A stretch of DNA of 64,000 nt, taken from IMG/VR virus record IMGVR_UViG_3300042260_000337; one strand, 5' to 3'. Every line of letters begins with the position of its first letter. The first letter of the stretch is position 1. Shown here piece by piece: positions 1 through 64,000 of this stretch. Source of the stretch: a virus (lineage: Duplodnaviria; Caudoviricetes). Both the position numbers and the translations under genes were made by a program. The notes beneath the pieces were generated by a model. It saw nothing but the letters and a program-made list of their open reading frames with translations, searched no databases and was not told where the DNA came from.

Positions 1-29
1 TATCCTATAAAGTTATTTATCTTTTTTCT

Positions 30-1112
30 TCATTTTAGTGATTTTATGGCGTTTATGAACAGTTTTTTGTCAAAACCCTGTAAATCGGTATCTTTTAGTA
101 GGTCAATCAGTTCATCTAACGATACGTTCATATTATTTATCAATGGTTGAACTGGTATGGAAGGGTTTATCTTTTTCATGAAACCAAGAAACCCAATCCC
201 AAGTGCCACGTTTAGCTTGTTGGAGACTTCATTGCGAATCGCACCAAGCAGAACACTTCTGAACTGGTTTGGATTTATTTGGAATCGCCCACTGTTGCTA
301 CTACCGACATTACGAAGGTCACCGAGTGGTTCGATGTCTGTATCAAGTAATGTCTGTATAGCATTGTCAAGACGTGCTTTCTTCTTTGCAGCTAATCTAT
401 CTTTTGGAGTAGAACTTTTTGTATCAGGAGATTGCTTGGCATAGAAATATGCCGCCGCTTTTTTCTTGTAATGTTCATATTGACGTGGGGTCAGTTTTTT
501 GTAGTTAGAGAAACGACTCATCACGCCATCAACAAAGTCTTTTACGTTTGTAGCTTCTTCATCATGAAGGTGATGAAGAAACGCCGCATCTATTTCAATG
601 GGGTCAGTATGATAGTTGTAGTCATCGGTCTGTTGTTTTCCTACCATCTTATGATAGAATGAACCAAACTGTCTACGTTGCATCACATGGCGAAGTTCAT
701 GAACCAGCGTAGTTTCCACTGGTTTTGATTTCACTTCTGATGTAGACAAGCTACGAGGTTCAGTTTTGAGTATAGCAGGAAGATAAAGAACAATGTCATC
801 CAACTGCGAAGCCTCTTGCGATACAGAATGAGAATACGCACCCTTCAACGTTGCCGATGCTCTATTAGCGAATATCAACGGAACATATTGATGTAGATAA
901 TCACACAGCATATCAAATATGTCGCCATATTCTTTTAGCTGTTCTCTTACTGAATCTGAAATGTCTATTTTCATCCTTGTAACTTCATTTGCATCAATAC
1001 GATACTGAACGTTGCCAAGGATGTCTTTTGCCATCATAGTAAGTGGCGTAAGTATTTTGTAATTTGATTCAATGACCAGCATTGGATCAGATTTGAACTC
1101 ATTAAGTTTCAC
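30..1112 (-). CDS. Hypothetical phage protein with HExxH metallopeptidase-like motif
   Basis: 360 aa ORF; TLVHELRHVMQ followed by DPIEIDA. Confidence 0.55.
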   Translation of the reverse strand: MKLNEFKSDPMLVIESNYKILTPLTMMAKDILGNVQYRIDANEVTRMKIDISDSVREQLKEYGDIFDMLCDYLHQYVPLIFANRASATLKGAYSHSVSQEASQLDDIVLYLPAILKTEPRSLSTSEVKSKPVETTLVHELRHVMQRRQFGSFYHKMVGKQQTDDYNYHTDPIEIDAAFLHHLHDEEATNVKDFVDGVMSRFSNYKKLTPRQYEHYKKKAAAYFYAKQSPDTKSSTPKDRLAAKKKARLDNAIQTLLDTDIEPLGDLRNVGSSNSGRFQINPNQFRSVLLGAIRNEVSNKLNVALGIGFLGFMKKINPSIPVQPLINNMNVSLDELIDLLKDTDLQGFDKKLFINAIKSLK

Positions 1113-1133
1113 ATCTTTTCTCCAATGCTGGTA

Positions 1134-2231
1134 TTATTTGTGCTTCATCCCTGCGAGGCGTTGTAGCCATCCCAAGTCGTCGCGTTCAGACTCGAAAACG
1201 AATGTATTCGCTTTCTTGTTGTTGCGTAGGCGGGTGTAGATTTCACCTACCTTTCCTGGTTTCAAAGTGCCTACGTCAAACATTACGCCGCCGTTTGTAT
1301 CATAAACTTTGGCTCCGTCAGTTGTCTTTATCAAGACACCTTCCTGATTGTATTTAGCACCCAGTTGAAGCATTTTTTGTTTGAAATCTTCATCACTGCC
1401 TTTTGGTGCTATAACAAAAATCGAATCTTCTGCTACATGAACTTCCTGTGGTGTTCCAGCATTTTCAATCCAGTATCCATCCACAAAGAAGAACCCATAA
1501 CCAAGTTTTCTTATGGTTGCAGCAAGTTCTTTGTTACGGCGCACATTTTCTTCTCTGTCATATTCACCACGAAATGCAGTCAATAGTGAAATAGGACGGT
1601 CGGATTCTGCATGTTGCCATACACGACTCAAACTTGCTTCATTTAGTTGCTTGTTACTTTCATCAATCTTGGAGACTACCATTTTGACGAAACGCTTACC
1701 ATTCACATTTTTTGGTGGTTCTACTTCCTCAAACGCAAATGCTCGTCCCTTGATGCGACTTAGAAACTCACCAGCGGCACGTCCAAAACGTGCATTACCA
1801 GTAACTATTTTTTCTCCGCGACCAGGAAAATCCGAGTTATTTGTGCCATATAAAAATGCACCTTCTCCACCCTGTGGAATAATCAGAACCGAATCTTGGT
1901 CATAACGTTGACCCAACATAATAATGTCGTTTACGAACTGTTTTGCGTCTTTGCCATTTGGTGCAACGAAAAACGATTCTTCGCCAACTTCTTTTGCGTT
2001 GTCTGTTCCGAAATCTTCAATGTAGTTTCCTTGGATTTTGGTAACACTATACCCTTTTCCAATCATGTATTGCATCAACTCTTTGTTGCGTTCACGGTTT
2101 CGAGCACGAGTATTTCCACCGCGAAATGCAGTGATTGCCGCAGTGGTTTCCTCTTGTGTTTTATCCCATAGCCGAGACAGGCCACTTTCATTCATATTAT
2201 TGTCCATGAGTGTTTTCCTTATTGACGCCAT
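1134..2231 (-). CDS. Conserved phage protein with two tandem copies of an 'NE-S-LSR..TAFR' domain (possible internal head protein)
   Basis: NESGLSRLW..ITAFRG..RNKEL..GY..G.YIE..EESFFV repeated as NEASLSRVW..LTAFRG..RNKEL..GY..GYWIE..EDSIFV. Confidence 0.6.
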   Translation of the reverse strand: MASIRKTLMDNNMNESGLSRLWDKTQEETTAAITAFRGGNTRARNRERNKELMQYMIGKGYSVTKIQGNYIEDFGTDNAKEVGEESFFVAPNGKDAKQFVNDIIMLGQRYDQDSVLIIPQGGEGAFLYGTNNSDFPGRGEKIVTGNARFGRAAGEFLSRIKGRAFAFEEVEPPKNVNGKRFVKMVVSKIDESNKQLNEASLSRVWQHAESDRPISLLTAFRGEYDREENVRRNKELAATIRKLGYGFFFVDGYWIENAGTPQEVHVAEDSIFVIAPKGSDEDFKQKMLQLGAKYNQEGVLIKTTDGAKVYDTNGGVMFDVGTLKPGKVGEIYTRLRNNKKANTFVFESERDDLGWLQRLAGMKHK

Positions 2232-2266
2232 TTTATTTCATAAGTATTTATCACATAAATAATTCT

Positions 2267-2551
2267 ATGTTTATATATATCATTGGATCATCTGACAAGC
2301 AAAAAATCGGCATAAGTGCAGACGTATCACAACGTCTCAAGTCATTACAAACTGGAAACCCAGAACCACTTATCATTCATCACACTGTGGAAGTCCCCGA
2401 CGATAGGGCATACATTTTAGAGCAGAAGATACACAAAGAACTTTCTTATTTGCGTATGAAAGGTGAATGGTTTCGTATGTCTCCAACTATGGCTAAATCA
2501 CAACTTGATTACGCAATCATTCGTTGGCTTGACGATCCACTTTTAGATTAG
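2267..2551 (+). CDS. GIY-YIG-like nuclease, T5orf172/Mug113 family
   Basis: MFIYIIG..KIGIS..V.QRL..LQTGNP..LEQKIH..L..R.KGEWF. Confidence 0.8.
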   Translation: MFIYIIGSSDKQKIGISADVSQRLKSLQTGNPEPLIIHHTVEVPDDRAYILEQKIHKELSYLRMKGEWFRMSPTMAKSQLDYAIIRWLDDPLLD

Positions 2552-2802
2552 CCGAAATAGAATAGTTCAACCTTAGTTTCCACACGCTGTTGATAAACTT
2601 CAACAGGCGCACGGTCCACTACAATCAAACTTTTATCTTCTAGGTCTTTGAGATATAGTTCAATATAGTCTTTCCCGTCTTCATTTACAATGAGTAGGAA
2701 TGAAGAATATCTATCTTTATGTGATTCTGTGAGTTTGTCAAGTCTGTCAAGCAACATTTTACCAAGAAAATCTGCACGGGCATCAATAACGTTGGATTTC
2801 AT
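2548..2802 (-). CDS. Hypothetical protein
   Basis: 84 aa ORF tiling with neighbours. Confidence 0.55.
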   Translation of the reverse strand: MKSNVIDARADFLGKMLLDRLDKLTESHKDRYSSFLLIVNEDGKDYIELYLKDLEDKSLIVVDRAPVEVYQQRVETKVELFYFG

Positions 2803-2811
2803 TTTTTCACT

Positions 2812-3348
2812 TTATTGGAAGTTGACGAATACAATGCCGTCTTTGATTTGACGTTTTTTGTCTTTGCTTTCTTGGTAGATTTCTTGTAGTTCATAGAATC
2901 TGCATATCAATCCACTCGCTATTTCATAGTCTTTGTTTACGTCAATACTGACCTGAATGCTGTCAACGATAAAGTCAGATTGTTCTTTCAGAGTGTGTTG
3001 AAATATATCAACTTCTTCTTCGGTTGTCAACTCAGAAAGTTCATTTCTAAACTCATGCGCAACTTGCATATCTTGTGGTAGAATACTATCGTGGAAATCT
3101 GCATCAACTCCATGCATCTGAACGAGGTATCTTGCACGTTCAATAGGATTGAGCAATGTATGATACGCTCTGCCAGCAAACGAAAGCCGTTCTCTTGCAA
3201 CAAATGATGTGTCATTAGACAACAATGCAACTACCTTTTTGTAGTGTGCAGTTAGGCTTCTCACGCTAATCGCAAACTTTTCTTCTATGTTGAAGAACTC
3301 AAAGTAGTTTTTTGAGTCGAAGTTGTATGTTTTTTTAGTCCCTGACAT
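2812..3348 (-). CDS. HscB/Hsc20-like co-chaperone lacking the HPD motif
   Basis: NYFEFF..F.IS..L..Y..AY.TLLNPIERARYL..HG and helical C-domain match HscB pattern; HPD position reads LSND. Confidence 0.7.
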   Translation of the reverse strand: MSGTKKTYNFDSKNYFEFFNIEEKFAISVRSLTAHYKKVVALLSNDTSFVARERLSFAGRAYHTLLNPIERARYLVQMHGVDADFHDSILPQDMQVAHEFRNELSELTTEEEVDIFQHTLKEQSDFIVDSIQVSIDVNKDYEIASGLICRFYELQEIYQESKDKKRQIKDGIVFVNFQ

Positions 3349-3400
3349 TTCTTACCTATAATACGTATTTCATATATAATACTTGATTCTTTTTGCAGAG

Positions 3401-3859
3401 TCAAGAGTTTTTCTGCTTTGGTGTGAGATCGTGATATGGACGAAGTTTCGGGTCAGTCTTTAGATTTTCGTTGAACACCAACCCATACCTCCAACCATCA
3501 TCAACCTGTTTCTGTATCCATCGGTTATGCTTTATCATATCCAAGTCTTGGTCGCCTTCGCAGTCTGGCAAATCAAACCGTTCAGTAGTCGTTACTTCCA
3601 TTTCGTAATCGGCATCGGTCCAGTTATTCAATATATCAAGTATTGCCTCTGCCTCTACCTCATCCACGTTACGAGTAAAGTTGAAGTCATATACATGTTT
3701 TCCTTCGCGAGAACGGTATATAACCGCAGTGCCTTCTTTTGTAGGAGAAAAGATATTTGGCAACGATTGCTTGAATATTCCAATCAACCCTCTGACATCG
3801 TGTTTGTCAAGGGGTTCATCAAGTATAACTCGTAAGTAATGTTTGAATGTCGTCGCCAT
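3401..3859 (-). CDS. Protein with C-terminal RyR (ryanodine receptor repeat) domain
   Basis: HNRWIQKQVDDGWRYG..KTDPKLRPYHDL. Confidence 0.7.
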   Translation of the reverse strand: MATTFKHYLRVILDEPLDKHDVRGLIGIFKQSLPNIFSPTKEGTAVIYRSREGKHVYDFNFTRNVDEVEAEAILDILNNWTDADYEMEVTTTERFDLPDCEGDQDLDMIKHNRWIQKQVDDGWRYGLVFNENLKTDPKLRPYHDLTPKQKNS

Positions 3860-3867
3860 ATTATTCC

Positions 3868-4206
3868 TTAGTTATTTCTTGTGTCGCTTACTGTTGAACT
3901 ACTTCCTGTGGCAGTCGTAGTCATAGATATATTTTCAAATGTCGGCATTGCAGTAGTGTGTTGAGTTGGAGTTCCACTGATATACAGTCCGAACCAAGCT
4001 GCCCCAACACCAACTAATACAGAAACCAACCCTGCTTGCTGCGTGTTTGGGTCAGGTAGCAACATAAACCACTGAACCACACTGTATAACAAGTAGATGT
4101 AAACTGATAGAAATATTCTTGGGAATACTCTCCACTTGTCAAAATATTCTGGTGCCAACCAAATAACCATAGCCATTTTAGACCATTTCATGTGCGTCTC
4201 CTTCAA
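3868..4206 (-). CDS. Small membrane protein (holin-like)
   Basis: Two hydrophobic segments (RIFLSVYIYLLYSVVQWF; AGLVSVLVGVGAAWFGLY). Confidence 0.5.
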   Translation of the reverse strand: MKETHMKWSKMAMVIWLAPEYFDKWRVFPRIFLSVYIYLLYSVVQWFMLLPDPNTQQAGLVSVLVGVGAAWFGLYISGTPTQHTTAMPTFENISMTTTATGSSSTVSDTRNN

Positions 4207-4227
4207 TCTCTCTGAATGTATTTATCT

Positions 4228-4259
4228 AAAAAGAAAGGGGAGCCTTTCGGCCCCCCTCC
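4228..4259 (-). terminator. Rho-independent terminator
   Basis: GGGGGGCC-GAAA-GGCTCCCC-TTTCTTTTT after the 1039-aa gene. Confidence 0.8.
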
Positions 4260-4283
4260 CGTATTAGTCAAACTTAGCGACTA

Positions 4284-7200
4284 TTATAGCTGAACGTATT
4301 CAACTGTAACTGTTGCTGCGCCTGCTGTTGCTGCTGAAACTAGAGAGATTGTCGCACCACCAGCGGTTGCTGTTGCGAATGGTAGTTCTGCAACGTATGT
4401 GCCAACTACATCTTCTTCAATTTCTGCTGCTGTCATTAGAGTATTGGTGCCATCAGAAATTGACACTGTTGCGTCATATGCTGATGTAACTTTTACTGTA
4501 ATGCGTGAAACGTAGTAGGTGTGTCCTGCAACGTTTACGATTGTGCCGATTGCTTCTGATGTTCCAACTGCTTTACGAACTACGAATGAGTTCTTGTCTG
4601 CAACTGCTGCATCTGTGTATGCTTCTGTTGCGTATGCGTTGGTTGTTAGGTAAGCAGCTACACGACCGTCTGTGTAGTATAGGTTGGTTGAACCTTCTGC
4701 TAGTGCATCAGTTGTGTGGTTTGAGATGTCTGAAACTGTTCCAGTTACGTCACCAGTTAGGTTACCAGTTACGTTACCAGTTAGGTTACCGATAAATGCG
4801 CCAGCAACGAATGTATCAGTGCCAACAGTCCAACGATCTGCTGATTCATCCCATAGTAGAGACACGTTTGCGTCTGAACCGCGCTCAACCTCGATACCAG
4901 CATTTTGTGATGCTGCACCAGTTGCGTTTGAGTTTAGAACGATTGTGTTGTCTGCTAGAGCGATAGTCTCAGTGTTTACAGTTGTGGTTGTTCCGTTGAC
5001 AACTAGGTTACCAGTGATAGTAACTGTGTTTGCTGTAATGTCGTCGGAGTTTAGAACACCAGATACAGTAACATCGTTGAATGTTACGTCTGAGGTTGTT
5101 TCAACTGCTTGACCGATAGAAACAACACCAGTTGAAGAAACTGCAACGCCTGTTCCAGCGGTGATTGATAGCGCAGTGTAGTTTGTGCCATCATTTGTTA
5201 CTTCCCACTGATCAGTTGTTTCATTCCACTTGATTTCAACGTCTGCTGATGTGCCACGTTCAACGCGGATGATTGCGTTTTCGGTTGGTGCGCCAGTTAC
5301 GTCTGAGTTTAGAATGATGTTTGCTTCTGCGTTGATATCGCCAGCAACGGTTAGAGAACCATTGACGTTTACGTTATCAATGTTTACCCACTTTGTGCCA
5401 TCCCACGCGATGATTTGGTTTGTAGCCACACTTGTGATTTCAACATCATCTAGACCGTCTAGTGTTAGACCTGTGATGCCTGAAGTTAGGTTTAGAGTTC
5501 CAACAGTAACGGTGTCTGCGGTTACGTTTGCTGCGTAAACATTGTTCCAAGATTTAGCAGCAGTACCTAGATCGTATGTGCCTGTAACGTCTGGAATGAA
5601 GTCTGATGCTACGTCAGCATTGAACTCAACATAGTCTGTATCCGCATCACCTACGATTAGGTTGCCTGATAGTGACATGTTGTTGCCGTTGATGTTTGCT
5701 GAGAATGTTGCATCGCCAGCAACAGTTAGTGAACCACCAACTGATAGGTCGCCTGAAACAGTTGCGTTACCAGTGGTTGATAGGTTACCAGCTAGTGATG
5801 CTGAGTCGCCGTTAACTGTTAGTGAGCCACCAACAACTGCGTCACCATTTTGACGAACTTCAAATAGCTTCTGTGCGTCTGATGATACAACTTCAAATAC
5901 GTTTACAATGTTTGAACCCGCTGCCTTTGTTGCGTCTGATTCTACAGTTACTAGCTGTGATAGAACTGTATTACCAGTTACACTTAGGTCGCCAGTCATT
6001 GTCATGGTGTCGCCTGAGATGTTTGCTAGGAATGTAGCATCGCCAGCAACGTTGATTGTGCCGTCGATTGAAACGTTACCAGTGAAGGTTGAAGTTCCGT
6101 TGCCTGAAACGGTTAGAACGCCACCAACTGATAGGTTTCCGCCAATTACTGCATCACCAACTGTTTCGATTGCTGATAGATCGCCACCTGAAACATATGC
6201 GTCAACACGTGCATCTGTGTAGTATAGGTTTGTGCCTTCTGCTAGGTCAGTAGTTGACTTTGTTGCTAGACGTGTATCGAACATTGATTCGCCACGTGCA
6301 ACTGTCCAGTATAGGTTTGTACCTTCTACAACGTCTGTTGTTGAGAACTCAGTGAAGTCTAGTGCAACTTCGCCGTTGGTTATTGAAACGCCCTTGCCAC
6401 CTGTGAAGTGAGCACGAACTTCTGCTGCTGATGGACCTGTGTAAGTGATTACGCCAGTTGTTGAGTTGTATGATAGAGCACCATCACCACCATTATCAGT
6501 CACAGAGATTGATGCACGAGCACGAGCCTGTGTGAAGAATAGGTTGGTTGTTCCTTCGGTGATTTCATCAGTGTTGTCTTTAGCTTGAACTGATGTATCA
6601 ATGTATGAACGTAGTGTTGAATCTAGTGTTGAGATTTCACCGTCAGTATAGGTGTTTGCATCTGCTAGTGCTTTTGCAATTGAACCCGCTACTTCTGCGC
6701 CACCTTCAATAATGTCTAGACGTGCATCTAGTGCATTGTCTGCTGCTAGACGTGTTGCTGCTTCTGAGTCGATGTTGTCCTGTAGAACGCCATCTGCTGC
6801 AATACGTGCTGATTCTTCTGAGTCGATGTTTGACTGTAGAGTTGCATCGTTGTTGAAACGAGTGGTTGCTTCTGAGTCGATGTTGTCCTGTAGAACGCCA
6901 TCTGCTGCTAGACGTGTTGCTGCTTCTGAATCGATGTTGCCCTGTAGGACACCTTCTGCTGCTAGAGCACGTGCTTCTTCTGCATCAATTGCGTCTTGTA
7001 GATCAGAATCGCCAGCAATACGTGCTAGTTCTTCTACTTTTAGTGCTGCATCTAGCTTGTTGTCGGCATCTTTTAGTGATACTGCTGCTGAGATGTAGTT
7101 TGCAGTGCCATTAGCGGTGTAGCCGCCGTCTGTGCCTAGACCAGCGCCAACCTGAGTTGCGTCTAGTTCTGCTTGAACTGCTGCTGCGTCAGATGATGAC

Positions 7201-7403
7201 TTTGAGTCAACATATGCTTTTGATGCAGCATCGTTAGCATTTAGTGGGGTGGTAGCAACGCGGATGTTGTCTAGTGTTGAACCGTCAGCCTGTGTTACTT
7301 TGAATACTGAGTTACCAGCATCATAAACAACACGGCCACCAGCCTTACCAAACTGAACGTCAGCGGAAATACCTGATAGACCGAAATTCTTAATATTAGC
7401 CAT
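4284..7403 (-). CDS. Long tail-fibre-like virion protein with coiled-coil and beta repeats
   Basis: 1039 aa Ala/Gly/Thr/Asp rich; 18-aa repeats, TDLAEGTNLYYT repeats, GNLT/GNVT repeats. Confidence 0.7.
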   Translation of the reverse strand: MANIKNFGLSGISADVQFGKAGGRVVYDAGNSVFKVTQADGSTLDNIRVATTPLNANDAASKAYVDSKSSSDAAAVQAELDATQVGAGLGTDGGYTANGTANYISAAVSLKDADNKLDAALKVEELARIAGDSDLQDAIDAEEARALAAEGVLQGNIDSEAATRLAADGVLQDNIDSEATTRFNNDATLQSNIDSEESARIAADGVLQDNIDSEAATRLAADNALDARLDIIEGGAEVAGSIAKALADANTYTDGEISTLDSTLRSYIDTSVQAKDNTDEITEGTTNLFFTQARARASISVTDNGGDGALSYNSTTGVITYTGPSAAEVRAHFTGGKGVSITNGEVALDFTEFSTTDVVEGTNLYWTVARGESMFDTRLATKSTTDLAEGTNLYYTDARVDAYVSGGDLSAIETVGDAVIGGNLSVGGVLTVSGNGTSTFTGNVSIDGTINVAGDATFLANISGDTMTMTGDLSVTGNTVLSQLVTVESDATKAAGSNIVNVFEVVSSDAQKLFEVRQNGDAVVGGSLTVNGDSASLAGNLSTTGNATVSGDLSVGGSLTVAGDATFSANINGNNMSLSGNLIVGDADTDYVEFNADVASDFIPDVTGTYDLGTAAKSWNNVYAANVTADTVTVGTLNLTSGITGLTLDGLDDVEITSVATNQIIAWDGTKWVNIDNVNVNGSLTVAGDINAEANIILNSDVTGAPTENAIIRVERGTSADVEIKWNETTDQWEVTNDGTNYTALSITAGTGVAVSSTGVVSIGQAVETTSDVTFNDVTVSGVLNSDDITANTVTITGNLVVNGTTTTVNTETIALADNTIVLNSNATGAASQNAGIEVERGSDANVSLLWDESADRWTVGTDTFVAGAFIGNLTGNVTGNLTGDVTGTVSDISNHTTDALAEGSTNLYYTDGRVAAYLTTNAYATEAYTDAAVADKNSFVVRKAVGTSEAIGTIVNVAGHTYYVSRITVKVTSAYDATVSISDGTNTLMTAAEIEEDVVGTYVAELPFATATAGGATISLVSAATAGAATVTVEYVQL
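6742..6975 (-). repeat. ~4 imperfect 54-nt (18-aa) tandem repeats, EAATRLAADGVLQDNIDS type
   Basis: gcttctgagtcgatgttgtcctgtagaacgccatct recurs with 54-nt period. Confidence 0.8.
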
Positions 7404-7562
7404 TATTATGTCTCCTTAAAAGCTATAATGGATGAAAAAAGGAAATCTGAATACCAGATTTCCCTTTTTTACTCTGGGATAAACTCGTCAGAGTATGTAA
7501 AGATCGTCTCCTCTCCTTACATATGTATTTATTAAACGCTCAAAAAATATAATATTCCGATA

Positions 7563-9560
7563 TTATACATAAGTTACTGTTATTTTTATTTCGCCATTTG
7601 TTGAGCCATTATGTGCCAATGTGGCAATAATGTTTACTTCTTCTTCGCCTTCGTAATGGAAATCTGGAGTCAAGTTATACGAACCAACATTTTCAAGGTC
7701 AATCAGAGCATCACTGACTAGTTCAGAAATATTTCCATCTACACCAATATTTAGCGTAGGAACGTCAGAATAGCCAGTAAATGGGGTAATAACTTCAACC
7801 AACACACTGACAACACGAGAGTGCGGACTAATACGGCCCATTTCAATAACTTCAATGTTGCCTTCAACCTGTGATGGCATTACATAAATATGGTGTAAAC
7901 TATTTGCATCTGTTGCCGCACTATCTTGTGTTGCTACCACAACCCATGCCGAGCCATTCCAAATGTAAAGACCCCATTCACCTTGTCCTGCATCTAATAC
8001 ATATGCTTGGTCGCCAACAAGAACATTATACAATGCATCTCTTGCTACAAGGTCGGCCACGACTGTAATGCCAGCTTTGCGAATACCCTGTTCAATGTCC
8101 ATTCCGATTGGATACGAACCATTATGTCCAGAAACAATACCAAAATCTTCACAAGGAGTTCCAGTAACATTGCTTACAATTATTTCACCACCGTCTGCTC
8201 TTGTTAGAAGTAATGATTTTGCGGTTGATGCATCATAATAAGTTGCTAATCCAGATATAGAACTCGTGCCAGCAAATGGATGGTTATTTGTGTCATTTGT
8301 TAGGTCTACTATAGTGATCGAACCCCCCTGTGTTTCTGTGATATATAGTTTGCCCCCTGATGCTCTTGCTGAAATGTTTGGAATATTTGCTGCAATAATA
8401 TCAGCAACCATGTCTTCTGCAATCGCAACAGTTTGTGAATATTCAGATTGACCAGCCGTTGTGGTAGTAAAGTTAACAGTTACACCATTTATAGATGCAG
8501 AGAATGGAGGGTATCCACCAACCAATCCGTAAATTGCGGATGATATGTCGGACACTGCTTCTGTCAGTGCAGTGGCATTACTTGCAGTTACTTTGTGTTC
8601 TGATGTATATGCATTTATATTATTGACCGCACTTGAAATAGAAGGGCCAGTGAATGTTATTTCTGTTCCATTCAAATTAATTTTATTTCCAGAAGTCGTA
8701 GTAGCATTCAACACTGAACCACGAACTGTGCTTGGAACTGCATTTTTTATATTGAGAAACACCGCCGCCCCAGTAGGGTTTGTAGTAAGGTCACCAGAAC
8801 CATCAATTGATGCATAAACAAAATCACCAGCATTTCCTGGTAATGATGGAGAGAAGTCAATAGTGCCATTCATTGGACGTATCATAAACTTGTTTGGGCC
8901 AGGACCGATATGTGTAATGGTTCCGATTAGTTTGTCAAGATTTGAACTGGACGAAACTTCATAATCACCTTCGTCTGACATGCCGATAACATCACCAACT
9001 TCAAAATTGTGATTTTCTTTTTCAAGAACAAAGTGAGCACGTGGGTTTAGATATTTAAAACGTGAGTTTACGTTTGCATAGAAATCGCTTGAAACAATAC
9101 CAAGTGGCAGTGGGTCAATCATTGGGTCGCCAAATTCATTCAGTTCAAAAATCACTGCTTGACCAGGAACGGTGAATATACCGATACCAGATGCGTTTCT
9201 GAAAGTATTATATCGTAGAACGTCTTCAACCACACAAACCACCGATGTTGATGTTTTTTCTGTGATGCTTATAATTTGTAGTGCTTTGCCATCCGTTGCA
9301 CCAGCAATAAAGTCCCCGACCAATACATCAAATCCATCATATTTGAACGGAGTTCTAGTAAGGTGAGAACCATGTGATATTGGGGTTAGTGTCAAGGTAA
9401 GTTCCCAACGATATGGCTTTGGATTTGCACCGCCGCCCCACCATTTATCACCCATACCATCATCGTATATCCAGTATTCTTTCATTGTCATGTTGGTAAC
9501 AGTTGCGGGCAACACCTTCGCTGGAACGTTCAAATCAATTGCACTTGTTTTCATTGTCAT
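7563..9560 (-). CDS. Virion structural protein (tail/baseplate-associated, inferred)
   Basis: 665 aa, in late cluster, beta-rich composition. Confidence 0.55.
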   Translation of the reverse strand: MTMKTSAIDLNVPAKVLPATVTNMTMKEYWIYDDGMGDKWWGGGANPKPYRWELTLTLTPISHGSHLTRTPFKYDGFDVLVGDFIAGATDGKALQIISITEKTSTSVVCVVEDVLRYNTFRNASGIGIFTVPGQAVIFELNEFGDPMIDPLPLGIVSSDFYANVNSRFKYLNPRAHFVLEKENHNFEVGDVIGMSDEGDYEVSSSSNLDKLIGTITHIGPGPNKFMIRPMNGTIDFSPSLPGNAGDFVYASIDGSGDLTTNPTGAAVFLNIKNAVPSTVRGSVLNATTTSGNKINLNGTEITFTGPSISSAVNNINAYTSEHKVTASNATALTEAVSDISSAIYGLVGGYPPFSASINGVTVNFTTTTAGQSEYSQTVAIAEDMVADIIAANIPNISARASGGKLYITETQGGSITIVDLTNDTNNHPFAGTSSISGLATYYDASTAKSLLLTRADGGEIIVSNVTGTPCEDFGIVSGHNGSYPIGMDIEQGIRKAGITVVADLVARDALYNVLVGDQAYVLDAGQGEWGLYIWNGSAWVVVATQDSAATDANSLHHIYVMPSQVEGNIEVIEMGRISPHSRVVSVLVEVITPFTGYSDVPTLNIGVDGNISELVSDALIDLENVGSYNLTPDFHYEGEEEVNIIATLAHNGSTNGEIKITVTYV

Positions 9561-9570
9561 CTTTTTATCC

Positions 9571-11664
9571 TTATGCTAGTAATGTGAATAAGACCCAAGC
9601 GTGGGTAGTGGTGCCAAACTGTCGGGATGCGCCAGTATCAACTTCTGCTAACTTCAATGTCATCTTGGCAGTTCCAAAGTTTCCAAAAGCAGTTGGAGCG
9701 CCAGCAACTCCACCACCTGATATTTTTCTAGTGGTCATGTCGGCTGTGATAGGAGTAATAACATACTCATTTGTCGCATAAGCATATCCGTATATCATTG
9801 TGTTTGCTGGTGGTAAGCTATAATCTGGGAAAGTAAATTCAATAATACCACCCGCTGTTGATACTACGTTTGCAGTAATCCCGCCTGTTAGGTTTGAAAC
9901 ACTTATTACAGAACCATCAGTTGCATAGTTTATCTTTGCATATTCAACTGCGGTTGCGATTGGCTTATCCAATAGATCGTTGTATGAGCCAGTGGTTGCA
10001 ATTGTTGATAAATCGGCAGAGTTTGCTTTAGCATCAATCTGAGATGAAACACTTGTAAAATACTCTGGGTCATTATTGATTGCTGTGGCAAGTTCACTTA
10101 GGGTGTCAAGTGTTTCTGGTGCCAAACCAACCACGTTTGCCAGTGCATTGTCAACATATGATATGGTAGCGTAATCATTTTGAAGAGTAGTGTTTACGTA
10201 AGAGACGGTTGCAAATTGTGTTAGGTCTGGAACGTTACTTAGTGTATCGTATGATACTTCTAAGTTTGCCAAGTCACTTTGTATTTGTTGCACTGCTTCT
10301 GCAATAGTGATATAACCAATGTCGTTATCAAATGAACTTAGTGTGGATGGAGTATTGATTAGATTGGTATATTCTTTACCAATAAAAATCTCAACGCCGT
10401 TATAAACTAGGTCGCCTTCTGGGTCAATACTTAGGGTGTTTTCGCCAATATCAATAGTGTTACCAGATAGATACAAGTCTCTGAAACGATTCGTAGGAGA
10501 ACCAAGGTCTTGCTGTATGTTGGTCGCTGGAACAAAACTCCATCCCTCGTTTAGTGTAACTGTTTGAGTTTCACTGTCAGCGGTAAGGCCGGGGAAGCCT
10601 GTGATTGGTTCGCCATTCCATAGTAGCTCTGTGCCATTAGATGACAGTGTGTTATTGTCAATGTGAACAGATGCATTTGATAGATATACTTCTGACCAAC
10701 GATTAGTTGGAGAACCAAGTGATTGTGTGCCGTTGTCTTGTGGAACAAATGTCCATCCAGAATCAAGAATGATATTATGGCCGATTTCTTCAATGGTCAA
10801 ACCTTCAAGGTCTGCTTCAACCAAGTCAAGATTAACAGAGTTTCCGCCAGAAATAGTTAGTGTTGTGCCATCAATAGACAATAGCTGAACAGTCCCAGAA
10901 CCACCACCACCTGACGGTGCCGCTGCTATCCACTTGCTGCCATCATATGCTAAAAGATCACCAACATTTCCAGAAATAGTTAGGTTGTCAGAAAGAACCG
11001 CAGTTCCCTGTAGAGTTTCAGCGTAAATATCATTGAATCTTCTTAGTGGAGAACCAATATCCCACATGTTATTTTGGTCTGGGACGCTATGGCCATCTGT
11101 TCTAATGAACTTTGCTTGTGTCTCGGATTTTGAGTATACGTCAAGTTCTTGTCTTGCCGCTGCTATGTTTGCCAGATCGGATAGATTGTTATCTATCTCT
11201 AGGTATGTTCCTTGTCCTACAGTTCCAGAAATAGATACCGTTATGGTAGACCCGTTGTCCGAAATGGATAGTCCGTTTCCGACTGCAAGACTTTTGAACT
11301 CAAAGTCATCGTTTCCATTCAACTGTGCAAATATCGGAGTTCCGTTGCCAAGATTTGTAGCAGTCTGAATTTCATTTTCAAAAGTATTTGAGATTACTAA
11401 TGCGTCACCGTTGTCAACGATAGAAATATTATTTCCCGCAATGAGTGTTTTTAGTTCTAAATCGTTTCCAGTAACACCATATGAGATGCCAACGCCTATA
11501 CCAACATCGGTCACGTTTGTAACTGGTGTGGTATTTGCTCCAGTTCCAGAGCCGTATGCGTTTACAAATGCATTTTCACTTGCATCAAATATTAGTATTT
11601 GGTCTTGTTCTAGTGTCCCTACCAGCTTAAATGTAGGTGAAAATGGTTGTGCGTTAATGCTCAT
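9571..11664 (-). CDS. Tail-fibre-like virion protein
   Basis: 697 aa with repeated (D/S)LGSPTNR(F/W) fibre motifs and FKSL.(A/V)G units. Confidence 0.6.
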   Translation of the reverse strand: MSINAQPFSPTFKLVGTLEQDQILIFDASENAFVNAYGSGTGANTTPVTNVTDVGIGVGISYGVTGNDLELKTLIAGNNISIVDNGDALVISNTFENEIQTATNLGNGTPIFAQLNGNDDFEFKSLAVGNGLSISDNGSTITVSISGTVGQGTYLEIDNNLSDLANIAAARQELDVYSKSETQAKFIRTDGHSVPDQNNMWDIGSPLRRFNDIYAETLQGTAVLSDNLTISGNVGDLLAYDGSKWIAAAPSGGGGSGTVQLLSIDGTTLTISGGNSVNLDLVEADLEGLTIEEIGHNIILDSGWTFVPQDNGTQSLGSPTNRWSEVYLSNASVHIDNNTLSSNGTELLWNGEPITGFPGLTADSETQTVTLNEGWSFVPATNIQQDLGSPTNRFRDLYLSGNTIDIGENTLSIDPEGDLVYNGVEIFIGKEYTNLINTPSTLSSFDNDIGYITIAEAVQQIQSDLANLEVSYDTLSNVPDLTQFATVSYVNTTLQNDYATISYVDNALANVVGLAPETLDTLSELATAINNDPEYFTSVSSQIDAKANSADLSTIATTGSYNDLLDKPIATAVEYAKINYATDGSVISVSNLTGGITANVVSTAGGIIEFTFPDYSLPPANTMIYGYAYATNEYVITPITADMTTRKISGGGVAGAPTAFGNFGTAKMTLKLAEVDTGASRQFGTTTHAWVLFTLLA

Positions 11665-11676
11665 TTCCTTCGCCCC

Positions 11677-12045
11677 TTAGTAATTCAAATATATTTTTTC
11701 AATGTATCCAGCATTTGTTACATTCGTAATACCAATAGAATCTCTATCAAGTATTGCTCGTAAAAAAACTAGATTGGCGACGAAGGTAATCCCCTCAACG
11801 CCAGTAAATGATTGATAATCTTTGTAAGGCATTCCGTTTAGAAGAATATTGAACCAGTCACTTTCGGTAGGATTGGTTGCTAATGTTCCTTGAATGCGAA
11901 CACGGCCCGATAGATTCTGCCCATATATGGCAATTGTATGCAGCCCGTCAGTATATCCATAATAACTATCGCCAGGAACGGGTGTCCCTGTAACATTTAG
12001 ATTTACTCCGCTGTTTCCCATAAGGGTAGAAGTTTTACGTGCCAT
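11677..12045 (-). CDS. Hypothetical (probable virion) protein
   Basis: 122 aa ORF in structural cluster. Confidence 0.55.
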   Translation of the reverse strand: MARKTSTLMGNSGVNLNVTGTPVPGDSYYGYTDGLHTIAIYGQNLSGRVRIQGTLATNPTESDWFNILLNGMPYKDYQSFTGVEGITFVANLVFLRAILDRDSIGITNVTNAGYIEKIYLNY

Positions 12046-12058
12046 CGTGATTGGTTCC

Positions 12059-12229
12059 TTACTCTTCTATTTTTTCTACTTCGACAACAACGCCAGAACC
12101 CAGCAGTTCTGCCACGACTTGTTCCAATGTTGAAACAATGTCATCTGACAAAACGCTGGGTTCTGAGTTGTTATTTTTGGTAAGTTTGGATACTTTGACT
12201 AGAAGGATTTCTTCTTTTATTTGTGCCAT
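12059..12229 (-). CDS. Small hypothetical protein (56 aa, MAQIKEEILLVKVSKL...)
   Basis: Read manually; SD GAGG upstream; fills gap between neighbours. Confidence 0.55.
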   Translation of the reverse strand: MAQIKEEILLVKVSKLTKNNNSEPSVLSDDIVSTLEQVVAELLGSGVVVEVEKIEE

Positions 12230-12290
12230 GGTTGTTTCCTCTTGTTATGCTTATTCTTATTTATCATAAGAACACAACAAGAGGAAATGG

Positions 12291-13025
12291 TCACTTTAGT
12301 TCGTCAATCAACACTGCTCGTTTTACTGAAAGGACCATATCTCCACCGATCATGGCCAAGTAACTTGCGGTTTGTTCATCGTCACATGCAACCGCTAATG
12401 TAGAGTATTGCCAATATCGTCGTTTATCTACCTCTGCAAGATTTGGAGATATGTAGATATTTTCCAATGAAGAAGCCATTTCTCTGAATGAAACCACTTC
12501 TTTAAGATCGACATCGCGACCAGCGATCATCGTAATCTTATAACGATGACGCTCATAATACAAACATTTTCTTACTTCTTCGGTTACGGAAAGTTTTGAC
12601 TTTACTTCGTCATAATCTTCAAATGCTGGCTCACATTCATCTATTGCAAACTCCCTGTAGTTTGCAAAGTTTTTAATTTGCTCATACAGTTCTTTTGACG
12701 TTATATAGATCAACGTATGGATAGAGTCATTGCGAACTTTGATTTCACCCTTGTTTGTCTGTGAAAGTTTTTCTATTTGGTCATGTAATCCTAATCTACG
12801 CGCCAATTCATCTTCTGTTGAAGGGTAATGTCGAACTGTAAAATGAGCACTATATCCAAAACTTCTGTTTTTTTCCGAAGTCATCGTTGATGGATTTAGG
12901 GCGTATTCCAAATATTTGTCATAAAAGTTGAATATAAGTTTAGTTCGTATTCTAAACTTATACTTCTTGTAAAATGGCTTTGTAACGATTTCTTTTTTGA
13001 TTCGTTTATACTTAAACATACTCAA
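12291..13025 (-). CDS. Hypothetical protein
   Basis: 244 aa ORF overlapping clpA stop. Confidence 0.6.
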   Translation of the reverse strand: MSMFKYKRIKKEIVTKPFYKKYKFRIRTKLIFNFYDKYLEYALNPSTMTSEKNRSFGYSAHFTVRHYPSTEDELARRLGLHDQIEKLSQTNKGEIKVRNDSIHTLIYITSKELYEQIKNFANYREFAIDECEPAFEDYDEVKSKLSVTEEVRKCLYYERHRYKITMIAGRDVDLKEVVSFREMASSLENIYISPNLAEVDKRRYWQYSTLAVACDDEQTASYLAMIGGDMVLSVKRAVLIDELK

Positions 13026-15231
13026 ATGTCAATCCTTCCTCATTCACTGAAACATTTACTGTTCCGCCATTGACAAGCCGACCAAACAAAATCTCTTTTG
13101 AGATTGGCTTCTTGATGCTGTCATGAACAACCCGCTGTAGAGGACGTGCGCCCATGTTTGGCTGATATCCCTTATCGCAAACCCAAGACCTTGCTTCGTC
13201 ACTGAGCACAATTTTGATATTCTTTTCTTCAAGCATGGTGTTTAGTTCTTTTACTGCCTTGTCAACAATCATTAGAATATGGTCTTTGTCCAGATTTTTG
13301 AACTCAACCACTGCATCAAGGCGGTTACGAAACTCAGGAGAGAAGAACTTCTCAATCGCAATCTTACTTGCATCATCGTTGCTGTTGCTAAATCCAATCG
13401 CTTGCTTTGAGCGTTGTGCAGCACCAAGGTTAGAAGTCATAATAAGAATGACGTTACTGAAATCAGCAGTCTTACCAGTTGAAGAAGTCAACTTGCCATC
13501 ATCCATAACTTGAAGAAGAAGGTTCATAACACTTGGATGTGCCTTTTCAACTTCGTCAAGAAGAACAATGCAGTTTGGAGTTTCTTCAACTTCATTGATG
13601 AGTTTACCAGAACCAACTCCACCTTCAGCATGTCCGACATAACCAGGAGGTGCGCCAATCAGTTTTGATACTGAATGGGATTCCATATATTCTGACATGT
13701 CATACTTACGCAGCTTGACATTCAGGTTGTCAGCAAGTTGACGACATACTTCTGTCTTACCAGTTCCAGTTGGTCCAACAAACAGGAACGAACCGACTGG
13801 TTTATTTCGTGGTCGCATACCAGCTTTAGCAACAAAGATTGCATCGGTCAATTGTTGAACTGCCGTATCTTGTCCAAAGATTTTTGACTTGATATTATCT
13901 TCTAGCTTTTCGTAATTGGTGTTCTGTTTTGCATCAATCATATCAAGAGAGATATTCGCAATTTTTGAAATTGCTTTGCGAATTTCATCATCGGTGATAC
14001 GGTCAGTAGTCTTATGCAGCTTTGCTTGTGCGCCCGCTACGTCAATAACGTCAATAGCACGGTCTGGGTTGAACCTGTTGAAGATGTATCGTTCTGCCAA
14101 GTCAACGGCTAAGTCAAGAGCACTATCATCATACGATACATTATGAAATGCCTCGTAGTATTCGCGCAACCCACGAAGGATTAGCTTAGTGTCGGCATTG
14201 CTTGGTTGGTCAATATTCAGACGCTGGAAACGGCGCTGTAGAGCACGATCCTTTTCAAAGTTCTCACGGTATTCTTCACTGGTAGTTGCACCAATACAGT
14301 GCAGCTTTCCACTTGCCAACAATGGTTTTAGAAGGTTTGCAATGTCAATGTTAGACCCGCCAGCATTACCAGCGCCCATAATCATATGGATTTCGTCAAT
14401 AAACAGAATTGCGTTGTCTTTTTTGGCAAGTTGGTCAAACACAATCTTGGCACGTTCTTCAAACTCGCCACGATATTTGGTTCCCGCAACCATTGCAGTC
14501 ACGTCAAGTGAATAGACAACCTTGTCTTCTAGGGTGTGCGGAACTGTTCCTTCCACAATCATAAGGGCAAGACCTTCTGCGATTGCAGTTTTACCAACCC
14601 CTGGTTCGCCAACAATAATGACATTGTTCTTCTTGCGACGAGCAAGAACTTCTGCAACTTCTGTAAGTTCACGAGTGCGGCCAACGATTGGGTCAATTAG
14701 ACCTTCTGATGCTTGGCGGTTTAGGTTGGTGCAGAAGTCTTCAAAGCGAATTTGTTGATTTCCACCACCTGAAGCACCCTGTGGAGATAGACCAGCCGCC
14801 GCATTGTGTTCATTTGTAATAATTTCAATTGCTTTGTTGCGGTCTGCACCATGCTTCTTCAATACGAAGTATGCATAGGAGTTCTTTTCACTCAGTAAAG
14901 AAATAAAGATATCTTTGCATACCAGTTTTGTGCTACCAGAGAAGATAGCTTGTGTCACAGCACGGTTGAATACGCGGTCAAGGGCAAGTGTTTTTCTTGG
15001 TTCATGCCCATTTGCATTTGGAATGTCATCGCGTTCACGCAAAAAGGTTTCAAGGTCTGAAACGATAGAACCAACATCTACTCGCATCTTATTGAGGAAG
15101 GCTATTACATCATCTTCTTCCAGAATTGAATAGAGAAGGTGTTCCAAAGTCACGTATTCATGTGCAAGTGCGGTCGCTTTTTGAATTGCACGTTCAATGG
15201 AAAGATTTACACGGTCAGGTTGGTTGCTCAT
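13012..15231 (-). CDS. clpA: ATP-dependent Clp protease ATP-binding subunit ClpA
   Basis: Clp N-domain (HEYVTLEHLL), Walker A GEPGVGKT and GPTGTGKT, KDRALQRRF, LIGAPPGYVG, IGF ClpP-docking loop, GARPL. Confidence 0.95.
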   Translation of the reverse strand: MSNQPDRVNLSIERAIQKATALAHEYVTLEHLLYSILEEDDVIAFLNKMRVDVGSIVSDLETFLRERDDIPNANGHEPRKTLALDRVFNRAVTQAIFSGSTKLVCKDIFISLLSEKNSYAYFVLKKHGADRNKAIEIITNEHNAAAGLSPQGASGGGNQQIRFEDFCTNLNRQASEGLIDPIVGRTRELTEVAEVLARRKKNNVIIVGEPGVGKTAIAEGLALMIVEGTVPHTLEDKVVYSLDVTAMVAGTKYRGEFEERAKIVFDQLAKKDNAILFIDEIHMIMGAGNAGGSNIDIANLLKPLLASGKLHCIGATTSEEYRENFEKDRALQRRFQRLNIDQPSNADTKLILRGLREYYEAFHNVSYDDSALDLAVDLAERYIFNRFNPDRAIDVIDVAGAQAKLHKTTDRITDDEIRKAISKIANISLDMIDAKQNTNYEKLEDNIKSKIFGQDTAVQQLTDAIFVAKAGMRPRNKPVGSFLFVGPTGTGKTEVCRQLADNLNVKLRKYDMSEYMESHSVSKLIGAPPGYVGHAEGGVGSGKLINEVEETPNCIVLLDEVEKAHPSVMNLLLQVMDDGKLTSSTGKTADFSNVILIMTSNLGAAQRSKQAIGFSNSNDDASKIAIEKFFSPEFRNRLDAVVEFKNLDKDHILMIVDKAVKELNTMLEEKNIKIVLSDEARSWVCDKGYQPNMGARPLQRVVHDSIKKPISKEILFGRLVNGGTVNVSVNEEGLTFEYV

Positions 15232-15613
15232 TTTTGTCCTTGATTTTCACTAATAGGGTTAGGTTTGGCAAAATGTTTTCTACTTTGATGGTATCGCCAA
15301 CTCTTGTTTGATATGGAACGAATACTTCAACTTGATACTTATCAATTTCTATAAGTATGTTTTCTCCAAGATAGTCTTTCAACTCTTTGTGAGAAGTGTA
15401 TATTGTCGTTTTGAATATTTGGGAAGATGGCGGAAGATTGGATAAGGTTTCATACGCTTCAACTATCTGTCTAAACTTTTCGGTATCGCCACCAATGTCT
15501 GGGTGATATTTTTTGACAAGTTCATTGAATCGTTGTTTTAGTTCATCGGATGTGAAGTTAGTTGGTAGTTCAAATAGTTTGATTGATTCAGTCGGTGACA
15601 TAGTAGCGTTCAT
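15215..15613 (-). CDS. J-domain (DnaJ-like) protein
   Basis: LVKKYHPDIGGDTEKFRQIVEAYETL; start moved to MNAT. Confidence 0.85.
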   Translation of the reverse strand: MNATMSPTESIKLFELPTNFTSDELKQRFNELVKKYHPDIGGDTEKFRQIVEAYETLSNLPPSSQIFKTTIYTSHKELKDYLGENILIEIDKYQVEVFVPYQTRVGDTIKVENILPNLTLLVKIKDKNEQPT

Positions 15614-15956
15614 ACGCAGCAATGATACTCTTTTGTTGTGAAACAAGTTCCAGAACACTTGCCATGTTCAGGCTCAATTGTTCATATCCATTTGCATCTA
15701 TTGCAAAGAGAACGACAGACTTACCATTCTTTTCCAAGTCGTTGAATACCTCATCTACGTTTTCACGAGTAACAACGATATAGTCAACAGTTTTTAGATT
15801 GAGGGTTGATATTTTTGGCAAAACCAATGCTGGCTTTGGAGTTGGAACCGCAGAGTATGTGACTGGTTCTGGCTTTGGAGAACAAGCACTAAGGACGGTA
15901 ATTGGGATTAGCAATGTCAGTGCAACTGAGATTGATTTCACTTGGTTTCGTAGCAT
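15588..15956 (-). CDS. Lipoprotein, o-spanin (Rz1)-like
   Basis: Lipobox VLSAC followed by Pro-rich segment; overlaps upstream i-spanin-like gene. Confidence 0.55.
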   Translation of the reverse strand: MLRNQVKSISVALTLLIPITVLSACSPKPEPVTYSAVPTPKPALVLPKISTLNLKTVDYIVVTRENVDEVFNDLEKNGKSVVLFAIDANGYEQLSLNMASVLELVSQQKSIIAAYERYYVTD

Positions 15957-16374
15957 TCAATTCTTCCTGTGTTAGTGGGCTTCCACTTTGTATTTCAAAA
16001 CATCTTAGCACATCTTGGCTTGCTTTGTCAATGATTTTTTCTACTAACTTTGGTTTTGATTGTGCTAAAAAACCAAGGTCGTGCTCACTTAGTTTTTCTT
16101 CAAGTGCTGCCACGCGGTCTGATGCAATGGAAAAATCTTTTTGGGTTTTCTCAAATTCAGTTCGAATTTCTTCTATGTTTTTTTGTAGTTCTTTTAGAGT
16201 TGCTTCGGCAGATTGTTGTGCTTGTTCTGCAAGTGCAGCATTAGTGCGATACGTCTGTATTTGATCCTGAGTGTATGTATAATACTTCCAAGCACCAAAC
16301 GATGCCAGTCCCAATACTAATGTTACGATTGAACCAACAATCAAATATTTCTTTATGTTATTAAATGCAAACAT
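15889..16374 (-). CDS. i-spanin (Rz)-like protein
   Basis: N-terminal TM helix then long coiled coil and two Cys. Confidence 0.55.
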   Translation of the reverse strand: MFAFNNIKKYLIVGSIVTLVLGLASFGAWKYYTYTQDQIQTYRTNAALAEQAQQSAEATLKELQKNIEEIRTEFEKTQKDFSIASDRVAALEEKLSEHDLGFLAQSKPKLVEKIIDKASQDVLRCFEIQSGSPLTQEELNATKPSEINLSCTDIANPNYRP

Positions 16375-16592
16375 TACTTATACCTATACGTTATTCGACC
16401 TTTACTTAGATCATATGGGGTCATTTCCATTTTTACTTTGTCATACAATATCACTTTGATATTATTGGTTCTCATTTTACCAGACAAAATACCTTCAACT
16501 TCATGCCCATTGTCAAGTTTAACACGAAATCTACCATTTGGCAACACGTCAATTACTTGACCTTCAACTTCTATCGATTCTTCTTTAGCCAT
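16374..16592 (-). CDS. infA: Translation initiation factor IF-1
   Basis: [56 protein letters not shown], 72 aa. Confidence 0.95.
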
Positions 16593-16984
16593 TCTTTGAT
16601 TTGCTTCTCCGTTATTGTTACTTTGCTTCCAGAAAAGAACTGTAGGTTCCATTCTTCAACATTGCATAGCTGCCCCGCATCTAGCAATATTTCAAACACC
16701 GTTTTCATCATTTCCAAGTTATTTTTGATTTCAATGAAAACAAGGTAGAACCCCGAATCATCTGGGTTTGGAGAAACTTCGGTATCAATAACTTTAGTAG
16801 CGCCTTTTTCTATAAACCCTGCCAAGTCCTGTGCTGGTGGTTCATCAGCAACATAAAATGCAAGAACGGTAACTTCATCTGCGCCACCAGTCTTTGGTTC
16901 AAACTCAGCAATACTTACGTCCCTTTTCACTAGGGATTGCAAGTCGCCTTTTTCTACACCTTCTACAATTTTACGGCGTTTCAT
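16571..16984 (-). CDS. Hypothetical protein
   Basis: 137 aa ORF, tiles with neighbours. Confidence 0.6.
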
Positions 16985-17499
16985 TTTGAACCTCCTTGAT
17001 TTTCAATATTGGTTTCATCATCAAGTCCATCATCATATGCTTGGTTTAGTTCATCTACATCAACGGAATCACCATCCACATTGATTTTATCATCGGTGAA
17101 CTCATCAATGAAACGTCTTGGCATCCATACATCAATCAGCCAAACTTTATGCTTCTTGAGTTTTGGTCTGTTGTTCTCATCCAAATCTTCGCGAGATTTG
17201 ACATCAACGGGAACTTTCAAAATGCCTTTTTTGAACTCTACTTCGCAGCCAAGTTCCACTAAACGTCTTGCACCCTTTGGGTCTGGCATCTTCTTATATG
17301 GATACATCAGCTTTACATAAAGCCAGTAACGAGAAAGGGATGGACCTTCTATTACTTCGCCATATTTCCAGTTATCATATACATACAGCCCTTGCTTATC
17401 AAAGACATGCTCAAATTCCAATAGCATATCAAGCAAAGTTCCGTTTGCATCAATATCTCGTAGATTGTCTAAAACATCTTCATTATCTATTTCTGACAT
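16981..17499 (-). CDS. Hypothetical protein
   Basis: 172 aa ORF downstream of ATAAATA late-type motif. Confidence 0.6.
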   Translation of the reverse strand: MSEIDNEDVLDNLRDIDANGTLLDMLLEFEHVFDKQGLYVYDNWKYGEVIEGPSLSRYWLYVKLMYPYKKMPDPKGARRLVELGCEVEFKKGILKVPVDVKSREDLDENNRPKLKKHKVWLIDVWMPRRFIDEFTDDKINVDGDSVDVDELNQAYDDGLDDETNIENQGGSK

Positions 17500-17574
17500 A
17501 CATATTCTCCGTCAATTATAATGTATTTATCCATGGTTTATAATAATAAATATTTTTACAATATGGAGAAGCCT

Positions 17575-17802
17575 ATGACTGAAAACCCAAAACTTATTAT
17601 TAGTATTGATGAAATTTACGATATGAGAGACCGCAAACGTCTTGAATTAGAATATTATACCAAACAACTGCTTGAATTACAAGAGAAAATGTCTTTCATT
17701 CGTCGCGAAATAGTATTGACTGAGACTATCATAAAGTTAGTTGAGAGTGACAAAGTGATAGATTTGATCAACAGTGACACGTTCATGCTTCCCAAAAAAT
17801 AA
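17575..17802 (+). CDS. Small coiled-coil hypothetical protein
   Basis: SD GGAG before ATG at 17575. Confidence 0.55.
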   Translation: MTENPKLIISIDEIYDMRDRKRLELEYYTKQLLELQEKMSFIRREIVLTETIIKLVESDKVIDLINSDTFMLPKK

Positions 17803-17891
17803 GGTATAATGGCAACCTTTGATTGAAAAAATGATAAGTAATAGTGAGTTAGTAAAAACTCATCTGAAAATCCCCCAACGGAGGAAAAAAT

Positions 17892-18644
17892 ATGGCACGA
17901 AAAAAGCGTGTTGAACGACAACCACAGCGAGTCAGCCATGAGACTCGTTCGTATGAATCAAATGGCGGTGTAGTTCCTCTGCACAGAAAAACAATCCCAA
18001 CAATATTGCCCAGAAATGTGGCACAAGAAGATTACCTATATCAGTTGGCCGACCCACAAAACAACATAGTTTTTGCGATTGGTCCAGCAGGAACAGGTAA
18101 GACCCTTCTTTGCACACAGATGGGCGTAAAGGCTTTTATGGAAAGAGAGGTGAAGAAGATTGTTATTACTCGTCCAGCCGTATCGGTAGACGAGCAACAT
18201 GGTTTCTTACCAGGAGACCTAAACGAAAAGATGGCTCCTTGGACAAGACCAATATTTGATATACTTGAAAAACACTTCACAGTAGATCAAATCACGATGA
18301 TGTTAGAAAATCATATCATCGAAATCGCGCCACTCGCTTATATGCGCGGTAGAACATTTGAAGACTCTTGGATTATTGCAGATGAAATGCAAAACGCTAC
18401 CAAGTCTCAAATGAAGATGCTTCTAACACGTATCGGAAATAATACTAAGATGATAGTCACCGGAGACCTAAAGCAGCATGATCGCGGATTTTCAGAGAAT
18501 GGTCTTTCCGATTTTATGGACTTGGTAAAACGATACGAAATGGCAAACCTAAAACATATTGCTATTTCCAGATTCGATATGATGGACGTTGAACGCCATC
18601 CTGCCGTAGTTGAAGTTCTAAAAATATACGGAGAAGACGACTAA
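17892..18644 (+). CDS. phoH: PhoH-like ATPase
   Basis: GPAGTGKT, ITRP, GFLPGDL.EKM.PW, PLAYMRGRTF, DEMQN, LTRIG, GDLKQHD, RHP.V. Confidence 0.95.
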   Translation: MARKKRVERQPQRVSHETRSYESNGGVVPLHRKTIPTILPRNVAQEDYLYQLADPQNNIVFAIGPAGTGKTLLCTQMGVKAFMEREVKKIVITRPAVSVDEQHGFLPGDLNEKMAPWTRPIFDILEKHFTVDQITMMLENHIIEIAPLAYMRGRTFEDSWIIADEMQNATKSQMKMLLTRIGNNTKMIVTGDLKQHDRGFSENGLSDFMDLVKRYEMANLKHIAISRFDMMDVERHPAVVEVLKIYGEDD

Positions 18645-18670
18645 AAAAAGGGGGCATCAGCCCCCTTTTT
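18645..18670. terminator. Bidirectional terminator between convergent phoH and HD gene
   Basis: AAAAAAAGGGGGC..GCCCCCTTTTTT. Confidence 0.75.
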
Positions 18671-19118
18671 CAACTTCTTGAAGTTTTGCCATAATTTCAA
18701 GATAGAACCGATGGTATTTTTCCATACGGACAATATCCTTTTCAGTCACACCTTTCAGGCGACGAACATCAGTATTGTGGCGAAGATCGCACATCTTGAC
18801 TTTCATGGCATCAACGTTTGAGAAAACACCCTCTTTGTATTCTTCATACGTCTGGCCAGGAACTTTGGTCAACGCACGAATACCATTGATGACACGCTCA
18901 CTGATACCAGCATCACGCAAGTCTTTGTAAGTTACTTTCGTGTCTTCAATCACGTCATGACCAAGAGCGATGCACTGAAGTTCTTCGTCATTCGTTTTCA
19001 GATAATGCATCACTTTCATCGGATGCAGAATGTAAGGAGTGCCACCACGATCAAACTGCCCATCATGGGCGTTGGTGGCAATCAGAATCATCTTACTGAG
19101 CATTTCACCTTTTTTCAT
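18657..19118 (-). CDS. RelA/SpoT-type HD hydrolase (small alarmone hydrolase-like)
   Basis: AHDGQFDRGGTPYILHP..V..ALGHDVIEDT..VKMCDLRHN. Confidence 0.8.
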   Translation of the reverse strand: MKKGEMLSKMILIATNAHDGQFDRGGTPYILHPMKVMHYLKTNDEELQCIALGHDVIEDTKVTYKDLRDAGISERVINGIRALTKVPGQTYEEYKEGVFSNVDAMKVKMCDLRHNTDVRRLKGVTEKDIVRMEKYHRFYLEIMAKLQEVEKGG

Positions 19119-19280
19119 CTTCTTCTCCTTTGTTACAGTTATATCCTATCAGCGATAGAAAGCACTGTCAACGTGTTTTTTGAAGAATCTCAGAAAGTTC
19201 AAGGATTTCCTCAATGTCATCAGCATAAAGATTCATAAACTGTTTCAAGAACTCGTTTTCTTCATCTTCAAACTCATCGT

Positions 19281-19487
19281 TTACTGCTTCGGTGTTGGGA
19301 TTTGTTCGCATGTTTTCAGCACTTCCATTACTTCTTTTGCGGGGATTGGTGATTCTACTAAGTCGCCGTTTGCGTCAATGATATACTTTATGTTGTTGTT
19401 ATAGATGGTGTCAATACTGTCCAACTTTACAAACGAGTGATCTCCGATTTGGAGCCAAAAAAAGCCAGCAATGAGGATGCAAGTCAT
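19281..19487 (-). CDS. Small hypothetical protein
   Basis: ORF following RNA ligase. Confidence 0.45.
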   Translation of the reverse strand: MTCILIAGFFWLQIGDHSFVKLDSIDTIYNNNIKYIIDANGDLVESPIPAKEVMEVLKTCEQIPTPKQ

Positions 19488-19488
19488 C

Positions 19489-20616
19489 TTACATCCCCAT
19501 CCACACGGCACACTCATCCCACCGAGTGTTGGTGGTCAGGTGCTTTTCAATGTGCTTCAAGATCATTTCACGACCGTCTTTGCCGACGAAACGACCAAAC
19601 ACATACTGCGGAGCAAACGAGTCATTCTTCTGAATCGTAGGCATCCATTCTTGAGCATAACGCTTACGGTCAAGACCAGAAGCTACAACAGTGTTGTAAT
19701 ACCGATCATAACCTTCAATCAGCGCATGCAAACGTTCAGCAAACCGCTGTTCAAACTTCTCAATGCGTTCTTTCGTAGCATTGGGCAGCAGACCAACAGC
19801 ATCATCGATTTCCTCATTCAGAATGAGAGCAACGATGTTACGGTCAAACGTCACACGGTCCAAAGTCTTGTGAATACGAACATACCAGTCGTTTTTGATT
19901 TTGATCATATGACCATCAGCAAAACGAATGATGTCGCCCTCGCGGTTTTCACGCTCACGAGCCTTGGCAATGTAGTCCGACAGCGATTCGTTTACCGAAC
20001 CATAGACAGGAACCACATTGAAGGGAACATGACGATTGAACGGAACGTATTCGCCAGTCAAGTTGTCACGAATAGCCAACAGAACCAAGTCTGCGGTTTC
20101 ATACGGCAACACAATCTGATTGTCGGGAGCAACATACTCAAAGATAGGAGTTTTGTTGTCGGCAATCATGATTTCAATGAACTGAATCCGTTCTTCGTTC
20201 AGCAACTTTTCTGCATCTTCTGCAATATCAGTCACCCCCATCTTGGTGCCAAGACGGAACGAACCATTCAGGGGAACTGGACGAATCATAGAACCATCCA
20301 TCTTTTCCATGATGGTATGCGGAGCAGAAATATCAATCTCGTTGGATTGCGTTTCAGGACGTTCATTCACGTTGAAGAACTTATGAAACGGACGAGAAAT
20401 CAGTTTGCCTTCTTTGTCAAAGATCAAGCCGCGACATTCACGACGAATAGCACCACCAAGGTCTTCGGGACCATCCATGTCAAACGTGTCAATCATAGAC
20501 ACAGCATAGTTGATGACAGTGTAGTCGCCCTTGTCGGCAACGATGAACTCGTCACGGCCCTCAATATGAGGCAACACGTCATTGATAGTGCGGATTTCAG
20601 GGAACTTATATTTCAT
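19489..20616 (-). CDS. RNA ligase 1 (T4 Rnl1-like)
   Basis: ECRGLIF, RPFHKFFN, motif I EKMDGS, FEY, EG, KIKNDWY. Confidence 0.9.
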   Translation of the reverse strand: MKYKFPEIRTINDVLPHIEGRDEFIVADKGDYTVINYAVSMIDTFDMDGPEDLGGAIRRECRGLIFDKEGKLISRPFHKFFNVNERPETQSNEIDISAPHTIMEKMDGSMIRPVPLNGSFRLGTKMGVTDIAEDAEKLLNEERIQFIEIMIADNKTPIFEYVAPDNQIVLPYETADLVLLAIRDNLTGEYVPFNRHVPFNVVPVYGSVNESLSDYIAKARERENREGDIIRFADGHMIKIKNDWYVRIHKTLDRVTFDRNIVALILNEEIDDAVGLLPNATKERIEKFEQRFAERLHALIEGYDRYYNTVVASGLDRKRYAQEWMPTIQKNDSFAPQYVFGRFVGKDGREMILKHIEKHLTTNTRWDECAVWMGM

Positions 20617-20683
20617 GGTGGTGCCTCTCTGTCTTACTCAAGCAACATAGCATAGACACACAACAGTGTCAATATGTTTTTTC

Positions 20684-20881
20684 TTATTCGATCCAAGTTT
20701 TTGCATCAATCACAGAACCGCAAGACTTGCAGTATGTGATGTAAACAGTATATGAAAATCCTGCTTGCACTGTGATTATGTCTTTGAACTTTTCTGCAAA
20801 GACATGATTACTTTCGTTTTTGCAGCAATCGTTTATCATTGGAGTATCTGGGTTCTCCATACAGTTATTACAATCATCCAT
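20684..20881 (-). CDS. Small Cys-rich hypothetical protein
   Basis: 65 aa with CxxC motifs. Confidence 0.45.
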   Translation of the reverse strand: MDDCNNCMENPDTPMINDCCKNESNHVFAEKFKDIITVQAGFSYTVYITYCKSCGSVIDAKTWIE

Positions 20882-20931
20882 TTTATAACTCCTTTCTTTA
20901 CCTTACAACTATATACAATTTTCAAAAAATG

Positions 20932-21459
20932 TCAAGCGGCTTTGTATTCGGCAAAGAACATTTCTTTACCTTTCGCACAAAGATGGAGAGTAGAAAACCA
21001 AGCATCAAACGACTGAATGTTTTCATTCACATTGAAGCCCACTTCGGCAAACCGTTCTGCTTTTTTCAGATATTTCCGAACCTTGGCTTCCAGCCGAACA
21101 ACGGCGTTTGATTTTTCAGCGGGCGGCGAAGGACGAAACTTTTCAGCATCCTTGGTTCCACGATTGTTATTACAAGCATAGCAAGATGCAGCAAGGTTTT
21201 CCCATTCGTTGGTTCCACCTTTTGATTTCGGAATGACATGCTCAACGGTTACGCTGTTGCGTTTACCATGAACTTCGTGCATATAGCAACCGCAGAAGCA
21301 GCATTTCCAGTTCTGTGCTTCTGCGAGACGAGTTCGAAGATAAACCCATTTTGATTGTTTGTGCGCCAACCGAGCAGTCAACGAGTCTTCATACATTTTA
21401 CGAAAATATTTCGCATCATTCGGAGTCTCGTTGATGATCGGCAGAACGTCAAACTTCAT
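20932..21459 (-). CDS. HNH endonuclease
   Basis: CCFCG..TVEHVIPKSKGGTNEWENL..SCYACNNNRG. Confidence 0.85.
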   Translation of the reverse strand: MKFDVLPIINETPNDAKYFRKMYEDSLTARLAHKQSKWVYLRTRLAEAQNWKCCFCGCYMHEVHGKRNSVTVEHVIPKSKGGTNEWENLAASCYACNNNRGTKDAEKFRPSPPAEKSNAVVRLEAKVRKYLKKAERFAEVGFNVNENIQSFDAWFSTLHLCAKGKEMFFAEYKAA

Positions 21460-21495
21460 ATCTGGTTCCTCTCTGGATACAGATTATGTATACAG

Positions 21496-21515
21496 TGATT
21501 CGTTCCGAATGTCAA
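21496..21515 (-). promoter_or_regulatory. Representative early promoter TTGAC(A/T)-N7-CGAATCA-N3-TA.. (16 copies)
   Basis: Plus-strand TGATTCG at 21496, 22694, 23388, 24194, 24672, 33607, 33899, 35101, 36230, 45788, 45980, 46414, 54191, 54682, 60425, 61670, each 7 nt (one 8 nt) from (t/a)GTCAA. Confidence 0.85.
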
Positions 21516-21916
21516 CCATTGAATGCCAGATTAAATGCGGCAGTTTCCTTTTCTTCATAATCTTCGTCAGATGAAACATCAAAGCTATATCGAACCGCAG
21601 CCTTGATCTGGTCCCCAAACGCATTCACCAATCCATCGGTCCACCGATTAATGATGTCTTCCATTTGAGTTTCATCGGCTTCATAGATGCTGTAACCGTG
21701 GCGGGAACATTTGTCGTCTTGAAGTCCGTAGTAGTCATGAGTTACAGTATCGTATTCAATATCTTCTTGTAATAGTGCTACTGCGCCAGACGATTGGCCA
21801 ATATCGTCTTCTAACTCTTTGTTGCCTTCAAACACAACCATAACAAAGTTATCGGGTTCATCCTCGTTGTCACGAAAATAGTTTGTGTGGAAACTCAACT
21901 CAAACATATAGCGCAT
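21512..21916 (-). CDS. Acidic hypothetical protein
   Basis: SD GGAG before MRYMFEL. Confidence 0.55.
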   Translation of the reverse strand: MRYMFELSFHTNYFRDNEDEPDNFVMVVFEGNKELEDDIGQSSGAVALLQEDIEYDTVTHDYYGLQDDKCSRHGYSIYEADETQMEDIINRWTDGLVNAFGDQIKAAVRYSFDVSSDEDYEEKETAAFNLAFNG

Positions 21917-21938
21917 GGTAGTATCTCCTGTTGTGTAA

Positions 21939-22220
21939 TCAGTTTTGCTTTGACGCAGCATCAAGCAGCGCCATCATTGTTTCGCCCATAAACCTTTGAC
22001 TATCGGCAAGGTCAAGGTTGATCAGTTCAGCGTCATTGCCTTGGATTTGTTTACGGGAGTGTTCAATATCTGTGGCTAGGACTTCTAGGTCTTCTGCGAG
22101 AGTGGGATGCAGATAAGAAACCGCACGAGCAATAGATTGAAGTTCAAATACCGCACTCTGAATACGGCGGTGAGAGGCGGAAGTATCCCGCCACAGTGCT
22201 TCGCGTTTCGCATCCATCAT
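21939..22220 (-). CDS. Hypothetical protein
   Basis: 93 aa ORF. Confidence 0.55.
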   Translation of the reverse strand: MMDAKREALWRDTSASHRRIQSAVFELQSIARAVSYLHPTLAEDLEVLATDIEHSRKQIQGNDAELINLDLADSQRFMGETMMALLDAASKQN

Positions 22221-22378
22221 TCCGCAACCTCTCGCTCTACAACCTCATCACCGTCTTCAAGGTATTCATCACCCATATATTCAGAATACGAGCGATACTT
22301 TTTGTTGAAAACGACTTTCATTTTTCTGACTACAACTTCAACGTAGCCATGGTCAGACGAGGGGACTAAAACTTTCAT
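22217..22378 (-). CDS. Small hypothetical protein (53 aa, MKVLVPSSDHGYVEV...)
   Basis: Read manually; overlaps both neighbours. Confidence 0.5.
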   Translation of the reverse strand: MKVLVPSSDHGYVEVVVRKMKVVFNKKYRSYSEYMGDEYLEDGDEVVEREVAE

Positions 22379-22659
22379 CACAGGGGTCCGTACATAAGTT
22401 CGTTACGGGCTTTTTCCCAATCAAATTCTTCAATCGCACGTTCACCAGCGATGGGAGAATATTTACCCCAAGTAAATACGTAGTAGACTTTCACGTATTC
22501 CTCAAGACCTTTCATCTTGGAACGATCACTGGCCCAACCAACCGCACGAGTCACATCGGTAGTGCTACCAAACACACCATCATAGTCCATCACGACATAA
22601 CCAACGAAGTCGGTGGTTTCAGCGATGTTGAGGATTTCACGAGGGAAGGTCATTGGCAT
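22378..22659 (-). CDS. Hypothetical protein
   Basis: Follows motif promoter at 22694. Confidence 0.55.
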   Translation of the reverse strand: MPMTFPREILNIAETTDFVGYVVMDYDGVFGSTTDVTRAVGWASDRSKMKGLEEYVKVYYVFTWGKYSPIAGERAIEEFDWEKARNELMYGPL

Positions 22660-22710
22660 ATCTCCTTGTTGCCGATTACATAGTATGTGTATCTGATTCG
22701 CGGGCGTTTG

Positions 22711-22989
22711 TCAAGCAGAATATAGAAAAGATTCCAGAGGAATGTATACGCGACCTGGGATTTCCATTCGCTTCACGCATTCCTCTTGTTCTTCTGTTTC
22801 GGGAGCAAACACCAGACTATCAATCATAAAATAACCAGCAGCGCCATCCCAGACGCCACGAAACATCAACCCATTTTTGGCTTTCATAATCAGCAATGGC
22901 TGATCTTCGTCGTCTGTTTTCGGAAACTCCGAAATAGGACGCATATAGTCCAGATAGTTTATACTCACTTCGTCCATTTCGTCTCTCAA
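22711..22989 (-). CDS. Hypothetical protein
   Basis: 92 aa ORF. Confidence 0.5.
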   Translation of the reverse strand: MRDEMDEVSINYLDYMRPISEFPKTDDEDQPLLIMKAKNGLMFRGVWDGAAGYFMIDSLVFAPETEEQEECVKRMEIPGRVYIPLESFLYSA

Positions 22990-23351
22990 TACATCAGGTA
23001 GGTTACAGCTTTGATGTTCGTTTCAGCTTCACCGATTTCAACTGCAACTTTCTTTGCTTCTTCAACCGCTTCAATGAAGGTAAGAGCATGGACCTTATAA
23101 GGAGTCATACGGCCAACAAACTTGACTTCCCAAACAGACTTGGGGACAACGGGTTCTGCTTTTGCTTCTTTGACTTCATGCAGAACACTCACGTTCCGAC
23201 GACCCATGCGGTCCCATGTGTGCGGCATATCGGCTTCAATTGTAGCACAGAACTTGTCAAATGCTTCTTCTGGGGTAGTAGCTTCAACTTCGAGTTCGAC
23301 CGACATACCGCCAATAGGGCCATATTCACCGACGACAAGATACTTGGTCAT
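22986..23351 (-). CDS. Hypothetical protein
   Basis: Follows motif promoter at 23388, SD GGAG. Confidence 0.55.
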   Translation of the reverse strand: MTKYLVVGEYGPIGGMSVELEVEATTPEEAFDKFCATIEADMPHTWDRMGRRNVSVLHEVKEAKAEPVVPKSVWEVKFVGRMTPYKVHALTFIEAVEEAKKVAVEIGEAETNIKAVTYLMY

Positions 23352-23403
23352 TTCTCTCTCCTTGCTGACTACAGATTATGTATACAGTGATTCGTTCAGA
23401 ATG

Positions 23404-23670
23404 TCAAGCCCAAGATACTTCAATCCACACATCAACAAACTGTCGGTCTTCACTTTGAGTTGTCACATTGTAACCAAGTTCAACAAGTTTTGCGTTCACT
23501 TCTGGGTTCTTGAACCGAGCCGAATATCCATGAAAGATACAGTGGTCATAAGGAACACGAATGTTCGTTTTGCCTTTGGTGGCAGCACTACGAACCATTT
23601 CATCAAGTTCCGCCAGAACTTTTTCAAGCGGTGGTCCAGCGAGTTCTTTTGCTTCTTTTGCACTAATCAT
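23404..23670 (-). CDS. Hypothetical protein
   Basis: 88 aa ORF. Confidence 0.55.
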   Translation of the reverse strand: MISAKEAKELAGPPLEKVLAELDEMVRSAATKGKTNIRVPYDHCIFHGYSARFKNPEVNAKLVELGYNVTTQSEDRQFVDVWIEVSWA

Positions 23671-23681
23671 TTCTTTTCCTT

Positions 23682-23963
23682 TCAGAGAAACATAGAACGT
23701 TCAATGGTGACAGGTCCACCCAAGTCTCGCACACGAAACTTTTTGCGAACAGAGTAACCATTTTCTTCGCAGAAGTTTTTATACCACTGTTCTTCGTCAA
23801 TACACTGTTCGTTGGCAGCTTCCACGTTGGTGAACGACCACTTGAGTTGCCAGTTGTTGTCTGGGTCAATGCCGTTGAGACGATAATGTGCCTTGTGTTC
23901 TTCTGGCAAATCTTCCAGATATTCAACAACAAAACGATTGACGGTTTCAGTATAGGTATTCAT
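23682..23963 (-). CDS. Hypothetical protein
   Basis: 93 aa ORF, SD GAGG. Confidence 0.55.
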   Translation of the reverse strand: MNTYTETVNRFVVEYLEDLPEEHKAHYRLNGIDPDNNWQLKWSFTNVEAANEQCIDEEQWYKNFCEENGYSVRKKFRVRDLGGPVTIERSMFL

Positions 23964-23975
23964 TCTGTTTTCCTC

Positions 23976-24155
23976 TCAACGATCCCAGTTGTTTTCATTC
24001 AACCATTCTTGAACAGTCCCCCACACTATCAGATGAGTCAGAACTCCGATGGCGATTGCCCAGTTAGGGAGAACAGCAGGGGCAAAAACCCACACAATGC
24101 CACCAAGAAAGAAAGGAGCAAGAATAGTCCAGAACATATAAAAAGCAAAGCGCAT
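23976..24155 (-). CDS. Small membrane protein (59 aa, MRFAFYMFWTILAPFF...)
   Basis: Read manually; follows motif promoter 24194; two hydrophobic segments. Confidence 0.5.
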   Translation of the reverse strand: MRFAFYMFWTILAPFFLGGIVWVFAPAVLPNWAIAIGVLTHLIVWGTVQEWLNENNWDR

Positions 24156-24215
24156 CTATGTTTCTCCTTAGTGGCTACAGATTATGTATACAGTGATTCG
24201 CCCTCACTGTCAACA

Positions 24216-24458
24216 TCAAAAGTAGTTGCGTTCCCAGTATTCTTCATTTTCTTTTTCAATGGCGACCCATTCATCTATGAGTTCAAGAACAGTGTCGGGC
24301 GACACGATGTATGGTTCTTCCCAATCTGGGTCGTTGTGTGATGAATAAACAGAGCGACCGCCATACTGAACATGAAAACATTCATTCTCATCTTCATATA
24401 TACGAACTCCACCCCATTCTTCATAGGTGTTCCAGTTGGCTTCATATACAAGATTCAT
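24216..24458 (-). CDS. Acidic hypothetical protein
   Basis: 80 aa ORF. Confidence 0.5.
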   Translation of the reverse strand: MNLVYEANWNTYEEWGGVRIYEDENECFHVQYGGRSVYSSHNDPDWEEPYIVSPDTVLELIDEWVAIEKENEEYWERNYF

Positions 24459-24637
24459 GCTTTTATTTTGTAACCTTCAGTTTCTATTCCATATTCGGCA
24501 AGTTCTTCAAAAGTTTTGATACTTCCGCATTCAACGAGGTCCAACAGACAACTATATTCTCGGTATCCTTCCCTTGAAATATAATCATTCTTTTGTTCTT
24601 CCAAAATCTGAAGAAGATTGGCTTTGCTGTCAGTCAT
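24455..24637 (-). CDS. Hypothetical protein
   Basis: Follows motif promoter 24672. Confidence 0.5.
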   Translation of the reverse strand: MTDSKANLLQILEEQKNDYISREGYREYSCLLDLVECGSIKTFEELAEYGIETEGYKIKA

Positions 24638-24722
24638 GATTATCTCCCTTTGTTACTTTACACTTATAAGATGATTCGTATCAAAAGTCAAATAAAAAAG
24701 GCGACCGAAGCCGCCTTTTCTG

Positions 24723-24914
24723 TTATTTTGTTAGCAATTCAAATACGTCATCTGGTAGAACACCGTTGTGTTTTCCTAACAGTGACACAGTTTTGACCGC
24801 AGCAAGTTTCTTGTTACGTTCATCATTTGCTTTCCATACAGCAGCCATCCAAGTAACATACTCTTTTGACGAAGTATCAAACAGGTCTTTTGGGATTGGA
24901 GGAAAATCACTCAT
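24723..24914 (-). CDS. Hypothetical protein
   Basis: Overlaps NAMPT stop; followed by hairpin terminator ~24695-24719. Confidence 0.5.
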   Translation of the reverse strand: MSDFPPIPKDLFDTSSKEYVTWMAAVWKANDERNKKLAAVKTVSLLGKHNGVLPDDVFELLTK

Positions 24915-26325
24915 AGCGAGACACCATTTCAGTTTCAGGGTTCACAACCGCACGTTCACGGATTGCTTCAAACGTATCTTCAAGAAGAAGGTCACCGTTT
25001 TCATATACAACCCGAAGAACTTTGTCTTCTTCACGAGCGTTCTTTTCTTCTACGGTTCGGAACCCGCAGCTTCCAATTCCACATTCGTGAACCAGTTCAA
25101 GGCGACCTTTCTTAGAAAGTTTACCTTTATCAGTGATTGGGTCTTTGTAAACATCAACCCAAACCCCATTCACAAGTGCAGCAGAACACTTCATCGCAAA
25201 CTTCTGGTCATCGCGTTGTGGAGCGCCAAGTAGAGCGCCACCCATACCAAATGCAACGTTGTCGGCACAGAAACCATTTGCTTTCAGGCTTTCAAGAATA
25301 GCTTTGACACTATCCGAATTGATGCCATCACCTTGAATGATACGAACATGATTTAGAAGTTTGTAACCTTTTGCGTTTACAGTTGAACCAAAAGTTTTGT
25401 CCAACAGTTTTGCAACTTTTGTCACAACTTCAACTGGGTCACCAGAGTCGGGACGGACAACAAGAGTTGCGCCAGACTTGATTACTTCTTCGCGAAGTTC
25501 ACCACCCCATAGATTTTCAACAGCGTTGAAAATATCATAGCTGTCAGAAACAACAGCAAGGATTGACCCAGGTTTAGCGAACTGTTTCAGCATATTTTTG
25601 TATGCTTTGACTTCGTTTTCGCGACCCCAAGAAGTAATGGTGCTATGTTCAGCAGCAGGAATAGAGAACCCTGCCATTGGCATTTTGTAGTAGCGTTTTG
25701 CACCAACTACAGCAGCAATAGTGTCAGTCCCCATAAAGCTGACCAAGTGAGCCATGCCGCCAAGAGTGGCAGACTCATGCGAAGATGTTCCTCGCGCACC
25801 GAAGTCGTGTAGTTTGAAGTTGAGTCCAGCAAGATCGCCGCCAGTTTCAACCATGAACTTCTGAATGATTTTCTTGATTTCACGGCTGGTTGTGGCAACA
25901 GTGGTTGGATACCAGATTGCACGAAGCAATGCAGTTTCCAAGTAGGTGGTCAACCAGAAACACTTTGGATCGGTGTTTTCAACAGTAACCATTGCGTTGT
26001 GAACAGGAATCACAGTCCCTTCGGGCGCAGCTTTGATGCGAATAGGAAGTTTCCCGCCAAGTTCCTTGACGATGTATTCCCAACCTTCACGATTGAATGG
26101 TTCCCCATGGCCAGTCCAGATTTCTTCTGCTTCATCCACATCTGCCATCGTGATTGGTTCAAGCAGATACTCTTTGATGAACGCTTGTAGTCCGAAGAAC
26201 ACAAGTTCATTGTATTTTCCGCCACGGCTTTCAATGTAGCTGAATACAGTTTCTGTATTTTCAGGGTATTGAACGAACATTGACGCTTTGTAGCTGTCGG
26301 TATTTAGTAGTAGATTGCTTTTCAT
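24907..26325 (-). CDS. nadV: Nicotinamide phosphoribosyltransferase (NAMPT/NadV)
   Basis: LLNTDSYK.S, LHDFGARG, PAAEHS.ITSWGRENE, VSDSYD, VVRPDSGDP, IQGDG, FGMGGALL, KDPITD.GK.SKKG. Confidence 0.95.
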   Translation of the reverse strand: MKSNLLLNTDSYKASMFVQYPENTETVFSYIESRGGKYNELVFFGLQAFIKEYLLEPITMADVDEAEEIWTGHGEPFNREGWEYIVKELGGKLPIRIKAAPEGTVIPVHNAMVTVENTDPKCFWLTTYLETALLRAIWYPTTVATTSREIKKIIQKFMVETGGDLAGLNFKLHDFGARGTSSHESATLGGMAHLVSFMGTDTIAAVVGAKRYYKMPMAGFSIPAAEHSTITSWGRENEVKAYKNMLKQFAKPGSILAVVSDSYDIFNAVENLWGGELREEVIKSGATLVVRPDSGDPVEVVTKVAKLLDKTFGSTVNAKGYKLLNHVRIIQGDGINSDSVKAILESLKANGFCADNVAFGMGGALLGAPQRDDQKFAMKCSAALVNGVWVDVYKDPITDKGKLSKKGRLELVHECGIGSCGFRTVEEKNAREEDKVLRVVYENGDLLLEDTFEAIRERAVVNPETEMVSRYE

Positions 26326-26368
26326 AATAGAACTCCTCTATTGTTAGATTGCCAAACTCTCTGTTTGG
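26326..26368 (-). promoter_or_regulatory. Two-hairpin 5' leader of NAMPT (AGAGA loop + SD-in-loop hairpin)
   Basis: CCAAAC-AGAGA-GTTTGG N9 AATAGA-GGAGT-TCTATT-ATG. Confidence 0.7.
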
Positions 26369-26409
26369 ACTTGATGACATTACCACGTCATTGTGATAAT
26401 GTCAATAGG

Positions 26410-26721
26410 TTATGCAGCGGCTGGTCTGGATTCTTGCCATTCTTTTGTCCACCTTGGCAATTCACGATACCCAACAGGCCAATCATTTAGCCCAATATCA
26501 GTTAGTTTGCCGCAGCATGGACACTTGAATGATACGGCTGGTTCTTTTGTAAATATACCCCACCCCTCACCAGTTCCCTGATAATAACGAAGGTCATCGA
26601 ACTCAAGTTCAAGCAATGCTTCGCATCCATTTTCGCCATTGCCCCATCCAGTGCATCGATGTTGCAGTGACCAAGTATTTTTTCCGTTTTTTCCCGCTTC
26701 AAGAATCTTCATTTTGCTCAC
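26410..26721 (-). CDS. Hypothetical protein with Cys motifs
   Basis: 103 aa; HRCTG, GCEA, CPCCG. Confidence 0.55.
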   Translation of the reverse strand: MSKMKILEAGKNGKNTWSLQHRCTGWGNGENGCEALLELEFDDLRYYQGTGEGWGIFTKEPAVSFKCPCCGKLTDIGLNDWPVGYRELPRWTKEWQESRPAAA

Positions 26722-27749
26722 CCAATGTTGATAAAGTTGTCGATGATGTGGAAGTGATCTTCAAACATCTTTTCTTGCTTCACGTCTTTGAACGGAACCC
26801 AGAACGCTTTTTCGGCATCATCCGAACCTTTCACTTTCGGCAGTTCACCAACGCCCAAATCAATGTGAAATGCTTGGGTAATGGTGCGACCACGAGACGA
26901 ACGATTAGGAGCATCAAAAGTCTTGGAACCCTTGATAGAACCTTTCAGCACTGGGACAGGAACCTTGATTTTGGTTTCTTCTTTCAGTTCACGAATGGCA
27001 CCATCCAGCATAGTCTCATCTTGGTTCAGGAAACCGCCAGGGAGCGCCCATTGGCCCTTGCCAGGCATGTCACCACGCTTGACCAGTAGGATGTGTCCAG
27101 ACTGCACTACAACGGCGTCTACGGTCATAAAAGTGGGCGGGAAAGGTGCAGCCTTCCATGCTTCTTTATACTTCTTGACCATGTTGTATTCTTGCTCAAT
27201 AACTTTCCACTGAGCAGATGCAGATAGAAAAATGTCAAGCATCCTGCTTCTAGCAGCATCAGGCATCAAAGTTTTGAGATTCTCTAGCGTGTTACTATTA
27301 ACTTCAAACAAAGATTTACGAATGTCAGTTGCGTTGATACCACCAACATCATCAACTTCAATATGATTCTTCCAACGTGGAAAGATGTTCAGGTAGTAGC
27401 TAGTGCTGTCTTTTGAATGGCCAATCAGACCAACATCTTGTGCATTCGGGACAGTAGCATCAACAATCTTTTGAATGGCGTTGACCCATTTGTTGTCGTC
27501 ATATGGGTAATCTGACACAGGAACGACCTTCACACGAGTCGTGCGTTCAGTCTTACCTGGCGGATACACGGCTTCAATCATAGCCTTGCGTTCTTGGAAT
27601 GTAAATGGATTTCGGATATTACGAGCAGCGAAGCTGGAACCTACGACTACAACAACTTCATGTGCTTGTTCAAGTGCAGCATCAATAACTGCTTTGTGTC
27701 CATTGTGAAACGGCTGGAACCGACCGATAAAAACGAGTGCGTCTCGCAT
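26718..27749 (-). CDS. nadM: Bifunctional NMN adenylyltransferase / ADP-ribose pyrophosphatase (NadM-Nudix)
   Basis: FIGRFQPFHNGH, RNPFT, INATDIR; Nudix box GGFLNQDETMLDGAIRELKEET; GSDDA. Confidence 0.95.
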   Translation of the reverse strand: MRDALVFIGRFQPFHNGHKAVIDAALEQAHEVVVVVGSSFAARNIRNPFTFQERKAMIEAVYPPGKTERTTRVKVVPVSDYPYDDNKWVNAIQKIVDATVPNAQDVGLIGHSKDSTSYYLNIFPRWKNHIEVDDVGGINATDIRKSLFEVNSNTLENLKTLMPDAARSRMLDIFLSASAQWKVIEQEYNMVKKYKEAWKAAPFPPTFMTVDAVVVQSGHILLVKRGDMPGKGQWALPGGFLNQDETMLDGAIRELKEETKIKVPVPVLKGSIKGSKTFDAPNRSSRGRTITQAFHIDLGVGELPKVKGSDDAEKAFWVPFKDVKQEKMFEDHFHIIDNFINIG

Positions 27750-27750
27750 T

Positions 27751-27807
27751 GCAAAAACTCCTTTTGCTGTTATGTGAAGGACTCTCTGTCCTTCACTATT
27801 ATTTATA
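27751..27807 (-). promoter_or_regulatory. TATAAATA promoter plus two-hairpin 5' leader of nadM
   Basis: TATAAATA (27800-27807) then GTGAAGGAC-AGAGA-GTCCTTCAC N6 GCAAAA-GGAGT-TTTTGC-A-ATG. Confidence 0.7.
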
Positions 27808-27833
27808 CTTTATTTTCAAATATTTGTCAAGCA

Positions 27834-28844
27834 TCATTCGTCATATTCAAACTCTTTTTCACGAGCGTTCATTACATCCGTAGAAATCTTGTTGAGTAGA
27901 CGATACTCTGCATATTCTTCTGACTGTGAACCTTGGTGCATAACAGGCATCCAAATCTTACGAGTTGCTTCCATAAAGCTATTGACCATCTTACCAAGAA
28001 GTGCTTCGCGCATCAGTTCATACGCACCTTCTTTGTTTCCAGAAATAAACATTTCAAGAATAGGGTCAGAGAAGTTTACAATGTCTGCAAACCCACCACC
28101 AGCATAACCACTGCCAAATGCATGACCAAACGTATCTGACAGAATGTGGTCACGGCTTCCCTCAAAGAAATACTGACGCATAAACAAGTCGTTTAGAATG
28201 TCACGCTGTTTTTGTGCGGTTTCATCATCGGCTTTGATGATGTCATTCACAGAGCCGAGTCGTGGCGATTTTTTATTTGCACAAAACTCCATATAGTCAG
28301 GAATCAATGTTGCAAGTTTTGCGTAGGTAATGTTCTTGAAATAGTATTGGTCAGTTTCCCACCCTTCTGGGATTTCTGCATCTTTACGCTTATACCAATC
28401 AAACGTCCATTCATTCCACAGACGATCAACTACATCTTTACGAATCATAGTAAAGAAGACTTGTCTGTATTTTGGTTGACCTTCATATCCACGAAGTGGA
28501 TTGTTCACACGAAGGCGTTTTTCATGAACAACTTCAAAGAAAGTGTCAATGTCAAAGCCTTCACGTTTTACAGCGATGTCATGATATTGATTTTCGCCAA
28601 CTTCAAGTTCAATGAGGTTTTTGCGAATCCCTTCAACAATCAAGTCAAGAGCGACACCACTGCAATCTTCGCCCGCACCATAGTCATTGTATTTCGCACG
28701 AAACGGAATAATGACAGGATTATATAGTGCCGTAGAATAGCAAAAGCTATCTCGATACGATTCCACGATGGGGAATACGTATACTTCTTCACCAGAAATG
28801 ATCGGTAGACTCGTTAGACCACAAGTTGCGTTCCAGCTTCCCAT
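27834..28844 (-). CDS. Hypothetical protein
   Basis: 336 aa ORF. Confidence 0.65.
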   Translation of the reverse strand: MGSWNATCGLTSLPIISGEEVYVFPIVESYRDSFCYSTALYNPVIIPFRAKYNDYGAGEDCSGVALDLIVEGIRKNLIELEVGENQYHDIAVKREGFDIDTFFEVVHEKRLRVNNPLRGYEGQPKYRQVFFTMIRKDVVDRLWNEWTFDWYKRKDAEIPEGWETDQYYFKNITYAKLATLIPDYMEFCANKKSPRLGSVNDIIKADDETAQKQRDILNDLFMRQYFFEGSRDHILSDTFGHAFGSGYAGGGFADIVNFSDPILEMFISGNKEGAYELMREALLGKMVNSFMEATRKIWMPVMHQGSQSEEYAEYRLLNKISTDVMNAREKEFEYDE

Positions 28845-28855
28845 TGTGTATTCCT

Positions 28856-29431
28856 TTATTTGTTGTTACGGATTGCAGTTGATAGATTGATAGTCAGGTT
28901 GATGCCACTACTCACATCTATCCAAAACTGAAGATGTTCATCGGAATCATAGAACGAGTTGTTGATTGCAGTTTCAAGCAGTTTCAACATAAAGTCAAGG
29001 TTTTTTTCTGCAAATGTGTTCACAGAAACATCGTATAGATACATACTTTCTTCCATAACCTTTGCATAGTTTATGACAGTAGTATGAGTAGAAGCCAATC
29101 CATGCAAGTCTGCACGAATCATCCAACGAGTTGCTTCATCCATATGGGGCGTGATTTCATGATGTGCGGTTGCCAGAATGATTTCGGCAGCTTTTGTTCT
29201 GTTTGGATAGTATTTCAGCAACAACTGAGCAGAACGTTCTTCTTTCAATGGGTCTTTATCGTATACAACATCATGAAACAACACGGCATAATCCAAATCC
29301 TCATCGTATGGAGCATTCATACGCTCTAAAAACATATAGCATTCTTGAATATGATCTGGGTTATGGTATGCGAGATTTTTGGCATACCATAACTCAGCAA
29401 ATTTATTATTACCTAACCTAGACCATTGCAT
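28856..29431 (-). CDS. HD-superfamily phosphohydrolase-like protein
   Basis: YHN.DH..AVLFHDVVYD..EERSA..I.ATAHH..ADL. Confidence 0.7.
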   Translation of the reverse strand: MQWSRLGNNKFAELWYAKNLAYHNPDHIQECYMFLERMNAPYDEDLDYAVLFHDVVYDKDPLKEERSAQLLLKYYPNRTKAAEIILATAHHEITPHMDEATRWMIRADLHGLASTHTTVINYAKVMEESMYLYDVSVNTFAEKNLDFMLKLLETAINNSFYDSDEHLQFWIDVSSGINLTINLSTAIRNNK

Positions 29432-29945
29432 TTTTCAGTTCCTTGCAGTTGCCATACAAATCAAAGATGGCAACCACATCAAACCCTTCATCAATTTCAG
29501 GCTTCACGTAAGTATCCATCATACGATTGATAATATCAATCGGAATAGTCTTGCCAGGCCGACCAGCGAGGCGTTTCTGCCATTCGGCATAATCATCATC
29601 AGTAGCGGGCGGTTCAATGCACTCACACTCAACCCGATAACCAGCTTGTTTCATGCGATTGATGACCTTGCGCCGCTTACCGACACCAAGATTGGTTTGG
29701 TCCCAAATGATGGTGAGCTTGTCGCGAATGGCAACATCCAACCACTCGTTCATTTGCTTAGTGGCTTTGTCAATATACTTGTCAAACGCGAAGTCATACG
29801 ACCAGCCCATAGCGGCACCCCATTCTTCAATGAGGTTGTCTGTGCTGTAAACAAAAGCATCAGGCTCCATTGCAGCAAGCGATTGAACGCGAGTGCTCTT
29901 GCCGCTGGCAGGATAGCCAACCATGACAACACAGACAGGTTTCAT
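29418..29945 (-). CDS. P-loop kinase (AAA_33 / polynucleotide-kinase-like)
   Basis: VMVGYPASGKST, STD, IWDQTNL..KRR, R..RPGK.IP. Confidence 0.8.
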   Translation of the reverse strand: MKPVCVVMVGYPASGKSTRVQSLAAMEPDAFVYSTDNLIEEWGAAMGWSYDFAFDKYIDKATKQMNEWLDVAIRDKLTIIWDQTNLGVGKRRKVINRMKQAGYRVECECIEPPATDDDYAEWQKRLAGRPGKTIPIDIINRMMDTYVKPEIDEGFDVVAIFDLYGNCKELKNAMV

Positions 29946-30142
29946 CGAATCGTCTCCATTACGTTTCCGCTTACACGATAATATACGCTATATTCTTCGG
30001 TTTTGCAAGACCAAAAATCTTCATATTTGGTCAAAGCCTCATTTTCATTTTCAGCCATCACGATGCGAATGTCCTGAAACTCTTTGGGGTCGCACATATA
30101 ATCAGTGCGATACACAGTGCCTTTGACCAAATACGGAATCAT
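29942..30142 (-). CDS. Hypothetical protein
   Basis: 66 aa ORF. Confidence 0.5.
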   Translation of the reverse strand: MIPYLVKGTVYRTDYMCDPKEFQDIRIVMAENENEALTKYEDFWSCKTEEYSVYYRVSGNVMETIR

Positions 30143-30387
30143 AGTGCAGTTTCTTTCATATAACGAGTTGCGATTTCAAATGCTTCATCCAGCGTAAAGC
30201 GAGTAGAGGCAATAAACTCTGGTGTTCGGCTGGAAGGCATAGCCTCAAAGATACGGTGAAGTCCTTTATCCAAAACAGTTGTTTCGAACACTTTCACACA
30301 CCATTTATCTTGCCCACGCTTTTCAATGGTGACATCATCGCCAAGGTCAAACCGAGTTGCCAGTTTTAGCATATCATTTGGAGTCAT
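30139..30387 (-). CDS. Hypothetical protein
   Basis: 82 aa ORF. Confidence 0.5.
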   Translation of the reverse strand: MTPNDMLKLATRFDLGDDVTIEKRGQDKWCVKVFETTVLDKGLHRIFEAMPSSRTPEFIASTRFTLDEAFEIATRYMKETAL

Positions 30388-30610
30388 TTTCTACCCACTT
30401 TCCAGTAAGAATACCAAACGGACCAGCATACCAATAAGTAAACAGAACACTTTCGCTTTCGCTAAGTTCTGTTATCTTGCTGAAATACGGCTGGTCCAGA
30501 TTGTTGTGTCGCCAAGGAGTTTGTGACGACCAATCATCTGACCAAAAAAACTTGGTGATACGTTTCTTTGATTTCAGTTGAAACAGTTCGGTTGCCATCA
30601 TTTCCCCCAA
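30374..30610 (-). CDS. Hypothetical protein
   Basis: 78 aa ORF. Confidence 0.45.
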   Translation of the reverse strand: MGEMMATELFQLKSKKRITKFFWSDDWSSQTPWRHNNLDQPYFSKITELSESESVLFTYWYAGPFGILTGKWVENDSK

Positions 30611-30966
30611 TGTTCAATGAAGTTGTTCATGTATTCATAGATGTTTTCCGCCCCAACAGGGTTCTTGGAATGAACCATAAACGAAAAGTTTTCTGGAAGT
30701 TCTTCAATCCCATCCATCACCATTTCACTGATGCGTTGTGCGATTTCATAACCAGTCCGTTCATTTTCACCAAGGTCATGGTCAAAACTGATCATCACTG
30801 GCATACCAAAAGTGAGAATGATATCCTCAACTTCATACCAGTTGCGGGCAATAACCCAATCATGAACTTTATACATATATTGTTCTGTGAGCGATTTCGC
30901 CCAAGTCACATCACTTGGAACTCTCTCATCGTCAATGAACAGATTATAACCCATATTATTCTCCAT
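30598..30966 (-). CDS. Cyclic-phosphate-processing receiver-domain protein
   Basis: LFIDDERVP..ISFDHDLG..TGY..HSKNPVG. Confidence 0.75.
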   Translation of the reverse strand: MENNMGYNLFIDDERVPSDVTWAKSLTEQYMYKVHDWVIARNWYEVEDIILTFGMPVMISFDHDLGENERTGYEIAQRISEMVMDGIEELPENFSFMVHSKNPVGAENIYEYMNNFIEHWGK

Positions 30967-31213
30967 ATCTCAGTATGAAAGCAGCATAGTCTGATTCGCT
31001 TTGAAAGTCAAGCCAAAATCGTTTCTCTTTTTCATTGAACGTGCATCCGTGTGGTTCAAGTTCTTTATTCAAAAACTCTATGGAAAAACCATCGTCTCTC
31101 GTGTATCCAGTTTCTGGATTGGAAGAATACGTATCTTCCAGATAGTTCATAAAGTTCATCCAATAGACGGGACACACGTATAACGTATTTCCAAGGTCAA
31201 CTCTAATGGTCAT
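30956..31213 (-). CDS. Hypothetical protein
   Basis: 85 aa ORF. Confidence 0.5.
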   Translation of the reverse strand: MTIRVDLGNTLYVCPVYWMNFMNYLEDTYSSNPETGYTRDDGFSIEFLNKELEPHGCTFNEKEKRFWLDFQSESDYAAFILRYGE

Positions 31214-31565
31214 TTGTGTTCACCGAAACAATATGCCACTCGCCCCATTCATCATTCAATGTTTTTTCTTTATATCGGCAATATGTGGCGTTCACTGTCA
31301 GTTCCACATCATCAACATACGCATTTTTCACTTCAATTCTACATTCACTAAACCGAATCTCATGCGCCAGCGGAATACCAAGAATAAGATACAAAGAAAC
31401 AATCCATAATGCCATAACCACTAACAAGTTAGTTGTTCGTTGCAATGCGTAAACGAATACCAGAACGCTAATACCACACAGTGCAATAAAAAACCACAAT
31501 GCTGGCTCACTTACATGAGACGTTCCGAAAATGAGTTCGCCAAGATAGGTAAGAAAATCAATCAT
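31203..31565 (-). CDS. Membrane protein
   Basis: 120 aa, two hydrophobic segments. Confidence 0.5.
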   Translation of the reverse strand: MIDFLTYLGELIFGTSHVSEPALWFFIALCGISVLVFVYALQRTTNLLVVMALWIVSLYLILGIPLAHEIRFSECRIEVKNAYVDDVELTVNATYCRYKEKTLNDEWGEWHIVSVNTNDH

Positions 31566-31695
31566 TTTGGTCCATAAATAGTTGAAAAAGTTTCAGCCGC
31601 CCAATGTTTGGCAAACAACTTGTCCCAATACACAAAGTCTTTGCTTTGGACATTATCTTTTGCCCAAGGATTAGTGACTGCAATACTAAATCGAA

Positions 31696-32046
31696 TCATG
31701 GTTTCTTCCATAGTGTTGGTCCAAAGATGCCCCTATCTTCCACATAGCAATAGCTTGGAACATAGTATTCAATGAACCTGTCGCTCACATCTACTTTGAA
31801 AATACTTGCCCGATCTTCTGGCTTATCGCCATGATAGATGACTCGGATTGCAATATCTCTATTTGTAAGTCCGCTTTCCCATGTAGTTTTATCGTCAGAC
31901 AACATACTCTGTATGTTATGTCCAAACCAAACATCCTTGAAGTTTTGAATACATGGTTTCGGAGTGTTATATTCTTTCTGGTATACGGTGCCAGCACCAA
32001 AAGCCAATGCTGCGATACCAACGCCAAGGATAAGTTGCTTGATCAT
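31696..32046 (-). CDS. Hypothetical protein, N-terminal signal/anchor
   Basis: 116 aa ORF. Confidence 0.5.
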   Translation of the reverse strand: MIKQLILGVGIAALAFGAGTVYQKEYNTPKPCIQNFKDVWFGHNIQSMLSDDKTTWESGLTNRDIAIRVIYHGDKPEDRASIFKVDVSDRFIEYYVPSYCYVEDRGIFGPTLWKKP

Positions 32047-32282
32047 TCTTTATACTTCTCGTCAGTTGGCAGCATTTCAGTTTCGCAAGATACTGAAAAC
32101 TGGTTGGTTTCAAACACTTTCAAATCAAATAGTTTTGATTCTCGTTCTGGGTCAGCATATGCAGCTTGAATATCAGCCATTATAACTTGGCTAAGACGCT
32201 CACATTCACCTTGTGTTTGGCCTTCGTATCCCATAGAGAATACGACTGCACCAGCATACCATAGAGTTACCCAGAATGTCAT
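32043..32282 (-). CDS. Hypothetical protein
   Basis: 79 aa ORF. Confidence 0.5.
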   Translation of the reverse strand: MTFWVTLWYAGAVVFSMGYEGQTQGECERLSQVIMADIQAAYADPERESKLFDLKVFETNQFSVSCETEMLPTDEKYKE

Positions 32283-32283
32283 G

Positions 32284-32514
32284 TCATTTCCTTTTGAATG
32301 GTTTAGGCATTGTTATTTCAATGAGTTCGTCAGTGATTTCCTTGATACGAACCTTTACACTTTCGTCACCGTTGCCAAGTTTTGACAACAGAACTTGCCG
32401 CTCACGATACAAATCACCACGCTTTGACCCAATCCACAGACCAGGTGCGACTTCATATGGATCGTTCATTCTAACCCCAACATCAAACGAGCAGCAGGAA
32501 TACATTGGGACCAA
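32284..32514 (-). CDS. Hypothetical protein
   Basis: 76 aa ORF, start uncertain. Confidence 0.4.
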   Translation of the reverse strand: MVPMYSCCSFDVGVRMNDPYEVAPGLWIGSKRGDLYRERQVLLSKLGNGDESVKVRIKEITDELIEITMPKPFKRK

Positions 32515-32626
32515 AGTTCGTGTGGCAAGTTTTCGCCATATATATCTTTTTTTAGTCCCATCTTTTGGGCCGCAATCATACGGGCAAGAGGTTCTACTTT
32601 ATCTTCAAGCCAGATACGACCAAACA

Positions 32627-32983
32627 TTACTTTTCCACTTCTGGTTTTGAAATGACAGGTTCTACGGCAATCTTTTCGGAAATGTCCGCTACATATTCTT
32701 TTCTGGATTCTTCGTATGCCTTCAGAAAATCAAGGCGAACACCTTCAGAAAGTTCACTTGGAACCAATGACACATTGCTACCGTAACATCCGCGACCATA
32801 ACATGGCTCATCTTTCCACACTGGATATCCATTTTTGAGAATGGTCACTCCATCTGTTGCTACCGTGTAACCGTGTGCAGCCATATATGGGTTAAGTTCG
32901 GCTCCCCATAGTTGTGGATAAGGTTTGTCATCTATACAGGCAGATAGAAGAAGAACAAGTAGCAGTGCTTTTTTCATATCCAC
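32627..32983 (-). CDS. Putative lipoprotein
   Basis: MKKALLLVLLLSAC lipobox. Confidence 0.55.
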   Translation of the reverse strand: MDMKKALLLVLLLSACIDDKPYPQLWGAELNPYMAAHGYTVATDGVTILKNGYPVWKDEPCYGRGCYGSNVSLVPSELSEGVRLDFLKAYEESRKEYVADISEKIAVEPVISKPEVEK

Positions 32984-33177
32984 CCACTCCTGTTGCGTTC
33001 TTCATCTGTAAACTGACCACCCATACGGTCAGGGTTCAGTCGCCAGCCCATTTCACTATTGCTTTCTTCCAGCGCACTGACACGCTTTTGAAGTTGGCGA
33101 ACTGCCATTTGCAAATGTAATGCATACACCATGAGTTCTTCGTGGCTCATTTTTTCAACATCGGGAGTGTTCATCAT
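32974..33177 (-). CDS. Hypothetical protein
   Basis: 67 aa; C-terminal NPDRMGGQF motif. Confidence 0.5.
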   Translation of the reverse strand: MMNTPDVEKMSHEELMVYALHLQMAVRQLQKRVSALEESNSEMGWRLNPDRMGGQFTDEERNRSGWI

Positions 33178-33365
33178 ACTTCTCCATCCAGAGTTTTGAC
33201 GCCGCGCCGTTTCAGTTCACGAAGAATCATAAACTCAGCAGCAGCTTGATCAACCGCAGAATCAATCGCCATCAACTGTTTTGATTGAAGAACATCAAGA
33301 GTTTCAAAAAGGGAGTCATTGTCAAAACGACGAAGCAGGAAAGAACGGAAGAACAGTTTCAGCAT
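33174..33365 (-). CDS. Hypothetical protein
   Basis: 63 aa ORF. Confidence 0.45.
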   Translation of the reverse strand: MLKLFFRSFLLRRFDNDSLFETLDVLQSKQLMAIDSAVDQAAAEFMILRELKRRGVKTLDGEV

Positions 33366-33571
33366 TCTACAATCTCCACAATGTTAGCGTCATGACCAAG
33401 AGCATTACCATTCAAGTCCCAGAACAAATCATTATCGGTCCATCCATAGGCGCAGATGACAGAATCAATCCAACCATCACAACCAGCAGGAATCAAATGA
33501 ATAGTCCACTCACTGCCATCGGAAAGACGAACAACTTCTTGGCGGCGGGCGGCATCGGTGAAGTCAGTCAT
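33359..33571 (-). CDS. Hypothetical protein
   Basis: Follows motif promoter 33607. Confidence 0.5.
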   Translation of the reverse strand: MTDFTDAARRQEVVRLSDGSEWTIHLIPAGCDGWIDSVICAYGWTDNDLFWDLNGNALGHDANIVEIVEC

Positions 33572-33633
33572 ATCGTTTCCCTCTTGGCTACAGGATATGT
33601 ATACAGTGATTCGTCCTGAATGTCAAGACGAAT

Positions 33634-33825
33634 TTACTGTTCTGCCACCACTTCAAAATCATTCATCGTCATATTAGACTTGAAATCACGGTAACGAGAA
33701 TGACTATTGAACAACACGCCAATCTCAACTGTGTGTTTGTATGGATGCGCCTTATGGCCACTACCCCGACCATTCGTGGTAATAGTATAGAGCAATCCAT
33801 TTTTCTTGTAGCGAAAGAGTGTCAT
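33634..33825 (-). CDS. Hypothetical protein
   Basis: Start set at MTLFRYKK; follows motif promoter 33899. Confidence 0.45.
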   Translation of the reverse strand: MTLFRYKKNGLLYTITTNGRGSGHKAHPYKHTVEIGVLFNSHSRYRDFKSNMTMNDFEVVAEQ

Positions 33826-33914
33826 TTTACGACCTTGTATTTGAAGACATACGGACCTTTGTCTATTTGGCTTCTTTGTTGTTACTCTATTCTTATAGTG
33901 ATTCGGAGAGAATG

Positions 33915-34298
33915 TCAATCCTCTCCGAACTGGTCTTTCAACCTTTCATATAATGTTCTGTCGTTTTCTTCTTTTTGAATACGCTTGCGTTCTTCATCCC
34001 TCAACCGAAACTCGTATTCAACATCGGTTTCATAACGCTCACCATATAGGACATAAGAAGGGCCGCAAGAACAATCGTGATAGCAACCGCAATCGCGCCT
34101 TTCTTCAAATCCCATCTTTTGGTATCGGTCGCGATGTTCCGTCTGAAGACATACCAGTTCGTTGATAAGATTTTTCAGGGAACTCGTGGGATAAAGAGTA
34201 TGATGGTAATACCCATAGTCAAGGTATTCTGTGGTGCTACCATGATACGTCTTTACCGTAGCAGTGGCACCAACAGGAACACGAATCATCTTTTTCAT
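33915..34298 (-). CDS. Hypothetical protein
   Basis: 127 aa; C-terminus resembles upstream gene (RETDxE..Y..LK.KFG). Confidence 0.55.
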   Translation of the reverse strand: MKKMIRVPVGATATVKTYHGSTTEYLDYGYYHHTLYPTSSLKNLINELVCLQTEHRDRYQKMGFEERRDCGCYHDCSCGPSYVLYGERYETDVEYEFRLRDEERKRIQKEENDRTLYERLKDQFGED

Positions 34299-34690
34299 TA
34301 CAGTTCACCAAACTTTTCTTTCAAACGCAGAAACTCAACGTATTCCGCATCTTTTTTCAGTTTCTTTTTTTCGGCGGCAGCTTTACGTTTGGCGGCAGCA
34401 TCTTCTTTCCGTTTGGCTTCGGCTTTTTCACGAGCAGCTTTTTCTTTGTCGGTTTCAGTCCGATCAAAGTAATACGTGATTTTCAGTTCGTAGTCATCAT
34501 CGTAATAACCACCACGAACAGTCGTCATATCAAACGTGCCTTCGTCAACCATACCTTTGGCACGGGCTTTATCCACCACCAAATCTATGTTGGCTTTGAT
34601 TTCAGCAGCAGTGCCTTCAAAGTCGTAGCGGCTTACTTCAAACTCGTCACGAACCAACCATTCGCCTTCAACATTACGAGCCATACCCAT
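34298..34690 (-). CDS. Hypothetical protein
   Basis: 130 aa, charged C-terminal helix. Confidence 0.55.
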   Translation of the reverse strand: MGMARNVEGEWLVRDEFEVSRYDFEGTAAEIKANIDLVVDKARAKGMVDEGTFDMTTVRGGYYDDDYELKITYYFDRTETDKEKAAREKAEAKRKEDAAAKRKAAAEKKKLKKDAEYVEFLRLKEKFGEL

Positions 34691-34701
34691 TTGGTTTCCT
34701 T

Positions 34702-35064
34702 TCAGAGATTCAGTTCAGCGCGTTCTTCAGCAGTCAACTTTGCTAACGCATTCTTGCGAATTTGACGTTTACGTTCACGTTCACGCGCTTCGTTTTCCTT
34801 GGATTCCAAAGTCCAGTCCATTTCAGTCAAAGTGGAGTGGCTTTTCTCCGTATATTGGAGAGACAGAACAAAACGATTTTCGTGATCATCCCGATCAACC
34901 ACCAAAAACTCACCATTACGAACTTCAATCTCGTAGTTCATGTTGGTTGCGCGTTCCAGAGTAGTCATCAGAAAAGTTGGATATTCCGCCTTGGACTGTT
35001 CCAACAGTTCTTCTGCTTTTTTAGCGTATCGGGCATTTCTCTCTGCTTTGGTTTCGCGGGCCAT
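34702..35064 (-). CDS. Hypothetical protein
   Basis: Follows motif promoter 35101; ends ALAKLTAEERAELNL. Confidence 0.55.
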   Translation of the reverse strand: MARETKAERNARYAKKAEELLEQSKAEYPTFLMTTLERATNMNYEIEVRNGEFLVVDRDDHENRFVLSLQYTEKSHSTLTEMDWTLESKENEARERERKRQIRKNALAKLTAEERAELNL

Positions 35065-35125
35065 GATCTTCTCTCTTTTGCTTACAGGTTATGTATAAGC
35101 TGATTCGCAACAGATGTCAAGGAGT

Positions 35126-35710
35126 TTATGCCAAGATTTTGTCAGCCACTTCGTTCATATCGTGCAGGGCAAGAATACGGTCATCACTTTCGTTTTTGTT
35201 GTGACCGTGTTCAACCAAGAAGGTGGTAAGACCAAGGTCAGCGCCAACTAGGGCGTTTTCCCATTTGTCTTCAACCCAGTATTTTACACCTTCGTATTTC
35301 TTGATGTATTCGGCAAGGACTTCATCTTTGTCTGCACCAGTATCAAGGCACACTAGTTCTTTCAGCCATCCTTTTCCAAACACTTCTTCAAGGTTCCGCT
35401 GACGGGCATGTTTTGCTGCGGGGTCAAGACTGAGCGAGGTGATTACCACAAACTGATATCCTGCTTCTACCAACCGAGCAATACCAGCACGAGCACCACG
35501 AAATGCTTCTAATTCACCCATCCAAGCACTTTCATTGAACTGGCGAACCAACTGTTTCCCCAAATCACGGGGAATACCGAACTGTTTGTCAATCGCATAT
35601 TGATTTGCATCAACATGCACATATCCATGTTGGACCATCCACTTTTGGAAGGATTTCTCCCAATCTAGAATCACACCGTCACAGTCGGTGAAGATTACTT
35701 TTTCTGACAT
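35126..35710 (-). CDS. HAD-family phosphatase / 5'-nucleotidase-like
   Basis: FTDCDGVILDWE, VITS, WVEDK..N..G..LG. Confidence 0.8.
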   Translation of the reverse strand: MSEKVIFTDCDGVILDWEKSFQKWMVQHGYVHVDANQYAIDKQFGIPRDLGKQLVRQFNESAWMGELEAFRGARAGIARLVEAGYQFVVITSLSLDPAAKHARQRNLEEVFGKGWLKELVCLDTGADKDEVLAEYIKKYEGVKYWVEDKWENALVGADLGLTTFLVEHGHNKNESDDRILALHDMNEVADKILA

Positions 35711-35771
35711 TCATTTTCCTTTTCTCTTCATTATTCTTATACTACCATTCGATCTGAATGTCAAGAAGTTT

Positions 35772-35948
35772 TTAGAGATACCCTAAAACCATTCCATCAT
35801 CTTCGTCAAGAATCTCAACCAGACACTTTCCAGTTCCAGTTGGGTCTTCTTTGATACGATATTCATTCGGCTCCATCAGCCGACATGTTTCTTCCGCAGC
35901 AGCACGATTTTTGAAAACCGTGTGAGGATGATTGAGCAATGCTTTCAT
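35772..35948 (-). CDS. Hypothetical protein
   Basis: Start set at MKALLNHP. Confidence 0.45.
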   Translation of the reverse strand: MKALLNHPHTVFKNRAAAEETCRLMEPNEYRIKEDPTGTGKCLVEILDEDDGMVLGYL

Positions 35949-35949
35949 A

Positions 35950-36195
35950 TCAGACCTCCGACAGAGTGTAGTAGGTGGAGACAGAAGTTCCAGCAGCAGT
36001 CGGAACCAGCATCGGGCGAAGTTCCGAGAACACAGCATGGCCGAAACCTTTGACTGTTTTCCCTTTCATCAGAAGGCGGGCTTTGAACTGGGTGCGTTTG
36101 GTGTAGGGGTCGGTTTCAAGAGCGTAGCGAAACTCACCACCGTTTTTGAGAACTTCAACAGCTTTGATAGCGCGAGTAGAAAGTGCAGCGGTCAT
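35950..36195 (-). CDS. Hypothetical protein
   Basis: Follows motif promoter 36230. Confidence 0.55.
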   Translation of the reverse strand: MTAALSTRAIKAVEVLKNGGEFRYALETDPYTKRTQFKARLLMKGKTVKGFGHAVFSELRPMLVPTAAGTSVSTYYTLSEV

Positions 36196-36252
36196 GTCAT
36201 TCCCTCTCTGTTACAGTATATGTATAGAGTGATTCGGTGGGATTGTCAATAC

Positions 36253-36543
36253 TTATTTTTTGTATTTGTTGAGAAGGGGCGAAAGATTTATGGTAGGTTC
36301 TGGATTGGAAACAACGATCTGAGTTCTTTTCTTGATATGAACCTTCCAAGCACCCTCATTGAGTTGTTCGCATTTCAAAGCATAAGGGTCAGACGAAACC
36401 CAGTGATGAAACTGCATTTGCATCTGACCCATACCCGTAATAACAACGATGTATTTTTTGTCTTTCCAGTAACTTTCTTGTGTTACTCTGCGGTATTCTT
36501 TCCAAGCATCATGTATTGGAAACCCATGTAGGTCTAATTTCAT
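36253..36543 (-). CDS. Stand-alone Smr-domain protein
   Basis: MKLDLHG..DA..VVITGMG..N.GA..V. Confidence 0.75.
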   Translation of the reverse strand: MKLDLHGFPIHDAWKEYRRVTQESYWKDKKYIVVITGMGQMQMQFHHWVSSDPYALKCEQLNEGAWKVHIKKRTQIVVSNPEPTINLSPLLNKYKK

Positions 36544-36545
36544 AA

Positions 36546-37358
36546 TCAGTCGCCACTGTAATTATCCAAATCAACTTCGTCTTGATAAAATCCACGGCGA
36601 TACTCATCAAAGTAAATCACATGAGTTGGATGCGGTCTATCTTCTGTCCATCTAAACAAGTGCGACCGATATATACCAAACTTCACTTCTGGTGTCTTTG
36701 CGCCATTCTGCATATCTTTGTATACATCTGGTGGCAGTGTTACGCCAGCATAATCAACTACTTTCTTGCCATCAACATAGGTAATCATTCTACCAGATTG
36801 CGCGTCACCACTCCAAACAATATTGACTTCAAAGTCATGCCATTGTCCTAGCGTCAAGACATCTTTTCCGAGAGTATATTGTGTGGTGGTTTCACCTACT
36901 TTTCCGAGAATATCAATATTGAAGTTATTTTTATTCAAATGATAATATATCGAAGGAGCAGGACCAGCATGCCACTGAAAAAATATCTGCTTTGGATACA
37001 TAGGTTCATAGTCGGCTGGAATATAAACACTGAACGCATACCAAACACTTTTATCTAGTGGTGGGTTCCAACGTTCTCTTACTTCTGACCGTTCTCTATC
37101 TAACGTGCAATCATTCCAACCCTGTGATGGGTTTTCTGGATATGCAGTATAGCAATCGCCATCACGCAATTCAAATCGTAGAGCGGTTGCACCCTTTCTC
37201 TTTGTGTCGGATACAACATCATATGCGTAATCTTGTGCATCTAGGTCAATAGTCTGAAACCATTTGCCGCGATGTTCATCTACTGGAAGTTCGTCAATAG
37301 TTCCAGCTTGAACTAAAGTTGCAAACAGTAGAGAAAATACTAGAAGAAGTTTTTTCAT
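36546..37358 (-). CDS. Secreted polysaccharide-lyase-like (beta-jelly-roll) protein
   Basis: Signal peptide; RFELRDGD, ERSE, WYAFSVYIP, IFFQWH, KFGIYR, YFDE. Confidence 0.7.
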   Translation of the reverse strand: MKKLLLVFSLLFATLVQAGTIDELPVDEHRGKWFQTIDLDAQDYAYDVVSDTKRKGATALRFELRDGDCYTAYPENPSQGWNDCTLDRERSEVRERWNPPLDKSVWYAFSVYIPADYEPMYPKQIFFQWHAGPAPSIYYHLNKNNFNIDILGKVGETTTQYTLGKDVLTLGQWHDFEVNIVWSGDAQSGRMITYVDGKKVVDYAGVTLPPDVYKDMQNGAKTPEVKFGIYRSHLFRWTEDRPHPTHVIYFDEYRRGFYQDEVDLDNYSGD

Positions 37359-37678
37359 AGCGTAAACGTAGGAGCTAGACCTTCTCTAACACATTCTTGA
37401 ATGAAGCCAGCAAATCTATCTGGGTATTTCATTTTGACATGGTTGATGATTTGGTTGAAGTCTGTTGTGTCAGCAGAGTTTTTTTCAATCTTGGTGTCTG
37501 TGATATTCAAAATGGTGGTTGCAGTTTGCCACCAACGTTTACGAATACGTGTTACAAAGAAAATGGTTTCAATCATTTGCTGTGAGTTTTCTGCTTCTGC
37601 CCAACCCTTGACGCTTGTATTTACGCCAGGTGCTGGAATGTATGAGTGTTGTATTACGATGTATGCTTTTTGTGCCAT
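37355..37678 (-). CDS. Hypothetical protein
   Basis: 107 aa ORF. Confidence 0.55.
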   Translation of the reverse strand: MAQKAYIVIQHSYIPAPGVNTSVKGWAEAENSQQMIETIFFVTRIRKRWWQTATTILNITDTKIEKNSADTTDFNQIINHVKMKYPDRFAGFIQECVREGLAPTFTL

Positions 37679-37689
37679 ATTATTTTCCG

Positions 37690-38400
37690 TTAGTTTCTTA
37701 GACTTGGATTGGTTGTAGCGTCAACTGTTCTAAGTCTTCTTGCTGTTTGATGTTCTGATGCGTGTAGTAGCAGCAGCTTTCGTATTTCATTTGAATGGTT
37801 CGGCATGGTGCTATGTAGCAAACGTGGATTCCATGATATTATACTTCCTTTCGGTGCGACAAACTGCTTGTAGTTGTCTAGAAAGAAGGTGTCCCATGAT
37901 TTGTCAATTGACGTACTATCAATTGTATATTTGTGAGTATTCGGCACATAACCAGTCGCGCCGTTCATTTCATTTACATTGGTCAGTGGGACCATAAATT
38001 GAAGACCAAGGTGTTGATTGGTATATTTGAACTCCTTGAAACGATATGGAGTGTCAATATGAGGACGAATAAAATTCATTCCTGGGTATAGAACTATAAA
38101 ATCTACATGATACCAAGTCCATTTGTTTTCGCCAATGACTGCATCTGCGATTGGTGTCAATCTATTTTTTACTATATCGACTTCTGGTGATACAGCATCA
38201 TCTGTCCAATAGTATGCCCAATCAACACTATATGGATCGTTTAGTTGGTCAGTTTCTTTCCAGCCCTTCCATTTTTTATTCTTGTCATGTCCACGCTGTG
38301 GACGAAGGGTATCGCAATACGATGAGAGGGCATCTATAGTATTGTCATCAAATACTCGTTCCTGTATAAGAAACCCGTCTTCTTCAAATCTATCTATCAT
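37690..38400 (-). CDS. Phytanoyl-CoA dioxygenase family 2OG-Fe(II) oxygenase
   Basis: FEEDGFL, PHIDTPY, PLT.V.E.NGAT..VP.TH, G....WNPRLLHS..PN.S..R. Confidence 0.8.
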   Translation of the reverse strand: MIDRFEEDGFLIQERVFDDNTIDALSSYCDTLRPQRGHDKNKKWKGWKETDQLNDPYSVDWAYYWTDDAVSPEVDIVKNRLTPIADAVIGENKWTWYHVDFIVLYPGMNFIRPHIDTPYRFKEFKYTNQHLGLQFMVPLTNVNEMNGATGYVPNTHKYTIDSTSIDKSWDTFFLDNYKQFVAPKGSIISWNPRLLHSTMPNHSNEIRKLLLLHASEHQTARRLRTVDATTNPSLRN

Positions 38401-38801
38401 TTTAATAAAAATTTCCCATCTTCAATATAAAGGTTTTTATTATCATCAATATTTATCATAAAGATGATCCATTCTTTGTTGCGTATATAACGACAGGTAT
38501 ATTTGCTTTCATCAACCAGCCTGTCAAGAATTTCAAAACCATATCCATGAGAAGCAGGGTCGCCTATGATTACGGTTTCTTCAAATCCATCCGTTATTTT
38601 TTCTTCAAAATGTTTCACGACAAATGGCAAATCATTTGTGTCATTCAAAACTATCTTGATTCCTACCGTTTCAGATACGGTTTTCCTGAATGGATTTGGT
38701 CCATCCAAATTTATAGAAAATGCTGCCAACTCCCGATGTAGCATCAACTCGTATTCATCATACCATTCTGGCATAATAATCCGTTTTGGTTCGTAGTCCA
38801 T
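38397..38801 (-). CDS. Hypothetical protein
   Basis: 134 aa ORF. Confidence 0.5.
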   Translation of the reverse strand: MDYEPKRIIMPEWYDEYELMLHRELAAFSINLDGPNPFRKTVSETVGIKIVLNDTNDLPFVVKHFEEKITDGFEETVIIGDPASHGYGFEILDRLVDESKYTCRYIRNKEWIIFMINIDDNKNLYIEDGKFLLK

Positions 38802-39733
38802 TATGACTGTCCTGCAATGTATTGAAGTTCAAGAAGAGTTGCACTTAGGTTGATTTCTGGGTCTGCAACGAGTGAATGATTTACCAACCCATCACGAATA
38901 CATAGCAATGCTCTGCCCTTTGTTTTGGTATCTTCGCCAAACCAATCCAAGTTCTCATATAGCTTACGAAACACACCTTCATATTCTTCTGGACGTGCTT
39001 TCTCAACAATCATTTTACGGGCATCAGCAACTTTTCCAAGTTGGAAGAGTGCTACATATTCTAGAACCCAATCACTTTCGCCACCTTCACCAGAACTTGG
39101 TTCTTGTAGCTTTCCATCAACTACGTTCTGTTGAACCATTCCAATGCATTTGCGCAAGTCTGGATAGGTTGACTTTACGTATACGTCAAGGTCATCTGGT
39201 TGAAACGTAATACCTTCTTCCAAGAGAATGGTTGCAATACGAACTGTGAACTCAGTCTGGTCTAGTTTGGCGATATGAAAACCCTGACAACGAGAATGTA
39301 GAGCAGGAATAACTTTGTTTGGATAGTTACAGGTAAGAATGAAACGACAGGTTGACGAATATGTTTCCATCATATTACGAAGAATTGCTTGTGCGTTTTG
39401 AGTGAGGTAATCAGCCTCATCAAGCAGAACATACTTGAAATCACCAGAGAATGGAAGTGAGCCAGCAAACCCACTGATTTTGTTTCTCATAGTGTCAACG
39501 TTGTTTTCGTTAGAGGCGTTGATAATCATAATGTCGCCACCATCTACGCCAAGTTCGTTGAGAAGGATTTTCGCAAGAGTGGTCTTACCAGTTCCCGCTG
39601 CACCAGAGAATAGAAGGTGTGGAACTGCACCAGACTTGACCCAATTCTTTACCTGATGCTTTTGCTTTTCATCACGGAATACGTAATCCTCTAATGTCTG
39701 TGGGCGATATTTTTCGGTCCAGAGTTCTCTCAT
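38801..39733 (-). CDS. Sliding-clamp loader small subunit (T4 gp44/RFC-like)
   Basis: LWTEKYRPQTL, GAAGTGKTT, INAS, LDEAD, SRC motif. Confidence 0.92.
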   Translation of the reverse strand: MRELWTEKYRPQTLEDYVFRDEKQKHQVKNWVKSGAVPHLLFSGAAGTGKTTLAKILLNELGVDGGDIMIINASNENNVDTMRNKISGFAGSLPFSGDFKYVLLDEADYLTQNAQAILRNMMETYSSTCRFILTCNYPNKVIPALHSRCQGFHIAKLDQTEFTVRIATILLEEGITFQPDDLDVYVKSTYPDLRKCIGMVQQNVVDGKLQEPSSGEGGESDWVLEYVALFQLGKVADARKMIVEKARPEEYEGVFRKLYENLDWFGEDTKTKGRALLCIRDGLVNHSLVADPEINLSATLLELQYIAGQS

Positions 39734-39772
39734 TTTTATCTCGTTTGTTGATGATTGATTTTACAGAGTATA

Positions 39773-40204
39773 TCACTTTTCTTTGAGAAGATCAAGTGCG
39801 TAATATTGTTCCACTAACTTATCGTAGTGTTCATATGTAAGTTGTTCAAGTTCTGGATATTTTTTCTCAAGTGATTTGTTTCGCAAATCTAACTTGATAC
39901 CAAAAGTTTTTCTTTTCTCGGCAAACTTATCGCCTTGGCATGAAACATAAGGAACTATGTTTCGTTTTGGTGTTGGTTTCGAAAAGATTAGTTCTTTTGT
40001 TACTACTACAACTCGTCCGTCTCCAAGACAAAACTTACATTCAGACCGTATTGTTTCGTAGTCGTTTCTGTGATAGTCTACTAATTCTTCTTTAGTTATG
40101 GTTCCTATGCCCTTGCATTGTGGGCATAGTTCAACCACGTTCTTTTCAACTACATCGATTGAACTACGCCATTCAATGTCACGTTTTGTTTCTTCATCAA
40201 TCAT
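39773..40204 (-). CDS. Protein with DnaJ-type zinc-finger repeats
   Basis: CPQCKGIG and CKFCLGDG. Confidence 0.55.
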   Translation of the reverse strand: MIDEETKRDIEWRSSIDVVEKNVVELCPQCKGIGTITKEELVDYHRNDYETIRSECKFCLGDGRVVVVTKELIFSKPTPKRNIVPYVSCQGDKFAEKRKTFGIKLDLRNKSLEKKYPELEQLTYEHYDKLVEQYYALDLLKEK

Positions 40205-40665
40205 CGGTTTGGGTCAGCTTCTTTATATTCTGGTGTTTCTGGCATAGTCCAAGGAAACGATTCGATGTTTACCCGACTGTCTCGTGAAGTAAAGTAAGAC
40301 TTGTACTTTTCTCCATTTTCATCTTCATACCATTCCCAGAACACAATGCCATCCATCCAATAGGCTTGCCCGTTTTCTTTGAACACGTTAGATGCGCGGC
40401 GGTTCTGAAACACTCCGTGTCCAACTTCATTCCACTCATCGTCATTTCCAGTAAGAGGCGTAAGTGGGTTGTATGCAAGAACACGTTTCAAAATTGATAG
40501 TGCATATGATGCACTGAATCCCGAATGTCCTTCTTCTGCAAACATTTCTACCATGCGAAGGATATGGTCACGCATATGAAAGTCCATACCTTCACCAGTG
40601 CGGTCATCGGTTCCAAGATTGAGAATATCCAATTCTCGCTTTGCGTAGTCAACAAGATTGCTCAT
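40201..40665 (-). CDS. Conserved phage hypothetical protein
   Basis: 154 aa; GHSGFSA, PLTPLTG.DDEW. Confidence 0.6.
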   Translation of the reverse strand: MSNLVDYAKRELDILNLGTDDRTGEGMDFHMRDHILRMVEMFAEEGHSGFSASYALSILKRVLAYNPLTPLTGNDDEWNEVGHGVFQNRRASNVFKENGQAYWMDGIVFWEWYEDENGEKYKSYFTSRDSRVNIESFPWTMPETPEYKEADPNR

Positions 40666-40674
40666 ACTATCCTA

Positions 40675-40890
40675 TTATTTGTAAAAGATTACTACAGCCA
40701 AAAAAAGCTGTGCGAATATATTTACTGCTAGAAGGGTTCTGATAGTTGCGAATGCCTCTGGCAGTTTTGCGATTTTTCGGTTCAGGCTTTCCCACATTTC
40801 CATTCTGCGTTTAGTTGCAGCGTCAATTGTAACTGGGGTTGCATCGTCAAGTCCAAATACGATACGGTCTTCCTTGGAAGTATCTGCCAT
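40675..40890 (-). CDS. Small membrane-anchored protein
   Basis: 71 aa, C-terminal hydrophobic helix. Confidence 0.45.
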   Translation of the reverse strand: MADTSKEDRIVFGLDDATPVTIDAATKRRMEMWESLNRKIAKLPEAFATIRTLLAVNIFAQLFLAVVIFYK

Positions 40891-41213
40891 TATTTCACCT
40901 CGTCTGGCTTGGTTTCGCTTACACCAAGAATACCATTTGGGTCACCCAACCAAAAACGAATTTCTGTTTCGCCCAAGTCTAGGTTTTGCCCGACACTCCA
41001 TCGTCCATGGTCCATAAGAACCCACTGACCGACACTGACATCTTTTTGTTCTGGTCCAACAGCATACACTTCTGCCCATCTAGCACGAATGCCACGCTCA
41101 CCCGCATCGGTGGTGCTGTCATCTATGATGATCAAACCATTAGCAGTTTTTCTTTCGCCATGGTCTAGGTTGATTAGAATAATATTGTTTCCGAGTGGTC
41201 GCAACGTTCTCAT
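40890..41213 (-). CDS. groES: GroES-like co-chaperonin
   Basis: LRPLGNNI..ERKTANGLII..V.AVGP..V.VG..VL; start set at MRTL. Confidence 0.8.
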   Translation of the reverse strand: MRTLRPLGNNIILINLDHGERKTANGLIIIDDSTTDAGERGIRARWAEVYAVGPEQKDVSVGQWVLMDHGRWSVGQNLDLGETEIRFWLGDPNGILGVSETKPDEVK

Positions 41214-41214
41214 A

Positions 41215-41553
41215 TTATTCCTCGTTATTATTGTCAAAGTTTTCCGCAAATGTTGGTGCTGGAGCGGGAGTGTATTTTTTAGTTGGCTGTGGTTCAAGAC
41301 CGACTGGCAATTCTTCTTTTGCATTATCAACTTTGATAGATGCTTTTTTTACTGCCTTTGGATTGTTTTTGTTGTAATGCTCACGAGCAATTTGGTCTGC
41401 GGTTTTTTCAATTTTTCCGCCTTTACCCAACTGGTCGCCACGTGCATTTGTTTTTACGTTGCCTACCGCGATGGTGGTTTCTTGTGCGATTTGTAGCTTT
41501 TCAAAGTCTACTTCTGCGCCTCTTGAACTTTTTCTAATCATATTATTCCTCAT
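41215..41553 (-). CDS. Hypothetical protein
   Basis: 112 aa; AVGNVKTNARGDQLG.GG. Confidence 0.55.
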   Translation of the reverse strand: MRNNMIRKSSRGAEVDFEKLQIAQETTIAVGNVKTNARGDQLGKGGKIEKTADQIAREHYNKNNPKAVKKASIKVDNAKEELPVGLEPQPTKKYTPAPAPTFAENFDNNNEE

Positions 41554-41746
41554 TCATTTCAAAGATTCGTTTTAGAAATTCTCGTATTATATCTTCTGAT
41601 TGTTGTTTACGTTCAGTATCACTTTTGTGTGGATTTTTATTCATGTATGTAAGATGAACAAGATTTATACAAACTCTCAATTCTTGTTCTTCTTGAAGAG
41701 ACAACTTGCGTTTACTGGCTGGAAACTTTATTATTATGTCACTCAT
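41543..41746 (-). CDS. Hypothetical protein
   Basis: 67 aa ORF. Confidence 0.45.
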   Translation of the reverse strand: MSDIIIKFPASKRKLSLQEEQELRVCINLVHLTYMNKNPHKSDTERKQQSEDIIREFLKRIFEMNEE

Positions 41747-42270
41747 TTCAAAAACTCTTTTATGTCCAATCCATATTTCTCACTGTCGATCTTATGAATA
41801 CCAATAACGTAAAGAACATAACTAGCAACACTTGAACCGCGCCCTACACCCCATACCACGTTGTGCTTTCGCATCTGGTCTACCAAATAAACACACAGGC
41901 GAAGAACGTCCAACAATTCATATTTATCATACAACTCCAACTCTGTTTCGACTCGGTTCATCCTCGCCAAAGGTGTTTTGCTCTTGACGTATGAACATAT
42001 TTCCATCTTCATATATTCATCAGGAACAAACCATTTTCTTTGATGTTCAATATCGAACTCACTAACATCAACACTATAATGGCTGAGTGGTTGTAACGGT
42101 GAGTCAGAAAGATGGTTCAGAGTTAAAGCGGTATTATACTTATCAAAATCTTCATGCCATTCTACTTGGTCTAATTTTGATAAGTCCACACCTTGATAAA
42201 GAAGTTCATATAAGTCATGACGATTATAGATGACTCGACCATATTGGTCTGTTGTCACCTTATCAATCAT
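41743..42270 (-). CDS. DNA polymerase III alpha (DnaE)-like fragment
   Basis: RV..ELEL..LRL..YLVD.MR...V.WGVGRGSSVASYVLY.IGIH.ID; 175 aa only. Confidence 0.75.
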   Translation of the reverse strand: MIDKVTTDQYGRVIYNRHDLYELLYQGVDLSKLDQVEWHEDFDKYNTALTLNHLSDSPLQPLSHYSVDVSEFDIEHQRKWFVPDEYMKMEICSYVKSKTPLARMNRVETELELYDKYELLDVLRLCVYLVDQMRKHNVVWGVGRGSSVASYVLYVIGIHKIDSEKYGLDIKEFLK

Positions 42271-42925
42271 CAATGACTTTTGGCTTCCATCTTGGAATTT
42301 CAATAACTTCTCCATTCTTTGGGGCGCTCATTTCCCCAGAGACAATTTTTTCTATATCTTCAAATATTGTATCAGAATATGGTGGAGTTGTCAAGTCTTC
42401 ATCATCTTCGGCAACATAATCTTCGCACTCTGTAGATGCTCTGAACCACCAAGGAACATCATAAAAGTATCTTCCTTCGCCTATAAATGTTTTTAGGTCT
42501 GGCAGCATATGATATGAAGTATCAGCATATGTATATGTGATAGATGGATTTGAATATTTGCTTCCCACTTTCACACTTAGAATCTCTAGACTTTCACCCG
42601 CAATAGCGTTTAGCTTTGCATGTAGAGTGATTGCGATAACATCATTAGTGGGAACATATGGAAACAGAACAACATGGTTTTCTGCAAAGTCTGCATCAAT
42701 TGGAGCGTTGACATGAGTGAGAATGCTATGTTGCAAAACTTCTTCTAAGAAGAACTTTACCTTGAGAAAGGCGGAATTACCTTTTTGCAAATCTGGGGTG
42801 GTCCAAGCAAAGTCAATGGAAACTTCAAAAATATCACTTAGTATGACTGGCTCTGCTTGGATTAGCGTTGCGTTAAAATGTGTGGTAAACGTAGAATAAC
42901 TACTTACCATAAAGTCGTCTGGCAT
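42263..42925 (-). CDS. Hypothetical protein
   Basis: 220 aa ORF. Confidence 0.6.
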   Translation of the reverse strand: MPDDFMVSSYSTFTTHFNATLIQAEPVILSDIFEVSIDFAWTTPDLQKGNSAFLKVKFFLEEVLQHSILTHVNAPIDADFAENHVVLFPYVPTNDVIAITLHAKLNAIAGESLEILSVKVGSKYSNPSITYTYADTSYHMLPDLKTFIGEGRYFYDVPWWFRASTECEDYVAEDDEDLTTPPYSDTIFEDIEKIVSGEMSAPKNGEVIEIPRWKPKVIDD

Positions 42926-43294
42926 TTATACCTCGTATGTTTGTAGCCCACTATCGTTATCGGTTATGTCGCCGTTATGTAGATAGATGGTTGCCTGTTC
43001 AAAAAATTCGTCCGATTCAGTGTAAAAGTCATACATAATGTATAGCTTAGGGAATGTGCGGCTTAGTTTCACAACATGCTTGAGTAGGTTTACTTGGTCA
43101 GATTCAGTAGAAAATCTGAGATTGTCGTGTCCAAGGTCATACTTGACATCAGTAAAGTTCAACTGCTCTTGCCAAGTTTGAAACCATTGGCCATACATAA
43201 ACTCCACAAAACGTGTTATGTCAACATCTGTTCCGTCCACAGTCAGACTGTGGTTTACCTTTTTAGTCTGTATCGGTTGATGCATCGGTGTCAT
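42926..43294 (-). CDS. Hypothetical protein
   Basis: 122 aa ORF. Confidence 0.5.
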   Translation of the reverse strand: MTPMHQPIQTKKVNHSLTVDGTDVDITRFVEFMYGQWFQTWQEQLNFTDVKYDLGHDNLRFSTESDQVNLLKHVVKLSRTFPKLYIMYDFYTESDEFFEQATIYLHNGDITDNDSGLQTYEV

Positions 43295-43520
43295 TGTCTT
43301 CTCCTATGATGAATGAGTCAGGAGTGCGCTCGTTGATAATATCAAAACGCATCCGTTCCAATCGTTCGTTGAGTTCCAGTCGCAATATCTCTAAGTGATA
43401 CTGCAACTGTTGCACAACGTGGTCCATTCCCTGACGATGAGCGATGTTCATTTTTTTCATAACATCTTCCATCTTTTCATCTAGTTCTTCTTCGGAGAGA
43501 CTTGAATAATCATTATACAT
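43263..43520 (-). CDS. Hypothetical coiled-coil protein
   Basis: 85 aa, after ATAAATA motif 43545. Confidence 0.5.
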   Translation of the reverse strand: MYNDYSSLSEEELDEKMEDVMKKMNIAHRQGMDHVVQQLQYHLEILRLELNERLERMRFDIINERTPDSFIIGEDNDTDASTDTD

Positions 43521-43547
43521 ATAAAAGTCCTTATGTCTTATATGTAT

Positions 43548-43892
43548 TTATCTTTTGGCGTCAAGATGTATTGACAGGCTTGCCAAAATCTCTTTATCAA
43601 TTTCTTCTTGAAGCACCTTCGCCAACTCTTCGTTGATTTCATTGACAACTTTACTTTCGTTCTCTATCTTATTTAGATAGTCAGAATATGACAGACCAAG
43701 AAGACTCATCATTTGATGATACACTTCTGGTTGGTCGGCAACTTTGGCAAGAACTTCATATTCTTTCTGTTGGAGTTCGTTCCATTCCTCTTCGGACAGA
43801 GTATGCTCCATCGTCCAAGAGGCATTCAGAGTGCGGCTTTTAGCTTGCACCGCAATCTTTTCTATTTTGATGTTTGATAAATCAAAACTCAT
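43548..43892 (-). CDS. Hypothetical protein
   Basis: 114 aa; KSRTLNASWT and EIDKEIL segments. Confidence 0.5.
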   Translation of the reverse strand: MSFDLSNIKIEKIAVQAKSRTLNASWTMEHTLSEEEWNELQQKEYEVLAKVADQPEVYHQMMSLLGLSYSDYLNKIENESKVVNEINEELAKVLQEEIDKEILASLSIHLDAKR

Positions 43893-44296
43893 AGGTCGCC
43901 AACTTTGCGATTTTCAGAGTAATAGGGGTCAAAATTTCCACCTGGGTATCGGGCTTCCAGTTTGCGGACATTCTCTGCGATAACTTCGTTTGGATTTTCA
44001 CCGATAGCACGACATGCATTTACGAAATACCAAGCAATGTCGCCAAGTTCTCGCTTCATATGAAAGATAGTATCTTCATTCATGGGCTTACCCTGAAAGA
44101 CGCATTTCTTTGCAATCTCTGCAAACTCGCCGCCCTCTGCACTCATGCCGATAGCACCAGTAAGAAGTAGAGAAATGTTTACCGTTTCGTTTAGTTCACG
44201 AAGTCGGACAATCATAGCTTCAAGGTCGTTTGATGCATCCGATGTTACAGCAGATACAAAGTCTTGATATTTTTGTAGGTCAATTTGTTGAGTCAT
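43889..44296 (-). CDS. MazG-like nucleotide pyrophosphohydrolase
   Basis: GMSAEGGEFAEIAKK..ELGDIAWY..N..KL..RYP; start set at MTQQ. Confidence 0.8.
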   Translation of the reverse strand: MTQQIDLQKYQDFVSAVTSDASNDLEAMIVRLRELNETVNISLLLTGAIGMSAEGGEFAEIAKKCVFQGKPMNEDTIFHMKRELGDIAWYFVNACRAIGENPNEVIAENVRKLEARYPGGNFDPYYSENRKVGDL

Positions 44297-44354
44297 TTGA
44301 TTCCTCTTGTTTGAATAATAATCCATTATATCGCATAGTGATTGTATTTTCAAG

Positions 44355-44456
44355 GAAAAAAAGACCCGATAGAAAGAATCTATCGGGCCAGTTGGCGAAG
44401 AGGACTAGAGTTTGATGCAGGGAGCATCAAACAAAAGTGCAGGGAGAACCCCTGCA
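44355..44456 (-). ncRNA. Candidate small RNA: two hairpins with CU-rich loops plus terminator
   Basis: TGCAGGG-GTTCT-CCCTGCA, TTTGATGC-TCCCT-GCATCAAA, then CCCGATAG..CTATCGGG-T7 terminator. Confidence 0.45.
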
Positions 44457-44492
44457 TCTGTATTTACCCCTTCTACATACAATATTATGTGC

Positions 44493-44909
44493 CTACATAC
44501 ATTTGATTTCTTGTTCATTCGTGCTGTAATACACTTTTCTCAATCCAAACGTGGAAATACATTTCTCACAACCTTCACACGGTTTTGCAATACCATACAC
44601 AATCTTATTGCTGGTGGAACTTTTCTGTTTTGCACGAATGATAAACAAATCACATTTTGCAAGTTGGTCCACAGAAATACGTTTCAGCGCATTTTTGATT
44701 GCATCGGTTTCGGCATGAAGATAAATCGCATCTTCATTCTTTTGATACGGAATGATGAAAGGATGTGACTTGAGTTGATTGAAGCCGTAGCTTATGATTT
44801 GATTTTTGTGAACAACGGCTGCAACAATCTTTGCATTACCAGTAGCCTCATGGTCGCTGGCAAGAATAAACAACGTATCTACAATCTTACTTTGCTTATG
44901 GGTTAGCAT
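44493..44909 (-). CDS. Cytidine/dCMP deaminase-like zinc protein
   Basis: HAETDAI and PCEGC. Confidence 0.8.
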   Translation of the reverse strand: MLTHKQSKIVDTLFILASDHEATGNAKIVAAVVHKNQIISYGFNQLKSHPFIIPYQKNEDAIYLHAETDAIKNALKRISVDQLAKCDLFIIRAKQKSSTSNKIVYGIAKPCEGCEKCISTFGLRKVYYSTNEQEIKCM

Positions 44910-45081
44910 GTTCGCATTTCTTTAGAAGATACTGATAAGCGAAATCATTGGTAGAAAGAGGCTCTGGGTCCATTCCAAGAGATAACGATGCGTTCCATAC
45001 ATCAAAACCCAAAAGTGCAAGATGGGCTGCTTGCCAATCTTGCAACAAATGGACCTCATTGTCTACGAGATAAAGATACAA
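44896..45081 (-). CDS. Hypothetical protein
   Basis: 61 aa ORF. Confidence 0.4.
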   Translation of the reverse strand: MYLYLVDNEVHLLQDWQAAHLALLGFDVWNASLSLGMDPEPLSTNDFAYQYLLKKCEHANP

Positions 45082-45084
45082 TGG

Positions 45085-45270
45085 TTAGTCGCCCATACAC
45101 TCGCCGGGTTCAACCACGCAACGCTGTTCATACATATTCCAATAGTATTGGTCAACATCAATCTTCCAACGTGCTACTTCCTCACGATTAGTTGTTGCAA
45201 CAACAATAACGACAATCACAAGAGTAGCAGCAACTGAAACCAGAATATCACGGATGGTTTGAAGAGTCAT
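45085..45270 (-). CDS. Small membrane protein
   Basis: N-terminal TM helix. Confidence 0.45.
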   Translation of the reverse strand: MTLQTIRDILVSVAATLVIVVIVVATTNREEVARWKIDVDQYYWNMYEQRCVVEPGECMGD

Positions 45271-45280
45271 TTTATTTTCC

Positions 45281-45448
45281 TTATGCTAAGAGGATGAGGT
45301 AAGCGATTGATGCAATCATAAAGAGAAACAGAAGCACCGAAACACTGATTGCGACATTGGCAATGAGTTTTTTATGCCAACGTATCGGCGGCTTTTCTTT
45401 TTTGGGTTTTTTACCGAAGATAGCTCGGACCAGTCCACGAAATCGCAT
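45281..45448 (-). CDS. Small membrane protein
   Basis: Basic N-terminus, C-terminal TM; start uncertain. Confidence 0.35.
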   Translation of the reverse strand: MRFRGLVRAIFGKKPKKEKPPIRWHKKLIANVAISVSVLLFLFMIASIAYLILLA

Positions 45449-45749
45449 ATTTACCTTCCACAATGTTGCCCCGTGCAGCGTTCCGTGCGGGAGTGGCCCA
45501 CGATGCTGCTTTCAGGATGTCACCTTTTTTGAACTTCTTATCACCTTCATCTTTCACGATGAAGCCCCACACCGAACCGCCTTTGGTGATTTTGATGTAT
45601 TTGGAGCCTTCAACTACAACGAGGGAGTCATTGAAGTCTTCAACCATTTCAGAAAGGATTTCGTTCAGTTCCCGCGTTCCGTTCCGAGTCGTCCATTTGA
45701 GGTAGTCTGCCTTGATGGCACTCAGGAGTTCTTCAACTTTGTCAAGCAT
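45411..45749 (-). CDS. Conserved phage hypothetical protein
   Basis: KYIKI..SVWGFIV..GDILKAASW..PARN.ARGNI..WTGP.YL; follows motif promoter 45788. Confidence 0.65.
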   Translation of the reverse strand: MLDKVEELLSAIKADYLKWTTRNGTRELNEILSEMVEDFNDSLVVVEGSKYIKITKGGSVWGFIVKDEGDKKFKKGDILKAASWATPARNAARGNIVEGKYAISWTGPSYLR

Positions 45750-45995
45750 GTCTTCTTCTCTCTCTTGGCTACAGATTACTTATAGAGTGATTCGCAGTAT
45801 TTGTCAAGCACTTTTTGGATAAAGATTTGAAAGAACTCTCCATTCTCCGTTGAGAAGGAGTTCAACCTTCACACCGAGTGACTCAGCATAATGAAACGCA
45901 CAAGAAAGATCACTGAACTCCATTCGGCCAGCGCGGTATTTCATGACAGTCCCTTTGTTTTTACAGGATAGTTATATACTGATTCGTTGATATTG

Positions 45996-46175
45996 TCAAC
46001 CGTCTAAACCACTGTCTTGGTATGGCCAAGATAAATTATGGTAAACTTCATTCAGAAGTTCGTTGACTTCTTGAATACTGATGGTTTCAAAGTCATCACC
46101 AGATATGTTTTTCACGTATTCAAGCAACTCACTTGGAACATCGCCCAAGGATTCAAAGTTATACTTCTTCATCAT
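45996..46175 (-). CDS. Hypothetical protein
   Basis: Start set at MMKKYNF. Confidence 0.4.
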   Translation of the reverse strand: MMKKYNFESLGDVPSELLEYVKNISGDDFETISIQEVNELLNEVYHNLSWPYQDSGLDG

Positions 46176-46383
46176 AACGCAGAATATCCTCTTGCCACTT
46201 GCCATCCTTGAGAGTTTTACGAGTTTTGATAAACCCGTTGTCAATCAGATTTTGAATAGTGGAATCGATAATGTGCGGAGCAAGAGCACGTGCTTTGCCT
46301 ACACCTTTCATATAACCGAGAAGAAAAATAAGGAGTCCAATACCAACTCCAATCCAGCCGTTCACATCCGAAAAGTATTCCAT
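46159..46383 (-). CDS. Small membrane protein
   Basis: Follows motif promoter 46414. Confidence 0.55.
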   Translation of the reverse strand: MEYFSDVNGWIGVGIGLLIFLLGYMKGVGKARALAPHIIDSTIQNLIDNGFIKTRKTLKDGKWQEDILRYDEEV

Positions 46384-46429
46384 CTGTTTCTCCTTTATGA
46401 GTTGAAGATAGTATGATTCGTATAGTTTG

Positions 46430-47029
46430 TCAAGTAGTTTCTGTAAATGTTCGTATAATATCTATCACATCGTTAGAATACAAAACATCATAATGGTCTT
46501 CATCTATCAAAATATAATCAATGTCTGAGCGGTTCATCATACTGTTTTTTGTGACCACACCATCATTAGGCAACACATGTATTGGATGGTGTCCACTTGT
46601 GGTTACTATTTGTGTCCAAGGTATGTCAATATCAATCAGCTTTGATGAATATATAGGGGGACTTGCGGGGCAAATATCTCTGAATAACTGATAAGATGGA
46701 AACATTTGTCTAAAAAATAATGCAAGAGCAGACCCACCATATGGCGTAGATATGGTTATTGCCCCTGCAACGTTTCTTTTTAGTTGATGATACAGGTGAA
46801 CACTATAGATTCCACCCAATGAGTGAGCAACGAAGAATATATTTTTTAGATGAGAAATCTCATCTTTCATTCGTTCCAAGTTATTTGCAAATGAGTTTCT
46901 ACTATCGTAATCAAGTAGAGTGTATTGTTGTGGCTGTAAGTGAGTTATAATATGCGTCCAACAAGAAGGCGATTGATTTGCTCCATGTATGAATACAAGA
47001 TGTGGAATCGTTGTTAGTTCTGCTGCCAT
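46430..47029 (-). CDS. Alpha/beta hydrolase fold protein
   Basis: VFIHGA, AHSLGG nucleophile elbow, TPYGGS, NDGVV, H. Confidence 0.8.
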   Translation of the reverse strand: MAAELTTIPHLVFIHGANQSPSCWTHIITHLQPQQYTLLDYDSRNSFANNLERMKDEISHLKNIFFVAHSLGGIYSVHLYHQLKRNVAGAITISTPYGGSALALFFRQMFPSYQLFRDICPASPPIYSSKLIDIDIPWTQIVTTSGHHPIHVLPNDGVVTKNSMMNRSDIDYILIDEDHYDVLYSNDVIDIIRTFTETT

Positions 47030-47035
47030 ACTATC

Positions 47036-47371
47036 TCACTGTTTGTCTATAACCTTTTCCAACTTTATGAACTCAATGCGATGGTTTGGAACGTATCTCC
47101 AAATAGTTTTTTCGTCTCGTTCAATCTCAAATATTGTTTCTTTTAGACTTATAGATATAACAGTTGCTGGTTCTCCGTCAACATATACGTTGTCACCAGG
47201 AGAAAACGCAGGGTTACGTAAAAATGACCATCCTTTTGCAAAGTTGGTTGCTGTCTCTTTTAGCCATATAGTAACAAAGATTGAAATAAGTAACGCCACC
47301 CACGGCATCGCAGCTTCAGTCAAAGTTGTTGCAAATATATCAAGGTCGCCCATGTCTTCTCTCCCGCTCAT
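47036..47371 (-). CDS. MscS-like small membrane protein
   Basis: TM helix then F.PGDNVYVDG..V..I.L..T..VPN. Confidence 0.6.
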   Translation of the reverse strand: MSGREDMGDLDIFATTLTEAAMPWVALLISIFVTIWLKETATNFAKGWSFLRNPAFSPGDNVYVDGEPATVISISLKETIFEIERDEKTIWRYVPNHRIEFIKLEKVIDKQ

Positions 47372-47408
47372 TAGTATTTATCTACTGGCAGAAAAGAAAT
47401 AAGCATGG

Positions 47409-47861
47409 TTATTTTGTAAGTAAAATTTTCATTGCTTCATATTGTTCCCATGCATCTTGTAGGGCTGGATGTTGCTTGCGAAGTTTTTCTTCGTCATACC
47501 TTTCACGCATGGTTGCATCGTAATATTTTTGCCGTGTTGAAATACCGTCATAATCACTGTTGCTTGAAATATGGCGAAAACGATCTTGTTCACAGTAATC
47601 CAAATAGTCAAGTAGATTATATAGTGCATATTCAGTCATATTGACGCTTACAGTTTTTACTTTTTTGGCTTTTTTGGCATGGTATGCATCCGCATCCATT
47701 GATGCCGTGTATAAAAATTCCGTATTTCTCATGTCATATGCATAACCAGAATCTTGAACTCTGGCATCATATCGGCGTTCAAACTTTTCAATCTTTTGTT
47801 CAAAAATCATTATATACCTCCATAATAGGTATATAATATCAGTTTTTTGCTTCTTTGTCAA
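47409..47861 (-). CDS. Hypothetical protein
   Basis: 150 aa; ends HPALQDAWEQYE. Confidence 0.55.
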   Translation of the reverse strand: MTKKQKTDIIYLLWRYIMIFEQKIEKFERRYDARVQDSGYAYDMRNTEFLYTASMDADAYHAKKAKKVKTVSVNMTEYALYNLLDYLDYCEQDRFRHISSNSDYDGISTRQKYYDATMRERYDEEKLRKQHPALQDAWEQYEAMKILLTK

Positions 47862-47931
47862 TCATGGAATTGACAAGTTGAATGTATGCATATCTCAGTA
47901 TACGCAATCGTTCTTTATGTTTCAATCGTTG

Positions 47932-49062
47932 TTACCTGTATTTTTTGAATATTGGGTGGACTTCCAATAGCTTCGTGTTACGTGAAGTATCAAGTCTGTC
48001 GTTGATGGAAAAGAATTTAGAAAAATCAGCTTCTTCATTTGTAATAGATTGTAATATACTCAACAGTCTATTTACAGTATCATAGTCATTTTGATTTAGG
48101 CAATTTACTTCTTTTATTTTATCTATTTGAGTAGCCATTTCATAGTTACTCCATTGATCTATTTTTAGATATTCTGGAGAATGTATTTTATCAAAGTATA
48201 AAAACCATTTAGGGAACTGAGAAGAAAAGTAACTATATATATCAAATACTCTATAAACGTTCAACACATTTATCACGGTGTGTATAGCAAATTTCATATT
48301 ATCAAAACAGAGTTCCTCGTATTTTTTCATATTTGAAATTACGACATCGAAGTTGCCATCAGTTCTGAAATAATTATAATGCTCAGTTATATCATCGACT
48401 GATACAATTAGATGGATTTGTTTTGCTTTTCGCAGTGAATTCAAAATACTATCGGTCGGTAATACAGACCCATTTGTTACTATCTCAATAGAAATGTTCT
48501 GTATTAGATTATTATCATCCAGCATATGAATTAGCTTACCAAATGATTTAGACAATATTGGCTCACCGCCTAATATCTTTATTTTTTCAATGTTTTTTAG
48601 AGAATGAAAATCAATTGATGATATATCTGGTTCTTGTAGTATTCGGTCTGGAACCCAATTTCCAAGCATAATGTCATCTTGTTTCCACCGACTACTACTT
48701 GCCGTTTTACAATGTCTACATTTCATATTACAATGATTACTGAACGCAATTTCAATACTTGTTATGTCAGAGTTTGGGTCACCAGTTATTTTTTGGTGCT
48801 GTAACATGTAATTATGAAACTGACGCATACTGGTTGCGCCACTATCTTCTTCGTTCCAGCAATGGTAGCAACCTTCATCACGAATGCCGTTTTTTAAGTT
48901 TTCTCTAACTGAAACCAAGTATGGGTCATTGAATGTTTCTGTAATAGTTTTACCATCCAGAAACAGTCTTTTATCGTGAAGTGGAGAATACCTACAGCAA
49001 GGATTCACCTCACCCATAGTATTGATAGCAAGGTGTGTTTCACTCAGCAAGCATCGTGTCAT
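47932..49062 (-). CDS. Radical SAM protein with N-terminal SPASM/twitch-like domain
   Basis: PCC..C..CW..E; CNMKCRHC; ILGGEP; VTNG. Confidence 0.85.
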   Translation of the reverse strand: MTRCLLSETHLAINTMGEVNPCCRYSPLHDKRLFLDGKTITETFNDPYLVSVRENLKNGIRDEGCYHCWNEEDSGATSMRQFHNYMLQHQKITGDPNSDITSIEIAFSNHCNMKCRHCKTASSSRWKQDDIMLGNWVPDRILQEPDISSIDFHSLKNIEKIKILGGEPILSKSFGKLIHMLDDNNLIQNISIEIVTNGSVLPTDSILNSLRKAKQIHLIVSVDDITEHYNYFRTDGNFDVVISNMKKYEELCFDNMKFAIHTVINVLNVYRVFDIYSYFSSQFPKWFLYFDKIHSPEYLKIDQWSNYEMATQIDKIKEVNCLNQNDYDTVNRLLSILQSITNEEADFSKFFSINDRLDTSRNTKLLEVHPIFKKYR

Positions 49063-49883
49063 TTGTTTCCATAAATTTTAGAAAGTGTAGATGGTCCTGC
49101 GACTCCATCCGCTGCCAACCCATTGTTGAGTTGAAATCTCATCACTGCTTCTTTTGTTGCAGGACCAAAGTTTCCGTCTGCAACTAGTCCAAGTGCTTGC
49201 TGTAGCTTTACAACATCATTTCCAGTTGAACCAAGTTTTAGTGTTGTAGATTTTGATTCTGAAATTTTCCCACCCAAAACAGAAAGTGCTTTGTTGTAAT
49301 ATTTCATTCTGTCTTCAAGACCGTTGAACCCGCCATTGATACGTCTGGTAAGAGCTTTCATGTCTTGTGCATCTGCCAGTGCGTTCAGATTATTTTTTGC
49401 CCAAAACCAGCAAGCAGATTCAATCGCACCTTCTTTGGTTTCAAGATATGAGATTGCTTGGTCTATAGTCATGTTCACAGACTTGGCAAAAGCTGTGTAA
49501 TTATCTTTTCCGGTGAGTTGTATCAACCCACGACCACGATGTTTCCAGCCATCATTTGGCTCAGTGTTACCCATGCGACCAGCATATACTATGTTCGCAA
49601 TCTTCTCTGGTTGACGAGCATATGCGTTTGCATCACGACCAGCATTGACAAAATACTTTGGAAATACTCTGTTCAAACCGTCTGCGGAATAGATCAAATT
49701 TTCTTGAACGACCGTGAATTGACCGCTCTCATGAGCACACTGTGCGAGGAAAGCAGCAACTCTAAGTGGCGAAGTAATATCGTATTTTGGTAATATTTTA
49801 GATAGTGGGTCATACCAAGAACCAGCATCTTTATTGTTTGAAAGTATAGAACACAATTGTTCTTTTGTTATAGGCAATGACAT
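49059..49883 (-). CDS. GH19 (chitinase-like) endolysin with C-terminal peptidoglycan-binding domain
   Basis: AAFLAQCAHES, ENL.YS, RGRGLIQLTGKDNY, RRINGG.NGL.DR; LQQALG..DG.FGP.T..AV..FQ..GL..DG.AG..T. Confidence 0.9.
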   Translation of the reverse strand: MSLPITKEQLCSILSNNKDAGSWYDPLSKILPKYDITSPLRVAAFLAQCAHESGQFTVVQENLIYSADGLNRVFPKYFVNAGRDANAYARQPEKIANIVYAGRMGNTEPNDGWKHRGRGLIQLTGKDNYTAFAKSVNMTIDQAISYLETKEGAIESACWFWAKNNLNALADAQDMKALTRRINGGFNGLEDRMKYYNKALSVLGGKISESKSTTLKLGSTGNDVVKLQQALGLVADGNFGPATKEAVMRFQLNNGLAADGVAGPSTLSKIYGNK

Positions 49884-49929
49884 ATGCGCCTCCTATGCTT
49901 GATATGATATTTATCATATTAGCATCCGA

Positions 49930-50172
49930 TTATGCGTATGTCATTGCGAATACCGCAGCATCAAACTCGGTATCAAATCTTATCTTTCGTTCTCTATTAT
50001 ATTGAATGACTGTAGCGCCGTTGTCAAATAGCCAGTTTTCAAACTCTTGGCAGACTTTATGCGCTCTCCATTGTGAAGAATACAAGGCTCCACGATACTG
50101 AACCCCGTTGCGCTCCATCCACTTTTCCCATATGTCATCTAACACATGACTTTCAAGTAGTATCGCCATCAT
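49930..50172 (-). CDS. Hypothetical protein
   Basis: 80 aa ORF. Confidence 0.5.
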   Translation of the reverse strand: MMAILLESHVLDDIWEKWMERNGVQYRGALYSSQWRAHKVCQEFENWLFDNGATVIQYNRERKIRFDTEFDAAVFAMTYA

Positions 50173-50809
50173 ATACCCAAGGGTTTTCTACTTCGTTTAT
50201 CAATACTGCTTCATAAATCTTTTTGATTTTTACATGTTGAAGCATCATCGCAGCATAAGAAACTTGCTCATAGGTTTCAAAATATATTGGTTCCGTAGAG
50301 TAAATAGAAATTGTATACGGCGTCCATTTTCCGTTGTCTTTGACATTTAGGGTATCCATGACATCAGTTACAGATTGTGTTGCTGCGTCTCTGTCATTAT
50401 AGCTTTGGCAAGCAATCATCATCTTGTAACGATACATGCCATGATAAAGACCTTTGCGAAGTTCTGCGTTAGTGTTCAATCCACCATACACAGAACTCAA
50501 ATCTTTACGATAAGGAACAGTGGCTTCTTCTATGAACTGTGCATAGTTCTCGCACAAATACTGGAAAACATATTCGTCTTCCAAGAAATAAGAATGACAC
50601 ATTTCAACACGAGTTTTATAATCAACTGCCTCTTTTTTCAAATACCAATCTACATTCTTGAAAGCAGCACGAATGTCTTTGTATCGCTCATTATATTCGT
50701 CGCTATCATAACTGTTTCCATTATGATATGCATAATACGATGGGCTTTGAAATTTTATGCGATAGGGATACTTATTAAAGTATAGCTTTATTGTTTCTGT
50801 TTTTTTCAT
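50153..50809 (-). CDS. Hypothetical protein
   Basis: 218 aa ORF. Confidence 0.6.
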   Translation of the reverse strand: MKKTETIKLYFNKYPYRIKFQSPSYYAYHNGNSYDSDEYNERYKDIRAAFKNVDWYLKKEAVDYKTRVEMCHSYFLEDEYVFQYLCENYAQFIEEATVPYRKDLSSVYGGLNTNAELRKGLYHGMYRYKMMIACQSYNDRDAATQSVTDVMDTLNVKDNGKWTPYTISIYSTEPIYFETYEQVSYAAMMLQHVKIKKIYEAVLINEVENPWVYDGDTT

Positions 50810-51166
50810 TTACCATACCGTTGCAAAAAATAAAGCATCATCATTATCCTCAAACATAAAAAGTGGTCCCGCAACATAAAATGGAGATTTGCAGTTATCT
50901 TTGCACCATTCAATCATTTCTTTGCGAGTAGCAGAATTAGAATCCAAATAGACAGGAGTATATCCCATATTTTTGTATTCGTTGACTTCTTTGATTTGTT
51001 GTTTCAAATATTCAATCATCATTGACTGACTATTTGATTTACCATTTGACCTGCCACTTGTAACAATAGACATTTCTCCTGCCTTCACTCCGTAGCTGTT
51101 GTTCATCAGCTTTTTTAGCACAATGTTTTTCAGCGCAATACTTACGTCAGTTTTCATGGTCCCCAA
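50810..51166 (-). CDS. Hypothetical protein
   Basis: 118 aa ORF. Confidence 0.5.
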   Translation of the reverse strand: MGTMKTDVSIALKNIVLKKLMNNSYGVKAGEMSIVTSGRSNGKSNSQSMMIEYLKQQIKEVNEYKNMGYTPVYLDSNSATRKEMIEWCKDNCKSPFYVAGPLFMFEDNDDALFFATVW

Positions 51167-51459
51167 CTCACAAAATCAACTTGTTCTGCCACAAATAGCA
51201 TACGAGTGAACTCATCTTCATCAAACTCCGTGTTGTAGTCTCGTGACTTGATAACCCGAATAGGTTCATCATTCACTTGAAGCCAAACTTTATCTGCATT
51301 TTGCGCTCTGCCCATACTAGCATCGGAAAATGCAAAACCCTCATCATTGAATAGTCTTGGGTGTTTCACTGTCATTTGAGCAAGAGGCAAGCCAAAATGC
51401 TCGGCAACATGATGTGAATATCGATACCAGTATCTTACTGTTGCGTTCTCATAAATCAT
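51154..51459 (-). CDS. Hypothetical protein
   Basis: 101 aa ORF. Confidence 0.5.
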   Translation of the reverse strand: MIYENATVRYWYRYSHHVAEHFGLPLAQMTVKHPRLFNDEGFAFSDASMGRAQNADKVWLQVNDEPIRVIKSRDYNTEFDEDEFTRMLFVAEQVDFVSWGP

Positions 51460-51518
51460 AGTATACTCAGGTTGATGCTTTACTCTACATTTATATATGA
51501 TTTCTAAATGGTTGTCAA

Positions 51519-51544
51519 TAAAAAAACGCCCCGAAGGGCGTTTT
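51519..51544 (-). terminator. Rho-independent terminator
   Basis: AAAACGCCC-TTCG-GGGCGTTTTTTT. Confidence 0.8.
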
Positions 51545-51780
51545 GGTGAGAAGAAAAGTAAGTAACAGACACAGCAATCAACAACGGCCTATACGCCACT
51601 CAAGCAATACGCAATCTACAATCTGCAATCAAACCCTAATACCGACCATCAAAATGCAAGTCCGTTGGAATATCGGATAATAATGTCGGAACATGGCAGA
51701 AAAGAATGCAAAACCTTGCTTTCATATGAACGTTTTTGTAACTTGACAGTTACGAGTCTGTCCTAATCTCTTTCCTTCTC
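51544..51780 (-). ncRNA. Candidate 237-nt structured RNA ending in 11-bp stem + ACCA
   Basis: GAGAAGGAAAG / CTTTTCTTCTC-A-CCA; internal GTAACT-GTCA-AGTTAC, ACAGAC/GTCTGT; 7-nt GAUUG repeats. Confidence 0.55.
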
Positions 51781-51809
51781 CAAGAGGAACCCAAAGGTTC
51801 CTCTATTTC

Positions 51810-52373
51810 TTACAGCACAGATGCTTCCCGTAGAACGGCGAGTGCATCGTCCGATAGTTCAATCTGAACGCGCACGTTCAGTTCAAGGAGTTCGTCCTGA
51901 ATAGCTTGCTTGCGAAGTTTCAGTTCAGCAAGGCGGTTTTTGATTTCCGAAAGTTCGGCTTCATCAAAAATAGATGTGCGAATTTCTTCGTCAAAGCGAC
52001 CATAAGGGTCAGCCTCACGTCCCTTGATTTTGCCAATCTTACCGATTAGCACATCATGGGGAACCGCTGGTGCGATTCCAGAAATACGCTTCATAAGCAC
52101 AATCTCTTTTTCAAGACGTGCAACCGCAGCAAGGCGGGCAGAAATGCCATGTGCTTCGTTCTGTGAGCCAACAGCAACACGAATGTCGTAAAGAACATTC
52201 AGAAGTTGGTCACGAGTTGCAAGAGCAGCACCGAACTTGCTTTTTGCAAGGCTGATTTTGTCCGTAGGACGTTCAAACTCATTGATTGAAACTTCTGTAA
52301 CCAATGGAAGTGCATTGATTGCATCGTTTACTGCACGTTGAATAGCGTCTGCTTTGCGTAGAGAGATTTTCAT
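51810..52373 (-). CDS. All-helical coiled-coil protein (weak resemblance to DIP1984-type family)
   Basis: MKISLRKA..Q ... IQDELLELNVRVQIEL; SD GAGG before 52373. Confidence 0.55.
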   Translation of the reverse strand: MKISLRKADAIQRAVNDAINALPLVTEVSINEFERPTDKISLAKSKFGAALATRDQLLNVLYDIRVAVGSQNEAHGISARLAAVARLEKEIVLMKRISGIAPAVPHDVLIGKIGKIKGREADPYGRFDEEIRTSIFDEAELSEIKNRLAELKLRKQAIQDELLELNVRVQIELSDDALAVLREASVL

Positions 52374-52425
52374 TTCATTTCCTCGTTTGATTATTTTACT
52401 AATATACATGTAAGTGGTTGATTTG

Positions 52426-52614
52426 TCAAGGTTTTTTTTGAAGTTCAGCTATTTTTTCTTTTGCATCCAACACGTTGTGTAATGCGAAATCAAGAAGATA
52501 ATCTCCTTGTAATGGGTTGCCATTGTTGTGTTCCAAATACAAACGTAGATTTGATATGGCAGTCTCCACATAATCTTCTACTGTATTTTTTGTTGCTAAT
52601 GCAAACAGACCCAT
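52426..52614 (-). CDS. Hypothetical protein
   Basis: 62 aa ORF. Confidence 0.5.
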   Translation of the reverse strand: MGLFALATKNTVEDYVETAISNLRLYLEHNNGNPLQGDYLLDFALHNVLDAKEKIAELQKKP

Positions 52615-52631
52615 ATTGTTTTCCTTGAAAA

Positions 52632-52708
52632 TGGTGCCCCCGGCAGGATTCGAACCCGCAACAGTCGGTTTCGAAGACCGATGCTCTATCCAGTTGAACT
52701 ACAGAGGC
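52632..52708 (-). tRNA. tRNA-Arg(UCG)
   Basis: Cloverleaf, TCGGT-CTTCGAA-ACCGA, T-loop TTCGAAT, encoded CCA. Confidence 0.92.
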
Positions 52709-52714
52709 GTTATT

Positions 52715-53347
52715 TTAGTATAGACGATTTTCAACGTCAAAAGTGGTGATTGGACCTTTTTTGCCTTTCTCATAAACCCCAACACAAAGTCGGTTTGAGT
52801 AGAATGCTCCACAATCCAAGTTACAACGATTTATCGCAAAAATAGGACCATCGCCATGCGGGGTGTGACCATGGTTCAAATACATAGTCGGATGGTCAAA
52901 TGATGCATACCTACCACGTCTGCGCCAAATCATTGCGTGTTCAAGTTGCTGGCGTTCCTCAAGATGTTCATCCCAGTCGGCATGAACAAATATATTTTCA
53001 TCTTCGATGTGATAGATTTTTAGTTTGTTGATCCAACGCAATACTTCGTCGTCAATAAGTCCACCAAAACTATCCAGAACCTTTGGGTCATATAACTGAT
53101 TAGATGAGCACCAATCATACATCAACATATCTTCATGGTTGCCTTTGAGGCAAATGTATTCCCAACCAGCAGGAGGAACATCCATTAGATAGCGGACAAC
53201 ACCACCACTGTCTGGGCCACGGTCAACATAATCACCAAGGAAAATAATCTTTCCAGAATCTTGGCGTGAGAATATTTCCTTTAGTGCAAGATCAAGTAAA
53301 TCTTTTCTTCCATGTATATCTGGTATTGCGTAATATATTTCACTCAT
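52715..53347 (-). CDS. Metallophosphoesterase (lambda-type Ser/Thr phosphatase family)
   Basis: DIHG, GDYVDRG, GNHE, HGHTP, LDCGA. Confidence 0.9.
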   Translation of the reverse strand: MSEIYYAIPDIHGRKDLLDLALKEIFSRQDSGKIIFLGDYVDRGPDSGGVVRYLMDVPPAGWEYICLKGNHEDMLMYDWCSSNQLYDPKVLDSFGGLIDDEVLRWINKLKIYHIEDENIFVHADWDEHLEERQQLEHAMIWRRRGRYASFDHPTMYLNHGHTPHGDGPIFAINRCNLDCGAFYSNRLCVGVYEKGKKGPITTFDVENRLY

Positions 53348-53366
53348 AATGAATCTTTCTAAATAT

Positions 53367-53523
53367 TGGTCAAGTGGGAAGGACTTGAACCTTCAACTGA
53401 ATCGCAGCTTACACATACTCTTGCAAATGGGTTCGTCTCGAGCCTACTACCATCCACTCAATGTGCCTCACTGAAACTCCACGGCCCCTAATGCCGCTGC
53501 GTCTACCATTTCGCCACCACTCG
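53367..53523 (-). tRNA. tRNA-Leu(UAG)-like RNA with 86-nt variable arm (157 nt)
   Basis: Acceptor CGAGTGG/CCACTTG-A-CCA, Leu-type D-arm, GCGGC-ATTAGGG-GCCGT, T-arm GAAGG-TTCAAGT-CCTTC. Confidence 0.75.
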
Positions 53524-53542
53524 TAAGACGATTTTGAGAAAG

Positions 53543-53704
53543 TCAGCCCTTGTCAAAATCGTCTTGGGATTTATTACCCTTACGCAACTCAACCTTATCA
53601 TCACGGCGTTGCGCTTTTTTGCTCTTACCATGAGCACCGCTCTTTTTCGTAATCAAATGTTGCACGAAGGGATTACGAGCCTTCGGTAGTTTCTTTCGTT
53701 TCAT
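53543..53704 (-). CDS. Small highly basic protein (53 aa, MKRKKLPKARNPFVQHLITKKSGAHGKSKKAQRR...)
   Basis: Read manually; SD GGAG. Confidence 0.55.
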   Translation of the reverse strand: MKRKKLPKARNPFVQHLITKKSGAHGKSKKAQRRDDKVELRKGNKSQDDFDKG

Positions 53705-53982
53705 TTGTAATCTCCTTGATTTCTACCTTTGCTGTTGATTTATCAACTTCACTTGCATGGACAAATGCCATTGCATCTTCTTTTTTTGTGGTGATTGCCA
53801 CTATTTCATCGTCAACAGTCACCACAAACATTATTCTGTTTTCTCCGTTTCATAAGGAATGAACTCAACCGTCCATTTACCATCAGACCAAGTTTTCAGA
53901 TGTTTCATCCAATACTTGAGTTTGCCATACTTCTTCTGATGAAGACGAGTAAGGTAGGAAAGATTTCCACTATGGATATTGC

Positions 53983-54156
53983 TCATTCTTTGCTCCATTC
54001 GTAAACATCATCAAAGTCAAGACCTTGGGATTTCAGGTCGCTGGCGATTTTCTTAACTTCTTCAAGGTCACCGTCAAAACCAAGGTCTTCACGAATTGCT
54101 TCTTCGGTTTCACCGTGGAAGAACCAGCAGACAGCTTCTTTGAAAATCTTGGTCAT
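53983..54156 (-). CDS. Small acidic hypothetical protein
   Basis: Follows motif promoter 54191. Confidence 0.5.
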   Translation of the reverse strand: MTKIFKEAVCWFFHGETEEAIREDLGFDGDLEEVKKIASDLKSQGLDFDDVYEWSKE

Positions 54157-54206
54157 TTCGTCTCTCCCTCTTACTTGTATAGGTATACAGTGATTCGTGG
54201 AAAGAG

Positions 54207-54377
54207 TCAATAGTCTTTTACTATTTTCAGAGAAGTTTCTGCTTGAATAGCATCTGCTTCATCAATCGCTTCTTGTTCGGATAAACCAGAAAGTTCATCC
54301 CAGTTATCAGACCCAACCACCTTCACCGAAAAGGTGTCATCTTCCGAGTCTTGATAGATTGAAATATAAGATTTCAT
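54207..54377 (-). CDS. Small acidic hypothetical protein
   Basis: Start set at MKSYISIY. Confidence 0.45.
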   Translation of the reverse strand: MKSYISIYQDSEDDTFSVKVVGSDNWDELSGLSEQEAIDEADAIQAETSLKIVKDY

Positions 54378-54381
54378 TTCA

Positions 54382-54648
54382 TCACACGCGGGCAAAAGAA
54401 CGGCCAGAAAAGGCTTCAAGAATACCGTAATACCAATTTTCATTTGTATCACGAAGAATCGTAAGAGGGGCTTTGTCATTCGCCATTTCAGAAAAGTAAC
54501 TCTCAACCGTATGATTGGCAATCAATTCTTTCAAGAACTTTGCTTTAGTGAACGGGCTACCACGGTGTTTGAAACGAGCAACAAACTTGCCCTCGTAACG
54601 AACATATTCACCAGAAGTTTCGAACTTAGCTTTTACAAACTTCGTCAT
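54382..54648 (-). CDS. Hypothetical protein
   Basis: Follows motif promoter 54682; start MTKFVK. Confidence 0.55.
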   Translation of the reverse strand: MTKFVKAKFETSGEYVRYEGKFVARFKHRGSPFTKAKFLKELIANHTVESYFSEMANDKAPLTILRDTNENWYYGILEAFSGRSFARV

Positions 54649-54717
54649 TTCGTATCTCCTTCTCACAGTATGTTTATATACTGATTCGTGAAAGAAGTCA
54701 ACTACATTGTTGGAAAA

Positions 54718-54792
54718 TGGTGCTGCGAAAGAGGATTGAACTCTTGACCTCTTCATTACCAATGAAGTGCTCTACCACTGAGCTACCGCAGC
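54718..54792 (-). tRNA. tRNA-Thr(GGU)
   Basis: CTTCA-TTGGTAA-TGAAG; CCA. Confidence 0.92.
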
Positions 54793-54802
54793 ATAAAAGT
54801 AT

Positions 54803-55444
54803 TTATCGTCTTACTACCCAACCACGAAAGTTATAGCTTTGCCAAACTTGGTCTGCATGACCAAGATATTTCAATTCTTCGGTGATTTCGGCATTAGTCA
54901 AACAAAACATCTTACCAATCAAACTGTAATCTTTATCCAAAATCTCAGTATCGGTGAAGTGTTTTCGTTTTTGGTTGTAGTGTTCTTTTGTCATGATAGA
55001 GTTTAGTTTGGCGGTATCACTGAATACCTTTTCGGCAAGTAGCAGTGTTGCACCGTTGTCTATCAACTCTTTCAACTTTTTTACAACTTGTCGGCGTTTG
55101 TATTTACCAAGAAACTGTAACGTGAACATAGATACGATCAGGTCAACGGATGTAAAGTTTTCCAATGCAGTGATTACATCTTGGTTGAGAAACACAAAAT
55201 TTTTATCAGACGCCATTTCAACTACGTCAATACCTACGTAGAAGCCCTCTGTTGAGGCAGAGAGGTCATTGAGAAACTTACCAGTGCTACATCCAATGTC
55301 AACGCACTGACCCTCTGGTGGCATGTATTCAAGGGCTATGGCTCTAAAAACGTCATATAGTCCTTGGTAGTTTGGAATAGAAAGGTTGATGTGATTGTCG
55401 AAATCTTCAACCTTCTGAAAGTCAAACTTGTTGTGCATCATCAA
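54803..55444 (-). CDS. cmoA: CmoA-like (carboxy-SAM synthase family) SAM-dependent protein
   Basis: F....FD.HI..SIPNY, DIGCSTG, FTLQFL, AEK, EI..K..L..M, VWQSYNF align with CmoA. Confidence 0.75.
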   Translation of the reverse strand: MMMHNKFDFQKVEDFDNHINLSIPNYQGLYDVFRAIALEYMPPEGQCVDIGCSTGKFLNDLSASTEGFYVGIDVVEMASDKNFVFLNQDVITALENFTSVDLIVSMFTLQFLGKYKRRQVVKKLKELIDNGATLLLAEKVFSDTAKLNSIMTKEHYNQKRKHFTDTEILDKDYSLIGKMFCLTNAEITEELKYLGHADQVWQSYNFRGWVVRR

Positions 55445-56315
55445 ATTCCCGTATCAACTCACCAACATGCTGAATGACATTTACCGTCATTCCATTATAC
55501 ACGAACTTTTGAGTATCGGTTAGGTCGCAACCATCAAACCAATCAATTGGGAACGACTGTAGAAGTAGTCGTTCAGTTGGAGTAACCCTGCGTATTCTAT
55601 TTTCAGTGATTACCAAATCTGTAAACTGTTTATAGTCTCGTTTACAAAGAGTTGATGCTAATCCTGATTCGGTAAATTCTGCATTGCTTTGACGAGTGAT
55701 GTAGGTAAAGGCTTCTTGCCCTCTTTCTGGCTTCGCCTCAAAACTCCACTCAAAGCCTTGTGAGATAGATTCCACTTTTCTTCTGTGTTCGTCAGTATCA
55801 CGTTCTCTAAACTTGAAGATTTCGGTTCCAAGGGGGATTCCGTCACGGACGGCCACAATGTAAACTCTACGTCTTCGTTGGGGAACTCCAAAAAACTTGG
55901 AGTCGTAGATTGTCCAAGTCGCATCGTACCCGATTTGGGCAAGGTCGTGTAGGACGACTTCAATTCCTCTGCCAAGGATTGCAAAGACGTTTTCAATGAT
56001 CGCATATTTTGGTTTCCCTTCATCTATAAGTCGTAGATACTCTTTCCATAATCCAGAACGTTCACCAGTAATGCCAGCACCTTTTCCACCTACAGAAATG
56101 TCTTGGCAAGGGAACCCCCCGCACATAACATCATACTCTCCACCTTTCAGTGAGAGAGTTTTTACGTTGTCAAAAATAACAGCGTTAGGAAAATTCTTTT
56201 TTAGAACCCGTGTGGCTGGTTCTTCGATTTCACACATGGCAGTTATATCAAACCCTGCGCGTTGAAGCCCAAGTTCAAAGCCACCGATTCCACTGAATAG
56301 TCCTAATACTTTCAT
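55422..56315 (-). CDS. C5-cytosine DNA methyltransferase-family enzyme
   Basis: LFSGIGG, GGFPCQD, ENV, QRRRRVYIV, RR.TP.E...LQ.FP. Confidence 0.9.
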   Translation of the reverse strand: MKVLGLFSGIGGFELGLQRAGFDITAMCEIEEPATRVLKKNFPNAVIFDNVKTLSLKGGEYDVMCGGFPCQDISVGGKGAGITGERSGLWKEYLRLIDEGKPKYAIIENVFAILGRGIEVVLHDLAQIGYDATWTIYDSKFFGVPQRRRRVYIVAVRDGIPLGTEIFKFRERDTDEHRRKVESISQGFEWSFEAKPERGQEAFTYITRQSNAEFTESGLASTLCKRDYKQFTDLVITENRIRRVTPTERLLLQSFPIDWFDGCDLTDTQKFVYNGMTVNVIQHVGELIREFDDAQQV

Positions 56316-56358
56316 TTTTACCTCATTTTATACATCATATCAAAAAAACTCAAATAAG

Positions 56359-56550
56359 TCAAGCCACTAAAAAGTTGGCATCTTCCAAATCTTCTCGTAG
56401 GACAAAATCATCAGGAAGTTCAACAGTCTTTCCTTCCATCACGCTTTCAATAAGTCTTTTACTTTCAAGTAAACTTTTTCCAGTGTGCTTTCTAACGGCA
56501 TTTATAGCAGAATATGAGTTTGCTCTATGTTTGCATCCTATAATAAGCAT
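56359..56550 (-). CDS. Ribosomal protein bL12 (L7/L12) C-terminal-domain-like protein
   Basis: AN...INAVRKHTGKSLLESKRLIES ... LEDA vs bL12 [27 protein letters not shown] ... LEEA; 63 aa, no N-terminal domain. Confidence 0.7.
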   Translation of the reverse strand: MLIIGCKHRANSYSAINAVRKHTGKSLLESKRLIESVMEGKTVELPDDFVLREDLEDANFLVA

Positions 56551-56573
56551 TTCCTTTCTCCTTTAGAATAATA

Positions 56574-56649
56574 TGGTCCCCAAGGACGGAATCGAACCGC
56601 CGACACCATGCTCTTCAGGCAAGTGCTCTACCAACTGAGCTACTTGGGG
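56574..56649 (-). tRNA. tRNA-Phe(GAA)
   Basis: Loop CTGAAGA; CCA. Confidence 0.9.
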
Positions 56650-56657
56650 ACAACCAG

Positions 56658-56792
56658 TTTTGAGACATGGCGGTCAACCGCTCTTTAACGACAACGGTGG
56701 TCGGAACACTTATACATCAGGTTCCTATGACATAACTTTACATCGTTTAGCTTACAACGACTGGGAATACATGCTAACCCGCTGCTCCAAAA
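56658..56792. ncRNA. Candidate multibranched structured RNA
   Basis: Paired ends plus three hairpins (TCGTT/AACGA, GGAAC/GTTCC, ACCGTT/AGCGGT). Confidence 0.4.
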
Positions 56793-56802
56793 TATTACTA
56801 TC

Positions 56803-56879
56803 AGTGACACGAAAGGAGTTGAACCTTCATCTTTACTTTTTTGGAGTAACGCCTTATCCCTAGTTTTGGCCACGTGTAT
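56803..56879 (-). pseudogene. Degenerate tRNA-like sequence (Trp-like loop, no CCA)
   Basis: ACACG/CGTGT, GCC/GGC D-stem, TTACT-CCAAAAA-AGTAA, GAAGG-TTCAACT-CCTTT. Confidence 0.45.
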
Positions 56880-56895
56880 GTAGTAAAATAATCTA

Positions 56896-56970
56896 TGGTG
56901 CGGTCTAATGGATTTGAACCATTGACCTCTGTCGAGTCAGGACAGCGTTCTACCCCTGAACTAAGGCCGC
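56896..56970 (-). tRNA. tRNA-Val(GAC)
   Basis: CTGTC-CTGACTC-GACAG; CCA. Confidence 0.9.
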
Positions 56971-57692
56971 ATATCTATTTTCAAATTTTCTAACATGGTT
57001 CCGTTGAAATCAGCAAACTCAACCTTTTTTGTTGACAAGTATTTTTCTGCGACTAATTTAAGATGGTCATAGTTATCTACTATTGTCTTTTTACTTGGTG
57101 CTTTTAATTTAGATATATCAAATGGTGTTAGATTTTCTATTGGTGTATTACACAGTTCCATATTGGCAAAATCAACAACAGGATCAAAAGTAAGATTTTC
57201 CATATATACGATTTCATTATACTGAATATTAAAATCGTTTCTGCATATATATCCCAAATCCCATAACTGATTATCAACATACCATATAATCATATCATCT
57301 GTTATTTCAACTTTATCGAAGTTATGATATTCAACAAATTCTTTTTTTATATTTGCGATAGCAAGACTCAATGCACTTTGAAAGACATCTTTTCTTAATA
57401 TGACAATCGTATAATATTTTTTTTGGTAATATCGATCTATGACCCCATAGTCTTTCAAATCCACAATTTGAGTAATATGCGTTTTCATTACTACGGGGTC
57501 ATGTCGTTCAATGAAATTCAGCCGACTATTAAAAAGATTTGCTATTTCAGACGAAGATGTTATTTCTGGTGGTATTAGAAATGGTTCATTTACACAAACA
57601 TAATTTTTGTTCAGACTTGTCATGTGATGACAAATCATTCGTTGCATATATGTCGAACCATTTCTTGGATTACTTATTATTTGAATATTCAT
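56961..57692 (-). CDS. Sulfotransferase-like protein (Stf0 type)
   Basis: IISNPRNGST PAPS-binding loop; LRKD.F.SALS. Confidence 0.65.
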   Translation of the reverse strand: MNIQIISNPRNGSTYMQRMICHHMTSLNKNYVCVNEPFLIPPEITSSSEIANLFNSRLNFIERHDPVVMKTHITQIVDLKDYGVIDRYYQKKYYTIVILRKDVFQSALSLAIANIKKEFVEYHNFDKVEITDDMIIWYVDNQLWDLGYICRNDFNIQYNEIVYMENLTFDPVVDFANMELCNTPIENLTPFDISKLKAPSKKTIVDNYDHLKLVAEKYLSTKKVEFADFNGTMLENLKIDMRP

Positions 57693-57737
57693 TGTGTTAT
57701 TCCTTTGAATAATATTTATTCAATAGTGTGCTGCTAC

Positions 57738-57923
57738 GCCAAAGGAAAACAGAGCCAAAAATATCATAACGAGCGATTATGTTTCTGTTACTGTCCGCAT
57801 TTTCCCGCCCAGCCTCTCCCTATACCACTTGTTTTCACAGCCCGATATAGTCTCTTTGCGTTCACGGTGCTTCGTTCCACTCTTTAAAGGATGTGCTGCC
57901 TCTAAGCCAACCTCCTACTGAAC
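57738..57923 (-). ncRNA. Structured RNA containing a copy of 23S rRNA H43/H44 (uL11-binding GTPase-associated centre)
   Basis: AGGAGGTTGGCTTAGAGGCAGCACATCCTTTAAAGA (57916-57881) vs conserved 23S AGGAGGTTGGCTTAGAAGCAGCCATCCTTTAAAGA; closed by GTTCA/TGAAC; further helices downstream. Confidence 0.75.
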
Positions 57924-58631
57924 TTTCAAGTAATCATATTCTCCGCTTAGTAACTTTTCAACAAACGCAGGAACCATTTCTGTTGCAACCCCATCCATAC
58001 TTTCTGTAAACATATACTTGTTTTCAGAAGGATGTAGATTGATTTCAACAGTATGTGCTCTTGCTTTTTTCTTTGCAGTCTTCACAAATCCAGCCGCAGG
58101 ATAAACTGTTCCAGATGTTCCAATCGCAACAAAGATGTCACAACGTCTAAGTGCATCATCAATCACTTCCATGTAGTATGGAAATTCACCGAACCAAACG
58201 ATGTTTGGGCGTAATGCAGGATGATAGCAATCATCACAAATATCGTGTGTTTGCATCACTTCATTTGCAGTTGTAATGTCTCCACATTTTCTACAAATAG
58301 ATTCGTGCAAACTTCCATGCATATGCAATACGTTTTTTGACCCTGCTTTTTCATGTAAGTCATCTACGTTTTGAGTAATCAAAGTAACATCAAAATTTGG
58401 ATTATGCTGTAATGCTGCTAAAGCATAATGCGCTTTGTTTGGTCTTGCATCGGCAACTTCTTTACGTCTATGGTTATAGAAGTCTAATACAAGTTTTGGA
58501 TTTTTATAGAAACCTTCTGGGGTTGCTACATCAGTTACATCATATTCATTCCAACGTCCATCGGTATCACGAAATGTTTTGATTCCGCTTTCTGCGGAAA
58601 TTCCCGCCCCTGTCAATATGCATATTTTCAT
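57915..58631 (-). CDS. cobB: Sir2/CobB-family NAD-dependent protein deacylase
   Basis: GAGISAESGIKTFRD, FY..RR, TQNVDDLHE.AG, HMHGSL, LRP.IVWFGE, GTSG.VYPAA, EIN. Confidence 0.93.
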   Translation of the reverse strand: MKICILTGAGISAESGIKTFRDTDGRWNEYDVTDVATPEGFYKNPKLVLDFYNHRRKEVADARPNKAHYALAALQHNPNFDVTLITQNVDDLHEKAGSKNVLHMHGSLHESICRKCGDITTANEVMQTHDICDDCYHPALRPNIVWFGEFPYYMEVIDDALRRCDIFVAIGTSGTVYPAAGFVKTAKKKARAHTVEINLHPSENKYMFTESMDGVATEMVPAFVEKLLSGEYDYLKVQ

Positions 58632-58649
58632 TTCGTGTCCTTATAAGTT

Positions 58650-58725
58650 TGGTGGTGCTGGTAGGAATCGAACCTACGACAACCTAGTTATGAGCCAGGC
58701 ACTCTACCGACTGAGTTACAGCACC
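58650..58725 (-). tRNA. tRNA with CAU anticodon (elongator Met or Ile2)
   Basis: CCTGG-CTCATAA-CTAGG; paired G1-C72; CCA. Confidence 0.88.
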
Positions 58726-58745
58726 GAAAATTCTAGCCAGAAGCA

Positions 58746-58818
58746 AAACTGTTACGGGATTCGAACCCGCCTCTCCCCCGACTCCGCAGGAGTATCCTTT
58801 CCTATAGACGAAACAGTC
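58746..58818 (-). pseudogene. tRNA-like sequence with aberrant anticodon arm, no CCA
   Basis: GACTGTT/AACAGTT, GCGGG-TTCGAAT-CCCGT; anticodon loop 6 or 8 nt. Confidence 0.5.
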
Positions 58819-58893
58819 TACCTATCAACACCTCTACGACGATAATTGAAGATAGTCTTCTAGCTAAGGTAGTCGCAGCTACCTATTCTATGT

Positions 58894-58970
58894 TGGTGGC
58901 GGGTGAGGGATTTGAACCCCCGATCTTCTGGTTATGAGCCAGACGAGATAGACCACTTCTCCAACCCGCA
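58894..58970 (-). tRNA. Initiator-type tRNA-fMet(CAU)
   Basis: U1xC72 mismatch, GGAG/CTCG D-arm, TCTGG-CTCATAA-CCAGA; CCA. Confidence 0.88.
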
Positions 58971-58975
58971 TCAAT

Positions 58976-59091
58976 TGGAGGTCCGTTAGCCGATATAGAG
59001 TGGAACCTATATATCCGACCTTGCCGCTTTCGCAGCAAATATTTCACATCATTTTCTCTAATGAGAAGAACAGAGAGGTATGACACGGACC
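58976..59091 (-). ncRNA. 116-nt CCA-terminated structured RNA
   Basis: GGTCCGT/ACGGACC-T-CCA; TTGCTGC-GAAA-GCGGCAA; ATATAG-GTTCCACT-CTATAT. Confidence 0.65.
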
Positions 59092-59105
59092 AACATCTTA
59101 CTGTA

Positions 59106-59195
59106 TGGCGGTGTATACAGGATTCGAACCTGTGGCAGTCTTTCAACTGCGATGGTTTAGCAAACCACTGGTTTCAGCCACTCACCCAATACACC
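59106..59195 (-). tRNA. tRNA-Ser(GCU)
   Basis: Loop TTGCTAA, long V-arm, G73, CCA. Confidence 0.92.
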
Positions 59196-59196
59196 A

Positions 59197-59391
59197 TTAT
59201 GTTTTCAGTTGTAAGTTTTTCTCTTTTATGAAGTTAGCAATATCGCTTGGCCTAACACGAACTTCCCAATCGTCAATTACATATCCGATTTCGCGTTTGT
59301 CAAATGCTCCAACATATCTAATTTTGACATGTGAACGTCCAACAGAATATTCAAATGTTTGACCATTTACTTCAATCTTACGATAACTCAT
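59197..59391 (-). CDS. Hypothetical protein inside tRNA array
   Basis: 64 aa, SD GGAG. Confidence 0.6.
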   Translation of the reverse strand: MSYRKIEVNGQTFEYSVGRSHVKIRYVGAFDKREIGYVIDDWEVRVRPSDIANFIKEKNLQLKT

Positions 59392-59434
59392 TTATTTCTC
59401 CTTACGGGTTGCTAGGCACAGTGCCTATGGAATA

Positions 59435-59509
59435 TGGCGAGAGAGGTAGGAATCGAACCCACGACACCGAGTTTTGGAGACTCGTGTTCTACCACTGAAC
59501 TACACTCCC
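59435..59509 (-). tRNA. tRNA-Trp(CCA)
   Basis: CGAGT-CTCCAAA-ACTCG; CCA. Confidence 0.92.
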
Positions 59510-59517
59510 ATTTATAG

Positions 59518-59597
59518 TGGTATCAATCCCCTTACCCCGATGATGCTATCTTTGGACAACAGTATCGCTACTGCTTTTCTATGATGGATAGATTGAT
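59518..59597 (-). ncRNA. 80-nt CCA-terminated structured RNA
   Basis: ATCAATC/GATTGAT-A-CCA; GCAGTA-GCGA-TACTGT. Confidence 0.5.
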
Positions 59598-59607
59598 TAC
59601 ATATTTT

Positions 59608-59683
59608 TGGTGAACGGAGTGGGAATCGAACCCACGACAACAGAATTAAAAGTTCCGTGCTCTACCAACTGAGCTACCCGTCC
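59608..59683 (-). tRNA. tRNA-Lys(UUU)
   Basis: CGGAA-CTTTTAA-TTCTG; CCA. Confidence 0.92.
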
Positions 59684-59788
59684 GTAAACTTTACTGGTTC
59701 TCACGTCTTGAACCGAATGCTGTCTAGTATTGCGACTCCGACTCCCCGCTAATTGCAGGATGGAAGTATCTAGATCAAACACTTATAT

Positions 59789-59865
59789 TGGCACTTCCGA
59801 CAGGATTCGAACCTGTAACCTTTCGCTTCGTAGGCGAATGCTCTATCCAGTTGAGCTACGGAAGT
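59789..59865 (-). tRNA. tRNA-Arg(ACG)
   Basis: TTCGC-CTACGAA-GCGAA; CCA. Confidence 0.92.
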
Positions 59866-59918
59866 ATAAACAGTCGGAGTTTCTTTTAACGTGCTGCCGA
59901 ATCAGACACAGGTATTTT

Positions 59919-60022
59919 TGGTGAGTGTTTATCCATCGCAGGAGGCGCTTCCGCTAGTGGTGTACGGCCACATCAGACCTTGGACATTATGTGGCCACAT
60001 AATGTCTTGTCACTTCACACTC
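59919..60022 (-). ncRNA. 104-nt CCA-terminated structured RNA
   Basis: GAGTGT/ACACTC-A-CCA; perfect 24-nt palindrome GACATTATGTGGCCACATAATGTC (59983-60006). Confidence 0.55.
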
Positions 60023-60028
60023 ATAGTT

Positions 60029-60112
60029 TGGTGGGTGTCCTTGGAATCGAACCAAGCATAGGTTTCCCTGACGGAGTTACAGTCCGCTGCCTCACCTTGA
60101 GGCGGCACACCC
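60029..60112 (-). tRNA. tRNA-Tyr(GUA)
   Basis: GCGGA-CTGTAAC-TCCGT, V-arm, CCA. Confidence 0.92.
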
Positions 60113-60120
60113 AAATGTTA

Positions 60121-60247
60121 TGGTGCTGGATTTTTTCGGCGTCAACACTATGAGCGAGGAAGATAATCCCTCATGGGACTCTATCGCTTATCAACTGCTG
60201 ACGTTTTGACTTTACGTGGATTAGAATAAACCGCTTCCACAACCAGC
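60121..60247 (-). ncRNA. 127-nt CCA-terminated structured RNA
   Basis: GCTGG/CCAGC-A-CCA; GTGGA/TCCAC, CGTCAGC/GTTGACG, AGCGA/TCGCT, AGTCCC/GGGATT. Confidence 0.6.
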
Positions 60248-60307
60248 TTAGATGACCGACCTGTAATATGGTGACTTGACCATATCAGGGAGCATCGGTC
60301 GTAATAT

Positions 60308-60396
60308 TGGAGGACGTGGTGTGATTCGAACACACGGTATAACTTTCGTTAGCCGGATTTGCAATCCGGTGCCTTGAACCGCTCGGCCACACGTCC
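60308..60396 (-). tRNA. tRNA-Cys(GCA) with long variable arm
   Basis: CCGGA-TTGCAAA-TCCGG, U73, V-arm TAAC-GAAA-GTTA, CCA. Confidence 0.88.
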
Positions 60397-60453
60397 ATTT
60401 TTATCTCTTGCATTATGTATAACCTGATTCGCATCAAGAGTCAACAACTATTT

Positions 60454-60543
60454 TGGCGGATGGTGAGGGATTCGAACCCCCGCTACACTTTCATGTAGCC
60501 GCCCTTTCCAGGGGCGGATAATAAACCACTCTAACAACCATCC
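60454..60543 (-). tRNA. tRNA-Ser(GGA)
   Basis: CGCCC-CTGGAAA-GGGCG, long V-arm, G73, CCA. Confidence 0.9.
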
Positions 60544-60559
60544 ATTGTTTATGGTATTT

Positions 60560-60638
60560 TGGTCCTGCGGGAAGGATTCGAACCTTGCTCTCTCTGATCC
60601 ACAATCAGATGTGCTAACCGTTAACACTACTTCGCAGG
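60560..60638 (-). tRNA. tRNA-His(GUG), A73, no G-1, 2-nt bulge in acceptor stem
   Basis: TCTGA-TTGTGGA-TCAGA; CCTGCG(AA)G/CCGCAGG-A-CCA; -1 base is T. Confidence 0.82.
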
Positions 60639-60646
60639 ATTATTTT

Positions 60647-60724
<78 letters not shown>

Positions 60725-60735
60725 ACATTTTAGTG

Positions 60736-60855
60736 TGGTGCGTATGGCTGGACTTGAACCAGCATGTCACCATGACTCATTCAACCACCGTTGAACTTAT
60801 GGATTTGAACCACCTTACGTCCGTCGACGTGCGTCTACCATTTCGCCACATACGC
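60736..60855 (-). ncRNA. tRNA-Leu-type body without anticodon loop, with a second T-loop hairpin (120 nt)
   Basis: GCGTATG/CATACGC-A-CCA, Leu D-arm, ACGTC-GACG-GACGT, GTGG-TTCAAAT-CCAT, TTCAAC/GTTGAA, GCTGG-TTCAAGT-CCAGC. Confidence 0.7.
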
Positions 60856-60862
60856 AAATATT

Positions 60863-60937
60863 TGGTTGCCCCTACTGGATTTGAACCAGTGACCTATCCC
60901 TTATCAGGGGATTGCTCTACCACTGAGCTAAGAGGCA
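60863..60937 (-). tRNA. tRNA-Ile(GAU)
   Basis: ATCCC-CTGATAA-GGGAT; CCA. Confidence 0.92.
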
Positions 60938-60945
60938 TCATTATT

Positions 60946-61034
60946 TGGAAGATAGTATCAAGGGTCGCAAATTCCTTGTGTAGCCCACTTCAAAGCAAAC
61001 TTAATTACCCAAGCTACTGCGATAGAATACTATC
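60946..61034 (-). ncRNA. 89-nt CCA-terminated structured RNA
   Basis: GATAGTATT/GATACTATC-TT-CCA; GTAGCTT/GGGCTAC; AAGG/CCTT hairpin. Confidence 0.5.
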
Positions 61035-61044
61035 ATCAAAATAA

Positions 61045-61130
61045 TGGTGTGGGGGGCTGGATTCGAACCAGCGTTGCTTTTCAGCGCCTGATTTACAGTC
61101 AGGTGGTTTCAACCGCTCACCCACCCCCAC
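61045..61130 (-). tRNA. tRNA-Tyr(GUA), second copy with different body
   Basis: CCTGA-CTGTAAA-TCAGG, V-arm, CCA. Confidence 0.92.
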
Positions 61131-61230
61131 AAGAACACAGTGACCCTAACCGTTCTAACCGCTGAACTACATCGCAGTTTGAAGCCGCAATGGAGGGATT
61201 TGAACCCCCGACCTGTGTAGTATGTGTATA
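61131..61230 (-). ncRNA. Circularly permuted tRNA-like gene (3' half transcribed before 5' half)
   Basis: AGGTC-GGGGG-TTCAAAT-CCCTC-CATTGCG-G-CTTCAAA-C-TGCGATG-TA-GTTC-AGCGGTTA-GAAC. Confidence 0.7.
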
Positions 61231-61235
61231 TTTTC

Positions 61236-61324
61236 GTAATGAGTGCTCTATCTGGATTCGAACCCTCGGACAGCATCAGCCCTACACCTACCGATCTGCT
61301 GACCGGAAAATAGGAGATCATTAC
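61236..61324 (-). ncRNA. T-loop-containing structured element
   Basis: GTAATGA/TCATTAC closing stem; TCAGC/GCTGA; GG-TTCGAAT-CC. Confidence 0.4.
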
Positions 61325-61330
61325 ATAGCC

Positions 61331-61413
61331 CGCACAACCACGAATCGAACGTGTTTTCTTGACAACTGTCTATATAGACCAACTACCAGGTAGCTACAAC
61401 TGGCTGTTGTGCG
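61331..61413 (-). ncRNA. tRNA-like element with 8-bp acceptor + 4-bp T-stem
   Basis: CGCACAAC/GTTGTGCG; CACG-TTCGATT-CGTG; no canonical D or anticodon arm. Confidence 0.5.
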
Positions 61414-61459
61414 ATTGTTGATGAGGTTTACCATGAGTCATTTTAACTCATCAACAATA

Positions 61460-61592
61460 TTTCTGTTTTCAACTGTAACAACTGTTGGACTCGAACCAAC
61501 CCCACCTTGTCCTGAAACTACTCGTAGTTATACTACTTTCGCCCAAGGTTTATGACACCCTTGCACCGTATTGTTACATGTGAAAACAGAAA
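61460..61592 (-). ncRNA. tRNA-like element enclosed in 12-bp helix
   Basis: TTTCTGTTTTCA/TGAAAACAGAAA; TGTAACAA/TTGTTACA; GTTGG-TTCGAGT-CCAAC. Confidence 0.45.
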
Positions 61593-61616
61593 TTATTTCA
61601 TTCTGTTTTTTCTAAA

Positions 61617-61644
61617 TTGTCAAAGAGCAGTGAAGCATCGCTTC
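61617..61644 (-). promoter_or_regulatory. rrn-like boxB hairpin + boxA antitermination signal
   Basis: GAAGC-GAT-GCTTC followed by TGCTCTTTGACAA, downstream of promoter 61670-61689. Confidence 0.7.
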
Positions 61645-61703
61645 GTTTTCTTACATTGTCTTTATATACTGATTCGCTTATAAAGTCAACATCTTTTTTC
61701 AAT

Positions 61704-61738
61704 AAAAAACCCTCCGAAGATTTTCATCTTGGAGGGTT
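61704..61738 (-). terminator. Rho-independent terminator (candidate attenuator)
   Basis: AACCCTCCAAGAT-GAAA-ATCTTCGGAGGGTT-TTTT. Confidence 0.8.
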
Positions 61739-61771
61739 CCTGTGTTCGTTAGAACTGTATGGATATGTAAG

Positions 61772-61867
61772 TTACATTCCCATACCAAGACCCTCGCAGC
61801 CGCTATACATAAAGCGACCACACCAAGTGCGGCGAATAATCATCTTATGTGTAGAAGCGGTTTTCAT
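61772..61867 (-). CDS. Candidate 31-aa leader peptide MKTASTHKMIIRRTWCGRFMYSGCEGLGMGM
   Basis: ATG 61867 to TAA 61772; AGGA upstream; between dual promoter and terminator. Confidence 0.55.
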   Translation of the reverse strand: MKTASTHKMIIRRTWCGRFMYSGCEGLGMGM

Positions 61868-61891
61868 TGAAAGTCTTAGTCCTTTGTTTGT

Positions 61892-61933
61892 TTCTATTCT
61901 TTATTTATAGCACTATCAGAGTGATTCGTCAAG
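61892..61933 (-). promoter_or_regulatory. Overlapping sigma70-type (TTGACG-N17-TATAAA) and T4 late-type (TATAAATA) promoter
   Basis: ttgacg aatcactctgatagtgc tataaata; related ATAAATA late-type motifs also at plus 2245, 4219, 7526, 17524, 27800, 43545, 47375, 49908, 54800, 57713. Confidence 0.65.
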
Positions 61934-61976
61934 CATTATCTTCTATTTTATTTATCTTTTTTACATTTTTTCTGTA

Positions 61977-63038
61977 TTATAGACCGTAACGTGTCTTATG
62001 AGCATTGAAGTTTTGAAGTAGTTCTGTTGCACTCAGTGCTCTGTTATAGAACCGTATTCCGCCTAACTTTCCATCTAACCAAGCAAAACTGTTATTGGTG
62101 GAACCAAACTGCAAAAACTCTGGACTATCAAAAAGGGCAGTTGTTGACAAATCACTTCTTGTGAATTTCGCAACTCCATTCCTGTAACCAGTAAGTGATG
62201 CCCCGCTTCTGACTACTGCAACATGATACCAAGTTCCAGTGACCATTGGTTCAGAGTTAGACCATAATCCATGATATAACCAGTTTGTGCCATCAAAACT
62301 ATATCTGAATGTTGGGCGATTTACCGCGCCAAACGCATCTATATATAAACCATAACTTCTGTTTGAGGACGCACCTTCTTTTTCAAAAATGGTTTGGTTA
62401 TTCACAGTATGTGCATCAATATTTACCCATACTTCCCAAGTGAAGTCGTTTGCGCCAACATCCAAAATGTCAGCTTGTGTATCACAAATAGCAGTAGCAG
62501 TAACATCAAAATCTAACACTCCACCATTTGAACTCAAATAAGTTACATCAGTGAGCGTTCCGTTGTATGCATTTGGTGAAAGGTCGTTCAACACAGTTCC
62601 AGTGCCAGGATAACTGTTGCCATCGCCAGGTTCGTAGTAAAGCTGTAGGCCACGTGTAGTCACAATATCGGTAGTTTCAGAAATGACTTCATATGACGCT
62701 GTTATTTGTATATCATTGGCAATACTTGCAAAAGAAACAATCGCATCAGATTCTTCAAGGTAAATGCCAATTTCTTTAGTCATCAAAGAAACAGAGGAAT
62801 TTGCAGGAACAGACACAGTGCTAAAAATAGAGTATGTAATGCCATTTCTTGAAATTTGAACTGTAACAAGAGCAGGATATAGTCTATCCACGTTAGTCGC
62901 TACTATTTGATTTACTTTTATTAGCTTACCAGAACCAGCCTCATTGAACAAAATGACTTTTGGTGTTAGTTGTAGAACGGAGGAAACGCTACTTTCTCCG
63001 TCTATATTTAGACTATTTGCTATATTTGGTGCAGTCAT
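61977..63038 (-). CDS. Virion-associated protein with C-terminal LamG/concanavalin-A-like domain
   Basis: GL.LYY..G..SYPG.GT..DLS; FTWEVWVN; WYHVAVVR; LGGIRFYNRALSA.E..QNFNA.K.RYGL. Confidence 0.75.
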   Translation of the reverse strand: MTAPNIANSLNIDGESSVSSVLQLTPKVILFNEAGSGKLIKVNQIVATNVDRLYPALVTVQISRNGITYSIFSTVSVPANSSVSLMTKEIGIYLEESDAIVSFASIANDIQITASYEVISETTDIVTTRGLQLYYEPGDGNSYPGTGTVLNDLSPNAYNGTLTDVTYLSSNGGVLDFDVTATAICDTQADILDVGANDFTWEVWVNIDAHTVNNQTIFEKEGASSNRSYGLYIDAFGAVNRPTFRYSFDGTNWLYHGLWSNSEPMVTGTWYHVAVVRSGASLTGYRNGVAKFTRSDLSTTALFDSPEFLQFGSTNNSFAWLDGKLGGIRFYNRALSATELLQNFNAHKTRYGL

Positions 63039-63114
63039 ATTATACCTCGTGATCAACATGTATACTTGATTTGAAGTTTTTTGTCAAGAATTATATGCTG
63101 TTTTATTTATCTAT

Positions 63115-64000
63115 TTATATTACGATTACGCCAAGTGGCGGAAACCCATTGAACGCAACCGTTGAGTATGTAGTTGTGTATGCTCCACAGTTCTTGATAA
63201 AGATTCTATCACCAGACTTCAAGTCAGTTGGAAACTTTACTTTGTTAGTTTCATACAAAACATCAGCACTATCACAGGTAGGACCAGCAAGAACACAGGA
63301 CATTGTATCATTGCTACGGCAATCTGGTGTCACAAACTGATACTTGATTGCTTCTTCTGCGGTTTCTGCAAGGCCACTGAACTTACCAATATCCAAGTAA
63401 ACCCAACGAACTTCGTCACCTTCATTTTTAGTTGACACAAGTAGAACATTGGCAGAAATCATACCAACATTTCCAACCATACCACGGCCAGGTTCTGCCA
63501 TGATATACTCAACAACGCCAAACTTATCCGAAATCATCTGTGTGAGTAGTTGGCAGTATGCCTCTGAATCGGTGATAGGAACGCCATAGAAGGCAGGAAA
63601 TCCACCACCTATGTTGAGTAGCTTCATATCAAAGCCATTGCTTACAGCGTCTTTCCAGACCTCTGAGGCATATGTCAGAGTGTCATCCCACATTTCTGGA
63701 TGACGAGTTTGCGACCCAACATGGAAGCTAATACCGATTGGTTTCAGCCCAACAGATTTAGCATACTTCATGAGAGGAATAGCTTTTGATTGTCCGCATC
63801 CAAACTTACGACTCAATGGCCATTCCGCTTGTGAGTTTGTAACTAATAGGCGAATGAATACTTCACTGTTCGGTGCGTATTTTGCTATCTTGTCTAGTTC
63901 TTCTTCTGCATCTGCTGCATAAAGTTTGATACCTTGTGCATACGCATATTCAAGGTCTGCTGGACGCTTTACCGTGTTTCCAAAACTAATGTGTTCTGGT
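63115..64000 (-). CDS. Ornithine/lysine decarboxylase (PLP, group IV), 5'-truncated at window edge
   Basis: Frame open to window end (PEHISFGNTVKR..AEWPLSRKFGC); SFHVGSQ, NIGGGFP, EPGR, GPTCDS.D, GAYT. Confidence 0.92.
   Translation of the reverse strand, partial: PEHISFGNTVKRPADLEYAYAQGIKLYAADAEEELDKIAKYAPNSEVFIRLLVTNSQAEWPLSRKFGCGQSKAIPLMKYAKSVGLKPIGISFHVGSQTRHPEMWDDTLTYASEVWKDAVSNGFDMKLLNIGGGFPAFYGVPITDSEAYCQLLTQMISDKFGVVEYIMAEPGRGMVGNVGMISANVLLVSTKNEGDEVRWVYLDIGKFSGLAETAEEAIKYQFVTPDCRSNDTMSCVLAGPTCDSADVLYETNKVKFPTDLKSGDRIFIKNCGAYTTTYSTVAFNGFPPLGVIVI

Follow-up and report, generated by a model that had tools for sequence, protein, structure and literature searches.

A conserved, uncatalogued phage RNA with UUG triplets at 7-nt steps and its probable protein partner

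The window analyzed here, a stretch of 64,000 nt, belongs to a 202.7-kb viral record that is 56% complete and contains many tRNA genes; the contigs of close relatives measure 330–350 kb. At the edge of the tRNA region, on the minus strand, lie a gene for a helical protein and, behind it, a structured RNA, with the following features in their 5' to 3' order:

52401–52429, minus strand: putative sigma-70-type promoter of the gene-plus-RNA unit, TTGACA-17-TATATT (pattern match only, 11/12 consensus)
51810–52373, minus strand: gene for a 187-aa helical protein, a putative remote relative of the DIP1984/DUF6847 fold (sequence and predicted fold)
51783–51804, minus strand: 5' hairpin P0 of the element, with which the RNA probably begins (38/47 homologues at z < -1.5 relative to shuffles, in all arrangements)
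51548–51780, minus strand: structured core of the RNA, with terminal helix P1 closing it (from alignment A3 and model R1)
51756–51780, minus strand: 5' arm of P1, with outer P1a (51780–51770), a conserved internal loop and inner P1b (covariation)
51738–51753, minus strand: variable hairpin P2 (predicted fold; length differs among homologues)
51633–51697, minus strand: domain P4 (strongest covariation of the whole RNA; invariant columns)
51650–51659, minus strand: UUG sites 1–2 in the P4 loop, 7 nt apart (spacing of 7 in 43/43)
51605–51628, minus strand: UUG sites 3–6, the single-stranded rail of four heptamers (lag-7 identity)
51586–51597, minus strand: optional hairpin P5 inserted in the rail (missing from 7/43 homologues)
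51575–51584, minus strand: UUG sites 7–8, 7 nt apart, directly before the 3' arm of P1 (spacing of 7 in 43/43)
51548–51570, minus strand: 3' arm of P1 (covariation)
51544–51547, minus strand: ACCA past the terminal helix (not conserved, 1/70 copies)
51515–51544, minus strand: intrinsic terminator, a stem at 51544–51523 followed by a U tract (sequence)
51490–51518, minus strand: promoter-like site of the next gene, TTGACA-17-TATAAA (read from the sequence)

The open reading frame from 52373 to 51810 is best taken as the gene, in preference to an alternative 199-aa call from 52409, because the longer call overlaps the promoter and the homologues begin with MKISLRK. With a promoter-like site before this start, a terminator after the RNA and a new -35 box past the terminator, the gene and the RNA look like a single transcription unit. 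Across homologous loci, TTGAC[AT] occurs within 110 nt past the RNA in 21 of 45, against a background of 13%. Elsewhere on the minus strand, the window carries a Sir2-family gene within the tRNA array (57915–58631); genes for a C5 cytosine DNA methylase and, behind it, a SAM-dependent methyltransferase, also lying among tRNA genes (54803–56315); and an endolysin-like gene that encodes a peptidoglycan-binding domain and has a radical-SAM gene behind it (47932–49883). An earlier note on this DNA had listed the open reading frame, the hairpin at 51804–51783, an 11-bp helix, an A-CCA end at 51547–51544 and the terminator, and all of these are present on the minus strand where it placed them.

The RNA is laid out as the terminal helix P1 with its conserved internal loop, two variable hairpins, the two-part stem P4 and an unpaired rail. 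The outer part of P1 is the 11-bp helix, in which 51780–51770 pair with 51558–51548; in P4, 51697–51695 pair with 51633–51635 (P4a) and 51689–51685 with 51642–51646 (P4b), and the internal loop holds an invariant UG (51693–51692) and a conserved AUA. Eight (U)UG sites are grouped 2 + 4 + 2, and the 7-base step within groups is kept in 42–43 of the 43 sequences of alignment A3, where the UG letters are nearly the sole invariants and the N4 spacers between them vary freely. Within the rail, identity at lag 7 is 0.556, compared with 0.317 ± 0.013 for shuffles, and in the seven homologues without P5 six heptamers run uninterrupted. The heptamers at 51630–51603 and the GAUUGC near 51575, to which the earlier note had drawn attention, are there and exceed chance, as judged by the uniqueness of the TTG run in the genome and by covariation in the 43 sequences. 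The conserved unit is (U)UG-N4 instead of the GAUUG then proposed, and three of the eight sites (51659–51657, 51652–51650 and 51584–51582) had been overlooked.

The ends of the molecule also differ from that first description, which had a 237-nt RNA preceded by a separate hairpin and closed by tRNA-like ends for maturation by RNase P and CCA addition. In loci where the RNA comes first, P0 starts immediately downstream of a -10 box or of the CCA of a tRNA, which makes it the probable start of the RNA; P0 is part of the element, whose length is therefore probably about 260 nt rather than 237. Across phages, the element measures about 240–260 bases. A CCA follows the terminal helix in one of 70 copies, that of the window itself, and the most common sequence after P1 in these copies is a run of U, so that the CCA end is, as far as these copies tell, a coincidence of this genome. 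At six loci (L056, L062, L064, L065, L066 and L071), the gene and P0 are separated by a further segment, some 80 nt long and rich in hairpins, within the first 90 nt after the stop codon.

Comparison among homologues shows a genuine, conserved RNA structure. In alignment A3, which has a mean column identity of 44%, compensatory changes are found at 25 of 25 pairs, a result that none of 500 shuffles matches; the shuffles ignore relatedness, which is partly covered by a slid-partner control and by APC ranking. The covariation score is 0.70, against 0.15–0.20 for slid partners, and is itself slightly low, one pair having been entered as 32–300 where 32–299 is correct. Among paired columns, G-U combinations outnumber A-C by 84 to 17, an excess that fixes the sense strand and favours RNA. 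A mutual-information scan gave no pseudoknot and no pairing that involves the heptamer spacers, the top covarying pairs all being nested. The folding energy of the window RNA is unremarkable (z -1.6), and the case therefore rests on comparison; for the naked RNA, a mispaired fold is predicted to be more stable, by about 12 kcal/mol, than the open fold backed by covariation. Four TTG at 7-nt steps occur a single time in the 202.7-kb genome. A small peptide was considered and is unlikely, since a 7-nt period would break the reading frame.

The association of the RNA with the gene holds in both directions. Scanning viral contigs with the single protein gave no match, and an alignment was required to recover the loci. 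Among the 80 viral loci fetched through the protein, 79 have the RNA beside the gene on the same strand, and in the 80th the contig ends before the RNA could appear. The RNA stands directly behind the gene in 49 of the 79 loci, further behind in 11 and in front in 19, at distances of up to 1.5 kb, and the arrangement has switched several times along the protein tree. None of the five genes that neighbor the pair in the window is present at any of the 80 loci. In the reverse test, a pattern of the UUG repeats alone gave 61 matches, 46 of which are the full RNA; all 41 of these that could be tested have the gene, and the remaining five have less than 300 nt of upstream sequence. The other 15 matches are not the RNA by nhmmer, and none has the gene. 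Matches of model R1 to the 43 loci from which it was built are a given; with 18 sequences as seed, nhmmer had already recovered 85 of 89 loci in its first round.

The cultured Brevundimonas phages Kikimora, Gurke and Domovoi carry the pair, as do a Salipiger plasmid and a bacterial contig, in the latter case with IS elements around it, and the 7-nt NUG run is kept in the cultured phages and on the Salipiger plasmid beside a protein only 33% identical. GTDB yielded one locus, which is rich in tRNA genes and is probably phage DNA in a bacterial bin. At 55 of the 80 loci the pair lies within 2 kb of tRNA genes, and in 13 the RNA abuts them. One locus has a GOLLD RNA (229 bits) between the gene and the heptad RNA (L086:3428–3888). 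In several phages, the heptad RNA is followed after 60–730 nt by the freshwater-2 RNA motif (L012:3440–3511, L024:3435–3501, L029:3330–3402, L050:2900–2970 and L067:3570–3640), two of these five sites reaching the gathering score.

The phage protein belongs to a branch of 1,693 clusters at 50% identity. Searches of Pfam, PHROGs, NCBIfam, PADLOC and PDB sequences gave nothing significant for it. Its AlphaFold2 model (pLDDT 90.7) has long helices and short strands near both ends, and in two independent searches the best solved structural match was 3KDQ, a DIP1984/DUF6847 protein of Corynebacterium diphtheriae (Foldseek probability 1.00, E 0.02, TM 0.48/0.57; VIA Z 10.7 over 141 residues), a fold match of moderate strength given that the query is helical. 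In the ESM Atlas, the model matches (TM 0.52/0.62) a cluster with 19% DUF6847. An hhalign comparison with DIP1984 is colinear and weak (P 0.0066, probability 5.7%, 119 columns; P 0.23 for the reversed control), and neither the window protein nor 18 homologues match at the cut-offs of PF20935 and NF038048. The protein, of 187 aa as compared with 150 aa for members of the DIP1984 family, is accordingly best described from its model as a remote relative with the DIP1984 fold, and by cut-off not as a family member. Its conserved residues are basic, amide or aromatic (R6, K7, R65, K115, K152, K155, Q12, N72, N166 and Y62) and would suit nucleic-acid binding; the pI is about 6.2, the protein not being basic overall, and it has no conserved His and no membrane segment. 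In BFVD, the predicted fold also matched uncharacterized proteins of Caulobacter phage CcrColossus, Vibrio phage Vp_R1 and Erwinia phage pEa_SNUABM_47, and of the giant viruses Yasminevirus and Catovirus.

A closed RNA whose rail has a 7-nt period also comes after the genes of bacterial members of the DIP1984 family. In metagenomes, genomes and plasmids (loci L092–L095 and L100–L187), these genes have a distinct conserved and uncatalogued downstream element of roughly 150–200 nt with a terminal helix, recognized by eye, and, in 50 of 66 non-redundant bacterial loci, a G-rich 3' motif, GAGGGUGGG. Identity at lag 7 in the bacterial rail is 0.388, against 0.268 ± 0.013 in shuffles, and at a few loci a hairpin is inserted in it. 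The conserved letters are UG in the phage subfamily, whereas the bacterial DIP1984 RNAs have A-anchored heptamers. Because model R1 did not find the bacterial RNA at the four bacterial loci searched with it, what the phage and bacterial RNAs share appears to be architecture, not sequence. DIP1984 genes are carried on 371 plasmid records, mostly of Acinetobacter (342). On one Acinetobacter plasmid the gene adjoins znuD2 (L185:1501–1962), and older papers label such plasmid genes septicolysin, a name considered a misannotation in the NCBIfam entry.

On these grounds, the gene and the RNA are probably the two halves of an undescribed protein-RNA particle. The earlier note's picture of a dedicated pair, in which an oligomeric protein binds iterated single-stranded motifs, gains from the two-way linkage, the unpaired invariant UUG, the covarying helices and the conserved basic residues of a helical protein; the binding in it is something that we infer. 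A single transcript of gene and RNA would start from the promoter at 52429, and the RNA would be released or stabilized with P0 at its 5' end and its two ends joined by P1. Unpaired triplets conserved at a fixed spacing, with spacers that are free to vary, point to a repeating protein surface. The protein would oligomerize via its long helices, each subunit (or dimer) reading one UUG and each N4 spanning the distance to the next subunit, so that the RNA would act as a ruler determining how many subunits assemble, about 2+6, and in which register. By analogy with HutP, which reads UAG-N4 repeats as a hexamer (PMC2425495), we think it quite likely that an oligomer docks one subunit per triplet at HutP-like spacing to form a dedicated RNP. 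In the third and weakest step of the model, the RNA would keep the protein assembled and harmless, and loss or cutting of the RNA in infection or stress would free an activity that serves in conflicts between phage and host or between phages. Such an RNA-restrained effector is our lead guess, drawn from the analogy with AbiF and from the spread on mobile elements, and we advance it as a tentative one; no toxicity or catalytic motif was found in the protein.

Were this last step the purpose of the whole module, the pair would be a toxin with an RNA antitoxin of a type III-like or AbiF-like kind, in which a harmful protein is neutralized by the RNA. Such a reading is conceivable, though we regard it as doubtful. 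It would fit a two-part unit with a promoter and a terminator, a protein that is never found without the RNA where this can be tested, relatives on plasmids and beside IS elements, and the precedent of AbiF, where an RNA neutralizes the toxin in trans (10.1101/2025.04.15.648962). The type III systems ToxIN, CptIN and TenpIN (PMC12283969) and AbiF/RCd22 likewise combine one protein gene with a dedicated RNA on mobile elements. However, type III loci run promoter, repeats, terminator, toxin, whereas here the RNA is behind the gene in 60 of 79 loci and, in the RNA-first loci inspected, no terminator separates RNA and gene; the antitoxin repeats of type III are pseudoknotted, whereas the units here are unpaired 7-nt steps with no pseudoknot signal. 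The protein moreover offers no conserved His or membrane helix and no convincing PADLOC match, and no endoribonuclease, other nuclease or HEPN fold is listed among its fold or family matches. The spacing itself recalls HutP and the hut terminator RNA of Bacillus subtilis (PMC2425495), where, as proposed here, an oligomer reads triplets at 7-nt steps in two clusters. A cis regulator of the HutP or TRAP type would bind the nascent repeats and control read-through downstream or its own expression, for which the unpaired triplet-N4 units, the order of regulator gene, repeats and terminator as in the hut operon (PMC2425495), and the RNA preceding the gene in 19 loci could all be cited. But HutP is a histidine-activated antiterminator with sites in a terminator before a fixed operon, whereas the phage triplets are presented by a closed RNA, clear of the terminator, and only 12 of 45 loci show a separate terminator hairpin behind the RNA. 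The genes downstream sort into 24 families among 38, many with a -35 box to themselves, the RNA can precede or follow the gene or stand as much as 1.5 kb away, and the protein fold is unlike HutP or TRAP, all of which makes cis regulation improbable.

A dedicated RNP is not the only arrangement in which gene and RNA would travel together, since co-inheritance is not proof of contact and a host protein could be the reader. Phages use tRNA regions against host RNA-cutting defences. The RNA might be a decoy that titrates a host RNA-binding protein or nuclease with a taste for UG-rich repeats, its neighbor protein being a stabilizer of the RNA or a co-regulated passenger, and the 55 of 80 loci within 2 kb of tRNA genes would suit such a role; nevertheless, we consider it unlikely, as both the strict two-way linkage and the difference in conserved letters between phage (UG) and bacterial (A-anchored) heptamers point to a private partner. 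Y RNA ends are joined by a helix, and Ro60/Y RNA, GOLLD and ROOL are, like the present element, structured RNAs in or near phage tRNA regions, yet no such model matches over it. That the RNA resembles a tRNA or Y RNA and matures through RNase P and CCA addition, as the ACCA after the helix in the window and the 13 loci where copies abut tRNA genes might suggest, is largely refuted: the CCA is confined to one copy in 70, there is no tRNA, tmRNA or YrlA match over the RNA, and no TROVE (Ro60) gene was found in the 56%-complete record. A DNA element, whether a single-stranded structure or a set of iterated DNA-binding sites, is very improbable in view of the G-U excess on the sense strand and the constant placement on the strand of the gene; no reverse transcriptase was found in the 56%-complete record, and a 7-bp period would not hold sites on one helix face. 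Comparable in genomic habit are the DUF3800-associated motifs (drum, skipping-rope and DUF3800-I to XI), terminator-ended RNAs found on either side of the gene of one protein family (PMC5737381); these accompany another protein and occur in either orientation, whereas the phage RNA is always on the strand of its gene.

With Rfam 15, tRNAs are the only matches in the window at gathering score, and relaxing the E-value in 27 related loci still gave no family that covers the element; RAGATH-27 (RF03100) has no match in the 202.7-kb record. In the searchable, largely non-subscription literature, neither a description of a UUG-repeat phage RNA nor a paper on an RNA partner of DIP1984, DUF6847, NF038048 or 3KDQ was found. 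Relative to Rfam and this literature, the RNA is probably new: conserved, uncatalogued and with a probable protein partner. What is added here is a subfamily marked by UUG, the layout of its eight sites, and a test of gene-RNA linkage in both directions.

Taken at its broadest, the proposal is that DIP1984-fold proteins and heptad RNAs form an undescribed class of RNP in bacteria, plasmids and large phages, in which the RNA is a ruler with one subunit per 7-nt step, the triplet that is read, UUG here, is specific to each subfamily, and the assembled particle serves phage-host conflict as a regulated effector; as a whole, we hold this to be possible and would put it below even. Bacteria and phages seldom yield a new kind of RNP, and here the conserved information lies almost only in a fixed 7-nt spacing of triplets, which suggests RNA-templated assembly. 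As the cultured phages Kikimora, Gurke and Domovoi carry both halves, the pair can be tested now, and the proposal, if true, would give a widespread family with no assigned function a testable partner and mechanism.

Follow-up and report, generated by a model that had tools for sequence, protein, structure and literature searches.

We find that a 157-nt gene in the window, the 64,000-nt stretch of phage DNA analyzed here, probably encodes a stable noncoding RNA that arose from a tRNA-Leu(UAG) gene and whose tRNA frame carries an 86-nt structured module in the variable arm. One of the readings offered by an earlier note on this DNA takes the tRNA as a scaffold that presents a functional RNA domain, and it is this one that the comparative data favor, through covariation and through the invariant loops of the arm. 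Phage tRNA genes are usually read as helpers of codon usage; here covariation points to a tRNA-Leu gene that became the carrier of an RNA module, with carrier and module under selection while the anticodon may decay. The gene and the elements of its tRNA frame are as follows.

53367..53523, minus strand: whole 157-nt tRNA-Leu-framed RNA gene, with its 5' end at 53523 and its 3' CCA at 53369-53367
53517..53523, minus strand: 5' strand of the acceptor stem, CGAGUGG, pairing with 53371-53377 (CCACUUG) over 7 bp
53499..53514, minus strand: Leu-type D-arm as read from the sequence, with a 3-bp stem GCG/CGC and the loop AAAUGGUAGA
53481..53497, minus strand: hairpin at the anticodon position, with the stem GCGGC/GCCGU and the 7-nt loop AUUAGGG (53486-53492), in which UAG occupies 53488-53490
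53395..53480, minus strand: insert in the variable arm, a four-helix rod interrupted by internal loops and ending in a 19-nt apical loop, defined by folding, alignment, and RNAalifold
53378..53394, minus strand: T-arm GAAGG-UUCAAGU-CCUUC, 98% paired in the ten-sequence alignment
53367..53377, minus strand: 3' strand of the acceptor stem (53371-53377), discriminator A73 (53370), and encoded CCA (53367-53369), with A73 and CCA invariant in 10 of 10 sequences

The acceptor 5' strand is followed by U8 and G9, and the insert lies between the anticodon stem and the T-stem, exactly at the place of the variable arm. Both the coordinates and the anatomy given in the earlier note (acceptor, Leu D-arm, anticodon arm, T-arm, and CCA) agree with our reading of the sequence and with the Rfam tRNA model, which matches 53370-53523 at 36 bits (gathering threshold, 29) and assigns ~82 nt to a variable-region insertion. 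At E ≤ 1, tRNA is the only Rfam family matched in 53200-53700, where the other four hits have E values of 1.6 to 9.6, and the models for YrlA, skipping-rope, hammerhead, and twister RNAs give no match to the RNA at that threshold. ARAGORN misses the gene in its default mode, and its intron mode yields a forced reading as tRNA-Ile(UAU) containing a 77-nt intron; in practice, such genes can thus be overlooked by the default settings and mislabeled by the intron mode.

The origin of the frame is readily traced. The 3' half of the D-loop, UGGUAGACGC, is the same in the canonical tRNA-Leu(UAG) and tRNA-Leu(CAA) of the phage, and the RNA has the 7-bp acceptor, A73-CCA, Leu D-arm, T-arm, and U48 of class II tRNA-Leu (RF00005), together with a UAG loop in the window, so that it clearly descends from a bacterial or phage class II tRNA-Leu gene. 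It departs from that family in its variable arm, which is 86 nt long versus about 13 to 21 nt (the phage's own tRNA-Leu is 85 nt in total), in an anticodon loop that is not conserved among orthologues, in an atypical A32/G38 combination, and, in one clade, in the absence of the universal G18 and U55.

The source record, from IMG/VR, is 202.7 kb long and is judged to be 56% complete, which corresponds to a phage of ~350 kb. The RNA gene belongs to a minus-strand tRNA cluster in which small open reading frames (ORFs) lie among 17 tRNAs called by ARAGORN, and the whole record contains 40 tRNAs, including a normal 85-nt tRNA-Leu(UAG) and a tRNA-Leu(CAA). Its neighbors are a basic 53-amino-acid ORF upstream and a Ser/Thr-phosphatase-like gene downstream. 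The 53-amino-acid ORF was also considered as an ArfA-like protein, a candidate dropped after no match was found in Pfam, NCBIfam, or PDB. Between this ORF and the RNA lies one further element.

53525..53565, minus strand: 13-bp hairpin that encloses the stop codon of the 53-amino-acid ORF (53543-53545) and ends 1 nt before the 5' end of the RNA

The stem of this hairpin is identical in all relatives, while its loop varies, including the stop codon itself (TGA or TAA). As no promoter- or terminator-like site was found between the 53-amino-acid ORF, the RNA, and the phosphatase gene, the RNA would have to be cut from a longer transcript.

Orthologues were recovered through the neighboring phosphatase gene and with DNA patterns. 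In a collection of 5.8 billion proteins, the phosphatase belongs to a 29-member cluster (≥90% identity), with some members on contigs of up to 356 kb, and the phosphatase-bearing contigs show the same order each time, namely, basic ORF, hairpin, long RNA, and phosphatase. A 22-nt apical-loop pattern led to locus L210, an 8-kb IMG/VR fragment that shares no protein with the genome and whose sole nucleotide similarity to it outside tRNAs is the long RNA, with a nearly identical module core. The window and nine further distinct versions, from related ~350-kb phages and the one unrelated fragment, make up ten sequences, with 66 to 99% identity to the window. Each variant was found again in assemblies of other samples, which rules out assembly error as the source of the differences. 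Neither DNA searches nor the phosphatase revealed a near copy in GenBank phages or IMG/VR, no similar DNA was found in E. coli genomes, and an nhmmer search with the module across 233 sequences (232 loci plus the whole genome) yielded no further members. Degenerate module patterns run against IMG/VR, JGI metagenomes, and GTDB genomes returned only L210 and copies from the same phage lineage. Relatives of the phosphatase at 53 to 64% identity have no upstream intergenic space, indicating that synteny is lost at that distance. Within the genome, the insert occurs once.

The structure was tested on the ten-sequence alignment with a model of 44 pairs, comprising the cloverleaf and a four-helix arm. 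Standard pairs occupy 94.7% of cells, compared with 37 to 47% when the 3' partners are slid by 1 to 3 columns. Pairs with changes on both sides number 15, compared with 2 to 5 in the slid controls, a count that comes from ten sequences representing about six lineages, so that the covariation rests on few independent events. None of 500 shuffles reached the observed paired percentage, double-change count, or covariation score. The insert structure is thus conserved among relatives, with covariation. The earlier note had argued that the retained pairing implies selection, an argument that finds no support in single-sequence folding energy, which is no better than chance against shuffles (insert, z = -0.88; full 157-nt RNA, z = -0.15), and that gains its support from covariation in the nine further orthologues.

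The helices of the cloverleaf (acceptor, D, anticodon stem, and T) are 94 to 100% paired in the alignment, with compensatory changes in each. In the acceptor stem, 95.7% of alignment cells are paired and four of the seven pairs have changed on both sides (G-U to U-G; A-U to G-C; U-A to A-U or G-C), with three purine-purine mismatches in L210. The anticodon stem is present in 10 of 10 sequences, 94% paired, with one double change. U48 is invariant in all ten. The clade formed by L221, L227, and L228 combines a U55-to-G change with a G18-to-A change in the D-loop, affecting two nearly universal elbow nucleotides. Some orthologues have moved away from the Rfam tRNA model, which scores L205 at 26.7 bits, below the gathering threshold, and gives no match to L210 at E ≤ 0.1.

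The long irregular hairpin with four helices that had been described for 53480-53395 is borne out by both the sequence and the fold. From base to tip, the arm consists of the outer helix, a GAG/AA loop, helix 3, a UGA/AAGAGU loop, helix 4, and the 19-nt apical loop, and its inner elements are located as follows.

53461..53466, minus strand: 5' strand of helix 3, GCACAU, pairing with AUGUGU at 53411-53416, 98.3% paired
53417..53422, minus strand: purine-rich internal loop AAGAGU, opposite UGA at 53458-53460
53450..53457, minus strand: 5' strand of helix 4, GUGGAUGG, pairing with CCAUUUGC at 53423-53430
53431..53449, minus strand: 19-nt apical loop UAGUAGG-CUCGAG-ACGAAC, invariant at 13 of 19 positions
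53437..53442, minus strand: self-complementary hexamer CUCGAG within the apical loop

The outer helix, of ~10 bp, is 86.9% paired and shows double changes in 4 of its 10 pairs; in L223 it forms a perfect 9-bp helix. Helix 3 has changed on both sides in four of six pairs, for example, from C-G to U-A in four sequences and from A-U to G-C. Helix 4 is 97.5% paired with one-sided changes only, and an alternative helix that shares its 3' strand is 80% paired. RNAalifold, run independently on the arm, returned the same helices and added a closing G-C pair inside the apical loop. In the internal loop between helices 3 and 4, UGA is the same in every one of the ten sequences and AAGAG is likewise invariant, with variation at the last U alone. 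These strands could form tandem sheared G-A pairs in a k-turn-like arrangement.

The unrelated phage fragment L210 has exactly the same apical loop. The flanks of this loop, UAGUA...GAAC, resemble in sequence a bulged-G (S-turn) motif. In L221, L227, and L228, the hexamer has become UGCGCA through four substitutions (4 of 6 bases) with self-complementarity kept, and self-pairing of the two versions is computed at -9.9 and -10.5 kcal/mol in loop-loop duplexes, compared with -2.8 kcal/mol for the cross pair. As hexamer positions 1-6 and 2-5 are unable to pair within one loop, this points to pairing between two molecules. The switch is a single evolutionary event, expected by chance roughly 1 time in 16 given the changes on one side, and thus speaks only weakly for such pairing. 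The dimerization initiation site (DIS) of HIV-1 dimerizes by a palindromic kissing loop with a 6-nt self-complementary apical sequence, the variants of which stay self-complementary. The phage loop differs in being larger (19 nt), and its dimerization is a prediction whose support is the one substitution event.

A separate line of evidence, distinct from the hexamer switch, is the retention of this site in the face of a genome-wide purge. Six-base-pair palindromes are depleted from the genome, with 25 of 64 having no site, compared with 41 of 4,032 other hexamers. CTCGAG itself has 2 sites in the 202.7 kb where 29 are expected, and the apical loop holds one of them.

Two resemblances of the arm to rRNA were considered and set aside. 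UAGUA, CGAGA, and GA.CC recall the E. coli 23S sarcin-ricin loop, but GAGA has become GCAA in one clade. A 9-mer, GAUGGUAGU, and AGAGUA are shared with 5S rRNA loop E-helix IV in an alignment no better than that of 48 of 500 shuffles; this mimicry would also need the alternative helix (80% versus 97.5% paired), and the loop-E positions vary.

In contrast to the frame and arm, the anticodon loop is free to change. The window has U33, UAG, and G37, flanked by A32/G38, and its loop has a UUAGG core in common with the loop of the phage's canonical tRNA-Leu(UAG). Across the sequences, loop sizes are 4, 5, 5, 6, 7, or 8 nt, 7 of 8 columns vary, and indels among nine close relatives are confined to the anticodon loop apart from one D-loop position. 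AUUAGGG is found in the window's lineage, AGAUG in L223, AUGAG in L205 and L226, CGAGAG in L221 (or ACGAGAG on a 4-bp stem in an alternative parse), AUAGAUGG in L227 and L228, and AGAA in L210. A 7-nt loop with UAG is therefore confined to the window's lineage, with no conserved triplet elsewhere. Most simply, the UAG loop of the window is the ancestral state, still undecayed. A search of IMG/VR with the 16-mer of the anticodon arm gave eight hits, none of which is a tRNA.

These loops bear directly on whether the gene encodes a working tRNA-Leu(UAG) that reads CUA/CUN and whose long variable arm is tolerated or used as a regulatory handle. In the window's lineage (the window and L215 to L220), U33, UAG, G37, A73, CCA, the 5-bp stem, and the 7-nt loop are formally intact, and the same loop is preserved in six assemblies. 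In E. coli, tRNAs engineered to bear hairpin aptamers on the variable arm can still translate, and small hairpins there are tolerated, but V-Spinach tRNAs with a larger variable-loop insert are only marginally active (PMC7590224), from which an 86-nt rod is unlikely to work well on the ribosome. This arm is several times as long as any natural variable arm, and the genome already has a canonical tRNA-Leu(UAG). The A32/G38 combination, described as atypical in the earlier note, indeed occurs in only 1 of 1,136 distinct phage tRNAs from the loci examined. The loop measures 5, 6, or 8 nt in orthologues at 74 to 93% identity and 4 nt in L210, yet compensatory changes maintain their frame and arm. 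As frame and arm undergo compensatory change while the anticodon loop drifts in length, the conserved function is not decoding, and judged from the alignment, decoding is not what selection maintains across the orthologues. The label tRNA-Leu(UAG) thus fits the origin of the gene but probably not its conserved function, and we regard a working tRNA as unlikely. If the RNA still reads CUA in the window's lineage, it would be the first natural tRNA to combine decoding with a regulatory handle on the variable arm.

In the favored reading, in which the tRNA frame is a carrier, the frame (acceptor, D-arm, T-arm, U48, and A73-CCA) would let tRNA-processing enzymes excise the RNA from a polycistronic transcript and would give it a compact, tRNA-like, stabilizing body. 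RNase P and the 3' processing enzymes recognize the acceptor/T-arm domain. The anticodon hairpin would serve only as a strut, its stem kept and its loop free in length and sequence. The working part would be the rod of the arm, with its two conserved purine-rich internal loops and its 19-nt apical loop, where the self-complementary hexamer could either join two molecules by loop-loop pairing or serve as a docking site for a partner. The arm is probably a functional docking or dimerizing module and the tRNA body its carrier, with both dimerization and protein binding predicted from sequence.

The frame would probably also permit charging with leucine, since LeuRS ignores the anticodon and the variable arm, a property that makes a leucine tRNA a natural choice of carrier. 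In E. coli, Leu identity consists of A73, A15-U48, and the G18G19 elbow contacts, and tRNA-Leu without its anticodon and variable arms is still charged (PMC9976931). The window RNA may accordingly be leucylated, although its determinants (A73, U48, and the D-loop) are of the E. coli type and may not be those of the host. Charging may not be conserved, as G18 and U55, which are determinants for E. coli LeuRS, are changed in the L221/L227 clade.

A more specific form of the carrier explanation, and one compatible with it, is a leucine-chargeable decoy that LeuRS charges and EF-Tu may bind and that the arm or, in relatives, the lost anticodon bars from the ribosome. Such an RNA would titrate or report on LeuRS, EF-Tu, or the sensing of uncharged tRNA during infection. 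Conservation of A73, U48, and the D-loop half that matches the canonical tRNA-Leu of the phage is consistent with this idea, as are the dispensability of the anticodon and variable arm for E. coli LeuRS (PMC9976931) and a weak YrlA-like match in the same gene cluster. A pure decoy would, however, have no use for a conserved, portable 86-nt module, and the altered G18 and U55 in one clade argue against it as well, leaving the decoy improbable. Further out, and rather doubtful, is an RNA that is leucine charged, dimerized by its hexamer, and holding a component of the host translation machinery with its S-turn-like and tandem G-A loops. If this is true, it would be a natural, bivalent, aminoacylated tRNA mimic exchanged between phages as a module.

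The claim that the 86 nt are a removable intron does not survive the comparison, and it is very unlikely that an intron or mobile insertion is excised here to leave a normal tRNA. Unexplained tRNA inserts do occur in large phages, the "enigmatic introns" of Lak phages being one example (PMC6784885), and ARAGORN can force the tRNA-Ile(UAU) reading with its 77-nt intron, although relatives do not conserve GCUGC, the 3' stem strand of that reading. No part of the RNA is conserved better than the insert, the anticodon loop of the exons included, and excising the insert would leave a loop of 4, 5, 6, or 8 nt in four of five lineages and thus no usable tRNA in most of them. It occurs once in the genome, does not lie in the anticodon loop, and matches no intron or ribozyme family in Rfam at E values up to 10. 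A group I intron, like those in tRNA-Leu, was rejected on position and size (in the variable arm, and 86 nt versus ~200 nt or more) and on the absence of an Rfam intron at E ≤ 10, and an archaeal-type bulge-helix-bulge intron was rejected on inspection of the borders, since the base of the arm is a plain helix with 1 and 4 unpaired nt. Equally hard to credit is a decaying tRNA pseudogene broken by a random insertion, which would account for the decay of the anticodon loop among relatives and for a folding energy not above that of shuffles but not for 15 pairs with compensatory changes, an invariant A73-CCA and invariant internal loops, a core identical in an unrelated phage, and a CTCGAG site kept despite the genome-wide purge.

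The carrier reading finds further context in a set of phage RNAs that have a tRNA-Leu frame without an anticodon. Two IMG/VR pattern scans for a Leu D-arm and T-loop 90 to 120 nt apart, followed by a filter for perfect acceptor closure, gave at least 61 nonredundant frame RNAs with unrelated, folded middles of 55 to 120 nt and at least 73 perfect-closure candidates; among the matches listed, only the RNA studied here has both an intact anticodon arm (5-bp stem and 7-nt loop) and a long insert confined to the variable arm. Such anticodon-less RNAs seem to be widespread in phages, and we found no published description of them. A second member lies in the window at 60733-60855. Its D-arm is the same, its 5-bp stem ends in a tetraloop, and it contains other hairpins as well; at the D-arm, a 20-nt stretch is identical between the two elements. 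Our RNA has in common with this class a Leu frame, a long structured insert, a location in a tRNA cluster, and inserts that differ between phages, but it differs in that all ten sequences retain the anticodon stem, the insert is purely in the variable arm, and the loop in the window is canonical. The window copy thus looks like an intermediate between tRNA and the anticodon-less forms, and its lineage, with an intact loop, traces a plausible path from an ordinary tRNA-Leu to anticodon-less tRNA-Leu-frame RNAs.

Lak megaphages also have over-long tRNA genes, whose inserts are strongly conserved from genome to genome and have no assigned function (Devoto et al. 2019, PMC6784885). In that study, a eukaryotic tRNA model placed the inserts as introns in the anticodon loop, with no structure, covariation, or fate of the anticodon loop shown (PMC6784885), and in both respects they differ from the present case. 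The closest likeness in design is with aptamer-tagged and V-Spinach tRNAs and the tRNA scaffold, in which an RNA module sits on a tRNA body with tRNA-like processing and stability, in the V-arm designs at the same place as the phage insert; those are man-made, whereas the phage module is natural, conserved, and much longer (PMC7590224).

Similarity to tmRNA (SsrA) extends to a tRNA-like acceptor and T-arm with CCA and to a large structured insert, tmRNA itself being charged independently of an anticodon. In contrast, the phage RNA lacks G3-U70 (position 3-70 is A-U or G-C), a tag frame, and pseudoknots, and its D-arm is intact. ARAGORN calls no tmRNA at the RNA gene. The sole Rfam tmRNA match at E ≤ 1 in the window lies at 61193-61210, with 12 bits (gathering threshold, 47).

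Among the versions of the tRNA-Leu-framed RNA in related ~350-kb phages, one clade departs from tRNA convention at the elbow, with D-loop G18 replaced by A and T-loop U55 by G:
L221, 1327-1482, orthologue
L227, 168-326, orthologue
L228, 17-175, orthologue
In tRNA, these two nucleotides are nearly universal and contact one another, and in this clade they are altered jointly.

Immediately upstream of the RNA (53367-53523, minus strand) lie two overlapping features in the window:
53525-53565, minus strand, 13-bp hairpin that encloses the stop codon of a basic ORF
53543-53704, minus strand, the very basic 53-aa ORF, with its stop codon within that hairpin
Only 1 nt separates the end of the hairpin from the 5' end of the RNA. 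The stem has the same sequence in all relatives, while the loop differs, including in the stop codon, which is either TGA or TAA. The ORF and its hairpin have a possible likeness to ArfA with its RNase III hairpin, but searches of Pfam, NCBIfam, and PDB returned no match for the 53-aa ORF.

The window holds a second RNA of the same frame:
60733-60855, minus strand, tRNA-Leu-frame RNA with a perfect acceptor stem and A73-CCA
Its D-arm is that of the 157-nt RNA, and the place of the anticodon arm is taken by a 5-bp stem capped with a GACG tetraloop. Beyond this stem come a T-arm-like hairpin and another two hairpins.

Insert-bearing tRNA-Leu genes also lie on two IMG/VR huge-phage contigs:
L019, 7827-7982, tRNA-Leu with insert
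L093, 8714-8862, tRNA-Leu with insert
Within the anticodon loop of each lie ~70 nt, and, as read from sequence, both genes appear to retain an ordinary variable arm as well as the anticodon stem. The two inserts have a motif in common, GACGGUGCGAAUCCGGAAUCC, and may constitute a small insert class separate from the variable-arm type of the 157-nt RNA.

On L210, an 8-kb fragment of an unrelated phage carrying a version of this RNA, two ORFs flank the genes for tRNA and frame RNA:
L210, 6179-6811, minus strand, ORF
L210, 6935-7579, minus strand, ORF
By reading of their N-terminal motifs, both are putative GIY-YIG-type homing-endonuclease-like proteins.

Elsewhere in the whole 202.7-kb record (G000:C1), ARAGORN reports odd tRNAs outside the window:
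G000:C1, 50736-50812, odd tRNA
G000:C1, 52384-52480, odd tRNA
G000:C1, 54231-54320, odd tRNA
G000:C1, 121642-121718, odd tRNA
Among them, the tRNA with anticodon UAA is 77 nt long and class I-shaped, others have AUA or ACU as anticodon, and one, with CUA, is amber-reading.

Across this whole record, window positions 1-64000 included, 6-bp palindromes are strongly avoided. Sites are absent for 25 of the 64, and another 8 occur at ≤15% of expectation, compared with 41 of 4,032 non-palindromic hexamers without any site. This scarcity probably reflects restriction avoidance.

What the first reader, a model, noticed from the sequence alone, without database searches (positions are those of the whole stretch)
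56359..56550. Stand-alone bL12 C-terminal-domain-like protein in the stable-RNA region
Seen: 63-aa ORF with strong SD, aligning to the bL12 CTD (N, I, AVR, TG, L, E, K, L, ES and C-terminal LE.A conserved). It has no N-terminal dimerisation/uL10-binding domain. By my alignment the E. coli factor-contact residues I69, R73 and K84 are kept, while K65, V66 and K70 are replaced (S, Y, N). Established: the bL12 CTD recruits EF-Tu, EF-G, IF2 and RF3, and bL12-like genes have been reported in some phages. Inference: an untethered, respecified CTD could act as a GTPase-factor decoy or adaptor.
Basis: partly seen in the sequence, partly recalled or inferred. Interest (0 to 1): 0.62.

Follow-up and report, generated by a model that had tools for sequence, protein, structure and literature searches.

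The report
Repurposed ribosomal-stalk domain in jumbo phages
A large phage carries a 63-residue protein copied from the part of ribosomal protein bL12 that grabs translation factors; its relatives have let that grabbing surface drift and conserve a different one, so it is probably a repurposed binding protein, not a simple factor decoy.

Summary
Window 56359-56550 (minus strand) is a real 63-aa gene with a Shine-Dalgarno site, 23 nt downstream of tRNA-Phe in a jumbo phage (203-kb partial record, 40 tRNA calls). It folds as, and descends from, the bL12 C-terminal domain (hhalign 92%, E 6e-7; top Foldseek hit 1CTF; ClpS 0.1%) and lacks the N-terminal domain. It belongs to a family of over 100 phage proteins, nearly all exactly 63 aa, under purifying selection, patchily distributed and often flush against tRNA genes. 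The GTPase-decoy reading is weak. Positions matching K65, V66, I69, K70, R73, L80, K81 and K84 are nearly invariant in 30 cellular bL12 but among the most variable in this family; the I69/R73/K84 retained here is not a family trait. The family instead conserves G5-Y6-R7, K21-H22-T23 and D48-F49-V50-L51-R52-E53-D54. The nearby GTPase-centre mimic RNA does not co-occur with it. Best reading: a repurposed accessory binding module with an acidic/aromatic helix-3 site and an unidentified partner, possibly a tRNA- or ribosome-directed host nuclease. Phage bL12 domains are published (Mizuno 2019), and this scan found other stand-alone CTDs on other DNA. New variant of a known kind.

The parts
56359..56550 (-). 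63-aa gene, stand-alone bL12-CTD-derived protein (beta-alpha-alpha-beta-alpha-beta)
   Evidence: ORF; AF2 pLDDT 96; Foldseek/VIA top hits are bL12 CTD; hhalign 92% to E. coli bL12; family of more than 100 proteins
56558..56563 (-). Shine-Dalgarno site AAGGAG, 7 nt before the ATG
   Evidence: sequence; a purine-rich GGAG/AGGA-type site precedes the ATG in most related loci
56446..56517 (-). codons 12-35: helices 1-2, equivalent to the GTPase-factor face of bL12 (E. coli 65-88); surface positions variable in the family
   Evidence: entropy ranks 41-63 of 63 for the canonical contact positions; pN/pS 0.62 against 0.44 for the whole gene
56380..56415 (-). codons 46-57: family-specific conserved acidic/aromatic helix 3 (P-D-D-F-V-L-R-E-D-L-E-D)
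   Evidence: D48 58/62, F49 52/62, V50 52/62, L51 62/62, E53 55/62, D54 50/62; F49, V50, E53 and D54 fall on positions that vary in cellular bL12
56482..56490 (-). codons 21-23: conserved K-H-T at the end of helix 1
   Evidence: K21 54/62, H22 57/62, T23 52/62
56574..56649 (-). tRNA-Phe(GAA) with encoded CCA, ending 23 nt before the ATG; probable co-transcript
   Evidence: ARAGORN and Rfam; a tRNA lies within 300 nt in 12 of 26 family clusters against 8% background
56334..56362 (-). sigma-70-like promoter match (10 of 12, extended -10) overlapping the stop codon, facing the methyltransferase gene; weak evidence
   Evidence: 11 sites found against 6.7 +/- 2.6 expected

Best explanation
The gene is a phage-captured copy of the bL12 C-terminal domain that has been repurposed. 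SHOWN: bL12 ancestry and fold; no stalk-anchoring domain; a real gene under purifying selection; accessory distribution; linkage to tRNA arrays; decay of the helix-1/2 factor-contact face; new conservation at G5-Y6-R7, K21-H22-T23 and the acidic/aromatic helix 3. INFERRED (about 0.7): the working surface has moved to the helix-3/K21-H22 patch. By the topology of the fold this patch lies at the end where bL12's hinge would leave, and the fixed 63-aa length suggests that it packs against a partner. INFERRED (about 0.45): the protein is made from tRNA-operon transcripts, acts as a free stoichiometric binder of a basic protein, and helps keep translation running during infection. SPECULATIVE (about 0.2): the partner is a host tRNA- or ribosome-directed defence nuclease that the acidic helix blocks.
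For: Ancestry. Inverted conservation against 30 cellular bL12. Canonical face less constrained than the gene as a whole (pN/pS 0.62 against 0.44; median dN/dS 0.26 over 125 pairs). Contrast: other bL12-like modules keep the face (K70 in 19 of 22 repeat modules of bacterial proteins; separate phage ORFs in L046 and L221 keep I69-K70-R73 and E82-x-K84). Helix 3 carries a mean charge of -4.6 against -2 to -3 in E. coli. Length: 96 of 115 exactly 63 aa; 105 of 115 have no C-terminal extension. Accessory: absent from three near-complete relatives of 342-347 kb and five cultured relatives. tRNA within 300 nt in 12 of 26 clusters against 8%. The closest shapes are other small non-ribosomal proteins (TM 0.91-0.93) and a fusion with immunity protein Imm35 (TM 0.84). 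L12/ClpS domains are reported as inserts in bacterial conflict systems (PMC7159879). A defence RNase, Cami1, is captured by the bL12 stalk.
Against: No partner was identified and no neighbour is conserved (the best is in 9 of 24 groups). The family was collected partly through its conserved motif, which inflates that motif's conservation (it does not explain the variability of helix 1). The family is more diverged than the control (42% against 70% mean identity), and the control is one phylum plus E. coli. tRNA clusters collect many unrelated small genes, so the linkage may be positional. The Imm35 and conflict-system links are shape-level leads only.
Confidence: 0.45

Rival explanations
1. 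One reading: a free bL12 CTD that binds translational GTPases (EF-Tu, EF-G, IF2, RF3) through helices 1-2, as a decoy or adaptor.
For: This member keeps I69, R73, L80, E82 and K84. The mean net charge of residues 12-35 in the family is +1.8 against +2 in E. coli, so electrostatic steering is not excluded. K/R is at the K84 position in 43 of 62. A phage bL12-domain protein was detected in ribosome fractions (PMC6375957). Neighbours are often translation-related: tRNAs, IF-1, bS21.
Against: The contact positions named in the literature (V66-V68, K70, L80, E82: PMC5887453; K65, K70: PMC10602876) are among the least conserved in the family, with F, P, D and E tolerated. Even K-to-R at 65 or 70 weakens EF-Tu binding in E. 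coli. The modal member keeps 1 of 6 canonical residues. Inhibiting elongation factors would also hurt a phage that carries about 40 tRNAs (inference).
Confidence: 0.15
3. A ClpS-like adaptor for the phage's own ClpA-type ATPase (window 13012-15231) or for host Clp proteases.
For: The fold is shared with ClpS (VIA Z 7.6 against 8.0 for bL12, a tie). The phage encodes a ClpA-type ATPase. Distant members lie near ClpS, Hsp20, Hsp70 or ClpP genes.
Against: No sequence signal to ClpS (0.1%; 3-16% identity in structural alignments). The N-degron pocket residues (N-D-D and His; from my own knowledge of ClpS) map to G-Y-R and an aliphatic residue. Carriers also encode true ClpS. Relatives with ClpA lack the gene.
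Confidence: 0.07
4. A small metal-binding or self-assembling protein in which H22, D48, E53 and D54 form a metal or oligomer site, with no direct link to translation.
For: His, Asp and Glu are the most conserved polar residues. In one divergent clade H22 becomes Cys while R52 becomes His. Length is fixed.
Against: A few members lack all candidate ligands. No metal-site family was matched in Pfam, NCBIfam or PHROGs.
Confidence: 0.15

Closest known systems
C-terminal domain of bacterial ribosomal protein bL12 (L7/L12; Pfam PF00542; PDB 1CTF)
   Same: Same fold and order of elements; 36% identity to E. coli; core residues and the T-G-x-x-L-x-E-x-K helix-turn-helix pattern recognisable.
   Different: No N-terminal dimerisation/uL10 domain or hinge. 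Below Pfam's cut-off. Helix 2 is longer and ends in an invariant Gly; helix 3 is shorter and acidic. L58 is replaced by an invariant Gly. The factor-contact face is not conserved.
Phage-encoded bL12-domain proteins (Mizuno et al. 2019, PMC6375957: Ralstonia RSB3, DFL12phi1, Salmonella FSL SP-076 and others)
   Same: Phage capture of the bL12 domain, about 30-40% identity, function untested.
   Different: Those are reported to keep the uL11/EF-G/EF-Tu contact residues and are 98-724 aa, in genomes under 80 kb. This family is a bare 63-aa domain in ~280-370 kb phages, with the contact face decayed and a new conserved motif. It was not found in any cultured phage record.
ClpS adaptor (PF02617)
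   Same: Same fold (VIA Z 6.3-7.6).
   Different: No sequence similarity; the pocket residues are absent.
Unnamed 70-85 aa bacterial L12-like proteins and an Imm35-fused domain (ESM Atlas clusters)
   Same: Closest shapes: TM 0.91-0.93 (rmsd about 1 A) and 0.84.
   Different: Sequences were not retrievable and homology was not tested. The family profile found no relative in GTDB genomes through its motif.

Membership tests
bL12 C-terminal domain (homologous domain) | beta-alpha-alpha-beta-alpha-beta fold matching 1CTF | tested here: met
   AF2 pLDDT 96; Foldseek top hit 1CTF, prob 1.0, TM 0.70, E 0.018; VIA Z 8.0, rmsd 1.6 A over 57 residues to 8YEQ
bL12 C-terminal domain (homologous domain) | significant sequence/profile similarity to bL12 | tested here: met
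   hhalign 92%, E 6e-7; 0 of 5000 shuffles; best member E 2.8e-6 in Pfam
Pfam PF00542 Ribosomal_L12 | score at or above the 25.9-bit gathering threshold | tested here: not met
   14.8 bits for this protein
Ribosomal protein bL12 (functional stalk protein) | N-terminal dimerisation/uL10-binding domain and hinge | tested here: not met
   63 aa starting at strand 1; 105 of 115 members have no N-terminal extension; no longer fused form found (weak evidence)
Ribosomal protein bL12 (functional stalk protein) | conserved basic factor-binding face (K65, V66, I69, K70, R73, L80, K81, K84) | tested here: not met
   This member keeps 4 of 8; family-wide these rank 41-63 of 63 in variability, against near-invariance in 30 cellular bL12
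Ribosomal protein bL12 (functional stalk protein) | binds EF-Tu, EF-G, IF2 or RF3, or is found on ribosomes | not testable with these tools
Phage-encoded bL12-domain proteins (Mizuno 2019) | bL12-derived domain encoded by a phage genome | tested here: met
   Virus record of 202,706 nt; relatives on 283-370 kb phage-like contigs
Phage-encoded bL12-domain proteins (Mizuno 2019) | retains the residues for uL11/EF-G/EF-Tu contact | tested here: not met
   against the paper's statement
ClpS | sequence/profile similarity to PF02617 | tested here: not met
   No Pfam hit in 42 members; hhalign 0.1%
ClpS | N-degron pocket (N-D-D after strand 1, His at the end of helix 2) | tested here: not met
   Structural register places G-Y/W/C-R/K and V/I/A there; the pocket residues themselves are from my own knowledge of ClpS
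Polymorphic-toxin immunity / anti-defence protein | neutralises a toxin or defence nuclease | not testable with these tools
   Only a shape match to an Imm35-fused domain; no credible PADLOC match

The most novel reading that the evidence does not exclude
A jumbo-phage counter-defence protein built from a ribosomal stalk domain. It is expressed from tRNA operons and uses a newly evolved acidic helix to trap a host tRNA- or ribosome-directed nuclease, or a stalk-docking effector, so that translation continues.
Probability: 0.2. Interest if true: 0.75.

Novelty: new variant of a known kind. Interest (0 to 1): 0.4.

Why it matters
Databases call these proteins 'ribosomal protein L7/L12' (JGI names), and they would be counted as virus-encoded ribosomal proteins. 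The inverted conservation shows that at least one large family probably no longer does bL12's job. So counts of phage ribosomal proteins mix true mimics with repurposed folds. The protein is tiny, well folded and has two separable surfaces (old and new), so the open question of what phage bL12 domains do can be tested with a few point mutants. If the partner is a defence nuclease, it would be a new anti-defence class.

Tried and rejected
(1) Obligate pairing with the GTPase-centre mimic RNA: rejected by reciprocal searches. The two 3-mismatch pattern hits were not confirmed by the RNA model. (2) Pairing with phage IF-1: a complete genome with the protein lacks IF-1, and two with IF-1 lack the protein. 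(3) Phage uL11: none found in five records. (4) ClpS identity: rejected. (5) Conserved partner gene: none; the best neighbour family is in 9 of 24 groups. DUF7448 is adjacent in some loci but the window has an unrelated 243-aa gene there. (6) Cellular members: the single GTDB hit is a chance motif in an unrelated 280-aa protein; this search needs the exact motif, so distant cellular relatives are not excluded. (7) Cultured phages and plasmids: no member. (8) Fused longer forms: none among 8000 candidates, weak evidence. (10) The Cami1 paper is not held, so which bL12 face it binds could not be checked. One DOI that I guessed returned an unrelated paper and was ignored. (11) The low pN/pS of the 'new face' (0.09) is circular, as those sites were picked for conservation; it is not used as evidence. 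L80 and E82 counts in the repeat modules are also circular.

Full report
Setting. The window is part of a 202,706-nt virus record, estimated 56% complete, with 40 tRNA calls. Its ClpA-type ATPase is closest to those of jumbo myophages such as PA5oct, Paride and Atu_ph07 (45-47% identity). Close relatives lie on contigs of 346-370 kb. The host is unknown.

The observation. The ORF is on the minus strand at 56359-56550 and encodes 63 aa. AAGGAG lies 7 nt before the ATG, and the CCA end of tRNA-Phe lies 23 nt before it. Alone, the match is sub-threshold (Pfam 14.8 bits against 25.9), but it is not chance: score 66 against 23 +/- 4.5 in 5000 shuffles, and first among 2261 open frames of the genome. 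The family profile matches the E. coli C-terminal domain at 92% probability, E 6e-7, and a phage ClpS at 0.1%. The AlphaFold2 model (pLDDT 96) has the order strand-helix-helix-strand-helix-strand. Foldseek ranks 1CTF first at 30% identity, with ClpS chains following at 10-16%. VIA-align gives Z 8.0 for bL12 and 7.6 for ClpS, a tie on shape. Fold alone does not separate the two; sequence does.

The family. Searches gave about 115 proteins down to about 25% identity. 96 are exactly 63 aa; 105 have no N-terminal and 105 no C-terminal extension. Most related loci show a Shine-Dalgarno-like site before the ATG. Median pairwise dN/dS is 0.26 over 125 pairs, so this is a real, selected gene. It was found on viral and metagenomic contigs, not in GTDB genomes or cultured phages. 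It is accessory: three near-complete relatives of 342-347 kb, two with 70-72% identical ClpA, lack it. A tRNA gene lies within 300 nt in 12 of 26 independent clusters, against 8% of positions in this genome. No protein neighbour is conserved; IF-1 and an AbrB/MazE-like gene recur in 7 of 24 groups.

The key test: which surface is conserved. The literature places factor binding on a conserved, positively charged site in helices 4 and 5 of bL12 (PMC6753160), naming V66-V68, K70, L80 and E82 for EF-G (PMC5887453) and K65 and K70 for EF-Tu, where even K-to-R weakens binding (PMC10602876). I69, R73 and K84 are from established mutagenesis that I know but could not retrieve. In a control of 30 cellular bL12 (29 Actinomycetota plus E. 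coli), K65, I69, K70, R73, L80, K81, E82 and K84 are invariant. In 62 non-redundant members of the phage family the matching positions rank 59 (K65), 62 (V66), 53 (I69), 60 (K70), 51 (R73), 50 (L80) and 41 (K84) of 63 in variability, and K81 is the most variable position. No member has basic residues at all of 65/70/73/84; the mode is two. These sites, chosen in advance from the literature, have pN/pS 0.62 against 0.44 for the gene. By contrast, other bL12-like modules keep the face: bacterial repeat proteins (K70 in 19 of 22) and separate ORFs of related jumbo phages.

What the family conserves instead is G5 (62 of 62), an aromatic or Cys at 6, R/K7, K21, H22, T23, G40, and D48-F49-V50-L51-R52-E53-D54-L55. 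Positions 6, 21, 22, 49, 50, 53 and 54 are variable and mostly polar in cellular bL12. Helix 3 has a mean charge of -4.6. A conserved acidic/aromatic patch there, with both termini fixed in length, suggests a surface packed against a partner. This is inference; the same residues could be an internal stabilising network. One point favours residual factor binding: the net charge of residues 12-35 (+1.8) is close to that of E. coli (+2), because of K21 and K/R32.

The GTPase-centre RNA lead. Earlier notes of this scan (e1-5365663, e1-5365665) describe a 23S-like RNA 1.2 kb upstream and propose a joint mimic. The RNA sequence is there and is widespread in phages, but the two do not travel together: 0 of 21 RNA-bearing records encode the protein (control), 0 of 12 protein-bearing records hold the RNA, and only this subclade has both. 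Most records are fragments, but three complete ones break the pair in both directions. No phage uL11 was found.

Mechanism. The best-supported account is a repurposed, free bL12-derived module that binds a partner through helix 3 and K21-H22, is translated from tRNA-operon transcripts, and serves an accessory role in infection (0.45). The most likely partner class is a basic, RNA-acting host protein, such as a tRNA- or ribosome-directed defence nuclease (about 0.2). The grounds are indirect: acidic helix, tRNA linkage, patchy distribution, a shape match to a domain fused to immunity protein Imm35, reported L12/ClpS inserts in conflict systems (PMC7159879), and the precedent of the stalk-captured RNase Cami1. 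Rivals: canonical GTPase decoy 0.15, metal/oligomer protein 0.15, ClpS-like adaptor 0.07, partner of the mimic RNA 0.06.

Comparison and novelty. It is a homologue of the bL12 C-terminal domain but fails the tests for a functional bL12 (no anchor domain, face not conserved) and for ClpS. Phage bL12-domain proteins were published in 2019, and that paper states that they keep the contact residues (PMC6375957). This scan has also reported other stand-alone phage CTDs on other DNA. I found no description of this 63-aa family or of its shifted conservation in the papers searched.

Noticed in passing
window 57738-57923 (-): RNA resembling the uL11-binding GTPase-associated centre of 23S rRNA. The 5' motif was found in 21 other viral records, mostly among tRNA genes, and has no Rfam match. 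It does not co-occur with the bL12-like gene.
   Followed up: partly
window 56807-56877 (-): tRNA-like element scored by Rfam (37 bits) but not called by ARAGORN, between tRNA-Val and tRNA-Phe; a similar one lies at 58746-58818.
   Followed up: no
L046:1474-1809 (-) (record G001) and L221:1279-1689 (-) (record G088): Two other jumbo-phage ORFs (111 and 136 aa) with a bL12-like helix-turn-helix that keeps the canonical I69-K70-R73 and E82-x-K84 face. G001 carries one in addition to the 63-aa gene; these are better decoy candidates.
   Followed up: partly
window 56961-57692 (-): 243-aa gene with no Pfam or PHROG match and a sulfotransferase-like start (S-x-P-R-x-G-S-T). It replaces the DUF7448 gene found at this position in close relatives L001-L003.
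   Followed up: no
window 54803-56315 (-): Overlapping C5 cytosine methyltransferase and CmoA-like methyltransferase genes directly downstream; kept in L001-L003 only.
   Followed up: no
window 16383-16574 (-) and 13012-15231 (-): Phage-encoded IF-1 and ClpA-type ATPase; no ClpS gene in the part of the genome held.
   Followed up: partly
G000:C1:121642-121718 (outside the window): ARAGORN calls a tRNA with anticodon CUA (amber suppressor or Pyl type) in the second tRNA cluster.
   Followed up: no
L102 and L103 (loci of P0125, P0126): A divergent clade has Cys for H22 and His for R52, and lies near bS21, Hsp20 and ClpS genes (Hsp70 in L102).
   Followed up: partly
proteins P0054, P0055, P0058, P0069, P0072, P0075, P0077, P0078: Bacterial-type proteins with 3-6 tandem bL12-like modules, often with a zinc ribbon or membrane anchor, that keep the canonical factor face; P0058 has four near-complete CTDs before a PEP-CTERM-like tail.
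   Followed up: partly

Follow-up and report, generated by a model that had tools for sequence, protein, structure and literature searches.

The closest described counterpart of the locus reported here is the GTPase-associated centre (GAC) of bacterial 23S rRNA, the 58-nt domain of H42-H44 that binds uL11 and thiostrepton, and uL11 is the protein that recognises exactly this fold in cells. RNAs imitating the sites of ribosomal proteins are known in principle from autoregulatory leaders. The rplJ/L10 leader (RF00557), for example, imitates the L10(L12)4 site on H42-H44; such leaders are cis parts of cellular ribosomal protein mRNAs and copy few determinants. Phages carry tRNAs, tmRNAs, ribosomal proteins and translation factors, and co-oriented non-tRNA RNAs also occur in phage tRNA arrays, as is the case for T4 species 1 and 2 (rnaC/rnaD), ROOL and GOLLD, which are presumed to be released by tRNA-processing enzymes. 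Finally, 6S RNA and CsrB/RsmZ are stable RNAs that imitate the nucleic-acid ligand of an abundant protein.

The locus lies in a 64,000-nt stretch (referred to below as the window) of a 202.7-kb IMG/VR phage record estimated to be 56% complete. A predicted non-coding RNA gene of about 207 nt was located on the minus strand at 57924-57716, this span being that of the covariance-model match, and comparative analysis shows that the two ends of the putative RNA form a free-standing replica of the uL11-binding GAC, closed by a helix of its own. The initial annotation had stated that no phage RNA of this kind was described, and this agrees with the present survey, in which no such family was found in Rfam 15 and no description in the full text of open-access papers and bioRxiv. 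As far as was found, no functional domain of an rRNA has previously been described as a free-standing replica, and it is the trans-encoded replica of a whole domain in viruses that is new against the known principle of the leaders.

Like the rplJ/L10 leader, the phage element is a non-ribosomal RNA that imitates a ribosomal protein site of the same stalk-base region. Unlike the ribosomal protein leaders, it is a complete domain placed among tRNA genes with no ribosomal protein gene downstream. Neither the L10_leader model RF00557 nor any other leader model of Rfam gave a match, and the downstream ORF belongs to no Pfam family. The co-oriented position in tRNA arrays and the presumed release by tRNA-processing enzymes are shared with T4 rnaC/rnaD, ROOL and GOLLD, but the Rfam models of ROOL and GOLLD gave no match to the element. 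The likeness to 6S RNA and CsrB/RsmZ concerns the proposed mode of action, in which the RNA would titrate a protein, whereas the ligands and structures differ.

The element comprises the complete uL11-binding domain (the end of H42, H43 and H44; E. coli 1051-1108), opened between 1090 and 1091, and all of its parts are read on the minus strand. The 5' strand of the closing helix P1 (57915..57924) equals the end of H42, E. coli ~1047-1055; its nucleotides 57923-57915 pair with 57726-57718 to give a helix of 9 bp which directly adjoins G1055/C1104. The TAG stop codon of the upstream Sir2-family gene (57917-57915) falls inside this strand. The 5' half of the GAC, E. coli 1056-1090, follows at 57879..57914 according to the Rfam LSU alignment. 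It consists of the H43 base (57914-57909), the distal stem-loop of H43 (57908-57893, with A1067 at 57903, G1070 at 57900 and an extra A at 57894), the equivalent of E. coli 1077-1081 (57892-57888), the U1082-A1086 hairpin (57887-57883) and the terminal GAGU of 1087-1090 (57882-57879). An inserted domain of 135 nt (57744..57878) then intervenes between 1090 and 1091; its closing helix is GGAA/UUCC (57878-57875 paired with 57747-57744), and a UUUG junction (57740..57743) forms a family-specific linker ahead of G1091. The H44 hairpin GCGUAGCAGC occupies 57739-57730 (E. coli 1091-1100, A1095 at 57735) and its 3' side continues into ACA, 1101-1103 (57729-57727), in which A1101 at 57729 replaces the U of rRNA. 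The 3' strand of P1 starts from C1104 (57716..57726, of which 57726-57718 are paired), and 57716 is the end of the element. Given an intact H44 135 nt downstream and a 9-bp closing helix of its own, the element is a complete domain split by a 135-nt inserted domain, the split of H44 at 1090/1091 producing a three-way junction that bears the variable insert.

The window element has no ORF of 40 aa or more on its coding strand, and its folding energy is unexceptional (z = -1.39). A candidate sigma-70-like promoter (TTGAAA-17 nt-TATGAT; 57933..57961, minus strand; 10/12 matches) is located within the 3' end of the Sir2 gene, with a predicted start at about 57926, 2 nt ahead of the element. The region contains no more promoter-like sites than shuffles do (8 compared with 7.7), and the candidate at 57933-57961 is therefore weak evidence.

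The initial annotation had recognised a near-exact 23S H43 on the minus strand beginning at the Sir2 stop codon, and the alignment bears this out at 57915-57879, with one substitution and one inserted A. Positions 1096-1145 of the Rfam model LSU_rRNA_bacteria align with 57915-57867 (16.3 bits, E 0.0053, in a permissive search of the 401 nt 57600-58000), and within H43 the only differences from the consensus are A1070G and the extra A between C1075 and C1076. The retention of A1067, at 57903, likewise holds, as does the absence of further rRNA around the element: an Rfam scan of the 64-kb window gave none at gathering score, and a single LSU match was obtained locally. The flanks of the domain in 23S are absent, only LSU model positions 1096-1145 being matched in the window. 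Short-word BLAST of 85 family members against Salmonella 23S detected nothing consistent outside the GAC, and neither a sarcin-ricin-like AGUACGAGAGGAC-type motif nor a BLAST match to the sarcin-ricin loop (SRL) region was present in the window element and 84 other members. The idea that the insert holds a sarcin-ricin loop or other 23S pieces was dropped, as none occurred among these 85 members.

When the region was aligned with the first three relatives, another conserved block became apparent, some 130 nt downstream of the H43 block. It reads GCGUAAUAGCACAC in most members and represents the H44 hairpin with its 3' strand, 1091-1104, for which the Rfam consensus is GCGUAAuAGCUCAC. The 3' half of the earlier model has to be revised accordingly. 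The H44 loop had been taken as rewritten to GTG-GAACGAAG-CAC, but the true H44, GCGUAGCAGC followed by ACAC (1091-1104), is intact at 57739-57726; the GUG-loop-CAC pairing is not conserved in relatives and the downstream H44 supersedes it. The proposed closure by GTTCA/TGAAC is also not conserved, and the domain is closed instead by P1, which covaries across the family. A 3' limit at 57738, as first drawn, cuts through H44, whereas the element runs to 57716. The proposed sub-helices CTATATC/GGTATAG, AACAGA/TCTGTT and CATAA/TTATG reappear in the minimum-energy fold of the insert, and one insert sub-helix shows a compensatory change in L047, the closest relative among the matches listed. L047 is located on a 518-kb contig, abuts a tRNA-Thr gene and has the same bulged extra A.

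At least 219 distinct homologues were identified on IMG/VR contigs, MAG contigs and isolate phages in the widest parse of loci. Three unrelated phages of Pseudomonas (UNO-G1W1, pf16 and Milchi) were found by BLASTN to carry the element, in each case unannotated and inside a tRNA array. Further isolates carrying it are Cronobacter GAP32, Pectobacterium CBB, Serratia BF, Acinetobacter ME3, Aeromonas 4_4572, six Erwinia pEa_SNUABM phages, Erwinia Kaldavass, Yersinia fHe-Yen9-03/04 and Xanthomonas XbC2, XaC1 and XacN1, and the element is unannotated in nearly all of the named isolate phages. The metagenomic members were collected by pattern scans of IMG/VR and GTDB genomes, for which the counts are lower bounds and the sampling favours conserved blocks. 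A pattern restricted to the 5' block gave 87 distinct elements, with the 3' block present in every non-truncated one, and patterns restricted to the 3' block recovered the H43 block. Since each kind of pattern recovers the other block, the architecture is no pattern artefact.

Covariance model R1, built from 16 relatives with the window element left out, matched the window element over the full model length (88.1 bits, E 3.6e-24), and the real 23S rRNA of Salmonella scored 49.5 bits against the family covariance model as a local match only. A search for the 3' strand of P1 based solely on complementarity proved too noisy, and fuzzy matching of the 3' block was used instead. A megablast search with 12 kb of the window against phage records returned no relative. 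Rfam 15 families other than LSU gave no match in the region or the element at E values up to 10, and the insert matched neither a group I intron nor any other Rfam 15 family.

Covariation was assessed on a model-based alignment of 90 matches. In this alignment, which being fitted to the model leans towards the modelled structure, standard pairs made up 92.9% of cells compared with 70.9% in shuffles, and 467 cells were changed on both sides compared with 146 in shuffles, a value reached by 0 of 500 shuffles; these counts ignore phylogeny, apart from the within-clade switch of the triple described below. The covariation score was 0.507, and 0.06-0.16 (maximum 0.157) when partners were slid. Compensatory changes were present in 7/8 modelled pairs of P1, 2/3 pairs of the H43 base and 4/4 pairs of the insertion-closing helix. 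By anchored counts, pair 1058/1080 is G-C in 33, U-A in 28, A-U in 16 and C-G in 3 cases, and pair 1082/1086 is U-A in 49, C-G in 20 and A-U in 8; 1057/1081 covaries as well. The four pairs of the insertion-closing helix form in 84, 83, 76 and 60 of 84 members, every Watson-Crick type being represented, and one member has a compensatory U1091-A1100.

The same was true of the tertiary triple 1072/1092/1099. A set of 185 distinct elements was chosen through the 3' block alone, which placed no constraint on 1072; C/C/G occurs in 127 of them, U/U/A in 56, C/U/A in 2 and U/C/G in 0, and the window element has C/C/G. The switch also occurs inside one clade of about 85% identity, in which GAP32 and CBB have C/C/G and L410, L393 and Yen9-04 have U/U/A, indicating that the two states are not the outcome of a single inherited event. 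The same isosteric triple is reportedly known from rRNA phylogeny, from work by Conn, Gutell and Draper in 1998. The initial annotation had named covariation among homologues as a check on its reading, and in the relatives conservation is indeed accompanied by covariation of all helices and of the triple. The covarying helices and triple indicate that these RNAs have been selected to adopt the GAC tertiary fold, beyond sequence resemblance; on this comparative analysis, both secondary and tertiary rRNA-like contacts are shown to be under selection in the predicted RNA family.

H43 and the H44 loop agree in sequence with the 23S GAC. Its pairs 1057-59/1079-81, 1062-64/1074-76, 1082/1086 and 1091-92/1099-1100 recur in the phage RNA, and so do the tertiary partners U1060/A1088 together with the covarying triple. 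In contrast to the 23S GAC, the phage RNA lies outside any rRNA, a generic 9-bp helix replaces the rest of H42, H44 is opened by the inserted domain and UUU(G/A), and 1101 is A rather than U. A further difference is A1067, which is A in only about 80% of the family (146/183 members), and the window copy has in addition A1070G and a bulged A in the H43 stem. The state of A1067 varies with triple class, being A in 113/127 members with C/C/G and in 33/56 with U/U/A, where 22 have G.

Across the family, U1060, G1071, U1083-A1085, G1093-A1095, A1098 and A1103 are essentially invariant, and positions 1061 and 1097 vary as they do in rRNA. U1060 and A1088 are found in all 84 parsed members, although for A1088 this denotes presence and not free conservation, GAGU having been required by the pattern, and the invariance of G1087-A1088 lies within the same parsing constraint. 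In the 87 members found without any constraint on the H44 loop, G1093 is kept in 87, U1094 in 86, A1095 in 84 (97%) and A1098 in 87. The 87 members from the 5'-only pattern also keep A1101 in 84 cases and the three U of the junction in 86, 86 and 83, the fourth junction base being G in 76 and A in 11. An alternative H44 register suggested by RNAalifold, in which the junction G pairs with C1102, was rejected: G changes to A in 11/87 members with C1102 unchanged, which makes the rRNA-like register G1087-C1102 more likely. The H42-like sequence of P1, AGACAGCCAGG/CUGGCCGAG, is kept in only 3 members.

Association with tRNA genes is a common feature of the loci. A same-strand tRNA is found within 30 nt of 84 of the 219 distinct elements listed and a tRNA within 2 kb of 141 of them; of the tRNAs within 2 kb of these elements, 738 are co-oriented with the element and 3 are opposite, which strongly suggests co-transcription and release by tRNA-processing enzymes. 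The window itself has 17 tRNA genes, all on the minus strand between 52.6 and 61.1 kb. Upstream of the window element is the Sir2-family gene (57915-58631, minus strand; Pfam SIR2, E 2e-46), whose stop codon, as noted above, is part of P1. Neither uL11 nor uL10 genes were found in the phage record, which is partial at an estimated 56% completeness, and an ORF resembling the bL12 C-terminal domain (CTD) at 56359-56550 was set aside at 13-15 bits, below the Pfam cut-off. With no uL11/uL10 in the record and a sub-threshold bL12-CTD-like ORF, the wider idea of a system made up of the GAC plus bL12 finds no support in this record.

On balance it seems probable, from the sequence comparisons, that the RNA is stable, binds uL11 and thereby serves as a decoy or sponge for the stalk base. 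It would be freed together with the tRNAs, or in the window possibly from its own promoter, would build up as a stable species and would bind host uL11 through its rRNA-like fold. Acting in this way, it could then titrate free or exchangeable uL11 to the advantage of the phage during infection, or it may offer a surface made of uL11 and RNA to the factors whose usual docking site is the stalk base. A blunting of uL11-dependent RelA activation would be an example of the pay-off, but this physiological pay-off is the least certain step and the damping of RelA is speculative. Mutagenesis by Ryan and Draper is said to have shown that A1067 matters for thiostrepton and EF-G, whereas L11 can bind without it, and further mutagenesis from the Draper laboratory reportedly places the reliance of uL11 binding on the junction and tertiary structure, with changes of A1067 tolerated. 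The relaxed A1067 and the kept fold of the phage family match this mutagenesis and favour a uL11-binding decoy.

Several observations count against the uL11-binding reading. The conservation of the H44 loop, with A1095 at 97%, exceeds what binding of the L11 CTD alone would be expected to need, given its footprint, and this strictness may point to a ligand that recognises the face at which factors bind. The strictly conserved UUU(G/A) junction and A1101 have no counterpart in rRNA, and in about 12/84 members a second hairpin is inserted after A1077, in the internal loop of H43, a site near the footprint of the uL11 CTD. A sponge must also compete with tens of thousands of uL11-loaded ribosomes. 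As to stable release together with tRNAs, the window element adjoins no tRNA, the nearest being ~725-745 nt off on either side. The reading of the RNA as a 'mini factor-binding centre', offered in the initial annotation, appears weakened by the variation of A1067 (~20%), the lack of an SRL-like piece in the 85 members searched and the lack of uL11/uL10 in the partial record, where the bL12-CTD-like ORF is sub-threshold.

A tentative and rather doubtful extension of the decoy reading is that the family is a widespread phage counter-measure against the stalk base. Produced in large amounts alongside the phage tRNAs, a GAC replica would act in one of two ways: by capturing exchangeable uL11, so that host ribosomes become relaxed and no longer activate RelA, or by soaking up a host toxin or immunity factor for which H43/H44 is the site of recognition or modification. 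If this holds, it would provide the first example of an rRNA domain being copied and deployed by a virus. Whatever the ligand, the RNA would point to a new way in which phages interfere with translation, with stringent control or with immunity directed at the ribosome, and a natural compact RNA tool for uL11 binding would be on offer. The cultured pairs that carry the family include GAP32/Cronobacter, CBB/Pectobacterium, BF/Serratia, pf16/P. putida and ME3/Acinetobacter, and the presence of a large constrained family in such phage-host pairs makes the role of a free GAC in the infected cell directly testable.

The ligand may alternatively be not uL11 but an enzyme or factor that attacks or reads the GAC, for which the RNA would serve as decoy or bait and so shield ribosomes in infection, an explanation that we regard as unlikely. 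The target could be an enzyme of the host or of a competitor, or a translational GTPase or stringent factor docking on H43/H44, and candidates include Tre23-type ADP-ribosyltransferases, nucleases, methyltransferases and thiopeptides. The near invariance of the exposed H44 loop in members found without pattern constraint fits such a role, as does the location of the RNA in phage tRNA arrays, which are known to provide decoys or replacement tRNAs against defences that target tRNAs. There are also toxins that modify the GAC of 23S rRNA, Tre23 being cited as one in PMC13768812. However, no anti-phage system targeting the GAC was found in the literature (open-access and bioRxiv full text), no conserved partner gene was identified, and a stoichiometric decoy would be poor against a catalytic toxin. 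The variation of A1067 also argues against it, A1067 being a main contact of EF-G and thiopeptides.

Less probable still is a scaffold ribonucleoprotein in which the GAC is a handle that recruits uL11 (perhaps with uL10 and bL12) or confers nuclease resistance, and the insert carries a phage-specific activity such as protein or RNA binding. The insertion is at 1090/1091 in every member and is closed by a covarying helix, the UUU(G/A) junction is conserved, and about 30% of the inserts contain a conserved hairpin, CACCCC-loop-GGUAAGG, all of which would be consistent with a functional insert. The inserts nevertheless range widely in length (~40-340 nt) and in sequence, most sharing nothing, the window insert is without the GGUAAGG hairpin, and the 85 members searched, the window element among them, have no SRL-like or other 23S piece.

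The element could also act in cis, as a processing, stability or translation signal for its neighbours or for the tRNA precursor, and ribosomal protein leaders that mimic rRNA sites are well known. In the window it sits between two ORFs of the same direction, 23 nt ahead of the start codon of a 243-aa ORF without Pfam family, of which it might be a uL11-responsive leader. This explanation is very improbable. Downstream neighbours differ between phages (usually tRNAs, otherwise unrelated ORFs), so that no conserved gene has the element as its leader; none of the Rfam leader families matches it, and it forms a closed domain, ended by a terminal helix of its own, without conserved occlusion of a ribosome-binding site.

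A non-functional piece of host 23S, be it an assembly chimera or a decaying captured fragment, is refuted by the comparative data despite the near-identity of H43 to rRNA and the uninterrupted 23S-like stretch in the unrelated phage record Paenibacillus Pd_22F, since just the 58-nt domain is present, with a family-specific insertion, UUU(G/A), A1101 and its own P1, the homologues run to hundreds and include finished isolate-phage genomes, and the compensatory changes in helices and triple reveal purifying selection on the fold, so that the view of the initial annotation that this is no rRNA operon fragment stands. For annotation it is relevant that elements of this family, unannotated in GenBank phage genomes, may be mistaken for rRNA contamination.

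Eighteen of the matches came from entries classed as genomes, and a bacterial origin for these was rejected, as the loci have the appearance of phage contigs that were binned into MAGs. One or more tRNA genes are present in 13 of the 18 and nine or more in six, and some of these loci carry suppressor tRNAs or a tmRNA gene.

A conserved terminal hairpin was found in about 30% of the inserted domains (the family-specific insertion between positions 1090 and 1091), with the form (G/U)CACCCC-tetraloop stem-GGUAAGG(C/A), as at L001:2640-2675 and in L003, L053, L147 and L208, L-numbers denoting loci retrieved in the search for relatives. Its closing pairs covary; the hairpin matched no Rfam family and is missing from the window element. 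The family also has a second insertion site in the H43 internal loop, where a hairpin of 23-50 nt follows A1077 (L009, L051, L067, L090, L160, L179, L199 and L201).

In a few members (L160:1051-1180, L422 and L399) the closing helix is the rRNA H42 sequence itself (AGACAGCCAGG ... CUGGCCGAG). These members may be less derived forms; alternatively, their H42-like helix may extend the mimicry toward the uL10 site. Paenibacillus phage Pd_22F has a 23S-like H42-H44 stretch (L339:1493-1561; MZ092003.1 near 83976-84013) that is uninterrupted, without an insertion and with H42 of the rRNA type. It lies within a 1.7-kb unannotated region close to the end of the record and appears to be genuine host rRNA, either captured or mis-assembled, rather than a member of the family.

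Element-bearing arrays on contigs binned as bacterial MAGs also contain tmRNA genes and anticodon-CUA tRNAs, that is, amber suppressors (L229:1758-2108 and L320:4772-5131). Such contigs probably represent large phages, in which a stop codon may have been recoded.

In the window, the closing helix P1 includes the stop codon of a Sir2-family gene (57915-58631, minus strand; PF02146, E 2e-46), whose last 50 nt hold a predicted sigma-70-like promoter for the element. A 63-aa ORF (56359-56550, minus strand) bears a weak likeness to the bL12 C-terminal domain, limited to residues 13-37 and scoring 13-15 bits against PF00542 (E 0.02-0.04), under the 25.9-bit cut-off. Profile matches in 54803-56315 (minus strand) identified a C5 cytosine DNA methylase (PF00145, E 2e-53) and a class-I SAM methyltransferase (Methyltransf_12/25 and FtsJ-like matches). 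The methylase gene overlaps the start of the methyltransferase gene, and both lie within the window's tRNA region.
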